64,000 nucleotides of DNA, from assembly GCA_964016885.1 (NCBI GenBank), contig OZ024747.1, positions 19,406,001-19,470,000 on the forward strand, written 5' to 3'. The notes beneath the pieces were generated by a model, which saw only the letters and a program-made list of their open reading frames with translations, did not search any database and was not told the DNA's origin. Origin of the DNA: Eledone cirrhosa (taxonomy: Eukaryota). Both the position numbers and the translations under genes were made by a program. Positions 1 through 64,000 of the stretch are shown piece by piece; position 1 is the stretch's first letter, and each line of letters starts with the position of its first letter.

Positions 1-632
1 TTGTATCTGTACATGTGTATATGCAGTTATTAGATGCAAAACCTTTGGAATGTTTTACATATTTTTACTGTTCCATTAATGGATTGTACTTGTAATTTCC
101 TAACTAGTTGTGTTCTTGCTGTTCCTGTGAAGCCTAGCTTCTCAAGATTTGTATTGAGGCAGTTACTAACATATCCCAGTGCCCCAATCACAGGCATAAA
201 TCTGAAGGTGTAATCAGGGTGGAGTATCTGCAGATTTCTCATCAGTTCTGCATAAATATTCTCCTTTTCGCTAATCTTTGATATTATATTGGCATCTGCT
301 GGACAGCTAATTTCCACTACTGTGCATGCTTTATTCTCCCTGTCCCATATCATAATATCTGGTCTGTTATGCCTGCATTTTATTGGGGTTTTTACTGGAA
401 CATTCCACCAGTACTCTTTCATATTATGTACATGGATGTCTTCAACATTGCTGTAGCTTTTAATGTGTTTATTATCGGGGCTATCTTTTTTACGAACTGC
501 ATTGTACAGTGTTTTGGCCACTACATCATGCCTCATAGGTAGATAGTACCGCGATGACATCTTTGGGCAGCTGCTGATGACATGGGTGATATCCTCGATG
601 TTAGTTCTGTAGAGTCTGCACTTGTAATCACA
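1..632 (-). mobile_element. R4/Dong-like RLE non-LTR retrotransposon, family A, 5'-truncated C-terminal fragment
   Basis: Minus frame 30-632 reads CRLY..EDITHVISSC (zinc knuckle, one Cys lost), RHDVV, WWNVPV, HNRPDIMIWD, VVEISCP, EKENIY, IGALG, the restriction-like endonuclease signature. It abuts (TATG)n at 633. Confidence 0.85.
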
Positions 633-706
633 TGTATGTATGTATGTATGTATGTATGTATGTATGTATGTATGTATGTATGTATGTATGTATGTATGTA
701 TGTATG
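633..706. repeat. (TATG)n microsatellite separating stacked retrotransposon fragments (further arrays at 1090-1110, 1411-1461, 1741-1822)
   Basis: Direct reading. Confidence 0.95.
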
Positions 707-1089
707 TTTCTCTTTCTCTTTCTCTTAATTTTGAGTACATTTTTGACCGGCCACCCGGTGGCAAGGTTGTTAAAAAAAAAGAAATTGTCATCTCTTGAAT
801 CGCAAGAATCTTTTGCAAATTTTGAAGGTGCCAGCTATCGCAGCCACTTGTAGTCTATGAATTAGGGAGCTGCGTTCTTCGTCCACAAATCCAAGTTGAG
901 TTATACTTTGGTTCAAGCGGGTTGGTATATAACCTGTAGCTCTAATAATGATGGATATGAAGCTGAAGGTGTATCTTGGATACTGGATCTGCAACCTCCT
1001 CATCAATGGTCCGTAGATGTCCTCCTCTTGTATTTTTCTGACACCGTTGACATCAAGTGAACAGCTGATCTCTACAACAGAGCACGTTT
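707..1089 (-). mobile_element. R4/Dong-like RLE element, family B, 5'-truncated 3' end
   Basis: Encodes VVEISC.LDV..YGPLMRRLQIQYPRYTFSFISII..TGYIP..AIAGTFKICK, followed by a short 3'UTR. Flanked by (TATG)n on both sides. Confidence 0.85.
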
Positions 1090-1110
1090 GTATGTATGTA
1101 TGTATGTATG

Positions 1111-1410
1111 TTTTCTCTTTCTCTTAATTTCGAGTATATTTTTTTTTCACCGGCCACCTTCCTGGTGGCAAGGTTGTAAAAGAAAAGAAATTGTCATCCC
1201 TTGAATCGCAAGAATGTTTTGCATATTTTGAAGGTGCCAGCTATCGCAGCCATTTGTAGACTATGAATTAGGGAGCTGCGCTTTTTGTCCGCAAATCCAA
1301 GTTCGGTCATACTTTGGTCCAAGCGGGTTGGTATATAACCCGTAGCACCAATAATGATGGGTATGAAGCTAAAGGTGTATCTTGGATACTGGATTTGTAA
1401 GCTCCTCATC
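1111..1410 (-). mobile_element. R4/Dong-like RLE element, family B, 5'-truncated 3' end
   Basis: ORF 1194-1412 MRSLQIQYPRYTFSFIPIIIGATGYIP...KICKTFLRF. Nearly identical to 22784-23080 and flanked by (TATG)n. Confidence 0.85.
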
Positions 1411-1461
1411 ATGTATGTATGTATGTATGTATGTATGTATGTATGTATGTATGTATGTATG

Positions 1462-1740
1462 TAGAGAGTGGGACTGGCTTTGTGCAGTGCCTTTGCTCAC
1501 TATAAAAGCTTCACGGCACAGGCATTGCTTTATATCTGGAGATCTCTCTGCACTTGTCGTCACATGGTACCATGGGCCCAGCACTATGTGTCAATAATTG
1601 TCACAAGTGTAGTGTTTGTACCAGAGTTTTCAAGTCGCTGGCTAGACTAAAAAGTCACACTCGTTCAGCGCATCGATAGGGGTTCTCCTATATGGATATA
1701 AACGGTAGTGGCCGTACTCGAAAACGAGTTGGCAGCCGCC
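1462..1740 (+). mobile_element. RTE-clade LINE 3' end with C-terminal C2H2-like finger and (ATGT)n tail
   Basis: About 1601-1679 translates HKCSVCTRVFKSLARLKSHTRSAHR*. A short 3'UTR ends GGCAGCCGCC and is followed by (ATGT)n. Confidence 0.6.
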
Positions 1741-1822
1741 ATGTATGTATGTATGTATGTATGTATGTATGTATGTATGTATGTATGTATGTATGTATGT
1801 ATGTATGTATGTATGTATGTAT

Positions 1823-2065
1823 GTCAGGTGACACTTCAGCGCTACTGGTAACATGTATCATAGTACAACCTGTGCATGGTCGGTTCGTCAGCGACTACAC
1901 CGGCAACCGCACCAAGCTTGCTTAGTGAGGAGGGTGATTTTGGACTCCCTACAGGATGAAAAACAATACCCGTCAACGGGCGGAGTAACTCAGGAGAGTC
2001 AACTGCCATCCAATAAAATATATTTTCAATTCCATGCACAGTTGAATTTGTCCTATCATTATCCA
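1823..2065 (+). mobile_element. Possible LINE (RTE-like) 5'UTR fragment
   Basis: GC-richer block (GCAACCGCACCAAGCTTGCTTAGTGAGGAGGGTG...GGATGAAAAACAA...CGGGCGGAG) resembling RTE 5' leaders. Resemblance is from memory only. Confidence 0.3.
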
Positions 2066-2129
2066 TGACTTTTGGTTTTCTGTAGAAATATAAAGTAATA
2101 CTATTACTAATATTGATTTTTAATTAATG

Positions 2130-2320
2130 AACAGGATCAGAACATTTTAGGGAAGCTCAAAGTTGATTAAATATACCCCAGTACTTGATTGATAATTTAT
2201 TTTTACCGATCCCAGAAGGATGAAATGAGAAGTTGAACTCAAATGGATTTGAACACATTATATAAAGAGCCAGCTAAATTATACAATGACATTTTATCCG
2301 ATGCCCTACCAATTCACCCC
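2130..2320 (-). mobile_element. Old, diverged tRNA-derived SINE
   Basis: Degenerate reverse complement of the SINE core (ccgatcccagaaggatgaaa..gttgaactc..ggatttgaac). Confidence 0.55.
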
Positions 2321-2340
2321 CTCCACTCCCCCTCCTCCTC

Positions 2341-2406
<66 letters not shown>
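2341..2406. repeat. (CTA)n microsatellite
   Basis: Direct reading. Confidence 0.95.
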
Positions 2407-2764
2407 ATATATATATCTATCTATATCTATATGTTTCTATGAATCATTTCAGTTTTATCTAATTCTTGCTTTGTTTGTTAGACATCTGTATTATACTTAA
2501 TCATATTACTAAACATAGCTGTAGCTATATAGATTTAATATTTATCATATTTATTGCTAAATTATATTACCAACGAAAATAGTATTGTAATAAATCAAAA
2601 TCTCATTGGCTATTCAATTATATCTCTAAAACTAATATTTCCATTAAAAATCTAACATTATTCCAATACTCGTAGCGTTTTGCCTTCTAATATGTATTGT
2701 AATATTAATTTTATTTGGTCATTTGATTGTGCTTTCCTTTAACCTCTGGGATATACATTCATTT

Positions 2765-3030
2765 CAATCAGTTTGAAAATATTACAGGTGTTAACTTAAA
2801 TGATCCAAGAGAAATGAAAATATATCGAACGAAGTTATTATGAAATTTGAATTAGAAAATTGTTAATATTATATAATTCAAAATAGTTACAATGCTCAGT
2901 AAATTTCGAGCCTTTTGTTTCAATCGACCTAAAGATATTACAGGTGTTATCTTAAACGATCTAAGAGAAAAGAAAATATATCGGATGAAGTTCTGATGAA
3001 GTTTGAAATAAAAAATTGTCAATATAATAT
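2765..3030 (+). repeat. Diverged direct duplication, period about 156 bp
   Basis: atattacaggtgtta(a/t)cttaaa(t/c)gatc..aagagaaa..aaaatatatcg occurs at about 2779 and 2935. Confidence 0.7.
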
Positions 3031-3039
3031 AGTTAAAAA

Positions 3040-3233
3040 GGGTGGTGGATTGGCAGTATCGGTAGAGGGTCGGACGCTATGCTTTGCAGCAAAGAGTTAC
3101 GGCCTTTTACGGTCTGAGTTCAAATCCCGCCGGGGTTAACTTTGCATTTCATCCTTACAGCGTCGATAAAATAAAGTACCAATAATACACTGGGATAATT
3201 GCTGGCCTTGTGCCAACAAGTAGAAACAATTAT
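3040..3233 (+). mobile_element. tRNA-derived SINE, family S1
   Basis: A box TGGCAGTATCGG, B box GTTCAAATCC, core CTTTGC(C)TTTCATCCTTAC(G)GGGTCGATAAAATAAAGTACCAG, tail GCTGGCCTTGTGCCAA..GTAGAAACAATT. At least 9 copies in the window. Confidence 0.9.
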
Positions 3234-3616
3234 AACGCTCAATTATAACGTTAAATTAATAGTTAGCCATTTTAAGTCAAGCCGCTTGAAGTGTATAAGC
3301 GTCATTTAAAATGTCTTACGGGATTGAAGCATATTCATTGCTTTAATTTGCTGGCTATCAGGTAACAATCATTATTGACTGTATAATCCAATATTCATAG
3401 AATTGAATTGATGGATATTGACGGAATTACAACTTTTGAAATTTACAACTTTTGAAATTTACAACGTTTGAAATTTAGAAGTTGAGGAACCTAAAACCTA
3501 CCTGTTTCTTCCAATTGCAACAACATCGACTAATTCATGTAGCTCACTGCACCCACACAAACACAGACACAGACACAGACATATATATATATATATGTAT
3601 AGATATGTGTGAGTAA

Positions 3617-3678
<62 letters not shown>

Positions 3679-3681
<3 letters not shown>

Positions 3682-3861
3682 AAAGGTAAACAGAAATAAC
3701 AACAAAATCGGTACAGTATATGGAAGGGATATATTAGATTAACGCTTGATATAGCAGGAAGGGGCTCTTAACGTTTCGGACGGTAGTCCTTCATCAGAAG
3801 AAAGAATGAGAAGCAAATTAGATTGAGGGTTGGAATTGGAAAAATGTCTTTAGACAGGTCC
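3679..3861 (-). mobile_element. PLE-derived non-autonomous element, family B (HHR + tail), next to (TA)n
   Basis: Carries the HHR listed below. Its tail (..GTTATTTCTGTTTACCTTTTAC) recurs at 25327-25418, 40948-41025, 55510-55772 and 56280-56562. Confidence 0.75.
3765..3802 (-). ncRNA. Minimal type I hammerhead ribozyme motif
   Basis: Minus strand reads TTCTT-CTGATGA-A-GGAC TACC GTCC-GAAACGT-T-AAGAG: intact core, 4-bp stem II, palindromic ACGT stem III, 5-bp stem I. Confidence 0.8.
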
Positions 3862-3873
3862 GTGTGTGTGTGT

Positions 3874-4070
3874 GAAGGCGCATGGCTTAGTGGTTAGAGC
3901 ATTGGGCTTGCAAAATCGAAAGGTTGTGAGTTCGATTCTCGGACCAGGTGATGCGTTGTGTCCTTGACACATACTCTTTTTTCACGTTGCTCCAGTTCAC
4001 TTAGCTATGAGTTGCGACGTCATTAGTGCCAATCTGTATCGGCCATAGCCGAGAGGGGGCTGGTATGCAT
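3874..4070 (+). mobile_element. tRNA-derived SINE, family S2
   Basis: A box TGGCTTAGTGG, B box GTTCGATTC, then TTGTGTCCTTGA...CACGTTGCTCCAG. Related copies at 18687-18825, 52070-52300 and 54803-54926(-). Confidence 0.8.
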
Positions 4071-4081
4071 GTTTTGTTTCT

Positions 4082-4459
4082 CATGAACGACGCCACATCT
4101 TTTTAACTTTGATTTTTGAAAGTAAGTTTATAATTATTAATTTTCATTTCGCGTACGTAGCTGTCTCGGCGGCCTAGTTGGAGGAATCATAGTTGATGGT
4201 GGTCCTGGTCTGAAGTTAGATCCTTGTCGGGAGTAGGGTTCCCGGTAAATCTTTTCAGTTTTTTTCTATGGGATGTAAAATAAAAACTGAAAAAAGATTA
4301 ATGTACCTCTAGACCAGGATTGAACCCAAGATCATGATCACCACCGTCTCTAGTATCTACCACTAGGCTACTGAGACAGCCACGAAAACTTACTCAACAT
4401 TCATACTTATAAACCTATTTTCAAAGTTTTCAATACAAAATTAAGTGGTGTCGTTCATG
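4082..4459. mobile_element. About 380-bp imperfect palindrome (foldback/MITE-like) with two convergent tRNA-like heads, copy 1
   Basis: Arms CATGAACGACGCCAC/GTGGTGTCGTTCATG and AGCTGTCTCGGCGGCCTAGT/ACTAGGCTACTGAGACAGC. Confidence 0.75.
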
Positions 4460-4709
4460 TCTTTCTTAATTTTATTGCTTCTACTTAAGGTCGACTTCTA
4501 AATCATTTGGGTGTTCCACAAACTACATCCTCGTTTTGTTTCACATCGATCTAAACTATATTTTAACCTGTAATCTCACGTCATTCCCCCCCTCTCTCTC
4601 TCTCTCTCTTTCTCTCTGTAATATTTGAATCTATTATGATTTTGGTGTAACTTTTTCATATATTTATATATATTTTGCATGTCAGTTAGATTGAAACTTA
4701 CAATGATTT

Positions 4710-4756
<47 letters not shown>

Positions 4757-4891
4757 ATTATTTGTTTGTATTTGTTTGTTAAAATAATTAAATTAAATTA
4801 ATTCAACAGTTAAACACACATTAAGGTTGTTACCAAAGAGCCAGAAGATTGACAAGTCGACCCTAAATATGACTAATAGCTCTAGGAAAGC

Positions 4892-5254
4892 CATGAACGA
4901 TACCCACACCTTTTAAACTTTGATTTTGAAAGTAGGTTTATAATTATTAATTTCCATTCTTCTTTTGTAGCTGTCTCGGTGGCCTAGTTGGAGGAATCAT
5001 GGGCGGTGGGCATCCTGGTCTGAAGTTCGTTCCTGGTCGAGAGTAGGTTACCCTTTTTAGTTTTTTATATGTAAAATAAAAACTGAAAAAAGATTACATA
5101 TACCCTTGTCCAGGATTGAACCCAAGACCAGGATCGCCACCGTCTCTAATACTTTCTGCTAAGCAACCGAGACAGCTACGTAAACCTAATGAAAATTCAT
5201 ACTTATAAACCTACTTTCAACATTTTCAATATAAAAATATATTGCGTCGTTCAT
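4892..5254. mobile_element. Palindromic element with convergent tRNA-like heads, copy 2
   Basis: Direct repeat of 4082-4459, with shared downstream flank (ATTTGGGTGTTCC). Confidence 0.75.
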
Positions 5255-5395
5255 ATCTTTCTTAAGGTAGACTGCTAAACTATTTGGGTGTTCCTCATCT
5301 ATCTAGACCAGGCATGTCAAATATGTGGGCCTTTGCAAACATACCCGCGACCCGCACAAAGGTTTTTACAGCGCGAGCATGTTTTATCTTCGTAA

Positions 5396-6404
5396 TCTAT
5401 ATATATAAAACTGTGGTTGTCTGTCTGTCTATCGATTTTTGGCACACATCTACTCTTAGAATCTCTCACGGAATTGCACCGAAATTGCTATACTTGTACA
5501 TTGAGCCCTAGCGAAGACATCGGAAAAAAAAAATTTCAAATTGACCCGCCCTATGTGAGGAAATCGAATATAATGTATCGATTTTTGAGCGTAAGTGATC
5601 AGTTATTTCCCTTTGTTCTGTTTACATTGAGCGTCTTACGTAAAAAATTACGCTGGCTTTCTCAGCGTTTAAAATGACATTAACAGTTGTCGAGCCAGCA
5701 AAATATTGACCTGCAAAATTCATCAGTTCGAACACTAAGCTTCCGTTTTGCTTCATTTCCATTTAAAAGCATTTTAAAACAATATTTTTACTTGAAAACA
5801 AGTCTATTTAAAGACTACGTAAAACAAGCAAATATTTCGTCGTTAGGCGTGCAGACAGACAGTCGTGCAGACAGACAGTCGTGCAGAGAGGTGATATACG
5901 CGTGCAGACAGACAGTCGTGCAGAGAGGTGATATAGGCGTGCAGACAGACAGTCGTGCAGAGAGGTGATATAGGCGTGCAGGCAGACAGTCGTGCAGAGA
6001 GGTGATATAGGCGTGCAGACAGACAGTCGTGCAGAGAGGTGATATAGGCGTGCAGACAGACAGTCGTGCAGAGAGGTGATATAGGCGTGCAGACAGACAT
6101 AACTGATAATTTGGTTACGCTAATGTTTTTCTCTGCGTTGCAGTGTTTACATTTTCGATCTTTGTTAATAAATAACCAGTGCAGTTTCTATCCCCAGCAT
6201 CCTCTTTTGTTATAACATTCGGGTTATCGTTATGTTTTCTTAACTTCATAAGGCATATTGTTGGTTGAGGGAATATTAATCAAAAACACCACATGCAAGT
6301 CTGCACAGTAGAGACTACAGTTTTTAAGCCAAGAAAGAAACTTAACAGTGTAACTTTAACACAGCTACTGAGCGACCCCGAGCAACGCCGGGCTTTACTG
6401 CTAG
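5396..6404 (+). mobile_element. Non-autonomous Helitron nested in the hAT element
   Basis: Starts TCTATATATATAAAA after A and ends CCCGAGCAACGCCGGG..CTAG before T. A short (TCTG)n lies near the 5' end. No TSD. Confidence 0.8.
5847..6098 (+). repeat. 37-bp minisatellite (GTGCAGAGAGGTGATATAGGCGTGCAGACAGACAGTC), about 6 copies, inside the Helitron
   Basis: Direct reading; units start at 5881, 5918, etc. Confidence 0.95.
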
Positions 6405-6547
6405 TATAAAATAAAAAAATTCGATACGAGTGTTTTTTTTGTGCAATTTTTGTTAACTACTTTTAACTTCCGACAAATCACGCGCAGCTCATTAACCGTT
6501 GTAAACAGAAAACTTTCTTTCAAAATTTCAAGTGATTTCTTTTAAAA

Positions 6548-8184
6548 TGGCTAGTGCTCCTCCAGCTAAGAGAAACATTAACGTGAACGAAGAAGGGCGA
6601 GTGTTTCAAGAAAAGTGCACAACGGTGAACGGAAAGATACACTGTTTAATTTTCGACAACTGCATCGCCACACCAAAAAAGTACAATCTGCAACGGCATT
6701 ATGAAACGAACCATCGATCTTACGATAAATATGAAGGCCCAATGCGTGTTTCAAGGAATTGAAGGCTAACTTGACACAGAAACAGACCTGTTTTATGTAA
6801 ATTCAGGAAGAGAATGTCGCTTTCGTTACAGTAAGCTATGAACTCACTCGAATGATCACCATGAGTGGGAAATCATCTTACAGTGAAGGAGATTTTGTAA
6901 AGCAATGCCTTGAAATTGTATGTCCAGAGAAAGAACAGTTATTCAAAGACATTTCATTAAACAGGAACACTTTTACTGAATAGATTGATGAAATGTCAGG
7001 TGATCTGAAACAGCAGTTTGAACATTTTTCTATTGCTATTGATGAGACCGTTGACATGACTGGGATAGCACAGATTGCATTCTTCATCAAGGCCTGTGAC
7101 AGTGAATTTAATATTTCTGAAGAAGTGATTGATACTATAATAAGCCAGGACATCCTTGAGAAAGTCGAGCAGGTTCTGCATGACTATGGTTTTGATTTGA
7201 GTAAACTTGCATGCTTATCTACTGACGGTGCTTCAAATATGTTTGGCAGACATAATGGTGTTACTGTTAAGTTAGAAGAAAAATAGAAAACTCGCATCGA
7301 GATACATCATTTGCACATTTTCACTGTAATATTCATCAGCAAAATTTGTGTTGAAAGATTTTAAAATTGCATCATCTGCTTAGCTTGGTCACAAAGACAG
7401 TGAACTATATCAGAGGCCGTGCTCTCAACCGCCGCTAGTTCAGCCAAGTGTTGGAAGATATGAATTATCAGTTCACCGATGTTCCATTCTACACAAAAGT
7501 CTGCAGGTTGTCATGTCACAAAGTGCTGAAAAGATTCTATTTGTTGAGACAAGAAATAATTTTGTTTTTGGAGATGAAAGGTAAAAAACAGATGAAATAA
7601 AAGATGAAAGTTGGCTTTAGACTGTGGATATTACTGCACAATTAACTGATCTTAATTTGAAATTACAAGGTAAAAAGAAACTCATCACTCAGTTGTATGA
7701 TGACATCGAGTGCTTCATTAAAAAATTAAGTTTATGGAAGTCACAGTTGTCAAATGAAAATTTAGTTCAAAGAGCTGAAAAACACTGCCAATACTGATTC
7801 TGTACTTATCTTTGCTAAGTATAACAATCACCTGGAAAATATTTTGTGATTTCTCATCTTTTGAACATCAGTTTGCATTATTCTCAGCACTATTCACCTT
7901 AGATGTTGCTAAGGCAGAAGAAATCCTGCAGATGGAACTATTGGAAATGCAGTCAGATTCTACACTCAGAACAAAGTATCTTGAAGTGGGGGATACCTGG
8001 TTTCTTTTCATACCTTTCTGAAAAGTTAAAAATCTTTAGAACTTCTCAGAGAACAAGGCTGGCTGATCAACACTTGTCATCTCTGATCAAAGTCGGAACT
8101 GTACAGACATTTCAGCCAGACATACCAAAAATTGTCAACAAAAAGAGGTGTCAACCCTCAGGACAAAACACTAAAAATGGTTGA
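6548..8184 (+). pseudogene. Disrupted hAT transposase (GTF2IRD2/EPM2AIP1/SPIN-like family)
   Basis: Fragments GRVFQEK..CLI..KKYNLQRHYETNH, FSIAIDETVDMTGIAQ, CLSTDGASNMFG, HCNIHQQNLC, LQMELLEMQSD, RTRLADQHLSSL. Many stops and frameshifts. Confidence 0.9.
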
Positions 8185-8633
8185 ATAGTAGCAAATAAAT
8201 GTTCAGTTTTGAACTGTTGTAATTTTTGTACAATGTATTTGTTGCTGTTGCAAGCTGCAAGTATATGTTGCTATTTAAAACTTTGTTTTTTTGTCAAACC
8301 ACTTCATTACTTTGTATGTACAAAGTAATGAAGTGGTTTGCTAAAACATTTGTATGCTAAAACATTTGTATGTACATTGTATGTTTCTAAATTTAAGTAA
8401 CACATTTTTCTGCAATAAATTTTATTAAATTACTTTAATTAGTTGTAATGTGCACAATTAGTTGTCGTGTGCGACCCTCAGACAACACATATGTGACACA
8501 TGCGGCCCTTGGGAGATCCTCACTTTGACATGCCTGACATAAAGGATGATATCTGAGGATATGGAGATGGCAATGATCTGCTGATGGTAAATTTCTCATG
8601 TATATTTTGACAGTGAATATCGTGATGACAATG

Positions 8634-8648
8634 TGGATGATGATGATA

Positions 8649-8718
<70 letters not shown>

Positions 8719-8792
8719 CGACGACGATGACGACGACGACGATCGCGTGATGGAGGTGATGGTGCTGGTCTTGGTGATGATACTGGTGATGA
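8634..8792. repeat. (GAT)n/(GAC)n trinucleotide repeat
   Basis: Direct reading. Confidence 0.9.
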
Positions 8793-9090
8793 TATTAGGT
8801 TGCGAGAATATATTAACATTTGCTGAGAGTTTCATAAAGTCAATTCCCACACGTAATTACATAACGCAGCAAAGAATGTAGATGAATCATTTTCAGTAAA
8901 CCTCTAAACCCATGTATGTGCCAACAACCTGGTCTATATTGACGTCGAAGCAATTTGAATGTTTGCATCAGTGTTTATTCCTTTTAATATGCGTTGATGT
9001 AGCAGTTTCTTTGTTATTATTATTAATGGCATTTTCGATGTTGGTGTCATTTCCTATGGAGTTGAAGGTTAGTACGTGTGTGGGTGAAAG

Positions 9091-9091
<1 letters not shown>

Positions 9092-9183
<92 letters not shown>

Positions 9184-9428
9184 CTGTGTGCGTGTGTGTT
9201 AGTATAATGACATAGATATGTCATTTCCTTTCCCCAGTATTGATACCAACAAAACTCATTGCCTACACACATGCTCATACACTATATCAAAGAGTAGTAC
9301 ACAAACACACACACAAAAACACACACAAACACACACTCTCACTCATACACACAAACATATATATATATATATAAATTATACATATGCACATATAGATATG
9401 TATATATACATAATACTTACATACATAC

Positions 9429-9475
<47 letters not shown>

Positions 9476-9633
9476 TTATATATATATATGTAATGTATGT
9501 ATATATATAATATATATATATATATAATATATATATATATATATAATATATATATATATATAATATATATATATATATAATATATATATATATATGTAAT
9601 GTATGTATATATGTAATATATATATATATATAT

Positions 9634-9686
<53 letters not shown>

Positions 9687-9710
9687 ATGTATGTATATAT
9701 ATATATAATG

Positions 9711-9746
<36 letters not shown>

Positions 9747-9753
9747 ATGTATG

Positions 9754-9802
<49 letters not shown>
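9092..9802. repeat. Compound (TA)n/(GA)n/(CA)n microsatellite field
   Basis: Direct reading. Confidence 0.9.
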
Positions 9803-9803
<1 letters not shown>

Positions 9804-10042
9804 TGTCATTACTACAAGAGAGGCTCGACGAGCTTTTGATTCCAGGGTCGGGCCAGATCGAACCTTGAGCTGATCAATAGCGAAACGTGCTTCACCAATC
9901 GATAAACGTAATGAATGCTTAACAAATCGTCCTTGTATTATAATAGTACACTCTTTCTAGCTCTACACCTCGCCACTAACGTGGACCTAAACATCGAGTG
10001 CTCACCCGGGTGAACCTACAGTAACTCCGCATTACACTCCCT

Positions 10043-10045
<3 letters not shown>
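9803..10045 (+). mobile_element. PLE-like short element with degenerate HHR (long stem II), between (TA)n arrays
   Basis: CTCGACGA-GCTTTTGATT...GATCAATAGC-GAAACGT. A related minus-strand copy lies at about 52890-52950. Confidence 0.45.
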
Positions 10046-10077
<32 letters not shown>

Positions 10078-10082
<5 letters not shown>

Positions 10083-10174
10083 AAGGAATTGTGGTAAGCA
10101 ACCAGATGGACCATAACGCACCAGAAATAGCCGTCGAAACGGCTTGAGCTCTACCGTCGGGGTCATACTTTTTC
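10078..10174 (-). mobile_element. Family A hairpin mini-element (internally deleted)
   Basis: Family A tail (CAAAGGAATTGTGG..GGACCATAACGCACC) joined directly to GCCGTCGAAACGGCTTGAGCTC..CGGGGTC, in (TA)n. Confidence 0.75.
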
Positions 10175-10192
10175 ATATATATATATATATAT

Positions 10193-10368
10193 AACGAAGG
10201 AAATGTGGACCATAACGCACCAAAGTACTCAATACTTGAGGTAGTAGAGTGGGTAATAGGAACCAGTAAGACCCCGACAGCTGAGCTCAAGCCGTTTCGA
10301 CGGCTAATTCTGGACTCAGAATTAGCCGTCGAAACGGCTTGAGCTCAGCTGTCGGGGTCTTACTGGTT

Positions 10369-10370
<2 letters not shown>
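10193..10370 (-). mobile_element. Family A hairpin mini-element
   Basis: Tail plus a roughly 55-bp perfect inverted repeat around TCTG-GACT-CAGA, flanked by (TA)n. Confidence 0.8.
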
Positions 10371-10417
<47 letters not shown>

Positions 10418-10418
<1 letters not shown>

Positions 10419-10496
10419 ACGTTCTTCTGCAGTTTCCGTCTACAAAATTCCACTGACAAGGTATTGGTCAATCCGAAGCTATAGCAGAATACACTT
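10418..10496 (-). mobile_element. SINE fragment, family S3
   Basis: Reverse complement reads AAGTGTATTCTGCTATAGCTTCGG..GACCAA..CTTGTCAGTGGAATTTTGTAGACGGAAACTG. Related pieces at about 49950-50075 and 53820-53950. Confidence 0.5.
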
Positions 10497-10547
10497 ATAT
10501 ATAAGTATATATATGCATGTTTGATTGGGTGTATGTACAAATGGATA

Positions 10548-10707
10548 TAGTTCAAGAATAGATGAAATAAACACTGAGATACTTACGCAAAGTTTTATTA
10601 GTTTCGCGCTTATGGAGAAGTAAATTAGGGTTTCGACGTTTCGGACGGAAGTCCTTCGTCAGCAAATGGAGAGTTCGGTGATAGCGAGAGAGAAAGCGAT
10701 GGAGAGT

Positions 10708-10790
<83 letters not shown>

Positions 10791-11130
10791 AGAGATACAT
10801 TGATATATAGAGAGATAGGGAGATAGATAGATAGATAGATAGGAGAGAGAAAGGGAGAAACCCGGCACAACGGAGTTTGCTAAAAGAACGCTGGGGAGTG
10901 TAGGTGACTAGTCCTATGTGTGGGGTGTGTCAGAGGTGGAGACTTATGTTGTGTTGTGGGAGCTTTATGCATGTGTGCATTACGAGGATGCGCATTATTG
11001 CTTCTTTTGTGTGCTTTGTGCATCATTAAGGGAAATGTGCGCGTGTGTGTGTCTGCTTGTGTCTGTGAATTGATTGCATTGTTTGTCAAGCTGCATCTGT
11101 CTCATTAGGTAGTTTCTATATAACAAACCC
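10548..11130 (-). mobile_element. PLE-like element with HHR and CT/CA-rich body
   Basis: Contains the HHR at 10635-10662. The tail motif TTTATTAGTTTC(G/A)CGCT is shared with the GIY-YIG-bearing element at 41075-42660. Confidence 0.6.
10635..10662 (-). ncRNA. Minimal hammerhead ribozyme core
   Basis: CTGACGA-A-GGAC TTCC GTCC-GAAACGTC; stem I weak. Confidence 0.7.
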
Positions 11131-11141
11131 AAAATGAGTAT

Positions 11142-11183
<42 letters not shown>

Positions 11184-14100
11184 TATACATATATATATAA
11201 GCATATATATATATGCATATATGTATATACATACACTGATATATATATATATATATATGTATATTGTCGGTTCATATTGATTGGATTGGATATCTGTGCT
11301 GACTTGTGCAGGAAAATGTACACAAGGGACCCTCCATAAAGGCTATCATTCTAAAGGGATGCTTATTAGGTATGGAGAAAGCGGAAATATTTATATTAGA
11401 TTGGCGTGAGTGGGTGTAAAATGTTGCCAGCGAGTTCAGAATTATCCGTAAATGGGACATGGGGAATAAACGATGCATCTATTATTCAAAAGAGGAACCA
11501 TGTTGAATTATTTTTTTTAATCAGTCGAAAAGGTAGAGTGTCCAATATTTGCATGAAACCAAGGCTGTGCTGTCTTATATATTATATAATGTTTCGATGT
11601 GAGTCTGCATAAGATCAGAACTAATGTTTCTAGAGGATCTGGAAATGAAAATTTGGATTTCAGAATTGAGGATATTATTTATGTATGTGAAGCCACAGCG
11701 GCAATTTGGCAGATTCGTTATAATGTCAGAGAGAATGCTTCATTGTATTCAGTCATGTTCCATGTAGTCATTGTTCTACACAGCCAAGGTCAACTTTGCC
11801 TTCCATCAAATGGTGATTGACAAATATAGTACCAGTCGAATACTGGGGTATTTTTCTTCTGCATATCTTCGCGGTAACTCCTCTAACTTTCACTCGCACA
11901 CTCATTTTCTTTGAAGGAAATCAGATGTATTCAGGCAAACAGAATGATGGGTTTTGTTAGTTTAAAGTGTCCAAGACACACTATATATCACTATGGCATC
12001 CTTACACCTCGCAGTTACGGGTCCAATGTGAAATATGGTATATTTAGTTAAGTGCTGTAAACACTTAAGTTTGTTCCATGGAGATGTTTCATTCATATGC
12101 ATACTGACTATTTTTCTGATGGGGAAGAAGGTATGGTCTCCACAACACCATTAAATCATGTTTTCGAGATATATTCTCAACAACAAATGTCAGCCAGTCT
12201 GATGCCTGCAAACACTTACATGTATCTGGTACATTCTCTGCAATAAAACAAAGCAGCTTACCTGGCACACGAAATCACTTGTATGCAAGTGGTACTCATG
12301 TAGATGCATAGTAGTATTTGTGTATAGAAGTAATAACAAGTGAATTAGTAACGTGTAGAGAGATCAGGTATTTTAGACTAAGCAGGCAGCATAGTTAGCT
12401 GATATTAAGTAGTAGCTGAATCAGTGAAAAACGGTACTAACCAGTGGAAAGGTAGGAGATGGTGGAAAAAGTTGATAGCTGTGTAAACAGTTGATAGGTG
12501 TACTTACAGTGGTCAAGTGTGTTTGGTGTGTGTAGAATAATGATTTATGGGAATACTGACTCATGTACGCAGTCAAAAATAATAAATGCTTCGACTCGTG
12601 TTATAAAAGTAGAAGAGGTCAGTTTTGCCTTCCTTCTTTCAGAAGTCGATAAAATAAAGTTCGAGTCAAGTCCGAAGGTTGATTTAGTCAACTTTACTTC
12701 TCCCCAAAACTTGCTGGCCTTGTGCCTCAATTAGTAATTACAATTATGTAGTGAAGGGCTTCTGATTGGAAACATTTTTTTCTTGCATATTATTCCAATT
12801 GGAAGGCGCTCTCGGAATATATTGTGATATTCATTTAAATAATTTCAATATAAGTAAAAATACTAAAGTCCCCCCAAAGAGCAAGGTGATGGTATTATAT
12901 ATGGATACTTACTATTTATGTATCAATAGCTTACATTGTAAAGCTGTATTTCAGAAAAATATAAAATTATATTCCTGTCGTTCCACAAGCCTTTAGATAT
13001 TAGCTGACGCCTTTTTCTTGCATTCAGATGCAAAATACTCTAAGGTATGCCGAAGTGACATTCGCTTATATTCTTTTTTTCATGAAGCTCTATCGGATTT
13101 ACCTAAATCTATTTGGCTAACCATTGGATTTAATAACAGAGTGGAACGGAAAACTATTTCAATTTTACTGCACCTTCTTATTTTATCTCATTTGAAATGT
13201 GATTTTTTCCACTCATAAAAAGAGAACAACTGTATATAATCTGCATAAGCAATTTAATTAGAAAAGTCAATGCAGATAGGCATATTCTCTAGAGAAAAAT
13301 ATAACTTCTTTACCAGATTTCTTTATAATGCATTTACTAAAAATGCCTATCAAATCGCCCACATAAGCTACCCTAATACATATTCGTTTATCCTTTCGCA
13401 ACTTTGATAGTTTCAACACATACAAACATAAATACACACACCTGCACACACACAAACACACACACATACACCCACACCCACCCACACCCACACGCACACA
13501 CACACAGACATATATATATATATCATAAACAGCAAAAATGAAGTTATAACACTGTGTTTCACTGTGTGTCATATCCACACTATGGTATAACTCAGGTATG
13601 TTTACTTTCTTTGGAGAAATTAACAAAATGAGTTTTGATATTAAATCAATACCGCTGTGTTCAACAGAGATGCCGTTATAAGGAACGCTGAATGCAAATA
13701 ATGCAAACCAGAACGGACTAAGGGAAAGAAAAATAAGAAAGCGAAAAATCAAGGTATATAACTGAAATAAAGTAGAATGAGTTATGGTGGACAAGTGGTA
13801 AATATATTATAGATAGCTAATGCCCAAAACATTTAACTGTATTCTGTAAATCAATTCAAATAATTCTATGGTTATAATTTCGTTTCATAATTATCACTCA
13901 TATATTACTCGAGTATAGCGTATATTTATGTTATTCAATTTAGTAGATACTGGGCGTAAAATTACATTAAACAGAATATTGAAAAACACAAGAATTCCTT
14001 ATTTAACGTAAGAGGGTAATTATATGTACACTGGACCACAAAACAGTTTTTGAATTATATGCAGGATCTATTACTAGCAATATTCGGTAATCTCTAGTTT

Positions 14101-14282
14101 AAAATTGACTAATCCAGCATTAAAATCTCTAACGCGGCCACAGCTCATAAATTACATTCAGATCCATCGTCATTAAACACATTACAGAAGTTAATAGAAG
14201 ACCGATTGTATAAAGACCGAATATATTTTGCAAGTGAAGTAGTGTGATTTCCCTTCATTTATGAAAGAAGCCAGGCGTGTAT

Positions 14283-14455
14283 AATTGTTTCTACTTTTGG
14301 CACAAGGCCAGCAATTACCTAGTACATTACTGGTACTTTATTTTATCGACCCCGTAAGGATGAAAGGCAAAGTTGACCTCGGCGGGATCTGAACTCAATC
14401 GTAAAGGGACGTGACTATACTGTAAAGCCTGTCCGACCCTCTAATGACTGACAAT
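14283..14455 (-). mobile_element. SINE S1 with TSD GCGTGTATAAT
   Basis: S1 sequence; TSD at 14275 and 14462. Confidence 0.85.
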
Positions 14456-14525
14456 TTAACAGCGTGTATAATAACGTTTCTAAAGGCTTCGAGTTTACCA
14501 CGATATAAACTGTTTTCTTTCTCGG

Positions 14526-14830
14526 TTCTTCTTCTTATCGTGGCCACAAGAGTGTCGGCAACAAAGCTTGGTTAGATGTGGTTCTGCCGCAGCTAAACAC
14601 ATTGCTGTCCTTTCTCGTTAAACTCTGCCAAGTCCAATGTTGCTGTGTAGGGATGTTCTAGCAGGGGTATTATCAGGAGATTCTGCGTAGTCTGTGATTC
14701 TTTAAATATCCCTACTTTGCCAGATTGGCTTTGGGTCGACCAACACCAGGTCTTAATCTGTTGAGTCACTTCCACACTGCTTAGTTTGTATCCGTACCAG
14801 GGGGATCAGTGCCTCGCTTGCCTTTAGCTC
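14526..14830 (-). mobile_element. Decayed non-LTR retrotransposon 3' end (Vingi/Ingi-like C-terminus)
   Basis: PPG...VWK*LNRLRPGVGRPKANLAK*GY, then QTTQNLL..PLL..P...DLAEFN, ending in a short (AAG)n tail. Confidence 0.6.
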
Positions 14831-16544
14831 TTTTTCGGTAAATACTTTAGAATTATAAACATTTTCCCTAAGACTTTGTCCCTGTAAAAGTAATTTGTAG
14901 GAGTTCAATACTTATATGCTACACTGAAGGATCTATTATGAGTTTTCATATTCGGGATGTCATACTGAGAGGATCTGAAAAGGTTAGTGATCCTTTCAAT
15001 ATTCACGTTAATAGAAACCACGTTTAGTATTTTTCGATATTATATTGTATTTACTGGTACAAGAATTACGCATATATAGTTTCATTTTTCTATGGTGGCT
15101 AAAATATGCGCTCTGCACACACACACACACACACAACTATATATATCTTTATGGGTATATGGTGTGTGAATATCACTGTTAATATTTGAATATGCGATTA
15201 ACAGTTATGGAATGTTGCAATAAGCTTCACAATTCATTATATCTTACAATGATACCATCATATTATTAATTTTATAGAATCCCAGAAATTGCAGTGCTTT
15301 ACTTAAGAATAGAATACATAATGGAAATATGAATTTTAGAAGAACTATATGAATAGAGATGTACAGAGAAATGATGTGGTACGTAACGTGGCCGCCTGTT
15401 AATGTTGAAAATATTAATCTATTTTACTCGGTCTTCACTAAGTATTTTATGTTGCAGTGTGTTGCTAAATGCTTTCTCACCCAGATTATCTAATTCACTC
15501 CCGTACACACACACATTTACACACACATTTACACACGTAAATATACACAAAATCATAAACAATTGCACAAACACATACACACTAATACACACTTTACTAA
15601 CGGACCGTCTTCTGTCTTCTGTTTCCTAATGTTTGCTCTTTCTCATCCCCCATGTTCATAACTGTATATTGGAAAGGCTTCAGATTTATTTTACCTACCT
15701 CCCTGTTCTTAATGTATATTCCTGGATTGTCCCTCACTAAACAAATTATGATTTACTCATTTCTTCGTCACGTATTATACGTGTTTACTTTAGTTTCAGT
15801 CGCGTGTTTAATTAATTTCTCTCTCTAACAATTTCATTTTTTACCTCCTTTCTCTCCCTCCCTTTTTCGTATTTCTTATGTTTTTATATTCATTCTGTCT
15901 GTCAGTGTATTATCGGCTTTTCAAATTCTTTCTTACTTTCTCTCTTCTTGCACCATATTTTATGTAGCTATTTTCAACTTTCCACTTCATTCTACTACCC
16001 CTTACATTTCACACTCTCTCAGTGTTGCCCTCTTTTCGAATTTTTATGTTGCTTTGCTTCTTGTATGTCTCTAAACACTTTGGTACATACCTCAAGTATT
16101 TTATCACGTTATCACGAATAAGACTATTACGCTACCACGTCTTTTCTCTTGTGGTGTTTATTTGTTGGCCAGCTAAGACCAGCTCAATGGGTTGGTTTCT
16201 TGCAACTCTGCCATTACAGATATTGCTGAGTGTGTGATTAGTGAGTGTCACGGTGAAGATAGGAATCATTTCGGTTATTCATTTTCAGAAAAAAAACTAT
16301 TGAACGTTTGTTATTCCTCTAGTAATTTGCTGAATGTTATCATACGTGGGGTTGAAGAGTTGACAAGGAGAATATTTTTCCGACCTGCTACTTTCGTCTC
16401 CAAATATAAAATGGCCATGTTAACATATTTCGAAAATATTTTCAAATATATCTAACAAGGGATTTTAGAATAGACGCAAGAACTATTTCAACGTTGAATA
16501 GTCAGAAGAAAAAGAAAAAGAAATTGAAAAAGAAAAAAGAAGAT

Positions 16545-16692
16545 GTCGATGATGATGATAATGGTGATGATGATGATGATGGCGATGATGATGATGATGG
16601 TGATGATGATGATGACGATGGTGATGATGATGATGAAATTAATGAAGATAATGACGAAGAAGATGGCAGCAACTACGACTACAACAACGACA
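16545..16692. repeat. (GAT)n-type trinucleotide repeat
   Basis: Direct reading. Confidence 0.9.
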
Positions 16693-17192
16693 AAACAACA
16701 CGAAAGAAAAAACAAAATGCCACTCGGATTTCTGCTACAAAATGAATTCGAATATAAGAAAAATCTTTTATTTCGTGCCAAATGTTTTGAGTAACACTAA
16801 AACAAATGCATATTGCATATAGTTCCGCTAAACACTGTAGCCATTTATTTCCTATAAAAGAATTTGAATACATCTGTGAGACTAGGTTACTCATTTTACT
16901 ATTGAAGTTTGCCAATTCCTGCCCTTGTGAATTAGAGTAAAATATGAATGTACATGTTTATCGAGCTGTTTGTGTGCATGTAAATGCATGTATATGCATA
17001 TAAATGTATATGTATGTATATGCATGTGAATATATATAGATACACACACACATACATACACACACAAATATATATATATATATAAAGTATTAAAGATTGG
17101 ACACTAATATATATATACACACACAAATATATATATATATATATAAAGTATTATAGATTGGACACTACCGTAAACTCTTGGTAGATTTATCT

Positions 17193-17258
<66 letters not shown>

Positions 17259-17358
17259 GTATATATAGATATATATATTCTCACACAAATACAAAATATG
17301 TGTGTGCGTGTGAATGTATAAACAGCCCTGAACACACAAACACATACACACACACACA

Positions 17359-17390
<32 letters not shown>

Positions 17391-17885
17391 TACACACAAA
17401 CATATATAAATATATACGTTCCGCCTCTATGTACTCTTTATTTATTCTTAGTTGCCGGCATATATATTTCTCTTTCTGAATATTTGTGCAATCATTGGTG
17501 AGACCAGCTGCATTTTCTTTGCATTAACATGCATTCAAATCCTAACGATTGCTTTAGCAAAATTCGTAGTTAACCTGGCTACAAGGTTCAATTATGAAGT
17601 CAATAGGAAAACCACGTTTTAGACATTAACTATTTATTACGTGGAGACTTGTTCAGCATTCTTCTAAATACATCATAATGCAACAGCTGCCTTAACATAT
17701 AGTCAAGTGTTAGTGTTCATTTTATTTGAAATTTTACGTAAGTTTTTACATATATAGAAGCTTTGAATCCAGTAAATGTATTATATTCAAGATATGCAAA
17801 GGGTATTAACCAAACCTACATATGTCATGACGTATGAAATTCATAAATATGTAAACATTTATCGTTTATTATTTTATTTATTCAT

Positions 17886-18043
17886 GGACACCATGCTTTC
17901 CAGCATAGTTACGTCCCTTTACGGTCTGAGTTCAAATCCCGCCGAGGTTTACTTTACCTTTCATCCTTACGGGGTCGATAAAATAAAGTACCAGTAATGC
18001 ACTGGATAATTGCTGGCCTTGTGCCTAAAGTCGAAACAATTAT
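17886..18043 (+). mobile_element. SINE S1, 5'-truncated
   Basis: S1 B box, core and tail. Confidence 0.85.
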
Positions 18044-18686
18044 TTTATTTATTCATTGTAAATAAATTACATATTTGCGAGTTGATCCTAAAATTGAAGT
18101 TAGTAGTTATTGTAATACACCATTTCGTTGCGATATGTTGCAATATATTAAGAATGGCCATAAATATTTTTACATTTGATAGTAGATGATTTAAACATTG
18201 AATTTACTGAAATCCAGGTTTCTCCGGTACGTGTTATATTAATAATAGGTGGTGGGGGTTTACTTGTGTTCGTAATGTTAAAACAAGCTATAAGAATACG
18301 AAATTGTATGCTGAAAGAGATATTTTTGTACGATAGGATGTTGATAATGCCAATCAAAAAGAGACGGATCAGCTATATTTCACTTTAATTCTAAGAATCA
18401 TTAAGATAATTAGGTAATTAACCAGATAATTATATTAATTGCTTCGTTTAATCTTATCGCCTTCTTCTTGTTCACACCTATTCCATACTATTAATTCGCC
18501 TGTTCATGGTGTAATGTTGGATATGTGTACATATGAATATTCATGATTTATCTTACGTTTGTTTGTGGCTGCTCTTTGTTTATTTTTTTATTAGGCCAAG
18601 TCTAGTCTGGGACTTGTTCTTTGCTTTTTCATTTATGCGTACTCGTGTTTAGCAACACTAGGAAACACTGATACCATAGTGATACG

Positions 18687-18825
18687 AAGGTACATGGCTT
18701 AGTGGTTAGATCATTGGGCTTGCAATCGAAAGGGTGTGAGTTCAATTCTTGGACCGGGTGATGAGTTTTTTCCTTGAGTAAGACACTTTATTTTACGTTG
18801 CTCCAGTTTACTCAGCTGTAGAAAT
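18687..18825 (+). mobile_element. SINE S2
   Basis: TGGCTTAGTGG..GTTCAATTC..CCTTGAGTAAGACACTTTATTTTACGTTGCTCCAG. Confidence 0.75.
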
Positions 18826-18953
18826 GAAATGATAGGACTGGGGTCCCTATCATTAAGTCACCCAAGACATCTCCAACGAGATATACCTTGGAGGAGCCCA
18901 GCTAAACCTGCATAGGTGTGAGCTGTAATAATAACAACAGTGATACGATAGTA

Positions 18954-19160
18954 GGTCTGTTGTTATTTCATTAGTATTTCTGTTGGTCTGTTGTTATTCC
19001 ATTAGTATTTCTGTTGGTCTGTTGTTATTCCATTAGTATTTCTGTTGGTCTGTTGTTATTCCATTAGTATTTCTGTTGGTCTGTTGTTATTCCATTAATA
19101 TTTCTGTTGGTCTGTTGTTATTCCATTAGTATTTCTGTTGGTCTGTTGTTATTCCATTAG
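18954..19160 (+). repeat. 31-bp minisatellite (GGTCTGTTGTTATTCCATTAGTATTTCTGTT), about 6.7 copies
   Basis: Direct reading. Confidence 0.95.
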
Positions 19161-20070
19161 CATTTTCTAACGAGGACGTAGATGGGTTCTTTCTAGTAAT
19201 GTCTCTGTTTTTCCAATTTCGAGACGTTTGTCTGACCAAGAATTGATTTCTGTTATATTTTATTTCGTCTTAATTATCTGTTTGTAGAAAACTCTCTAGT
19301 TAAAATTGTTATTTTTATTTTTATTTCTGCTAATTGGTTTTTGTTTACTTTTCAATATTCTGTGTTCTCCCTCTTCATTTTGTTATTGTCTGACTGGTGC
19401 TGTTATATGCCTCAGGTTTACTGAGGCTCGCATGTCAGTGCTTAGAAAACTTCTTTGGAGTATAATTGTAAGAAAATATTTGGCAGAAAATGGCGCTAAA
19501 TCTCTAGAGATGAATCAACATTGTTGCTTTAAATCTTCTCCCTTATTAAGAGGAACATTTATTTCAATTTATAGTGTGTCTGTTTTGTATATAATAAATC
19601 TGTTTTGAAGTGTGTCACAGCAAGACAGAATTCTTGAAATGGATTTTGGTGGAATGGAACTATAAGATAATGATTTGCTAACATAATTTGCATAAAGTAC
19701 GTTATCAGCATTGATAAAGCCTTCCACAGTAAATAATGCATAGAAAAAATACACCAACACTTATAAAAATAACATGAAGGTTATTTGCCTCAAAATATGC
19801 TAAGTCATAACTAACAATCCACAATATAACAACTTCAATGATTGCAACAATCGGAGAAGCAGTATCTGTGATTTCCACCAAAGTAGATAATTTTGCATTG
19901 CATAATACAATTAAAATTAAATTTATATTTGGTTGCATATACCGTTTTCTACATGCCTTTTGTCTACCACATGTGCTTCATTGATTTAAAATTAATTCAG
20001 TATATATCAAAAAGCTAAGAAAATTAAATTCTCCTTGAATTTAAAGTAAACATATTTTAACACGTAATAT

Positions 20071-20496
20071 AACTAGACCTGAACAATGTGCGAGCTCAAA
20101 AGAGCCACAGAATGTTATAATAAACCTTGAAAAGTGTGGGACTAGAGTTGTTGCTCAAACATATTGTAATTATTATCTATCGTACACTATGTGGCATCCT
20201 TTTATAAAATAAAGTCTCATAACTAACTAAGCTAATGTTCAATATCTCATATTAGATGTTTAGTAATGACTAATACTAAATGCACTTAAACTGAATTCAA
20301 TATTATAAATTCACTTAAATAATTATCGTGTCGTCTTGAGTTCGTTATGAGTCTCCTTTTTGTAAAAGGATGCGACAGAGTTTACGATAGATAATGATTA
20401 CAATATTTTTGAGCAACAACTCTAGTCCCACACGTTTGAAGGTTTATTATAACATTCTGTGGCTCTTTTGAGCTTGCGCATTTTTCAGGTCTAGTT
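20071..20496. mobile_element. MITE/foldback element with about 150-bp imperfect TIRs, ends AACTAGACCTG...CAGGTCTAGTT
   Basis: 20071-20223 is the reverse complement of about 20344-20496. Confidence 0.8.
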
Positions 20497-21056
20497 TAAT
20501 ATTTTTTAAGGCAACGCTTGTAATAACTCTAGTTAAACATGATATATATTAATAATAAATTATCGTTGTAATGTAATTAGATTATATAATTGTTATTTTA
20601 TAAATGATCTTATAAATATTATTGTAAGATGTATAAAAATATTTTCAGACTTTTAATATAAGCAACTACAAAAAACAATCAATATTAAATAAATATATTT
20701 TACATACTAATTGTATAGTCGAATTAATAAAAATAAAATATTACATACAAATAGTCTAAAATAATAATAAAAAAATAATCTAACATAATAATAATAAAAT
20801 GATCTAACATAAAACGAACAATAATATGGACAAATATACAAGTAAATACCAATATTATAAGAATGTTATAATGAACTGAAAAAAAAAATAGTTAATATAA
20901 ATTTAAAAAATCATATATAAATTAACAATATAACTTACCAAAACGAGAAAAATATTTTGATGATAAAAGACGAAATACAGGAGGAAGATTCGAAAGCGAA
21001 ACGATTAATAAACGTGCAAACAAAGTGGCGGATGCTTTTGAGCAACAATTACTCTC

Positions 21057-21105
21057 ATTGGTTGATTAGCCAACAAGACGATGAAATTAGCCAATAAGAC
21101 GATAC
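21057..21105. promoter_or_regulatory. Cluster of CCAAT-like boxes (possible promoter)
   Basis: ATTGG at 21057, AGCCAAC at about 21068, AGCCAAT at about 21089, at the edge of an AT-rich block. No linked gene established. Confidence 0.2.
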
Positions 21106-22453
21106 ATTACAAAAGATGTTTAGCAGCGATCACCACGGCCAGCGAAACCCCTTGAATCTTTTATTCACAAGTTACGCATATATGTCAGACATGCAGACTT
21201 AAAACATTCTGTTGTTAGTCACTGCGTGTCTAACAGATACGTGTTTTATAAAGCTCTTTTATAATGTCGGTGATTATATATGGGGGGAATCGGATATTTT
21301 CCATTTAGAATGCACACTATTCGGTTCTCAATATTATGGAATGTAAACTAGAGTGGTTTTAATGCTTCTGGGTAGACACATTCAAGGGATTTAGAATATA
21401 TACGAGTAAACTTGTTTATTTTAAATTAAAGAGAATATAGATAATATAAAAGATGGACCATGGAATTATGTAAATGTATTTGTAAAAAGATTGCATCTTC
21501 TAAGACAATTTCAGTCACCTGGTAATTTTCAATTCATCAACAGAGGACAAAAGAATGGACATGAATCAATCGCACATAAATTATATATTAACTTGATTTG
21601 AAATTAAGAGATTATTGAACGTTCGCAATATCAGATTAAAGTGAATATATAACTATGAAACGACATTTAGATGGAAATCCATTCACAGCAAATTTAACAC
21701 CTCGCTTCCTTCAAAGAATACAATGACTACATAAGAGGATTTAATTTATGAGATGTTTAACGGGGTTATGAAAACATAACAATTATATAAAGTCATGCCT
21801 TTGGTAATAGAGATATTATAGATGGAGTTGTAGAGGAATTTCATTAAAATGCCTGAGTATTGTTGATGTTATCCGGATATCTTTCGCCACACGCACACAC
21901 ACACATATATATAGGGGCAGAGGTATGTGTCTATGTATATGTGTGTATTAGGCCAACGTTGGTTCTAATGGTGGGTGTTCTAGTGGTTTGACCAACAGAA
22001 CACACTGCTAGTGAAATTAACGTACAAATGGCTGAGCTTGATGCAAGCATGTATACATAATTGTCAATGTAATTCAGTGTGTCACAATGTAACATGATTG
22101 TCGCGGGTATTTGAGAGGGAGATTGAAAGAGAGTTCCGACTAGTAGATATAGAGAGGAGTAGACTTAAGTGTTGATATAAGTGTAGTAGTGTGTATTTTG
22201 GTAGTTTCTCCCTAAACTACGAAAACACATATATTTGGATATATCGCTACAATTTATGTACATTTTATGTTCATGGCATATCGAAGTTTTCTGACCATTT
22301 TAGAGAGCAAGGAGTTAAACTAATCACTACAACTAAAGTGTCCAAATTTACCCCGTCACCTCGCAAATCAGAAATGCTTCCACACGCCCCTGTGTATGTA
22401 TATACGTATGTTTGCATGTATATATGTATGTATGTATGATGTATGTATGTATG

Positions 22454-22711
22454 TTCTTCTGGTTTTATAATTTCACCAATGTTTGCCAATAGAGAGAGAG
22501 TCGGTTTCTAACATAGATACAAGACTCTTTCATTAGAATTTACACATCAACTAGGTAGATATGTATGTATGCATGCATGTGTAGATATGGATGTTATTCT
22601 ATGTGTGGATGTGAATTTTTGAGTTGTATGTGTGCTTAGTATCTGTACATGTGCATATACAGTTATCAGAGGCAACATATTTGGTATGTTTTACATATGA
22701 TTGTACTTGTG
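22454..22711 (-). mobile_element. R4/Dong-like family A 3' end (older copy)
   Basis: 22639-22711 matches 3-93 (GTATCTGTACATGTG..CAGTTAT.AGA.GCAA..GATTGTACTTGT). Flanked by (TATG)n. Confidence 0.65.
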
Positions 22712-22783
22712 TATGTATGTATGTATGTATGTATGTGTGTATGTATGTATGTATGTATGTATGTATGTATGTATGTATGTATG

Positions 22784-23273
22784 TTTTCTCTTTCTCTTAA
22801 TTTCGAGTATATTTTTTTGACCGGCCACCTTCCTGGTGGCAAGGTTGTAAAAGAAAAGAAATTGTCATCCCTTGAATCGCAAGAATGTTTTGCATATTTT
22901 GAAGGTGCCAGCTATCGCAGCCATTTGTAGACTATGAATTAGGGAGCTGCGCTTTTTGTCCGCAAATCCAAGTTCAGTCATACTTTGGTCCAAGCGGGTT
23001 GGTATATAACCCGTAGCACCAATAATGATGGGTATGAAGCTAAAGGTGTATCTTGGATACTGGATTTGTAAACTCCTCATCAATGGTCCGTAGATGTCCT
23101 CCTTCTCCTGTATTTTTCTGACAACGTTTACATCAAGTGGGCAGCTGATCTCCACAACAGAACACGTTTTCAATGTGTGGTCCCAAACTACAATATCAGG
23201 CCGGTTGTGCTTTAATTTGGTGGCAGTTTTTATTTTCAGGTTCCACCAGTATTCCTTAGTGCCATCTGTCTCA

Positions 23274-23275
<2 letters not shown>
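22784..23275 (-). mobile_element. R4/Dong-like family B, 5'-truncated
   Basis: KEYWWNLKIKTATKLKHNRPDIVVWD..CSVVEISCPLDVNV..EKEDIYGPL..KICKTFLRFKG. Flanked by (TATG)n. Confidence 0.88.
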
Positions 23276-23304
<29 letters not shown>

Positions 23305-23765
23305 TGTATGTATGTATGTATGTATGTATGTATGTATGTATGTATGTATGTATGTATGTACGTACGTATGTATGAATATATGTATGTGTGCATTACGTAT
23401 GTATGAATGAGTGTATGTATATATGCTTGCATATATGTATGTACGTATGTATGCATGCATGCATGCATGTATGCAAGTATGTATCTATGTGTGCATGTAT
23501 GTACGTATGATTGCATGCTTGCTTGCATGTATGTATGTATGTATGTACGTACGTATGTATGAATGTATGTATGTGTGTATGTACGTACGTATGTATGAAT
23601 GTATGTACGTGCGTATGTATGTATGCATGCTTGCATGTATGCATGTACGTATGTATGCATGTATGTCTGTATGTACGTACGTATGTATGTATATATGCAT
23701 GCTTGCATGTATGTATGCATGCATGTATGTATGTTTGTATGTATGTACGTGTGTATGTACATATG
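23276..23765. repeat. Long, partly degenerate (TATG)n/(CATG)/(TACG) array
   Basis: Direct reading. Confidence 0.95.
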
Positions 23766-24191
23766 TGTGTGTCTGAGTGTGCGTGTAATTTTTGAAATTA
23801 CGTATATATATGTAGCGTATTCATATATGTATGTCTCTAATTTCGGAAATATATATTTTATTTTCCCATCATTTCAAAATTCGTTCACATAAAACAGGAT
23901 ACCTAAATTCTTAAAAATCTTTTTATTTACTAATTTATTTTAGTTTATTTCGATTTTTTTAACACCGTAAATGGAAAAGCTGTAGCTATATCTGCTTTTA
24001 TAGGTAATACCGTTAATGTTGCGTATTTTCATATTATTTATTACACTCATGTTATTTATTACATTTTATATTTTCTCTGCCTTTATGATGTTAACATTAT
24101 TGTTGCTTTTCGAATTGGTGATTTTCTGCTGTTCATTACTTTTCAGTTATCATTGATTCCATTCCCTTGTTATAACTATTATTATTATCGA

Positions 24192-24383
24192 AGGGCGGTG
24201 GATTGTCAGTATCGGTAGAGGGTCTGACGCCATGCTTTGCAGCAAAGTGTTACGGCCCTTTATGGCCTGAGTTAAAATCCCGCCGAGGTTAACTTTGCCT
24301 TTCATCCTTACGGGGTCGATAAAATAAAGTACCAGTAATACACTGGGATAATTGCTGGCCTTGTGCCAAAAGTAGAAAGAATT
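24192..24383 (+). mobile_element. SINE S1 (first of a tandem pair)
   Basis: Full S1 sequence. Confidence 0.9.
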
Positions 24384-24384
24384 A

Positions 24385-24588
24385 GGGCGGGCAGTGGATT
24401 GGCAGTATCGGTAGAGGGTCGGACGCCATGCTTTGACGCATATAGTTATGGCCCTTTCCATTCTGAGTTCAAATCTCGCCGAGGTTCACTTTGCCTTTAA
24501 TCCTTACGGGGTACGGGGTCGATAAAATAAAGTACCAGTAATACACTGGGTAATTGCTGGCCTTGTGCCAAAAGTAGAAGCAATATTA
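24385..24588 (+). mobile_element. SINE S1 (second of a tandem pair)
   Basis: Full S1 sequence immediately after the first copy. Confidence 0.9.
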
Positions 24589-25326
24589 TCGAAATTGGTA
24601 TCCTATTTTATTGTTTTATTTGGTTTTCTTTTTCGTTTGGAATTACTGTAGCTTTATGGCTGTAATAGTTGTTCAGTTTGGCTCTGATTATATTTATGCT
24701 GTTACTTATATGTGTTACTTTTCTAGTTATACACGTTTGTTTCCCTTGTTAATGTTTTCCTTTTATTACTTTTCTTGTGTTTGTCCATCTTTTCTAATTT
24801 TCTCTATTCATTTTAAATGCCAAGAGAAAATGTGCATATTATTGCCACTGAATTTGTAGATAATGCAGTTAGTAGATTGTATGCAACATTACACGTAGCA
24901 AATCTATTTATTTCCCACTACCAGCTAGGGCTTTGATATAAATTTGTTCAGCTTTCAAGAAACGGGTAACACTGTTTTTAGTCAATAGTTAATTCTCATG
25001 GCTATAATAATAGTCTATAGTTTATGTACAATGTATGTCGTATTGTCCATAAGTAAATGAAAAAGAATGAAAGATTATCGGTGCTTTCTACTTTCAGTGC
25101 CTGCAGGTAAATGTAATATTGTGTAGAATGTTCCATGTAGGATTTATAGTGTTTAACAAGTTGTCGTTATTCTATAGTTACCTTAACTTAGTTTACCGAT
25201 CACAAGTAGAAATAAATCCTTATTGTGATAGAGATTGCCTTGATTATACTAGAAGGGACTTGACAAATGTGCGCGGGTCCATGAGTCTGAAACCAGAGGC
25301 ATATGTTTGCCGCAACTATATATATA

Positions 25327-25418
25327 AACGGTAAACAGAAATAACAACACAATCGGTATAGTATATGAAAGGAATATATTAGGTTAACGCTTGAAATAGC
25401 AGGAAGTGGGTCTTTATG
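25327..25418 (-). mobile_element. PLE family B tail fragment
   Basis: Matches 3683-3770. Confidence 0.7.
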
Positions 25419-26415
25419 TATATATATATACAAACACACATTGGTATATATATATATATGTGTGTGTACATATATATTAGGCTACAGAAACAACAAGGAA
25501 AAAACAAGAGTCCCTTCCTTTCTGTCAATCTCTGGAAATCACTATGGTTTCGATGCATATAAATTTGTGTACCAATGTAACCTCACTGTTTTCACAACTA
25601 AGTTCTCCCCAGAATTGAAAATGCATTGGGTTATCGTCATCTTCAACAGAAATATCAATATAAATATCATCATCATCATCATAATCAAAATCCTCCCTAA
25701 CAAGAATATTATCATCATCGTCAGCAACAACCTATCATGATCACCGTCGTCATCATATACAGTATCATAATCAACAACAAAAACACCAACATCAACAACA
25801 CACCAAGTTCACCACCATCACCATCCACGACAACATCAAAAGCAATGTATGTAATTAGTTACAATAGATTTCTTTTTTATTTTCTTTATATATTTTTAAA
25901 GCATTCTTTATATTCTGTTCAATATTTTGATGTATTTGATGGAAAGGATAATTGTATACATTTTATTGTCATTGAAACTACTTGTTTTATATATATATAT
26001 TTGTTATTGAATGATTTTGTTAATATATGCCTTCATCAGCTCATTACTTTGTGTACATATAGTTAATGATGATTTGCTTAATTTCATCCAGTTTAAGAGA
26101 TTTGATGTGTTTAAATTCGTGTGAGCTCTTTTAAGTAATGCTTTTATGGTTATTCTTTTTCTTTTGATAAGGGCACTCCTAATTAGTATTAAAACAATTT
26201 AATTTATTGCTTTGGACATTATATGAAAATTGTTAATTTAACATTATTATATTATTATGTTCAGAAATAAATGCAGGTTTCATGTATTAATTTGTTTTAA
26301 GATTTTTAAAAAAGAAAGATCTCTCACGTAAGGTGTGTAAAATGACATATAATTCTTAACCTTATATTATGCTATGTCAATCTATCTACTAATGTGGATT
26401 TTTGCCAATTTTCAG

Positions 26416-26570
26416 ATTTTGATATCAAGATGTCAAAGCAGGAATTTTGCCAAATTTATTCCTATGATGACAAAACGCGGTCGCAGTACAGCACTATGAA
26501 GATGAACGATGGATCCTATACAGCAACCGATAAAGTTAAGCTCAGTGGTTGGACCCAAGGAAACTGTTAA
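26416..26570 (+). CDS. Candidate terminal coding exon (xFDIKMSKQEFCQIYSYDDKTRSQYSTMKMNDGSYTATDKVKLSGWTQGNC*), product unknown
   Basis: Branch-like TACTAAT, pyrimidine-rich acceptor TTTTCAG, and 50 stop-free codons of non-repetitive sequence. No upstream exon established. Confidence 0.35.
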
Positions 26571-28614
26571 AAGCTTCTGAAATCCGAAGTTGCTCCCCCA
26601 AAAGTTATGATGAATATTTGGTGGTCTGCAGCCGATATAATCCACTACAACTTTCTGAAGCTTGGTGAAACAACAACAACAGTATTGTCATGAAATCAAT
26701 TACCTAATTACATCCATGGTTTGTTCTCGACTCATTTGCTGATTTCAGTAACTGTGTCGAATTTATCATTTTTATTTATATCTATTTTACCACTTGCTAA
26801 AGTAGATTTGGCACGCTTGACTAACCCACGCTTGACTGGCCGTTTAGAGGTCTATCATTTTCGAGTTACTTAAATGTTTGTTTTTCTGAATGAATATTGT
26901 TTTTCTATTCAACGTATGATGACGTTTTGATATTGGCCTACTTTTCCATTTATTAGATGGCCATACCAGATATATGCTTGGGTACTGTACAGGATTTCAG
27001 CAAGGGGTTGGACACCATGTTAATCTCTAGAGCCTTTTAGTTGCTTACACCACACACTATGTAGAGTGTTTTGAGCCAATTGTAATACACGTTGCTTGTG
27101 GTAATTATATACGCACTCCACCCTCCAATGTTTTAATGTCAGAGGAATCATTTGGTATCTATTTCAAATACATTGATTTCCTATAGCAAGAGTTTTTAAA
27201 TGCCTCATCCTGCAGGCTTTTGATTCACCCCAGAAGGTCATCATCTATAATTAATCTAATTGTTCCTTATTTGTGCCCTTTTCATCCTTTAAATATTCGA
27301 TACCCCCTTTTCCACCCCACATCGTAAGAATATTAATTTCATTTAATTATATTTTCAATTTTCTGCAGCATATTTTCTTTCAATTTTGTTGTGTAGTGTT
27401 TGGCTGAAGGCTTTCCTTTCATTAGTATCAAGTTCGGATGCCTTCATACTATCGCTGCTACTAGATAGATTAAGGCACAAAACATAGGATGAATGAACTT
27501 TTAAATTACATTGAGAATACTACAGAACCCTTCAGAGTAGAAAGAAAAAATGAATTACAGTCACTTTAAAACAATCAAAGCTTTATTAAAGAAATAATAA
27601 TTCAAATCAGAAGAAATGAAAACACTCAAACTGAGAGAGGGCTAAAACAAAGTGCATCCTCAACCAAATACTTGACAGTAAAAAAAAAAAATTTTTGCTA
27701 AGTAATATTTTAAATAACAGCTTACTAATGAAAAGCTGAGCTATCTCATTACATTACAAAATTACAAAAAATTAACCTGAATTATCATTGAGATATAGAA
27801 GCAACTAAAAAAAACGGATAATAATGGCATGATAAAATCCTTTGATACAAAGGAACGTAACCAAGTCTTTGAGCAACATATAGAAAAGTAGTCTACGAAA
27901 GAATACTTCAAACTAACCGTTCTTTACAGTAAAAATACGAATTATGCAAAATCGAACGTCATCATGGCTTCAGGAAGTACATTTTTTGCTTTGTCGACTT
28001 TTGTTTGCTTTAGTAGATTAGAGATGTTTCTATAGTTTTGTTTGTTGTTAGAATATCATGTTACTTCAGCGGATCAAATTCCCATCTATGTTGATATGCA
28101 AGGAAGCGAGAATTTTTCGGTGGGTTCCCAAGCTATGCGTTAACTAGTGGGTGGAGACATCTCGACTGTTGGTGCTTTTGCAAGAGCCTTTGTCTATATT
28201 AATATAGGATGAATCTCAACAATGAGATACAGTACTAAAAATATTATTTACTGATTTTGGTGGCGAGAAACAAAATGTACTATGAAATACAGTTTGAAAC
28301 ATTTAGCTACATAGAGTTAATCATACAGTGTAAATGGAGAAATGCCGCATACTCAAAATATATTTATACTATACTAAGAGTTAAAGAGTTAGTTTAGAGT
28401 TCTATCTCTTACGCATATTATACCTGGCGGATCTTACGTCTCCCCATATCTGACCATAGCTGATTTCGTCTCGAGAAGAGAGTGGTAGAGTGCGAGAAGG
28501 TAGAAATGTGTAAGAGATATAGAGGAAGAATTAACATCAGTACTGAACTGGTACTTCTTGTATCAACCGCAAAAGGATAAAAGGCAACGTTGACTATGAC
28601 GAGATTTGCTTGGT

Positions 28615-28880
28615 GAGAGTGGGCAGGTTCGACGTTTCGGGCATAAGTCGTGCATCAGGAAAGTAGGGTGAAACTCCAAGAGGGAGTGAGGAGGGTAGTA
28701 AGGAGGGAAGTTAACCGGAAGAACACGAAAGGACAAGGAAAAACAAAATCAAAATCAAAATCAAAATCGAAATAAATAAAAACATAATTAAAAAAGTGAA
28801 AATGAAGTGGGGTGAGAGGCGTGTACGGGTCCAAGATGGCAAGGGTGTGGAGGTGTGTATAGGGGTGGGTGGAGCTGGAT
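28615..28880 (-). mobile_element. PLE-like fragment with degenerate HHR
   Basis: Minus strand TTC-CTGATGC-ACGACTTATGCCC-GAAACGTC-GAA, related to the 41159-41186 motif. Confidence 0.5.
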
Positions 28881-28910
28881 ATGTACATATATATATATAT
28901 ATATATATAG

Positions 28911-29080
28911 AACGAAGGAAATGTGGTAAGGAACCAGGTGGACCATAACGCACCAAAGTACTCAATACTTAGGGTAGTAGAGTGGGTAATAAGAACGAGT
29001 AGGACCCCGACGGCTGAGCTCAAGCCGTTTCTAGCCGTTGAAACGGCTTGACCTCAGCCGTCGGGGTCCTACTCGTTCCT
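28911..29080 (-). mobile_element. Family A hairpin mini-element
   Basis: Tail plus inverted repeat GAACGAGTAGGACCCCGACGGCTGAG / CTCAGCCGTCGGGGTCCTACTCGTTC. Confidence 0.8.
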
Positions 29081-30039
29081 CGAATAAGTACAATATACTT
29101 CAAATCATTTACAAGACTGTAGTAACGCAATTAACCACTTATTATAAAAGGGAATTGGTAAATGCCTTGTGTCATTTATTCCAGATCATTATGGACTGAC
29201 TAAAAATCCTGTTATAAGAAAATTTGCCTTTCAATTTTCCCGTTTCGATAAAATAAGTAGTGGGGTTAATTTTATCGACTAACCCATACCCTCAAAAGTG
29301 TACCCCTACGTCTATGTTGAAAATGGCTATATTTATTTCATGAGTATAACACATCTATCCATTAGTTTTCAAATAATCAAAATAACAAGAAATTAGAGAA
29401 TCTTATCTTTCTTTTACAAGACTGCTAAATATTGTAAAGCACAGCAAATCGCTGAAAATTTACAGCAGGAAACGTGGTGAGAACGATCGTGATTTGACCC
29501 TCGTTCATCAGGTATATAAGTGAAATTTTCTGATTTCATAATACACTATAGTACGCTCTATAACTACTGATCTACAGACAGCCACAGATGCATTTGGAAA
29601 CTTCAATTTTATGAGAATGTATTTGCTACTTTCACTCCAGTAACTCAATGAGTTATTAGCAGATATTTGGAAATCGATAAATGTATACATAAAAATTAGC
29701 TAACAGATTTTCCTGTAATGAAATTAACCTGACATGCGTTAATGAAAGCTGTTACCGAGATATATTGGTGTCTGATTATGATTATATTTATATATCTGTG
29801 CACATTTTAATATCTCCAGCATTTTGGCAAGTAAGAACCGTTTCTCAAGTCTATTTTTATTCTTTTTATTTTAAAACTCTGAGACGACAAATATCTATCT
29901 ATACGTGATAGCTCCATTAAAGTAACGGTCCGAATTGTTCCCTCAATCTCTCCTTTACTTAATCATTTACGCACATACAAACACAACGCCCACACAAAAT
30001 GCACACACAGACACACACATAGATACATACATTTATATT

Positions 30040-30105
<66 letters not shown>

Positions 30106-30161
30106 TATATGATTATATGAATAAATAAATAAATAAATAAATAAATATATTATATACATAC

Positions 30162-30192
<31 letters not shown>

Positions 30193-30259
30193 CATATATA
30201 TAGGAAAAAAGTCAAAACTCCTTTGTATATGTATATATATATGTATATATGTATATATG

Positions 30260-30292
<33 letters not shown>

Positions 30293-30305
30293 GTGTATAT
30301 ATGTA

Positions 30306-30361
<56 letters not shown>

Positions 30362-31559
30362 TATATAATATATATACACATCATACTTACTTACATACAT
30401 ACATATGTACACTCAAACTTAAAGACGAATAATGTATCTCCCCTAATGTATTTATAAATTAATTTACGTATCTCACTTTCTCTGACTTTCTCATTCGCTC
30501 CCTCTCTCTGAACTATTTAATTTCCTTCTCTACTCTCTCCTTCTACTTCCATACTATCTTTTCCTCTTCACCATCTTTTCTCTATGCATCCCTCTACTTT
30601 ATTTCTTCTTCTCATCGTCTTTCGTCATCAGTTCCACTGCATGCTTTCGGGAATGATATTATCAATTTAGGAATTGTTTCTTCAAAGACAAGTGAGATTA
30701 CGAAGAGAATCTTTTCAGTAAATTAATAATTTACAGATCAATGATTCGTTCTGACCATAAAGACTATTGTTACTCTTGCATGAAATCTTTGACAGATTCA
30801 TTGAATTCCTGACATATTGTATACAATAAGTGAAGACGATCTATTGACCTCTTCACAACAGGAGATACGTTAATGTGATAAGACTTCAGTTTCATGCTTG
30901 TGATTTCTTCTTGCATAAACACACACATATTATCTGACATACACACGCACCCACATAGACATACACAAATTCATACGCATACACATACATACGAACACAT
31001 ACAGGAATACACGCATCCACAGATATACTAGGACCGACTATAATGGAAATATATTCACCCCTGCGGATACATTCAACTATCGTATAGACCTACGCACAAA
31101 ACACAATCATTAACAAGCACAAATACACTACCACACACTTGCACATTAACACACAGGCAATCACAGAAACAAACACAAACATACAATAACACACACACGA
31201 TCGCACACATCGATGGTATGAAAAAGTAGCAGCCAAAACAAACACAATTCTATAAGACAAAACAAACCACCAGGAACATAAATATACGAATAAATATGTT
31301 AAATACAATGGAAAATGATGTTATAAATAATATTTGTTTTCGTGATACTTAATTTGTTTACTAGGCACAAAGCCAAAGTCTTGTCAGGTTTGATGTGTAT
31401 TGTTATTGACGTAATTGATCCTAGTATTATTGGTTGAGACAGCTAAGACATCTCATTTGTAATGACAGCATAATATAGCTTATAGTGAAAGATGAAAACA
31501 TAACTCTGTCTTTTTCCACTGATAGGACTCACCGATATAGATCAAAATATTATAAATGT

Positions 31560-31805
31560 GTTACAGATCAAGAGACAGCATTTAGCGATATGATTATGAC
31601 AAAACCAACCGACAGGACAGGAGATCCAAAGGCAGACTAGGAGCAAAATAGTTGGCTAATACACCTCTCACATGAGGTTGGTCTCACATGTGGATCAAGG
31701 CATATAATTTGGAAATGGTTGCTTCAGATAGAATCCTCTAGAACGTGTGGCTGTCAGGAATAAGTGGACGTTCTCTGACAGGAACAAGTGGACGAAGAAG
31801 AAAAA
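31560..31805 (+). mobile_element. Old RTE-like LINE 3' end
   Basis: Degenerate RRSKGRL..LEMVASDRIL* motif and a short AAG tail. Confidence 0.3.
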
Positions 31806-31919
31806 TGGCTCCGACAAAGATATCTTTCATAATCATAGTTTTTATATATGAAGTCTACCAAAGCTCCCACACGTATCATTACGGCAATCTTTAGAAATCT
31901 ATCTCATTATATGTATATA

Positions 31920-32108
31920 TAATTGTTTCTACTTTAGGCACAAGGCCAGCAATTACCCAGTGCATTACTGGTACTTTATTTTATCGACCCCGTAAGGATG
32001 AAAGGCAAAGTCAACCTCGGCGGGACTTGAACTCAGATCGTAGAGGGACGTAACTATGCTGGAAAGCATGGCGTCCGACCCTCTACCGATACTGCCAATC
32101 CACCGCCA
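31920..32108 (-). mobile_element. SINE S1
   Basis: Full S1, flanked by a CATTATA..TGTATATATAAT duplication. Confidence 0.9.
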
Positions 32109-32699
32109 TTATATATGTATATATAATACAAGGGCTATGCATTTCCGCACACATTGCAACACTGAATCTCTCGAGGGGTACATTAAAGGTATTTGTGTTT
32201 GTATAATGATCAACCTCTTACACGTTAAATTCGCGAGCGACTCACACTATTGATCAAACACTCAGAATACTCCTCGAGCACAGAAACAGGAAGAGCAAAT
32301 TATACCTTGGCACTATTTGAACGCAGAACGTATAGAGACGAACGGCATAAGTTTTTTTCAGCCACTGTTGACAATGTCATCCACTTTCTTTTAACACTAA
32401 CAATTTTCCTTGGTACAAATAAATAAAGAACCAAAATATATCTAAGTTGAGAATACACTATTCAAAAGGTGATAAAGAAATTTTATGTTTACCACAGAGT
32501 AATGGAATTCAGCATCTATTGCTATTAGGAAATATTTATAAACTGCAGAACTTTGAAACGTTTTAGCGAACTATGTAAGAAAAATAATACAAATAGCTAT
32601 AAAACACCAACGAAGACAAGTTTTCTGTCATCAAAGGAGACATCATATATAAAACAGATACAGAGGTAATAGGAAAATGTAGGGATGATGGATGAATCA

Positions 32700-32930
32700 A
32701 TAACAAGAGAAACAATTACAAAATTAGAAATTACAATGAAAATAGGATTACAAAATACCACGCTTAGACGTTGGCAAAAAAGTCCTTAAAATGATGTGGA
32801 TAAAGAAAACATCAACATTACCTAAAAATACCAGGACTCAAAGTCGAGGTAGATGTCTTGTTTCATTGTAGTACGAGTGCAAGGTAAAAGAACTGCCACA
32901 GAAATTACAGAGACATATTGAAGCAGAATA
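32700..32930 (+). mobile_element. Old RTE-like RT fragment
   Basis: Degenerate RCLVSL*YECK..L...LQRHIEAE resembles the RTE motif LLYGCE.W....IEA.E. Confidence 0.3.
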
Positions 32931-32948
32931 CAAAAATAATTAAATAAT

Positions 32949-33133
32949 TATTTCTACTATTGGCACAAGGCCAGCAATTACCCAGTACATTACTGGTACT
33001 TTATTTTATCGACCCCGTAAGGATGAAAGGCAAAGTCAACCTCGGCGGGATTTAAACTCAGATCGTAAAGGGACGTAAATATGCTGGAAAGCATGGCGTC
33101 CGACCCTCTACCGATACTGCCAATCCACAGCCC
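32949..33133 (-). mobile_element. SINE S1 whose TSD also encloses a captured segment
   Basis: TSD AAATAATTAAATAAT at 32934-32948 and 33276-33290. Confidence 0.9.
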
Positions 33134-33134
33134 T

Positions 33135-33281
33135 TGGAAATCTGATAATTGTTTCCCCTATAGAGATGAGTTAATATCTAGTTCACGTTAGCATTGGCAA
33201 ATTATTTTATCTAGTTGCAGACACGTCTTCCCGAAGCCCTTCGCTAACTAATCATGATCAAGGAGTTGCGAGTGTAAATAA
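33135..33281. repeat. 147-bp inverted copy of 34761-34907
   Basis: Base-by-base reverse complement; no mismatch noticed. Confidence 0.92.
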
Positions 33282-33934
33282 TTAAATAATGAATAATAAA
33301 TATGTAGTGGTTGTAAGGACATATGTCGTAGCCAAAATGGTACACTCTTACAGGGTTATATTATAAAGTATGGCAATTTTAGCAAACATCTCAATAAAGT
33401 GAGTTGACAAGGAAGCAGGAAGCTTGGAAGTCTTACCCGATGTTTGCGATTGTTGTTCAGCTTGGTTAATGATGACATATAATTCATAAAGTTTTATTTA
33501 CAATTCGAAAACCAATCAAAATAGAGACAAAGAGACGTGGAATCTGTTCAGAAATCCCATAATTATGATACATTCCCCACTAAATTAATCATTAACATGA
33601 TGTATTGAAATGGGGTATTGATAACAGTGTTGAATACAGGTTGCTTAAAATATACGTCTTTTAAAAGGTTTCTCTTTATGAAGGTCACAAGCTCGCAATC
33701 TCGAAAATCATAGAACGATTATCTAACGCCTAATCCACTAACAGTGATTGCAGTTGCCAAGAAAATAGTTACAGGTTTAACGAAAGATTCTAAATTTAGT
33801 AAAATGAGTTGTGAGTTATAAATTATTCTAATATCTGTGATATTGTAGAAGATTATCTACAACTGAAATATATTTTGGTGGAGCAAATACGTGGGACTCG
33901 ATGCCACTTCTCTGGATTTAAATAATACCGCAAG

Positions 33935-34039
<105 letters not shown>

Positions 34040-35494
34040 AGTGTGCAATATCAATTCCATATTAACTAGATGTCTCTGATGAGCACCACACCAAATATTT
34101 CTATGAAACATATCTTCAAAATTATATAACTCGTTTCTATTTAACAACCGTTAGATGATTAACTTACATTGTTAAGACATACTATGTGTAATGGTGAAGC
34201 GAGTACTAACAGGGTTTTTAAACCACAAAATCATAGCTAAATACCATGAAATTTCATTGTGCCATGTAAAAAAGAAAAGACAAGTTGGATAATGTAGTTT
34301 TAGGTATACAAAAAATACAGGATGTTTAATACACAACTACTATTGATTAAATAATAGAAAATTTAGTACGGCTCTATAGCATATGCTGGGAAATTGGTAC
34401 ACTGGTAGAATATTAATGTTGTACATTTTAGAAAATATGTAGAGAAATGTTCTCAAGAGAAACATTAGTAACCTGCATGTAAGATGAAACTCTCGGCGTG
34501 AAGAAAAATTAATATCCCTAAGATTATATGTAAGAGCATCAGTAACAGAGAGTTTATTGATTAGAGACAGACCATGTTTGTTATCAGTTTTCATTCCTAA
34601 TGTAGAAGAATAAAGTCAGATATTAAGACAGGTTATCATATAAGATATAAAGGCAGACATATGTAATACATATGTAATACATGTGTATTTGGATATATAT
34701 GTTATATATATTGTAATGTGTTATTAGTTATGAAACATGAGCTTGGCTCTAAAACGTATCTTATTTACACTCGCAACTCCTTGATCATGATTAGTTAGCG
34801 AAGGGCTTCGGGAAGACGTGTCTGCAACTAGATAAAATAATTTGCCAATGCTAACGTGAACTAGATATTAACTCATCTCTATAGGGGAAACAATTATCAG
34901 ATTTCCAGCTGAAGATTCCTTGTTATTAGAGAACTTGATAAAATCTGTGAGGATAATATATACTGCAAAGGAATATATTCTGTCAGATTCGTATTAGCGT
35001 AAGATTTTAATGATTGTTAGGAACATTTCATAGTAAATGCAGTGAAAAATCAACCATGACGAGTGACATTTGATATACAGCATGTTGAACAAGCTGAACT
35101 TGATAGAAGGAAATTCAAAGAGTTAGGTAATTATTGTAGATCCTCGATATTAAATGTACATATCGATCGGTTAATAAATCTCATGTCATGTAGTGCTCGG
35201 CATAAATTGTTTCATTTCTTATGTTACAAAATGAGATGTACTTATGCGCTTGGGAATTTTAGATGCATAATCTCTGATATTAAATATAATGGTTGCTTTC
35301 AAATTTTAATTTACAAGAGTTATCACTATTAATTCGTCAAAAACCTGCAGGTAATACCAGAATATATTTCACGAATAAACAAATGTATTATATTAGTATT
35401 TACCGATGGATAACGTATAATTTGTTATTGAGTTAGTAGAGTTAAGCGGGTGTATGGTACAGTAGATTATATTGGATGTATGCAGAACAAGAAT

Positions 35495-35579
<85 letters not shown>

Positions 35580-35824
35580 TTCCCTGAGCGCTGGGTGTAG
35601 ATCTCAAGTCATACTTATGGTCAAACGTTCAGATATGAATTTCATATTCATGGATTTACTGACACACTGGCCCATACACGTACAAAAAACACGCAAACAT
35701 ACATACACAGAGACACACACACATACATGCATGTAAACAAATGAATCTTATGCATACAGAGCTAATCATTAAATTATCAAGCTATTTCTATTCTATCTCT
35801 TTCTCTTCTCCCTATATATATATA

Positions 35825-36036
<212 letters not shown>

Positions 36037-36811
36037 CATATATAACGGCGATGAATTAGTTTTGCGAGGTTTTTGAAATGAAATCGTGTGTCGAAACAAA
36101 TATTGTTATACTTGGGGATAAATAAATACATACTCAAGCACAATAACAACAAACACATATAAACACACACTAGTAAAGATAGAATACATTAACCAATACA
36201 CAGCCACCCAATCACGAACACACATCAAACAAAACACTATACACACACGCAAACGCATGCGCAAAGAAGACAAAATAAAATACACAAATAAATAAAAGTA
36301 TAAACAGAGTAAATAAAGATGGCGTAGAAAATACAATGCAACGGGAGGAAAAAATAGCACCACTGACGATGTTGCAGATGTGCAACGAAAGAACTTTGAT
36401 AAACTATATAGATGTGTTTGTGTCTATATTGTATCTGTATTTTTGACCGTTGGTCAGTCATTGGCAACATTGAGGACCGAATAAATTAGATTACCGCTAT
36501 AAAGGACACAGAAGCGAAAAGCGAAAACCAACCAAACAGTGAGTGTGTTCTGTTATTAATTCTAGCAATATTACACAAATATGACCCTCCCAAGTATAAC
36601 AATATATATATATATATATGTAGATAAATCTACCAAAAGTTTACGGTAGTGTCCAATCCGTATGAATGAAGAACTCAATGAATTCGGATATCATGAAAAG
36701 AGAAGATGCATTCAAAAACTACTTTCGGTGAAAAATAAACGGAAAACAGAGTCAAGATAAATTAATAAAATAATGAATAAACAAAGAAACAGTTCCTTAT
36801 ATTAAAAAAAT

Positions 36812-36953
36812 TCATCATTTTACGATCGTTTCTAGGATATATATGTGTTAGAGTTGGTATGCATATTCTATAGATCTATGTACAATATTTATACAAACTA
36901 TCAGAGGGAATATACATACCTACACATATATATGCTGTCTTCAGAAATAATGA
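36812..36953 (-). ncRNA. Hammerhead-like motif with about 105-nt stem II insert (left arm)
   Basis: TCATTATTT-CTGAAGA-[105 nt]-GAAA-CGATCG-TA-AAATGATGA; 9-bp stem I. Confidence 0.55.
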
Positions 36954-37584
36954 TATTTGTTTATTGAAAAAAACAAAGATTCAATACAATAGGTCTGTTT
37001 GGGAACAGGTTTTGAATTGACCAATAGAGAGATAGTGAGGGTCAGGATAGTAATATAGTAGTAGAAGAACCTTAAATTATGGGTAGAGGAAGGTAGATTT
37101 CAGTTTTGGATGGAAAAGAATATTATGAATGAAGGATTATTTTAGGGAAGAAATAGGTCTTAAGCTGACCTCAGAAATAATTTTATTTGTTCATTTAATA
37201 AAACCAACAAAGATCTAATATATTCTGTCTGTTTGGTAAGAGGTTTAGAATTAACCAGTAGAAAGTTAATAATTGGCCAAATGGTAAAATAGTAGTAATT
37301 GAAGCTTATTTTAGGGGTGAAAATAGGTCAGGTGGTCAATAAAAGGTATACAAGCAATTGCTGTTATAAAATAGTAATGCCAGTACAAATATCTAAGGTG
37401 ACTAAAGTTTTAAGATAAGAATGTTAGTGAAAAAAATACATCTATGAAAAGAATATAAATTAATTTAATTGATGGGTATATGTATATTGATAAAATTATA
37501 CTAATACATATAGATATGATAAATAAGAGTTAGATGCAGTTGAAAAGTGCTGTTAAAGATGAGGGGAAATTAAAAGAATATAAA

Positions 37585-37674
<90 letters not shown>

Positions 37675-37846
37675 TTATATTTCGTTTCTGAATTTGTTTA
37701 GCAAGATTCTTTATCTGAAATCGTGTGTTGAAACCGATATTGTTATACTGGTGCGTGTGTTTCTTATTGGCAACATGACCCTCCCAAAGTATAACAATAT
37801 ATACTTATACATATATATATATATATATATACATATATATACACAT

Positions 37847-37918
<72 letters not shown>

Positions 37919-38000
37919 TTATATATATATATATACATATATATACACATACACACACGCACATACACACATATATATATATATATATATACATACACAT

Positions 38001-38045
<45 letters not shown>

Positions 38046-38169
38046 GATATATACATGCATACATACATACATACATACACATATATATAGACACACATAT
38101 ACACTTCTATATACATATAATTATTGGGGGGGGGGGGATTAAATTTATTAGTGAGAAATAGTAAATATA

Positions 38170-38724
38170 TATAGTATATAAATGTAAAGTTGTTATTGAT
38201 ATATAGGAGCTACCTCTAACAAATTTAAGGTAAGATTTAATACCCACAAACATAGTTTTAAAAATGCCGGACTAGCTAATACAACATCTCTAGCTGAAAT
38301 AATAAATAGTTATAGAAAGAGGAATATAGAATATGATCTGACCTGGAGTGTGCTCAAAAGGTCCACCCCTTATCAAAATAGTAGAAATGAATGTAGATTA
38401 TGTTCCCAAGAACTTTTTGAAATAATGAAATCTAAGGATTTCCTATTAAATAAGCGACAGGAATTAATAATTGTTTCTACTTTTTGGCACAAGGCCAGCA
38501 ATTATCCAGTGTATTACTGGTACTTTATTTTATCGACCCCGTAAGGATGAAAGGCAAAGTCAACCTCGGCGGGATTTGAACTCAGATCGTAAAGGGACGT
38601 AACTATGCTGGAAAGCATGGTTTGCGACCCTCTACCGATACTGCCAATCCACCGCGACAGGAATTAATAATATCGTGTAATCATAAACTGAGAAAAACCT
38701 TAAAATATTATAAACCTAATTAAT
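38170..38724 (+). pseudogene. PLE GIY-YIG endonuclease C-terminus, frameshifted and interrupted by a SINE
   Basis: IVYKCKV / YIGATSNKFKVRFNTHKHSF..TTSLA..LTWSVLKRSTPY..CRLCSQELFEI..LLNKRQELIISCNHK..LKYYKPN*. Confidence 0.85.
38472..38655 (-). mobile_element. SINE S1 inserted in the GIY-YIG coding region
   Basis: 16-18-bp TSD (GC)GACAGGAATTAATAAT at 38454 and 38654. Confidence 0.92.
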
Positions 38725-39598
38725 ATACACTTTAGAAATTAATTTATAAATTATTTTTAATTTAGTTAACCTATAATTAATATTCTACTACTGATGAACT
38801 ACATAATTCTGCTTTAAAAATTATAAACCTAATTAATATACACTTTAGAAATTAATATAATACTATTTTTAATTTAGTTAACCTATAATTAATATTCTAC
38901 TACTGATGAACTACATAATTCTGCTTTAAAAATTATAAACCTAATTAATATACACTTTAGAAATTAATATAATACTATTTTTAATTTAGTTAACCTATAA
39001 TTAATATTCTACTACTGATGAACTACATAATTCTGCTTTAAAAATTATAAACCTAATTAATATACACTTTAGAAATTAATATAATACTATTTTTAATTTA
39101 GTTAACCTATAATTAATATTCTACTACTGATGAACTACATAATTCTGCTTTAAAAATTATAAACCTAATTAATATACACTTTAGAAATTAATATAATACT
39201 ATTTTTAATTTAGTTAACCTATAATTAATATTCTACTACTGATGAACTACATAATTCTGCTTTAAAAATTATAAACCTAATTAATATACACTTTAGAAAT
39301 TAATATAATACTATTTTTAATTTAGTTAACCTATAATTAATATTCTACTACTGATGAACTACATAATTCTGCTTTAAAAATTATAAACCTAATTAATATA
39401 CACTTTAGAAATTAATATAATACTATTTTTAATTTAGTTAACCTATAATTAATATTCTACTACTGATGAACTACATAATTCTGCTTTAAAAATTATAAAC
39501 CTAATTAATATACACTTTAGAAATTAATATAATACTATTTTTAATTTAGTTAACCTATAATTAATATTCTACTACTGATGAACTACATAATTTTGCTT
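38708..39598 (+). repeat. 112-bp tandem repeat, 8 near-identical copies
   Basis: Units start at 38708, 38821, 38933, 39045 and so on. Confidence 0.95.
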
Positions 39599-39816
39599 TC
39601 CTTCTTACAAATATCATTTCCTAAAACTGATACCATTAAGTAAACATATATAATGCTTTAACTTCAGGTTATGACTCTATGTTCCTTGAAAACTATATAT
39701 ATTTACTATTTCTCACTAATAAATTTAATCCCCCCCCCCAATAATTATATGTATATATAAGTGTATATGTGTGTCTATATATATGTGTATGTATGTATGT
39801 ATGCATGTATATATCT

Positions 39817-39847
<31 letters not shown>

Positions 39848-39853
39848 TATGTG

Positions 39854-39890
<37 letters not shown>

Positions 39891-39940
39891 ATGTGTGTGT
39901 GTGTATGTGTATATATATGTGTATATATATATATATATAA

Positions 39941-39998
<58 letters not shown>

Positions 39999-40034
39999 AT
40001 GTGTATATATATGTATATATATATATATGTATAA

Positions 40035-40074
<40 letters not shown>

Positions 40075-40705
40075 TTTATATTCTTTTAATTTCCCCTCAT
40101 CTTTAACAGCACTTTTCAACTGCATCTAACTCTTATTTATCATATCTATATGTATTAGTATAATTTTATCAATATAAATATACCCATCAATTAAATTAAT
40201 TTATATTCTTTTCATAGATGTATTTTTTTCACTAACATTCTTATCTTAAAACTTTAGTCACCTTAGATATTTGTACTGGCATTACTATTTTATAACAGCA
40301 ACTGCTTGTATACCTTTTATTGACCACCTGACCTATTTTCACCCCTAAAATAAGCTTCAATTACTACTATTTTACCATTTGGCCAATTATTAACTTTCTA
40401 TTGGTTAATTCTAAACCTCTTACCAAACAGACAGAATATATTAGATCTTTGTTGGTTTTATTAAATGAACAAATTAAATTATTTCTGAGGTCAGCTTAAG
40501 ACCTATTTCTTCCCTAAAATAATCCTTCATTCATAATATTCTTTTCCATCCAAAACTGTAATCTACCTTCCTCTACCCATAATTTAAGGTTCTTCTACTA
40601 CTATATTACTATCCTGACCCTCACTATCTCTCTATTGGTCAATTCAAAACCTGTTCCCAAACAGACCTATTGTATTGAATCTTTGTTTTTTTCAATAAAC
40701 AAATA

Positions 40706-40847
40706 TCATTATTTCTGAAGACAGCATATATATGTGTAGGTATGTATATTCCCTCTGATAGTTTGTATAAATATTGTACATAGATCTATAGAATATGCAT
40801 ACCAACTCTAACACATATATATCCTAGAAACGATCGTAAAATGCTGA
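40706..40847 (+). ncRNA. Hammerhead-like motif with about 105-nt stem II insert (right arm)
   Basis: CTGAAGA at 40715, GAAA at 40827, palindromic CGATCG; stem II base ATATATATGTGT/ACACATATATAT. Confidence 0.55.
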
Positions 40848-40896
40848 ATTTTTTTAATATAAGGAACTGTTTCTTTGTTTATTCATTATTTTATTA

Positions 40897-40950
<54 letters not shown>

Positions 40951-41025
40951 TATATCAAGCGTTAACCTAATATATACCTTCCATATACTGTTCCGATTGT
41001 GTTGTTATTTCTGTTTACCTTTTAT

Positions 41026-41074
<49 letters not shown>

Positions 41075-42656
41075 GTGAAAAATGGAACGGGAACAAAACT
41101 GAGAGGCAGTACGAACAATGGTTTATTAGTTTCACGCTCTTGAGAGAGTGGGGGGGGGGACGTTTCGGGCATAAGCCCTTCTTCAGGCGAAAATTGTGTG
41201 GGAAGAGAGTTCCGAGGGTGTGTAGGGGAGTGGAGGAGAGACATTTAGAAAAAAAAGGGGGGGGGTGGAAGGGGTACAAATAAAAATAAATATAAAAAAA
41301 TAAAAATAAAAATAAACATGAAGATAAACAAGTGGTGGAAGGTTGTGGGTCGTGTAGGGGTGGTGGCGGGTGGAGTGGGGAGACGGAGGCGGGTTGTCCG
41401 AGCGGGGAGGGCTGTAGGTGGTGTATGTTGTAGGTGTACGTGTGTGTGTGTATGTGAATGTGAGAGTTGGGGGAAGAACGAGGTTTCAGGAAAAGGTGTG
41501 TGTGTGGGTGGGGTGTAGCACGGTGTGTGTGCGCGTGTGGATGGGGATGGGTCAGAGGGGTGGGAGAGGGGGGAGAGGATTCCGGAGGATGAGTGTGTAT
41601 ATATGTGGGGGTACGCACGTGTGTGTGGTGTTTATACGTATTGTAGATGTAGGTGGCGCGGTTCGAAAAAAAATGTTTGTGAGTGTATGTCCGTGGGTAA
41701 GTTCCTAATGTAGTTCCGTAGAGGGTATGGTGAGTTGCCGGATATTTTCCTTGTGATGGAGTTGATGATGGAACGATGGCGACTGGGGTGTAATCCGTGG
41801 TTGTGTTGGTCGGAAGAGGGGAGATGTGGGGTCGCGCAACAGGAACTGGTCATAGGGTCAAGACCGGAGGAGGGTAGAGGAGAATGACAGGTGGAGAGGG
41901 CTGTGTGCCTGTGTGTGCGGAGAAGTGGTCAGAGGTTCAAGGCAGAGCAGCAGTAGAGGAGGATGGCAGGTGGAGAAAGTCAGTGTGTCAGTGTGTGCGG
42001 AGGTGCGGTGGACAGGGGAGAGGATGGGTAGGTGTGAAAGGTGGAGTGTGGAGGGGGTCGTGCGGGGAGATGAAGTATGTATTAGTAGAGGTATTAGTGG
42101 GATGTGTGTGTGTGTGTGAAGGGGTGTGGGTGGAGATGGGAGGGGGGGGGGGGCGGTGATGGAGTGTAGTGTACTGGTGTGATTGTGTGCGTGTTTGGAT
42201 GAGTGTGTGTGTGGTGAAGGAGATGTTAGTGGGTGTTAGTATACTGGTGGTGGGGAAAGGGTTGAATGCGGGTGTGTTAGTGGGGGTCAGTGGTGGTATG
42301 GTGTGTAGAGTGGGTGGTGTAAGTGTGTGTGGGTGTGTGTGGGTGTGTGTGTGTGTTCGTGTGCATGGGGTCGGGGGATGAGTTAATATTGTTAGTTGGG
42401 GAGGGAGGTCGGAGTGTGGTGGGGGTGTTAGTATTGTTAGTTGTGGGGTGGGCGGTGAAAAGGAGGAGTGTGTTAGTGGTGCTAGTGGGGGATATGTGGG
42501 CGGGGGTGGAGGAACAGAGCGTCGAAGGCTAAATGAATAGGGGTGGGGAGTTTAGGCCGGGGGGAGTGTGGGTCTGTAGGGTGAAAGTAGCGGGCGATGG
42601 GGAACTCCCGCCGAGCCGAATATCCCGGAGGTGTTCGGTGAAACGGTCCGCCAGGC

Positions 42657-42660
<4 letters not shown>
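41075..42660 (-). mobile_element. Penelope-like element: deleted GIY-YIG C-terminus, C/A-rich 3' region, HHR and tail
   Basis: Minus 42660-42529 reads CRLADRFTEHLRDIR...FTLQTHTPPGLN..* (GIY-YIG R..EH and P.GLN motifs). HHR at 41159-41186. (TA)n on both sides. Confidence 0.75.
41159..41186 (-). ncRNA. Minimal hammerhead ribozyme core
   Basis: CTGAAGA-A-GGGC TTAT GCCC-GAAACGTC; stem I not intact. Confidence 0.65.
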
Positions 42661-42709
<49 letters not shown>

Positions 42710-43028
42710 GGGGTAACAAATAATAGTTAAATGCGGTCCACTTAGGTAAAGTCCAGTTATGGTATTCCAGGTAGTGGATGATATTAACGCTTGGCTTGGT
42801 TTGACTCAACAAGGCGTTTTCATAGTGATGCTGCGGGTATGCCGTAATTCCTATGTTGTAAACACTTGGAGTAACAATAAATCAGGAAAGAAGGTTGACA
42901 TGGTTTGCTATACAAAAAAGGTTTTTAATCTCATAGCTGACAATTGTTTCTCTGAACTGGTAGGTCTAGAGATCGCTATTCGCTTATTTAAGGAATAAAA
43001 CCTTCGACATATTTATTTTCTTACATTA

Positions 43029-43827
43029 GGAATAAAACCTTCGACATATTTATTTTCTTACATTACCTACTAGTAGGATCGATCTTAGATATTATACAAT
43101 CAAAACATTTGTTCGTTATTGTTTTTAAAAGATTTTATATCATATCAAAATAGGTTAGCTTAAGTTCATAAACATTCGTAAAATATTTTGGTCACACACA
43201 CGGATATCAACGCATACATAATTCACTTCCAGTCGCAAACCTACACCCATACATGCTTATTTATTATATATATATATAGAGATAAATATATATATATATA
43301 TATATATAGATAAATATATATATATATATATCCGGAATTCTTACGTGACAACACGAACGCACACACATGCACATACATACACACACACAGACAGGCAGAG
43401 AGACAGGCACACACACACATAGACATACACACACACTCATATACATATATACATATATGGTGGAGTGTACTGCTTCCCAAAATACATGTCATGCGGGAAT
43501 TAAGTAAATTGTATACCTTGAACTAAAATTAGTTTATTTTAATCTGTACATATTCTTTTCCTTAACAATTTCTTCGTTGAGTTGGGAACATGTAATAAAA
43601 TATGGAATAAAACCTTCGACATATTTATTTTCTTACATTACCTACTAGTAGGATCGATCTTAGATATTATACAATCAAAACATTTGTTCGTTATTGTTTT
43701 TAAAAGATTTTATATCATATCAAAATAGGTTAGCTTAAGTTCATAAACATTCGTAAAATATTTTGGTCACACACACGGACATCAACGCATACATAATTCA
43801 CTTCCAGTCGCAAACCTACACCCATAC
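43029..43827 (+). repeat. About 225-bp near-identical direct duplication (43029-43252 and 43604-43827), with an extra 37-bp tandem copy at 42992
   Basis: Direct comparison. Confidence 0.9.
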
Positions 43828-44358
43828 ACGCTTAAACATATACACACAAATAGATAGTTCCCCTCACTATTTCAGACCAGATTTAAATCAATATTTAACA
43901 AAAGATTGTAGTTGAAAATATTTTATTAAAAACGTAATCTCTGGAAATTTAATATTCTTTATATTTCTCTTAAATTAATTAAGTTATGGTAGAAACGTGG
44001 AGATAATGACGATCTAAGACATACTTAAAAGAAGTTGATATTAATAATCAGAAATGAAGTAAATGTTATTCAATATTTATCCAATTGTATTGTTATTTAT
44101 TTGGCCATATCTCGAGGATTAATTTGTAAAATTTCAATAGATGTTTATGGAATGTTCATATTACGTCTGCGTATGACGGATTCTAAACATAGAGACACTT
44201 GTTTGTTATTTTCCATTCAATCAGCACACACAGAAATATATATTCATACAAACATATATGTATATATATATATATATATATACACACACATACGCATATA
44301 TAAACATATATGTATATATACACACACACACACACATATATATATATACAGGCATATA

Positions 44359-44461
<103 letters not shown>

Positions 44462-44584
44462 GTGAGTTTTTTTTACAAAATGAAAAATAACCGAGGTGTC
44501 CTAAACGAATGAAAGTATAAAGAAAAAAAAGATGAAATCGAAAATGCAACTGGAGTCTTATTTAAAAAAATATATATATATATT

Positions 44585-44630
44585 TATTTGGTTCCTTTAC
44601 CGGTTTCGCAGTTCTTCTGCTTTTCAAAAG
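44585..44630 (-). ncRNA. Degenerate HHR-like motif in a (TA)n-flanked segment
   Basis: CTT-TTGAAAA-GCAG AAGAA CTGC-GAAA-CCGG-TA-AAG; core mutated. Confidence 0.3.
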
Positions 44631-44815
44631 TAGAGTTGAGATGGAGGGTCTGTGGTTTTTCTATTTATATATATATATATATGTGTGTACAGACAGACAT
44701 AAATATATACATATACATATATATACAATTATGTCAATAATTAGTTGTGTTTTTATGTAAAAGTAATTTAAATGTACTTTCGTAAATATTTATTTATATA
44801 TTTATTCCTATATAT

Positions 44816-44885
<70 letters not shown>

Positions 44886-44889
44886 AAAT

Positions 44890-45564
44890 GGAGAGAAGAA
44901 TACTGCATGTTCCACATGGATAATATGTTATAAAATGAGTCCCTCATCAGTGATTTGCCAACGATTATAGATATTTCATTGCATTAAAAATCATATACCT
45001 CACGTTGGTGCAATAATAACTAAATTAAGTTATTAGGACAATTAAAACGCGTAAAGCGAGTGACACAAGTAAACAACAAAGAGGAAAGCTAACCGTAGAT
45101 AGGTAGGGAACAAGCTACATAGTTATTCTGTTAGCATAAGCTAGGTGAATATATGAGCGCTTAGAAAAAAGACCTTTCGAGATGAATCCAAATGTAAGAA
45201 AGAAGGAAAATGTATTCGTCGCGAACGGGGTGAAGTGAGAAGGGGAGAAACAGTGAGTGAGTGAGTGGAAGTGTGAGGAAGAGTTAACTGACATGACAGA
45301 TGGGGCGAAAGAAAGTAGGAGAAACAGAGAGAACGAGGGAGCAGTAAGAGAGAGAGAGAGAAAAACAGAATCGCAGTTTAGGTAAATATATGTGAACAAA
45401 TGGGGAGAAGAATACTGCAGGTTGCACATGGATAACATGTTAGAAAATGAGTCCCTCATCAGTGATTTGCCAACGATCATAGATATTTCATTGCATTAAA
45501 AATCATATACCTCACGTTGGTGCAATAATAACTAAATTAAGTTATTAGGACAATTAAAACGCGT
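44890..45564 (-). mobile_element. Element with about 160-bp direct repeats (44890-45052, 45403-45564) containing CTGATGAGGGA; pLTR-like
   Basis: Direct comparison. Partial HHR core on the minus strand; adjoins (TA)n. Confidence 0.5.
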
Positions 45565-46597
45565 TGAAAAGGTAACACACTAGAAAGAGATAGTGTGCCA
45601 TCAATAAAACAGGGAAAACCAGCAGTGTATGGAATCTATAATCTATGGAATGCAGGGTAGACACAATAATTAAAAATATAAATAAAAATAAAAATGTATA
45701 TACGCACCTCTATAACTATATAACACACGCGTACAAATCCAAAGAGATCTGTTTCGCCAGGAAATTGTTGACTGAAATGGAATAGCCTATGGTTCATCAG
45801 CGCGAGCAAGACTATACATTCCAGAGAATCTAAAGCGACCGTCCAGCTACACGCGGCAGAGAGATGTCACAGCGTGTTTAGGGCAGTGAACCAGTGGTCT
45901 CTGAAGGACGAGCTGCTACAAAGGGCAGCCCCAAAACCTCTATCTCTCTCTAGTGTGTTACCTTTTCAACATATTGTATTTTAAAGAGCTCAGGATTCCT
46001 TTTCCTTTGAGCACATTATTGACGGAATAACAAGAGTCTATGGCTCCGTTAATTTATCGTGATATTTCGCTCCTTATAACAGTCTTTCCTCTCTCTCTGT
46101 TTGGTTGAGCACACTTCTTTGAGTTGTTTTGGGGCTGCCCTTTCTAGCAGCTCGTCCCTCAGATACCACTGGTTCACCGCCCTAAACACGCTGTGACATC
46201 TCTCTGCCCCGTGTAGTTGGACAGACGCTTTAGATTCTCTTAGAGTTGTCTGAAATGTATAGTCTTGCACGCGCTGATGAACCATATTCTATTCCATTTC
46301 AGTCAACAACTTCCTGGCGAAACAGATCTCTTTGGATTTGTACGCGTATGTTATATAGTTATAGAGGTGCGTATATACATTTTAATTTATATTTTTAATT
46401 ATTGTGTGTCTACCCTGCCTTCCATAGAGTATAGATTCCATACACTGCTGGTTTTCCCTGTTTTATTGATTTGCACACTATCTCTCTCTAGTGTGTTACC
46501 TTTTCAACTTATTGTATTTTAAAGAACTCAGGATTCCTTTTCTTTTGAGCACATTATTGACAGGGAATAACGAGAGTCTATGGCTCCGTTAATTTAT

Positions 46598-46604
<7 letters not shown>
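45563..46604 (+). mobile_element. PLE-like composite: inverted arm, partial arm + tail, full arm + tail
   Basis: 45563-45937 is inverted relative to about 46126-46508. The tail is duplicated at 45940-46065 and 46478-46604. HHR-like CTGATGA..CCA/TGG..GAAAC-AGATCT at 46274-46329. Confidence 0.65.
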
Positions 46605-46629
<25 letters not shown>

Positions 46630-46633
<4 letters not shown>

Positions 46634-46846
46634 TAATAAAAACAATGAAATAAAAACAAAGAACAGGTTCCTTATATTGAAAAAAAAAAATCCTCATTTT
46701 ACGATCGTTTCTGGGATATATATGTGTGTTGGTATGTATATCATAATAAAGATCTATGTAACAAAATATTACAAAATTTATCTTGACTCTGTTTCTCTAT
46801 CGTTACATTTTGAATGCATGTTCTCTACCGTTTATTTTGGTAGATT

Positions 46847-46850
<4 letters not shown>
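46630..46850. mobile_element. Miniature derivative of the Naiad-like PLE (tail-less arm + tail)
   Basis: 46630-46775 matches 36757-36895, and 46775-46850 matches the reverse complement of the 36619-36760 tail. Another tail piece lies at about 17156-17195. Confidence 0.65.
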
Positions 46851-46891
<41 letters not shown>

Positions 46892-46893
<2 letters not shown>

Positions 46894-47083
46894 CAAAGGA
46901 ATTGTGGTAAGGAACCAGATGGACCATAACGCACCAGCGTACTCAATACTTAGGGTAGTAGAGTGGGAAATAGGAAAAAGTATGACCCCGACGGCAGAGC
47001 TCAAGCCGTTTCGACGGCTATTTCTGGACGCGAAATAGCCGTCGAAAAGGCTTGAACTCTGCCGTCGGGGTCATAATTTTTCC
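46892..47083 (-). mobile_element. Family A hairpin mini-element (most complete copy)
   Basis: About 80-bp tail plus about 50-bp inverted arms around TTTC-TGGACGC-GAAA, in (TA)n. Confidence 0.85.
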
Positions 47084-47099
47084 TATATATATATAGAGA

Positions 47100-47162
47100 G
47101 AGATAATTTAATATATCTACTAACATAAGCGCACAGATGTAAGTAGATATATTAAATTATCT
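47100..47162. repeat. AT-rich hairpin AGATAATTTAATATATCTACT...AGTAGATATATTAAATTATCT
   Basis: Direct reading. Confidence 0.8.
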
Positions 47163-48412
47163 ATATTTATCTCAAAATCACTGATTTGTCGAGCAAACCT
47201 GCCAAAACCACTTCTAAATTTTTTTGGGGGTGTTAGTAGGCGTCTGTCATCTTACCATCCCATTCCTACTGACTAGCCTCTGTGTCACGTGATTGATTCT
47301 TTAGAATCGGCCATTTGACCAGAGGCAGCGAGGATTTCAGTGCATGGAATTTAGTCCCCGCTAGCTGTTCCATCTACCGAATTATTATTATTTTTATATG
47401 AGTCCCCAGTGTCCGCGCATTGCCTGGAGACTTAACTGAGAATAGACTCCCTGATGACGCAATGAATTCTCGACAGTTAGATTACGTAACTGTCTTTATC
47501 ACATTGCAGAAACTAATTAGTTGGAGTGAAAATTTAAGTAAGTTAAAATTTTTTAAAAAACTTTTTTTTTTAAATTTTCTTATTTTACGTCTTTTATATA
47601 TATATATATGGGGTAACAAGTTATCGTTACTCTTCATTCCTTCACTATATATATCTATATATTTGTCTGTCCCTCACTCACTCACTCACTCACTCACTCA
47701 CTCACTCACTCACTCACTCTCTCTCTCTCACTCTCACTCTCACTCTCTCTCTCTATATATATATATAATATATATATATACATATATGTATATATATATA
47801 TATTTATATTATATATAAATATGTATATATTCATTCATATATAATCATGTAGTACCAGTCAAACTGCATTACTATAACTTTTATATGAACTCTAGCGATA
47901 AATTGAGTTGAAATTCATACAAATTCTACAAACACAATTAGGGAAATATCGTTGATTCACAGAGGAGTCTAGTAGAACATTTTCATGAGCTGTAAAAACT
48001 AAGGGAACCACTGACCTTTTAGGTGGGCAGCGTACTTTACGTATTAGATTAAATATATTTTCCAGAACACACCAAAGACGTAGAATTATATGAAATTAAC
48101 ACACTCTGTATGAATACATTATATTAATGAGCTACATGAAATTAATACTGGTATTCTGTGATGTATCGTTATATGTAGGATATGAATAATTTGTGGTTAA
48201 CTATCGAAAATGAAACAAACAAATTTTAAATAGTAATTTCGCAAATATTTACAAATCGATTAAAATGTGTGCACCATTACCTTCTATAAGAAACGATTAC
48301 GAATAAATTGCATAAATATAGCAGACACGTTATGAAGACCATAAAACATTGAAAATAAATAAATTAATATGACTAATTGACAATGATTTTAATTAACCTT
48401 ATTTTTTTGATA

Positions 48413-48540
48413 GGCGGTGAATTGGCAGAGTCGTTTGTTCGTCGGATAGAATTCTTTGTGGTATTTCAACCAGCTCTTCTGCGCTCAGAATTCAAATCCC
48501 GCCTTTTATCCTTTTGTGGTCGATAAGAAAGCACCAGTTC
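48413..48540 (+). mobile_element. Old SINE related to S1
   Basis: GGCGGTGAATTGGCAGAGTCG..TTCAAATCCCGCC..TCCTTTTGTGGTCGATAA. Confidence 0.6.
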
Positions 48541-49585
48541 ACTATTTTATCGATTCTTCCTCTATATCACTTTTTCACTTCCTCTCCATCATTCACTATC
48601 TCTGGAAGAAATCTGATGTGTTCAAACCTTGAAAGAAGGTGGGCTCTGTCAGGTTTAAAAAAAAGAATTCCTAAGAAACACTGAATGTCACTACGGCTCC
48701 GTTAAGAGTTATAGTAAGAAAAGAAATCTTGATATGTAGCAACAACGATTTCTACTTAAGACTTTCTAGTTGATATATAACCGTAAGTTAAATGAATTGA
48801 CATGTGCAGATTATGAAAATAGGCAGTTGAATGGTATTACTCCAAAGTAAAGATTCGCTGTTTGGATATATATATTGGGTTGCTCATTTCTACAACATTC
48901 AACAGGAGTACTAGAATAGGAGTAAATATATCCGTATGATTAAATATCACGTTTAATACAATACTCGAATATTTGAAACAATGTGTCATGCATAAAACAG
49001 CATGTTGTACAAAAATGCTGAATATTGGATTGAATAAATAAACTGCTATGTTGAAACGGACAGAAACCTTCCCAACTCGCAAGCGTAGTCACGCTGGAAA
49101 TAGATACAAAACGATGTCATATATGTGGCAAAATGAAAACCAAATAGATACAAATGAAAATAAACTATAACAGGAATTATCAAGAAAAAGAATTCAGACT
49201 CCAACATGAAATGAACCATCAGCTAGTAAGCAATCAATCTCATTGTTTCGAGCACTTCAATCATAAAGAATCTAAGCTGCAGGCAGCGACAGAATAGCGT
49301 TGCGGGAATTTGAATATTGGAAATTATGCACGTACTATCAAACTGATATAAAAATAGGTAATGGAATCAATAGACTACAAAGTATCAATCGTCTGGGATA
49401 AGTCTGTCTGCAATAACAAAATAATAAAAAAAAGCAAACGACGCTGATGTCATTATCAAGGACCATCAATCAAAAAAGTGTATTTTTACTAGATATAACA
49501 GACCTTGACAAACCAAACTATAACCTTTAACAAACAGTAAAATTATTCAAAGTTATATATATATAAATATATCGAATGTAGATAT

Positions 49586-49768
<183 letters not shown>

Positions 49769-50982
49769 TATTTATTGTATGTGAATGTGTGCGTCTGTAT
49801 TTTCATTAGCACCTCCCTAGCCTAAATCAGAACTGCAGTCCCTTGCCACTGTTCATATCCTTATATAAATAATAAGATTTCTTGTTACATAATTAGGTTT
49901 TCTTGATTATCAGTATTTTTGTTTGTGATTCAATTTCCTACCATATATAAAGTGTCTGAATGGTTAAAATGTTTGCTTGGCAATCATTAAATCTCAGATC
50001 TGACTCTACTGTGTAGCATCTTAGGTCGGTGTCATTGCCCAAGGTAGACCCATGCATTGTGAGTGAAATTGAGTAAATTTACTGTTATTTAAGTGAATAT
50101 CTAAGTTTCAGATTTCAAGTCCTACTGATGTTTATTTAATATTTCATCCTTCAGGGATCTGTACCATAAGTAATAATTAAGATGTAATCGGATATAACCA
50201 TAACATGGACGTGATGTCTGTCTGTAAATATGCTACAATTGAATTTTACAATAATAACCTTGTAATGCATCTTAATGTTGTTCAGAGGAATATAGTATAT
50301 AAAAGCACAGTATAGATTCTATTGTATAGCTACAAGATTTGTGGTTTCAGTATGAAAACATTCGAAATGTAGTAATGGAATTGAGTTGAATTTCACTGCA
50401 GTAAATGGTATAATTTCTAATATACTATGAAAAGGTGTTATAGATATCCATTAAAAAATTTGCTACAGAAAATGTGTGGTTTGTGTTAAACACTAGAAAT
50501 TATTATAAATATTATAATTTCAAACTTTTCACTCATTATATTTGTGTGATACTAAAATAAAAAATACATTTAGAGGGGAGTGAATAAAATTGCTACCATC
50601 ATTCGTTATGTGGGTTACAAAAGCTTTTAATGATTACCACTTCGTAGAGAATATTCATAAGCTTTTTATTGATGTTGTTTTTCTTCATCCAAAACGGCAT
50701 ATAGAATATTTCTGAATTAAAAACCCATTTGACAGCATTTATATGAATATTCCGTTAAACGAATATGCTATATAAAAACGACAACAAAACAGGAAACATT
50801 TTTTATATATATATATATATATATATACACTCTCACAAATTTCACACACACGCATTTATACATATAATTCTGAGCATACATATAAGTTTCTGTGTGTATG
50901 TATATATGTATCTAAAACCCACTATTATCGACACACATCTAAATATATATGTATATATAAACGTATGTATATATATATATAT

Positions 50983-51013
<31 letters not shown>

Positions 51014-51080
51014 CTATACATAAATATATACGAATATATATGTATGTACGTATATATGTATATATATCTGTGTGTGTGTG

Positions 51081-51133
<53 letters not shown>

Positions 51134-51231
51134 ATTATTATTATTACCAGTAATGCACTGGATAATTGCTGGCCTTGTGCCAAAAGTAGAAACAATTATT
51201 ATTATTATTATTATTATATATATATATAAAT

Positions 51232-51420
51232 ATATAGAAGAGCTTCTACAGGACTAGAACTGTTTCATTTGTGAGAAATCATCAGCGAGCTTCCTGATGA
51301 TTTCTCACGAATGAAACAGTTCTAGTCCTGTAGAAGCTCTTCTATATTAAAACTGTTATACTCTGCTATGTATTGAGTACCATACTTACTGTGGTTACCT
51401 CCGATTCAACCCGGAATAAC
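51232..51420 (+). mobile_element. Family C hairpin mini-element with an HHR-like core in both arms
   Basis: Inverted arms of about 52 bp containing CTGATGA-TTTCTCACGAAT-GAAAC, then an approximately 75-bp tail. Flanked by (TA)n. Confidence 0.75.
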
Positions 51421-51459
<39 letters not shown>

Positions 51460-51602
51460 AATATATATATATATATATACATACACACACACACATATAT
51501 ATATGTATATATGTGTGTGTGTGTATACATATATATACATATATATATATATGTAAACACACATGTATATATATATATATTATATATATATATTATACAT
51601 CC

Positions 51603-51662
<60 letters not shown>

Positions 51663-51811
51663 CATCCGCATGAGAAATGGTGTTGAATGTAGATTGGTGT
51701 GTAGGCGTGGTGTTCGGGTCAATATAGATGAAAGACATAATTTTTTTTCCTGGACATAAATATGAATATATTTCTGTACGTTTTCACATTCTTTATATGT
51801 TGTTAATGTAA

Positions 51812-51995
51812 TAACTGCTTCTACTTTTGGCACAAGGCCAGCAATAACCCAATACATTACTGGTACTTTATTTTATCGACGCCTTAAGGATGAAAGGCAA
51901 AGTTAACCTCGGCGGGATTTGAACTCAAACCATAAAGGGGCGTAACTCTTTGCAGCAAAGCATAGCGTCAGACCCTCTACCGATACTGCCAATCC
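51812..51995 (-). mobile_element. SINE S1
   Basis: S1 sequence. Confidence 0.88.
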
Positions 51996-52594
51996 ATAAC
52001 GAACAATCTACACGTGCAAATGGAGCGTTACAAAGCCACAACACAAATTCCTAAGTTCTATAACCAGCACTAGGTCACAGATGTGAGGTTGTGAGTTTGG
52101 TTTCCGGATTAGGCGGTACATTGTGTTCTTCAACAAGACACTTTCTTTCCCGTTGCTCCAGATTTGTAGATATGACGTGACGTCATTGATGGCAAGCTGT
52201 ATTGTCCTTTGGTTCCCCATTGGACAACATGGGTGGCGTGAACACGGTAGACTGGTATCCATGGTGGGCTTGTAGTCTTCCAGAAAACACCTTGACAGGG
52301 TCTCTGCCTCCGAAGCGTAAATTTGTAGGTGCAAATGCCATATATATATATATATATATATATAGATATATATATATATAGATATATATATATATATATG
52401 GGTATATATGTATATATATGTATATATATGTATATATATACCCATATCTGGCCCGGAGTAGTAGTACCTGTTAGGGCCCCATTTATGGGTTTAATAACTA
52501 CCTTATTCGAGTGGCGCCGGTAAGGTATTGTCAGCCATTGAAAATAAAATTAAAATAAAATATATATATATATACATACATACATATATATCTG

Positions 52595-52639
<45 letters not shown>

Positions 52640-52653
52640 TATATATATACATA

Positions 52654-52702
<49 letters not shown>

Positions 52703-52712
52703 CATATATATG

Positions 52713-52757
<45 letters not shown>

Positions 52758-52761
52758 ATAC

Positions 52762-52819
<58 letters not shown>

Positions 52820-53234
52820 TAATATATACTATAAGAATAAAAGAACAAAGATTCAGTGTTGCATCATAACATATTTAATAACATATTACATATGATTCAC
52901 TATCGATCAGCTCGAGGAACGACCTATTATTGACCGAACCTGACTCTGTAATCGAAAAATCATCATATATGGTTCCGTACACCTACACACACATATATAT
53001 ATATACATATACATATGCAGTACAAAGTGAAACCTACTACAGTCAGTAGGCACCTCTAACAAAAATACACCCCCGTCTCACTACCCCACCCCATCCCCAC
53101 CACCCCTTTCAATGTAAAGTTATGTTGCTACCACAACATCCAGTCCGAAACAAATGAGGTCGTGTAGGTGTCACGACAAAAAAAAACAACACACAGTCCA
53201 CGCTGTAATGTGGCCGTGTAGGTAACGCGGTAAA

Positions 53235-53419
53235 AACCTCCCAGTTCACACTGTAAACGTGGTTGGTGTTTGGAAGGGCATCCAGCCGTAGAAAACCCGC
53301 CAGACAGTCCTATGCGAGAAAGACAACCACTCTTGCCTCAAGTGGGAAAACTCCCGTCCAAACCCATGCAAGCATTTGATGGACGTTAAACGATGATGAT
53401 GATGATGATGATGATGATG

Positions 53420-53420
<1 letters not shown>
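53235..53420 (+). mobile_element. SINE/LINE 3' end with (GAT)n tail
   Basis: GGAAGGGCATCCAGCCGTAGAAAA..GGACGTTAAAC(GAT)n. Confidence 0.55.
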
Positions 53421-53477
<57 letters not shown>

Positions 53478-53670
53478 AGAAATGTTAGCTATCGCCGTAT
53501 TTTGACTAAAGAAATTAAAGAAATTATTTAGCCTGATAGTGGGGTTAAGAACCCTCGGAGAAATGGAAAAAGATGACTATTGGCGTATATATGTGTATAT
53601 ATATATGTGTGTGTTTGTATGTGAGTGTATGTGAGTGTGTGTGTCTGTGTGTGTCTGTGTCTGTGTGTGA

Positions 53671-53701
<31 letters not shown>

Positions 53702-54261
53702 ACGGAGCAAACTGCTCAGGGAATTAGGTATTCTACAGAGACGTGTGTTTTGAAAATCTTTTCAGCATACAACAGTGTGTGACAAGGCTGGCCCTTTGAA
53801 TATGCACTGTCCATTTGACGGATTTCTGCAAATTCTAAGTCTACACAATTTTCACCAGGCATGGGTTGACTTCAGGTTATCATAATGGACATTCTATAGG
53901 ATTGAATTCTTTTGAATTAATTATTGCAGTGCGAATTTCTGAAACATTTGGCAAAGCGTTATCCATCGTAAGTAAATGGTAAGAACATTTTACATCAGTT
54001 TTACCATGTTGCAAAATATGAGAGTGGTTTGGCATAAACGTCACCTTAGAAAATAGGTGATGATAATCAATTATTCAAAACGCCTTTAACCCTGTCGTAA
54101 CTATTTAGAAGAATTCTATTTAATAATAATTCTAATTAAAGCCTCCAACTGCGTGTTACAATCTTAGCAATAATCGCAATATATAGAAACTAATTAAGTT
54201 AAAAATATGTTTCAATTGACGTGCACGAGATATGGGAGTATGACATAACATGTTATTTCTA

Positions 54262-54295
<34 letters not shown>

Positions 54296-54297
<2 letters not shown>

Positions 54298-54420
54298 AAA
54301 GGAATTGTGGTAAGGAACCAGATGGACCATAACGCACCAGAGTACTCAATACTTAGGGTAGTAGAGTGGGAAATAGCCGTCGAAACGGCTTGAGCTCTGC
54401 CGTTGGGGTCATACTTTTTC
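54296..54420 (-). mobile_element. Family A mini-element (left arm deleted)
   Basis: Tail joined to the right arm at a GAAATAG microhomology. Confidence 0.8.
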
Positions 54421-54482
54421 TTATATATATATATATATAATATATATATATATATATACACACATATATGTTGTAGAGAGTT

Positions 54483-54640
54483 AGGGCCCGAAGGCTGAGC
54501 AAGACAGCAAATTCCAGTCTGGAATTTGCTGTCGAAATGGTATTTAATCTCTATTATATTTACAATCTATTATCCTCGTAAGTACCGACGAGTACTCTGC
54601 TTGGTTTAAAACGGGTATAATCATGATTTATCCCTCTTTC
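54483..54640 (+). mobile_element. Family A-related element
   Basis: Hairpin GACAGCAAATTCCAG-T-CTGGAATTTGCTGTC-GAAA; tail with GAGTACTCTG. Confidence 0.5.
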
Positions 54641-54802
54641 TCCCTCCCTCTCTATGTCACTACCCCCTCTCTCCCTCTGACTCTCAATATACATATATTT
54701 TTTTTTTAGGAACGATCGACTTTCGTCAAATCGGACCGAGGGAACAATGTTTCCGTTGGTCTTTCCAATTGCTAATACTATCTATCGGTCGCAACTCCAG
54801 GT

Positions 54803-54926
54803 AGAAGGAGCAACGTGAAATAAAGTGTCTTGCTCAAGGACATAACGCATCACCTGGTCCAGGAATCGAACTCACAACCTTACGATTGCGAATCCAATTC
54901 CCTAACCACACAGCCACACGCCTTCA
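54803..54926 (-). mobile_element. SINE S2
   Basis: Reverse complement of the S2 head and core. Confidence 0.8.
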
Positions 54927-55335
54927 CATATATATAAATGTTATATAACGGGATATTTCAATTGAAAATCAACTAGTATTTTTTACATACATTCAGAACA
55001 AATAATCTGTAAATTTAAATACATTCTTCTAGAAACAAGAAAAGAATGCAACACTTAAATTTTGTTCTTCTTCATTTGTATGGTTCGGACATTGCTATAT
55101 ATATCTTACACTGCTATATATATCTTACACTGCACTAAAATACTTCACTATGAGACTTTTAGGCCATTTTAACATATATGTATTTAAAGTTACATAATAT
55201 TTGTTCTGTATATATGAACGAATATTAGGTGTTCATCCATTGATATATCCTGTTATACTCTGTACTGAAATATGTATTGAGTTTTGTTGTAAGAAACATT
55301 ATCGATATATATTTTATATGTATTGATTAAACCTA

Positions 55336-55405
<70 letters not shown>

Positions 55406-55477
55406 TGAATAGAATGAAACGAAATTTCATTTCTCACTCTTAGTACGGCACTTACTTAAATGTAAGTATGTATGTAC

Positions 55478-55513
<36 letters not shown>

Positions 55514-55782
55514 ATTAAGGCTAAATAATGAGTCGCGTTACTCCTGAGTTTTACCTACTTGTGTCAATGGACCTGTTATTTTTATCTAAAGACATTTTTT
55601 ACAATGTACAACCCGCCCGTCCCTTCAATCTATCTTATTTCTCATTCTTTCTTTTGATGAAGGACTAGCGTCCTAAACGTTTAGACCCTCTTCCTGGTAT
55701 TTTAGGCGTTAACCTAATATATTCCTTTCCATATACTGTACCGATTGTGTTATTTCTGTTTACCTTTTACATACAAACACAA

Positions 55783-55814
<32 letters not shown>

Positions 55815-55817
55815 GTA

Positions 55818-55886
<69 letters not shown>

Positions 55887-56009
55887 GTATATACATATAT
55901 ATATATATATGGATGTAAATATGTAAATAGAGCTACAATTCTAATATATATATATGTATATATATACATATGTATATACATATATATATATATGTATATA
56001 TATATATGC

Positions 56010-56053
<44 letters not shown>

Positions 56054-56055
<2 letters not shown>

Positions 56056-56186
56056 CGAAGGAAATGTGGTAAGGAACCAGGTGGACCATAACGCACCAAA
56101 GTACTCAATACTTGAGGTAGTAGAGTGGGTAATAGGAACCAGTAAGACCCCGACAGCTGAGCTCAGCTGTCGGGGTCTTACTGGTT

Positions 56187-56188
<2 letters not shown>
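56054..56188 (-). mobile_element. Family A mini-element folded at GAGCTC
   Basis: Perfect palindrome GGAACCAGTAAGACCCCGACAGCTGAG|CTCAGCTGTCGGGGTCTTACTGGTTCC plus tail. Confidence 0.85.
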
Positions 56189-56277
<89 letters not shown>

Positions 56278-56598
56278 TGTATGTAAAAAGTAAACAGAAA
56301 TAACACAATCGGTACAGCATATGGAAAGGAATATATTAGATTAACGCTTAAAATACCAGGAAGAGGGTCTAAACGTTTAGGACGCTAGTCCTTCATCAAA
56401 AGAAAGAATGAGAAATAAGATAGATTGAAGGGACGGGCGGGTTGTAAATTGGAAAAAAGGTCTTTAGATAAAAATAACAGGTCCATTGACACATATATGG
56501 CCCTGTGTGAAGTAGGTAAAACTCAGGAGTAACGCGACTCATTATTTAGCCTTAATAAAACTATATATATGTATATATATATATATGTATATATATAA

Positions 56599-56768
56599 GT
56601 TATTCCGGGTTGAATCGGAGGAAACCACAGTAAGTAAGGTACTCAATACATAGCAGAGTTTAAAAGTTTTAATATAGAAGAGCTTCTACAGGACTAGAAC
56701 TGTTTCATTCGTGAGAAATCATCAGGGAGCTCCTCCCTGGTGATTTCTCACGAATGAAACAGTTCTAT
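56599..56768 (-). mobile_element. Family C mini-element
   Basis: Reverse orientation of 51232-51420 with a shorter second arm. Confidence 0.75.
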
Positions 56769-56913
56769 ATTAATGCTTATATATATAAATGTATATATAT
56801 ATCTATATCTATATATATATATATTAGGTTTAATCAATACATATAAAATATATATCGATAACGTTTCTTACAACAAAACTAACTCAATACATTTCAGTAC
56901 AGACCATGTATGG

Positions 56914-56975
<62 letters not shown>

Positions 56976-57341
56976 AATATATAAGGCATGTGAAAGCAGG
57001 ACATCTTAAAAATAATGTATCAAACATAGCTTACACATTAAAAATGTACCTTTTTCTTACACAAAACCATACAGACTCACCTAAGGAGTGTGTGTGATTT
57101 TGTGTAAGATATACAGCTCAAATTAAATCTAAATATATGTTTTTTACAAAACCAACTGCGTGCTTGTATGATTGCAATTATCCATGTATGTATTTGATAA
57201 TATATATTTGCCAAGGAAAGAAAAAAACGAATACACATACACACACTCACGCACAAACACACACATATATTTATCCATGCATACATATATACATAATTAT
57301 ATATGTTTATACATGTGCAGATGTATATGTCTATAAATATG

Positions 57342-57504
<163 letters not shown>

Positions 57505-58429
57505 ATTTATATATATATGTATGTACGTACGTATGTATTTATGCACCCACACATTAACAAACGTATAAATGTACTTACATGAAGCTATATTACTTAAATT
57601 ACGCTAATAGTCTATATTAATTGCATCGTAATTACGATATTGTATTTCCACGCAACATGAAATGAGTGGATTATCTCGCTTAATGTCCAATTTCTTTGTC
57701 GTGTTAGTGCATTTAACATGTTATCTACAATAAACAATGAATACGTATCCGTTTCTTCCATTTAAATTTGTTATTTGCCAATTCCATATTTGCTGAATAT
57801 AATTCTTCATGTTAAGAAAGCACTCCATTTAATGACGCTCTCTTTAAAATTTAGCATAAATTGTCTTAATAATTTAACGTACTCTCTAATTGTATGTAAA
57901 CGCATATTCGTATGTTTGCATTTGCATATGTTTAGTTTTGCGTGCATTTATTCGTATGCGAGTGTTCAGCAATATGTGTTTTTAAATTGAATGTCTTTCT
58001 TTGAACTTAAGTGTACCTCTACAGATACATGTAACTAGCATAATCGTAAATTATGAGTGCGGTTCTGTGTATTCTGCAATCTTGGTTCGTGCATAACAGA
58101 TACAACATGCAGAATAGATATAACACTAACGTATGTTTACTCAAATGAATTTCCAAACGCTACACCTACACTTCTAATTATGATTACCATATATACAAGC
58201 ATTGTATTATAATTTTCCATTGGATCTTGCAGTTTGTTTCGAATGCATGTTGTTCGCAGTTTGGTACTAGAAAACGGTTCGTTATTAAAAATCTTCTACA
58301 AGAGCCTCGGGTGAACAAAATATTTTGATACACATAAGGCATGGTGGACTTTCAAAACAAGCACACAAACACACACACACACGCGCATAATAATAGGGAA
58401 CATGGGAGGAATGGGGCAAACTCTACGCC

Positions 58430-58760
58430 CCTGATTACGTGGTACACTCCTCGCGAAAGAATTGCGGCTGTAGACAGCAAGCGATGACCTCTGCATGAAC
58501 CCAACGGAGCTTCTTTCTCAGACTGGATACACTCCTTCCGATTATGCGGAGGAAAAGGCTAGTCGGGGAACTGAGGATACCGGAGATCTCCACGGCAATC
58601 GGAACAAAGACCAACGGATCGGTCAAAAATCTGTATATGATCATCTTCTCTTCTCCTAAATTACCGGCGATGAGGCTTGAGAAATCCCAAAGCAAAGATT
58701 TCTCCATCAAACGCAAAAGGGTTATTCCATCTAAGCGTTACTGTCACGGCAGTCGAGGTT
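58430..58760 (-). mobile_element. Decayed CRE-like RLE retrotransposon C-terminus
   Basis: DGITLL..KSLLWDF...K..IY..L...VFVPIAVEISG...FLRIIG, then QRSSLAV (cf. RPDG..WD..KY..FVPIAVET.G..QR.SLAVQ). Confidence 0.6.
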
Positions 58761-59201
58761 GATATGTACAAATTGTAACGGAAAACCAGCTAGGCTAAGC
58801 AATAACAATGACTCAGATCCATTTGAAGTTCACGTTATCATTTCTAATTGTAGGTCAAACCGGAAAGATTCCGAGCTATGATTGAGGGCGTTGATAACGC
58901 GAACATCCTGTCTACTTAGATGTTTGTTTTATGAATGTATTATCGAAAGTTTCATTTCCTTTCCTTTTGCAAGACCATAATTTTGTTACTATTTCTAGTA
59001 CCCATGAGTGAGCGTTAATGCAAAATCTCGACATATTAGAGATTGCTGTGAAGTGACCCATTTATCACGCTGTACTCTCTTCAAGAGAAATTAAACATCG
59101 TCTAATGCAGTTCTATATACTATTAGACGGTCGATGTAAAAATAATCAAGCAAACACTCACTCATATGCATATCTATACGCAGATACGCAAATATAAAGA
59201 C

Positions 59202-59295
<94 letters not shown>

Positions 59296-59381
59296 GGGGA
59301 GAGAGAGGGTAATAAATATATAGATAAATGTATATATATTTGTGTATATATCTGTATGTACGAATAAAGCATACAAATGAT

Positions 59382-59444
<63 letters not shown>

Positions 59445-61486
59445 AATGGAGCGAAGGCGAGATAGAGGGATGGAGAAAAAGACCAGGTTTGCTGAATCGA
59501 TGTGTGTGTCTACTTTCCAAACACTGACATACTAGAGCAAACTAGCCACCACCGACATATCCACCACCGACATCACTAGTGGCGGGCTAACCGACCAATT
59601 GTTGCATTAGCATAACTTTTTACCTAAGCAGTACAAATCAAATCTATTTCTTGTTAGGAGAAACTCCCCCAATTCTTTATCGTTCATCATAATTCATTCA
59701 AAACCACCAAACCCAGCTTTCAAAATTCCTTTGATATGCAACCTTTCACAGTAGAAAAAAAGAAAAGAAACACAAAGAAAAAGAAAAAGAAACATCAAGA
59801 ACAGTGAAAATTATAATTTGTTTGCTTTCTTTCCTTTTACATGTTGTTGTTGATGTTGTTGTTATTGTTGTTGTTGAGATTGTTATTGTTGCTGTTGGTG
59901 TTGCTGGTCTTCATTATTCTTTTTCTAACATGATTCTGTGAGAGCTTCAAGTGAAATATTATCTTGCTGGTTGTAGCCACTTGATAATATTCTACAACCA
60001 CCGCCCAACACCCACACAAAAGCTTTCTACTCTCACCAACCACTTTCCCCACACAATCGAAGACGTCCGCATATACATAAAACCGTTCACACATATGTTT
60101 CTGCAACACAGACACGCGCATACACACGCAGACACATATCTATATATCTAATACACACTAAAATAACATGTAAATGTCTAAAGGCATAGCATACTGTATT
60201 ACACAGTCATCACCGTTTCACATAAACATATACTTACCTACACGCGTTTGCATATATACATAGAAACATGAAGACATGTACAGAAATCAACGTAGATCAA
60301 TTAGCAAGCACATGCAGATATGAGGTTAAACACACTTCTATAAGACGCTACACAGAACATACACACCTACGTAAAGATACACACATGGATGTATACTCAT
60401 ACACTGATACAGACCCGTACATATATATATATGTGTCTGTAAGAATGTATGATTATAAATATCTATACGTTAGTATATACAGAGACTGCTTCACACTCAT
60501 ATTTCAAGAACCCCCCCTCGCCCACAATATCTCTCTCTATAATCTATATGATCTGAAAAATTCCATTTTCTCTTTGTATCGTATGATATAATTTTCTCTT
60601 GGGGTCTTTTTACTATTTCCCTTTCAGGAGAGTTCCACATACTAATTTCCTTTCACATAGACTTTTAGAGAATTATGAATGTTTCCCAAATATCTCTGAG
60701 AGTTCTTCGGTTCAGCGAAAAAGCGAAAGAATGTTGAGATAGTGAGATTGCTATTTTTAAATGATAAATTTGAAAGAAATTTCTTTCCCCTCCACAGCCA
60801 ACACCTGCTGTTTCAAGTATAATTCTTTCTCTTCACTAGAGACCGAACTGACAAGAACATAAATCTGTTAATTCCCAAATTTCCTTCTTTCACGAAACTT
60901 AACTGTCTTGAAGTTGAAAACCTGTATTGGTCAGGGAGAGGGACGATAGGAAAATGAAAATGATTAAAATGTACGGAAAGAGAAAGAAATTAGTAAATGA
61001 GAAGAAGGGGGAGGCTGTGAGTGTATAGGAAAGATAATTCAGATCAATGGAGAGGTGGGTTTGGAGTGAAATGAAGTCAAAGAGAAAGAAACCTAAAATT
61101 CCCAAAATGCTTTTATTAATGGCAAACATAAATATGAAAGGTTATTCCGGAATTGTGATTCAATTGTGTTTCCTTGTCTGACTCGACAAATGATTTGACA
61201 TCTTCCTCTACAAACGAGCGCTGTTTATTCAAGAATTGTTAAAGCCACTATATAGATAGAGTGTGGTAGGCATGCTTTCTGAGACGTCCTAGTGCTTGGC
61301 AGGCACATGTTTCCAATCATGACATTAGCCCCGTCCTTTCCTCACGACAAATATAAATACATTTATATTTCAATGCTTTGTTTCATTCATATCTCACCAT
61401 TTAGTATCAGCTATCTACAAGGTACTTGCTTTAGATTGTCATTGTCATAATATCGGTGATCAGTTTTCTTGTATAGTCTTTCTTTC

Positions 61487-62281
61487 TATCCTATGGACAA
61501 CTTCCAGAAGTCCCTGGCCTGGCAGTGCTACCGAGGAGCTTTACCCGTTCGAGAAAGGCTCTACAGACACGGGCGCCCGGGTAGGGACCCCGCCAAAAAG
61601 ATCTGTCCCAGATGCGTGTGCGACGAGGAAACCGTTGCACACGCATTAGTACACTGCTCGGGCGTAGCCGATCTGTGGGGCTATGTCGAACAACTGCTGT
61701 CAAGGGTGGGACCGATCCGGTTGACCACCGAGTCTATTGTAATGATCAAGCCGCCCCCCCCTTCAAAGATGAAGCAGAGGCGGTGTTTCTGTGCGTAATA
61801 GCCATGGCGAAAGAGGTTGTATGGTGGACGCGTCTGAAAGGACTGAGGTCGGGCACCTTTCTCTCTGGCCAACAACTGGTCCGTTTCTTCCGATATCATT
61901 TCGGAAGAAGGATCAGGATGGAGAGAGAGGTGCTGCACCCCAGCCGTTTCTATGAAAGATGGGTGAAAGTGGCGAGAATGGCCCGTGTGAATGGGCCTTC
62001 ACTCTACATCAGACTATAGGTGAGGAAGATGAAAGACCAAGGGAGCACCCCTTCTCTGTGCTCCTGAGGAGAAGGGTTGCACACTTTTTTCGGGGGTGTG
62101 TGCGACCCCCCAAGGCGCCTCCTCTCTATTGAGGATTTTGTTAAAAATTTTATTTTTTGTTATATCTTATTTTATTTTTATATTTTGTTATTGCCTTCTC
62201 CTTATTGAGGACGCCTTTTTGTGTAAACTCCCCCCTTTGTACTTGTCCCACTTTTGATGCCCTAGTGGCAAATAAAAGAAA
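61487..62281 (+). mobile_element. Tx1/L1-clade LINE, 5'-truncated (zf-RVT C-terminus + 3'UTR)
   Basis: SLAWQCYRGALPVRERL..CPRC..EETVAHALVHC..LW, frameshift in the C-run at about 61755, then AKEVVWWTR..FYERW. The 3'UTR ends GTGGCAAATAAAAGAAA before (TATC)n. Confidence 0.85.
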
Positions 62282-62312
62282 TATATCTATCTTTGTATCT
62301 ATCTATCTATCT

Positions 62313-62358
62313 TTGTATTTGTCCCCTTCTTTTGTGCGCCTGTGGCTAATAAAGAAAC
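62313..62358 (+). mobile_element. Very short Tx1-type 3' end
   Basis: TTGTATTTGTCCCC..GTGGCTAATAAAGAAAC parallels 62237-62281, between (TATC)n arrays. Confidence 0.6.
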
Positions 62359-62359
62359 A

Positions 62360-62432
<73 letters not shown>
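62359..62432. repeat. (TATC)n microsatellite
   Basis: Direct reading. Confidence 0.95.
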
Positions 62433-62672
62433 GTAGGTTGAGGAAGATAAATAGAGGGAAGACGGGAACACCTACAAAACATGTTCCTGGTGTTGAGGGT
62501 TGTTCTATCCACGGGGGTGTAAAACAACCCCGCAGTAGCGTTACCCCCTAATGGGGATTTCAATTGTTTTATTTTTATATAATTTATTGTTATTTATTAT
62601 TGTTAAAGAATTTATGTAAAACCCCCGTTGCCACGTCTTGTAATGTCCCATTTTTGTATGCCTCTGTGGCAA
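62433..62672 (+). mobile_element. Third, diverged Tx1-type 3'UTR
   Basis: TAGGTTGAGGAAGAT..CGGGGGTG..CCCC..TGTAAAACCCCC..TGTCCCATTTTTG..GTGGCAA parallels 62017-62270. Confidence 0.65.
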
Positions 62673-63052
62673 TATCTACCCTTACACTGAAGCTTTGCTT
62701 GTATCTTAATAGCTGACTAAAATATAATCTATCTTAAACCTGTTTAAAGAAGACTGATCGGAGACATAACAATAAAAACAATACAATTAACAAGAATAAC
62801 ATAACCACTGTCAACACAAACAATGACTCAGTTCACACCATCAGCAACACTATAACCAAAACAACCAGCAACATGGCAACTACCAGTTTACCAACATGTA
62901 AATCACCAACGAACACAGCACTAACAGCAACGTCTCTGAAGCTTATTAGTTTCTATGTCAATCAGCACCACAAAATTGGCTTCTGATGTCCATGTGTGTA
63001 ATTGTGTGTATATGTGTGTGCATGTGTGTTTATGTGTGTGTGTGTGCGCGTG

Positions 63053-63086
<34 letters not shown>

Positions 63087-63524
63087 AGAGAGAGAGAGAG
63101 AAATGATTGGAGAATTTATGGTTTAGTAACTTAGTAAGAGGCAGAAGGGAGATTTTCCCATGATTCTTTTCACATAATTGATCTACTATCTGAAAGGACT
63201 TGATTTTTGTTATCAAAGCCAGAAACTAAAAGATCCTCTGATTTTTCTTTGGGCAAGATGAGCTTAAACCGCATATTAGTGCATCACTCCCAAACCCTAA
63301 GATCTTACAAGGGTTACGCTTTGTTTAAAATAAGAAGACGTAGATGGTTAAAGACCTTTTTGACGACTGGGTTACAAACATGTTTTGTTCTGCTGCAGAA
63401 ATGTATAGTACTAGTCGTAATATTTCTAAGAAAGCATCACCTATTTTTGAAAATGCAAGAAACCACTCAGTGAACATAAATAGGCTTTCACCTACAAATA
63501 AATAAGCGCGTGATAGCTAAATTC

Positions 63525-63612
<88 letters not shown>

Positions 63613-64000
63613 AAGAAAATAATTCGTGGGGTAATAAATCAACAATTAAAGATACCTGGAAAAGGATCAACCTCATGTATGCTGTAGATGAAAAAGCATG
63701 TGTCTAAAATGATGAAGTATAGACCAGAAGTTAGTGTACCTCATTCTTCTAGAAAATTCACTTTACCACCTCACTCCACACAACAGTCAATGACTTTTGA
63801 TGAGCGAACATACTCTATTACGATATTGTAAGTCAAAGATATTCCTTTACGTATTTCGCTTCAAATAATTTAGTAAACATATACTATACTTGTAATGTGT
63901 ATGTTTAAAAATTGTTACTTCATGCATATTATGTTTTGCGACGTAACTCTTCCGTTACAGGAGGGATATGTATATTGGTAAATAGGCGTACACACTGAGC

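What the first reader, a model, noticed from the sequence alone, without database searches (positions are those of the whole stretch)
46892..47083. Several unrelated miniature Penelope-type families share one 'tail + arm + tail-less inverted arm' design in (TA)n arrays
Seen: family A (10078, 10193, 28911, 35825, 46892, 54296, 54483, 56054), family C (51232, 56599), the 45563-46604 composite, the 46630 mini copy and the 4.3-kb element at 36619-40900 share this layout. Each has an unpaired tail of about 70-140 bp, an arm, and an inverted arm that stops before the tail (family A: at about the same TTCC|TA position). Nearly all lie in or against (TA)n. Family A subfamilies differ in arm sequence (GGAACCAGTAAG vs GGAAAAAGTATG vs GAACGAGTAG), yet each copy's two arms match each other. 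Known: PLEs have pseudo-LTRs, often inverted and with a tail, and carry minimal HHRs. Inference: these are 100-200-bp non-autonomous PLE-mobilised hairpin retroelements whose inverted arm is templated from the other arm. At this density they may be a major, poorly catalogued repeat class.
Basis: partly seen in the sequence, partly recalled or inferred. Interest (0 to 1): 0.8.

Follow-up and report, generated by a model that had tools for sequence, protein, structure and literature searches.

The report
Short two-armed Penelope retroelement insertions
These small tail-plus-hairpin repeats in TA runs are the cut-short ends of full-size Penelope-like jumping genes that are still intact elsewhere in this genome; they likely arise when both ends of the cut target DNA each start a copy of the element's RNA and both copies would run off its start, which gives a testable handle on how these elements insert.

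Summary
The layout is real, but families A, C and D (the 4.3-kb element and 46630) are not separate mini-families. They are the 3' ends of Hydra-clade Penelope-like elements (PLEs). All 20 loci with a 770-795-codon RT + GIY-YIG frame end in the family A arm; window copy 56055 matches an intact element at 111 of 111 bases. The centre differs from copy to copy, so each hairpin is made at insertion. The inverted arm is often not copied from the other arm: in 9 of 45 consecutive short copies it reaches at least 10 nt further, and in 4 the arms do not overlap (two rows corrected by eye). About 80% of young arms stop within 75 nt, peaking at an initiator-like A 29 nt below a TATA-like box. Best reading (inferred): both target ends prime reverse transcription at two fixed sites 80 nt apart near the mRNA 5' end and run off it. 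Only 45563-46602 is truly ORF-less: a 540-bp hammerhead-bearing unit. The architecture is known; the statistics test an open mechanistic question.

The parts
46893..46972 (-). Family A tail: the 80 nt between the two fixed outer ends; in intact elements it runs on into the 5' leader of the ORF
   Evidence: tail continues into the ORF leader in 18 of 20 long-ORF loci
46973..47029 (-). Tailed arm: 3' half of the hammerhead (stem II 3' strand, GAAA, stem III, cut site, stem I 3' strand); 5' end at position -137 of the parent unit
47030..47031 (.). Two bases at the head-to-head junction found in neither template arm
47032..47083 (+). Tail-less inverted arm, about -132 to -81 of the parent unit, ending at TTCC|TA
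46847..46892 (.). (TA)n target, left; a shorter (TA)n follows at 47084-47095
10080..10175 (.). Family A copy: 45 nt of tail joined to a tail-less inverted arm; the two parts do not overlap in the parent
10193..10370 (.). Family A hairpin of the young subfamily, 16-nt gap in the tail
28912..29080 (.). Family A hairpin, another subfamily; right flank is not TA
35825..35934 (.). Diverged family A relative: tail joined to inverted arm, no first arm (ends approximate)
54296..54421 (.). Family A copy: tail (to -80) joined to a tail-less inverted arm
56055..56188 (.). Family A hairpin centred on a 6-nt palindrome; tailed arm identical to the end of an intact element
   Evidence: 111 of 111 bases against L181
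51232..51417 (.). Family C two-armed copy with a complete type I hammerhead on the tailed arm
56598..56767 (.). Family C copy with a shortened inverted arm; the same tail runs into a Hydra-type ORF start in L230
36619..40902 (.). Family D long two-armed insertion with nested repeats; near-complete parent in L375
38203..38460 (+). GIY-YIG endonuclease coding fragment of family D, 40% identical to the family A protein
46631..46846 (.). Family D relative: inverted tail-less arm joined to tail only; not a hairpin
45563..46602 (+). Family F: 540-bp ORF-less unit (46063-46602) preceded by a partial tandem (45940-46062) and a tail-less inverted arm (45563-45937); hammerhead motif at about 46270-46347

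Best explanation
The elements are very short insertions of full-size Hydra-clade Penelope-like retroelements, each made of two arms joined head to head, and they likely form by two-ended target-primed reverse transcription that would run off the 5' end of the element's mRNA. Shown: intact 3.5-kb parents with the same ends; two fixed outer ends 80 nt apart, each just before TAT; nearly always one of each per insertion; arm lengths that vary separately; a sharp pile-up of 5' ends at -137/-138. Inferred: (1) the GIY-YIG endonuclease cuts both strands in (TA)n; (2) each target end primes on the RNA, one at the tail end and one at the base of hammerhead stem I, helped by 3 nt of pairing; (3) because these sites lie only about 60 and 140 nt from the transcription start in the upstream pseudo-LTR, most cDNAs end at the RNA 5' end; (4) the two cDNA ends are joined with 0-1 nt overlap and filled in; (5) long copies arise when the same sites in a downstream pseudo-LTR are used. 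Family F is a 540-bp ORF-less unit that likely borrows such an enzyme.
For: Parent: 20 of 20 loci with open frames of 770-795 codons carry the arm about 1.1-1.2 kb downstream; unit 3538 bp. End classes: all 13 long loci with both outer ends visible are tailed + tail-less; 101 of 106 short hairpins have exactly one tailed end, 4 none, 1 two (about 30 were chosen with a tailed query). Independence: in 45 consecutive short young copies the tail-less arm reached further in 21, the tailed arm in 18, equal in 6 as parsed. After correcting two mis-parsed rows (L200, L213), it is at least 10 nt longer in 9, the reverse in 0, and 4 do not overlap. In 7 of 20 long loci the ORF sits on the tail-less arm. 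Pile-up: 10,811 exact matches to an arm motif against 2,180 to a motif 75 nt further 5'; modes at -137 (37) and -138 (28) of 168 arms. Start-site signs: a TATA-like box 29 nt above the modal A in family A; TATAAATA 29-31 nt above the matching A in four family C-like subfamilies whose spacers differ. The pile-up lies inside stem II in A but at the start of stem I in C, and at neither cut site. In vitro, a PLE protein cuts and extends both strands, starts at two internal sites that bound the tail, and is predicted to be a dimer (PMC11167929).
Against: No RNA data, so the transcription start is not observed. The extra G expected from a cap is only weakly supported: 9 of 13 unexplained bases before -138 arms are G (p = 0.009 against one third), 2 of these from a set chosen by likeness to the window copy; at other positions G is 15 of 40. 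The family A TATA-like box is also part of hammerhead stem II, so its conservation is confounded. Family D shows no TATA box at that distance. Many arms end at -131 to -136, which needs trimming. One-sided deletion at a palindrome centre after insertion could mimic unequal arms. D. virilis Penelope has a TATA-less internal promoter (PMC2377424). Frangieh et al. found no difference in start site between strands and no homology to the cut DNA, which does not explain the strict tailed/tail-less pairing seen here. One RNA or two is not resolved.
Confidence: 0.68

Rival explanations
1. Fold-back or self-priming: one cDNA (or an antisense RNA) snaps back and copies itself until 3 nt of likeness to the TA target ends it; unequal arms come from later one-sided deletions.
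For: Arms share subfamily and rare variants (L011, L050, L059, L061; L249). Some centres sit on short palindromes (56055, L213). In about half the copies the inverted arm is contained in the tailed arm.
Against: Copies 98-100% identical to the intact parent already have varied centres. Non-overlapping arms (4 of 45; also window 10078, 35825, 54296, 46630). L185 and L187 tailed arms hold continuous stretches missing from the other arm, and 7 of 20 long loci carry the ORF on the tail-less arm. Tail-less ends also occur alone and at both ends (L265, L278, L287, L291).
Confidence: 0.17
2. Two-ended priming is right, but the pile-up is a stall of the enzyme at RNA structure or bound protein in the hammerhead region, not the RNA 5' end.
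For: Position -135 to -142 is the 3' strand of a predicted inner helix of stem II; ends spread over -131 to -142; no TATA box in family D.
Against: Family C arms pass through the whole hammerhead and stop at its 5' edge, family A arms stop inside it; only the distance to a TATA-like box is common to both.
Confidence: 0.3
3. Families A and C are self-propagating non-autonomous mini-elements with a fixed hairpin unit, or MITE-like DNA transposons.
For: High copy number and a narrow size class.
Against: Centres differ among near-identical copies; ends are those of RT + GIY-YIG elements; family A minis lack the 5' half of the hammerhead and the TATA-like box; the two ends are unequal, unlike terminal inverted repeats.
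Confidence: 0.04

Closest known systems
Hydra-clade PLEs, including Hydra-1_Obim of Octopus bimaculoides (Craig et al. 2021, PMC8557442)
   Same: C-terminal GIY-YIG, RW motif, DKT, CxCx5C linker, CxxC and CxH, no CCHH, hammerhead near the 3' end, (TA)n targets
   Different: Unit is 3.5 kb (most are under 3 kb); tail is 80 nt (30-40 bp is described); family A hammerhead has the U3-A8 core and a long stem II; the listed Hydra-1_Obim hammerhead differs from those seen here. Short-copy statistics were not in the passages read.
Canonical PLE insertion unit: partial tandem, adjacent inverted 5'-truncated copy, tail at one end (PMC8557442, PMC3846280, PMC2377424)
   Same: Identical layout in the long copies; the minis are its shortest form. 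PMC4209133 already notes hammerhead pairs 100-700 bp apart on opposite strands as truncated PLEs.
   Different: Here about 80% of young arms end in one narrow zone, and separate arm lengths argue against the self-priming proposal.
Anolis Poseidon in vitro (Frangieh et al. 2024, PMC11167929)
   Same: Both strands cut and extended; two internal start sites bound the tail; AT-rich targets; hammerhead cleavage not needed
   Different: Different clade; sites here are 80 nt apart, each followed by TAT, and are used one per end.
Animal non-LTR retrozymes (PMC7229834; bioRxiv 10.64898/2026.07.22.740005) and non-autonomous Chlamys such as MRC1
   Same: Family F: ORF-less head-to-tail unit with a type I hammerhead motif
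   Different: 540 bp (retrozymes 170-400 nt), mostly partial tandems with PLE-type tail and inverted arm; circular RNA untested.
L1 twin priming (recalled; only a search listing seen)
   Same: Both target strands prime, giving an inversion
   Different: L1 arms cover separate parts of one RNA; here they usually cover the same part.

Membership tests
Hydra-clade PLE (family A parent) | Single ORF with RT and C-terminal GIY-YIG endonuclease | tested here: met
   717-aa ORF with RT core motifs and a YIG motif. Pfam gave only a weak GIY-YIG hit on a fragment (E 0.069) and none on the whole protein; top homologue carries PF01541.
Hydra-clade PLE (family A parent) | RWK-like motif; DKG changed to DKT | tested here: met
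   RWR and DKT in A and D, RWR in C; features
Hydra-clade PLE (family A parent) | CxCx5C linker; CxxC and CxH around the conserved E and N; CCHH absent | tested here: met
   read from the translations; absence of CCHH judged by eye
Hydra-clade PLE (family A parent) | Hammerhead near the 3' end | tested here: met
   type I fold with U3-A8 core (variant described in PMC4209133); Rfam gave no match; cleavage not testable
Hydra-clade PLE (family A parent) | Insertion into (TA)n | tested here: met
   109 of 113 ends against 8.4% background
Hydra-clade PLE (family A parent) | RT groups with reference Hydra proteins in a tree | not tested
Non-autonomous fixed-unit mini-element (families A, C, D) | Constant unit copied as a whole, no coding parent continuous with it | tested here: not met
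   variable centres and lengths; ends continuous with ORFs. For C only the ORF start was linked (L230).
Non-autonomous PLE / retrozyme (family F) | ORF-less unit in head-to-tail repeats with a type I hammerhead | tested here: met
   no PLE protein match in the 540-bp unit; 930 junction matches; all 30 junction loci continue into the unit start and none into a PLE ORF, though several stop or diverge early
Non-autonomous PLE / retrozyme (family F) | Expressed as self-cleaved linear or circular RNA | not testable with these tools
   no RNA search was run for family F
MITE / DNA transposon | Equal terminal inverted repeats with fixed internal sequence | tested here: not met
   one end carries an 80-nt tail, centre varies, ends belong to RT elements

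The most novel reading that the evidence does not exclude
PLE insertion is obligately two-ended: one enzyme complex primes both target ends at two fixed RNA sites, one tailed and one tail-less, and most events copy only the short 5' leader up to the cap. This single rule would explain the tail, the inverted copy and the partial tandems of PLEs in general, and tens of thousands of genomic hairpins would be run-off products that map the element's transcription start. Family F would be a link between PLEs and retrozymes, moved by the same machinery.
Probability: 0.5. Interest if true: 0.72.

Novelty: new member of a known kind. Interest (0 to 1): 0.45.

Why it matters
How PLEs make their tandem, inverted and tailed insertions is described as undefined (PMC8557442; PMC11167929). 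This genome offers a young family with intact ORFs (20 of the 150 listed matches have frames of 770 codons or more) and over 10,000 near-identical arms. These give precise predictions: two start sites, one per target end, and a stop at -138. For annotation, such hairpins should be filed as short PLE insertions, not as MITEs, SINEs or miRNA-like hairpins. The repeat class itself is ordinary PLE debris.

Tried and rejected
A guessed CTGANGA core directly above the arm found nothing relevant (3 hits); a looser pattern gave 33 mostly chance junction matches. These loci and those were left out of the cap-G count but are in the histogram and the hairpin set. Rfam found only low-complexity miRNA hits and no hammerhead. 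Pfam and PDB sequence searches did not name the protein. No RNA holder listed. Contigs of three runs laid on the pseudo-LTR showed no joints in table 5; depth fell steeply above -142 in X1, which may be the source sample and is not counted as support. A general survey of hammerhead families for TATA spacing was uninformative. The 'GC' before -137 arms (11 of 22) is inflated: 8 come from loci chosen by likeness to the window copy. Hammerhead cleavage as the source of either end was rejected: the cut site is at -98 and neither end maps there. A parent ORF for family F was sought in six extended loci; ORFs nearby belong to other families. Target duplication could not be read inside (TA)n. Repbase and Dfam were not available, so whether these families are already deposited is unknown. 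Searches for a printed account of two-ended priming or run-off in PLEs listed none; subscription papers are not covered, and the preprint's supplements were not opened.

Full report
Observation. At 46893-47083 an 80-bp tail, an arm and a tail-less inverted arm lie between TA runs. The best genome hits are 92-97% alike over the whole length; the 30 examined differ in their centres. The genome has 3.0 Gb in 1,796 contigs; that it is an octopus is my guess from recall and was not tested. Of the eight family A copies named, four are hairpins, three join a tail to a non-matching inverted arm, and one is a degraded piece.

The parent. A motif just 5' of the arm has 3,422 matches, and its loci carry RT and GIY-YIG coding pieces. 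A protein search listed 150 matches, 20 with frames of 770 codons or more. I fetched those 20. All end in the family A arm 1.1-1.2 kb after the ORF; in 18 the tail also runs straight into the ORF leader as a partial tandem; the unit is 3538 bp. Positions below count back from the tail end. The 717-aa protein has the motifs listed for the Hydra clade and over 2,000 mostly unnamed homologues of about 700 aa. Craig et al. list an octopus Hydra element. The family C tail runs into a Hydra-type ORF start in L230. Family D (36619-40902, 46630) has a near-complete parent in L375 and a GIY-YIG piece in the window.

Ends. The two outer ends are fixed: the tail end (0) and TTCC|TA (-80). In the parent both are followed by TAT. 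The second lies at the base of the extended hammerhead stem I. 109 of 113 ends abut (TA)n against 8.4% by chance. All 13 long loci with both ends visible and 101 of 106 short hairpins have one end of each kind.

Arm independence. I took the first 100 exact matches of the young subfamily along contig C1, about 59 insertions by my count. The parser resolved 45 short two-armed copies: tail-less arm longer in 21, tailed longer in 18, equal in 6. Two rows were mis-parsed (L200, a 6-nt duplication; L213, variant bases). After correction the tail-less arm is at least 10 nt longer in 9 and the reverse occurs in none; 4 do not overlap. Six insertions have a single arm, three of each kind. Junctions mostly overlap by 0 or 1 nt (27 of 45 rows). 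A tail-less arm cannot template a tail, and a tailed arm cannot template what it lacks, so simple fold-back fails unless one-sided deletions are frequent and fast. Arms do share subfamily and rare variants, so they come from one source locus or from one subfamily active at the time.

The pile-up. In the young subfamily 10,811 arms match at -102 to -81 but only 2,180 match 75 nt further 5'. The 5' ends peak at -137 and -138. The A at -138 sits in a YYANWYY initiator-like word (consensus recalled), 29 nt below a TATA-like box. In family C the short arms begin at about the first base of stem I, 29-31 nt below TATAAATA, kept in four subfamilies. Family D shows an initiator-like word but no such box. 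A non-templated G precedes 9 of 13 informative -138 arms; this is weak, and partly from a biased set. The hammerhead cut site (-98) explains neither end.

Mechanism. Frangieh et al. showed both-strand cutting and extension and two internal start sites bounding the tail, near the ORF start. With a promoter in the pseudo-LTR, such sites lie close to the mRNA 5' end, so run-off gives minis. My odds: truncated Hydra PLE ends 0.95; two-ended priming about 0.75; run-off at the RNA start rather than a stall about 0.65. No RNA evidence exists here.

Family F. 45563-46602 is a 540-bp unit with a hammerhead motif, no PLE coding match, head-to-tail junctions (930 matches) and outer ends at 0 and about -81 to -85. 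It is a real non-autonomous candidate, resembling both PLEs and retrozymes. Its helper was not found.

What was read. PMC8557442: passages, section 11, supplement part 2 and searches. PMC11167929: parts 1-2 of 4. PMC4209133: part 1 of 4. bioRxiv 10.64898/2026.07.22.740005: part 1 of 5. PMC3846280, PMC2377424, PMC7229834, PMC13282606: passages only. Earlier AI notes on other genomes report similar short PLE copies with a shared 5' edge; I saw them after noting the start-site idea and count them as leads only.

Verdict. Real, PLE-derived and abundant, but mostly the ordinary short end of known insertion products. The value lies in the mechanistic test and in family F.

Noticed in passing
L041, L047, L055, L034, L048, L036 (around 1500); L367:3857-6064: Head-to-head joins between arms of different PLE families with no TA at the joint, suggesting template switching or two different RNAs in one event. 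L034-L055 came from a selected search; frequency unknown.
   Followed up: partly
L264:340-1500; L163:6127-6724: An arm ending near -137 is preceded by an internal ORF piece, as if the enzyme re-engaged inside the RNA after reaching its 5' end.
   Followed up: partly
G000:C1:91473233-91493742: Five tandem family A units spaced about 3,540 bp, plus an inverted one.
   Followed up: no
window 38700-39599: Eight near-identical 112-bp units expanded from a single family D 3' sequence.
   Followed up: partly
window 3038-3233, 14280-14443, 17886-18044, 24191-24584, 31918-32110, 32944-33135, 38465-38655, 51808-51996: An abundant 190-bp SINE-like family, one copy inside the family D endonuclease fragment.
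   Followed up: no
window 3680-3854, 40948-41026, 55585-55770, 56290-56470; 37680-37790, 36045-36112: Ends of at least two further TA-targeting families with hammerhead-like motifs or tails, nested in the same TA arrays.
   Followed up: no
L371:1480-4637; L372:1427-3434: Family F variants that leave the 540-bp unit after about 100-113 nt into other sequence; one forms a 2.7-kb tandem without a PLE protein match.
   Followed up: partly
L368:1033-3312: An open 760-codon frame of a different PLE clade (RT plus C-terminal GIY-YIG).
   Followed up: no
window 30-620, 633-1411, 22759-23270: Repeated 3' fragments of a non-LTR element with a restriction-like endonuclease motif ending in (ATGT)n.
   Followed up: no
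L372:281-1240: Integrase-like open frame, probably of an LTR retrotransposon; seen only.
   Followed up: no
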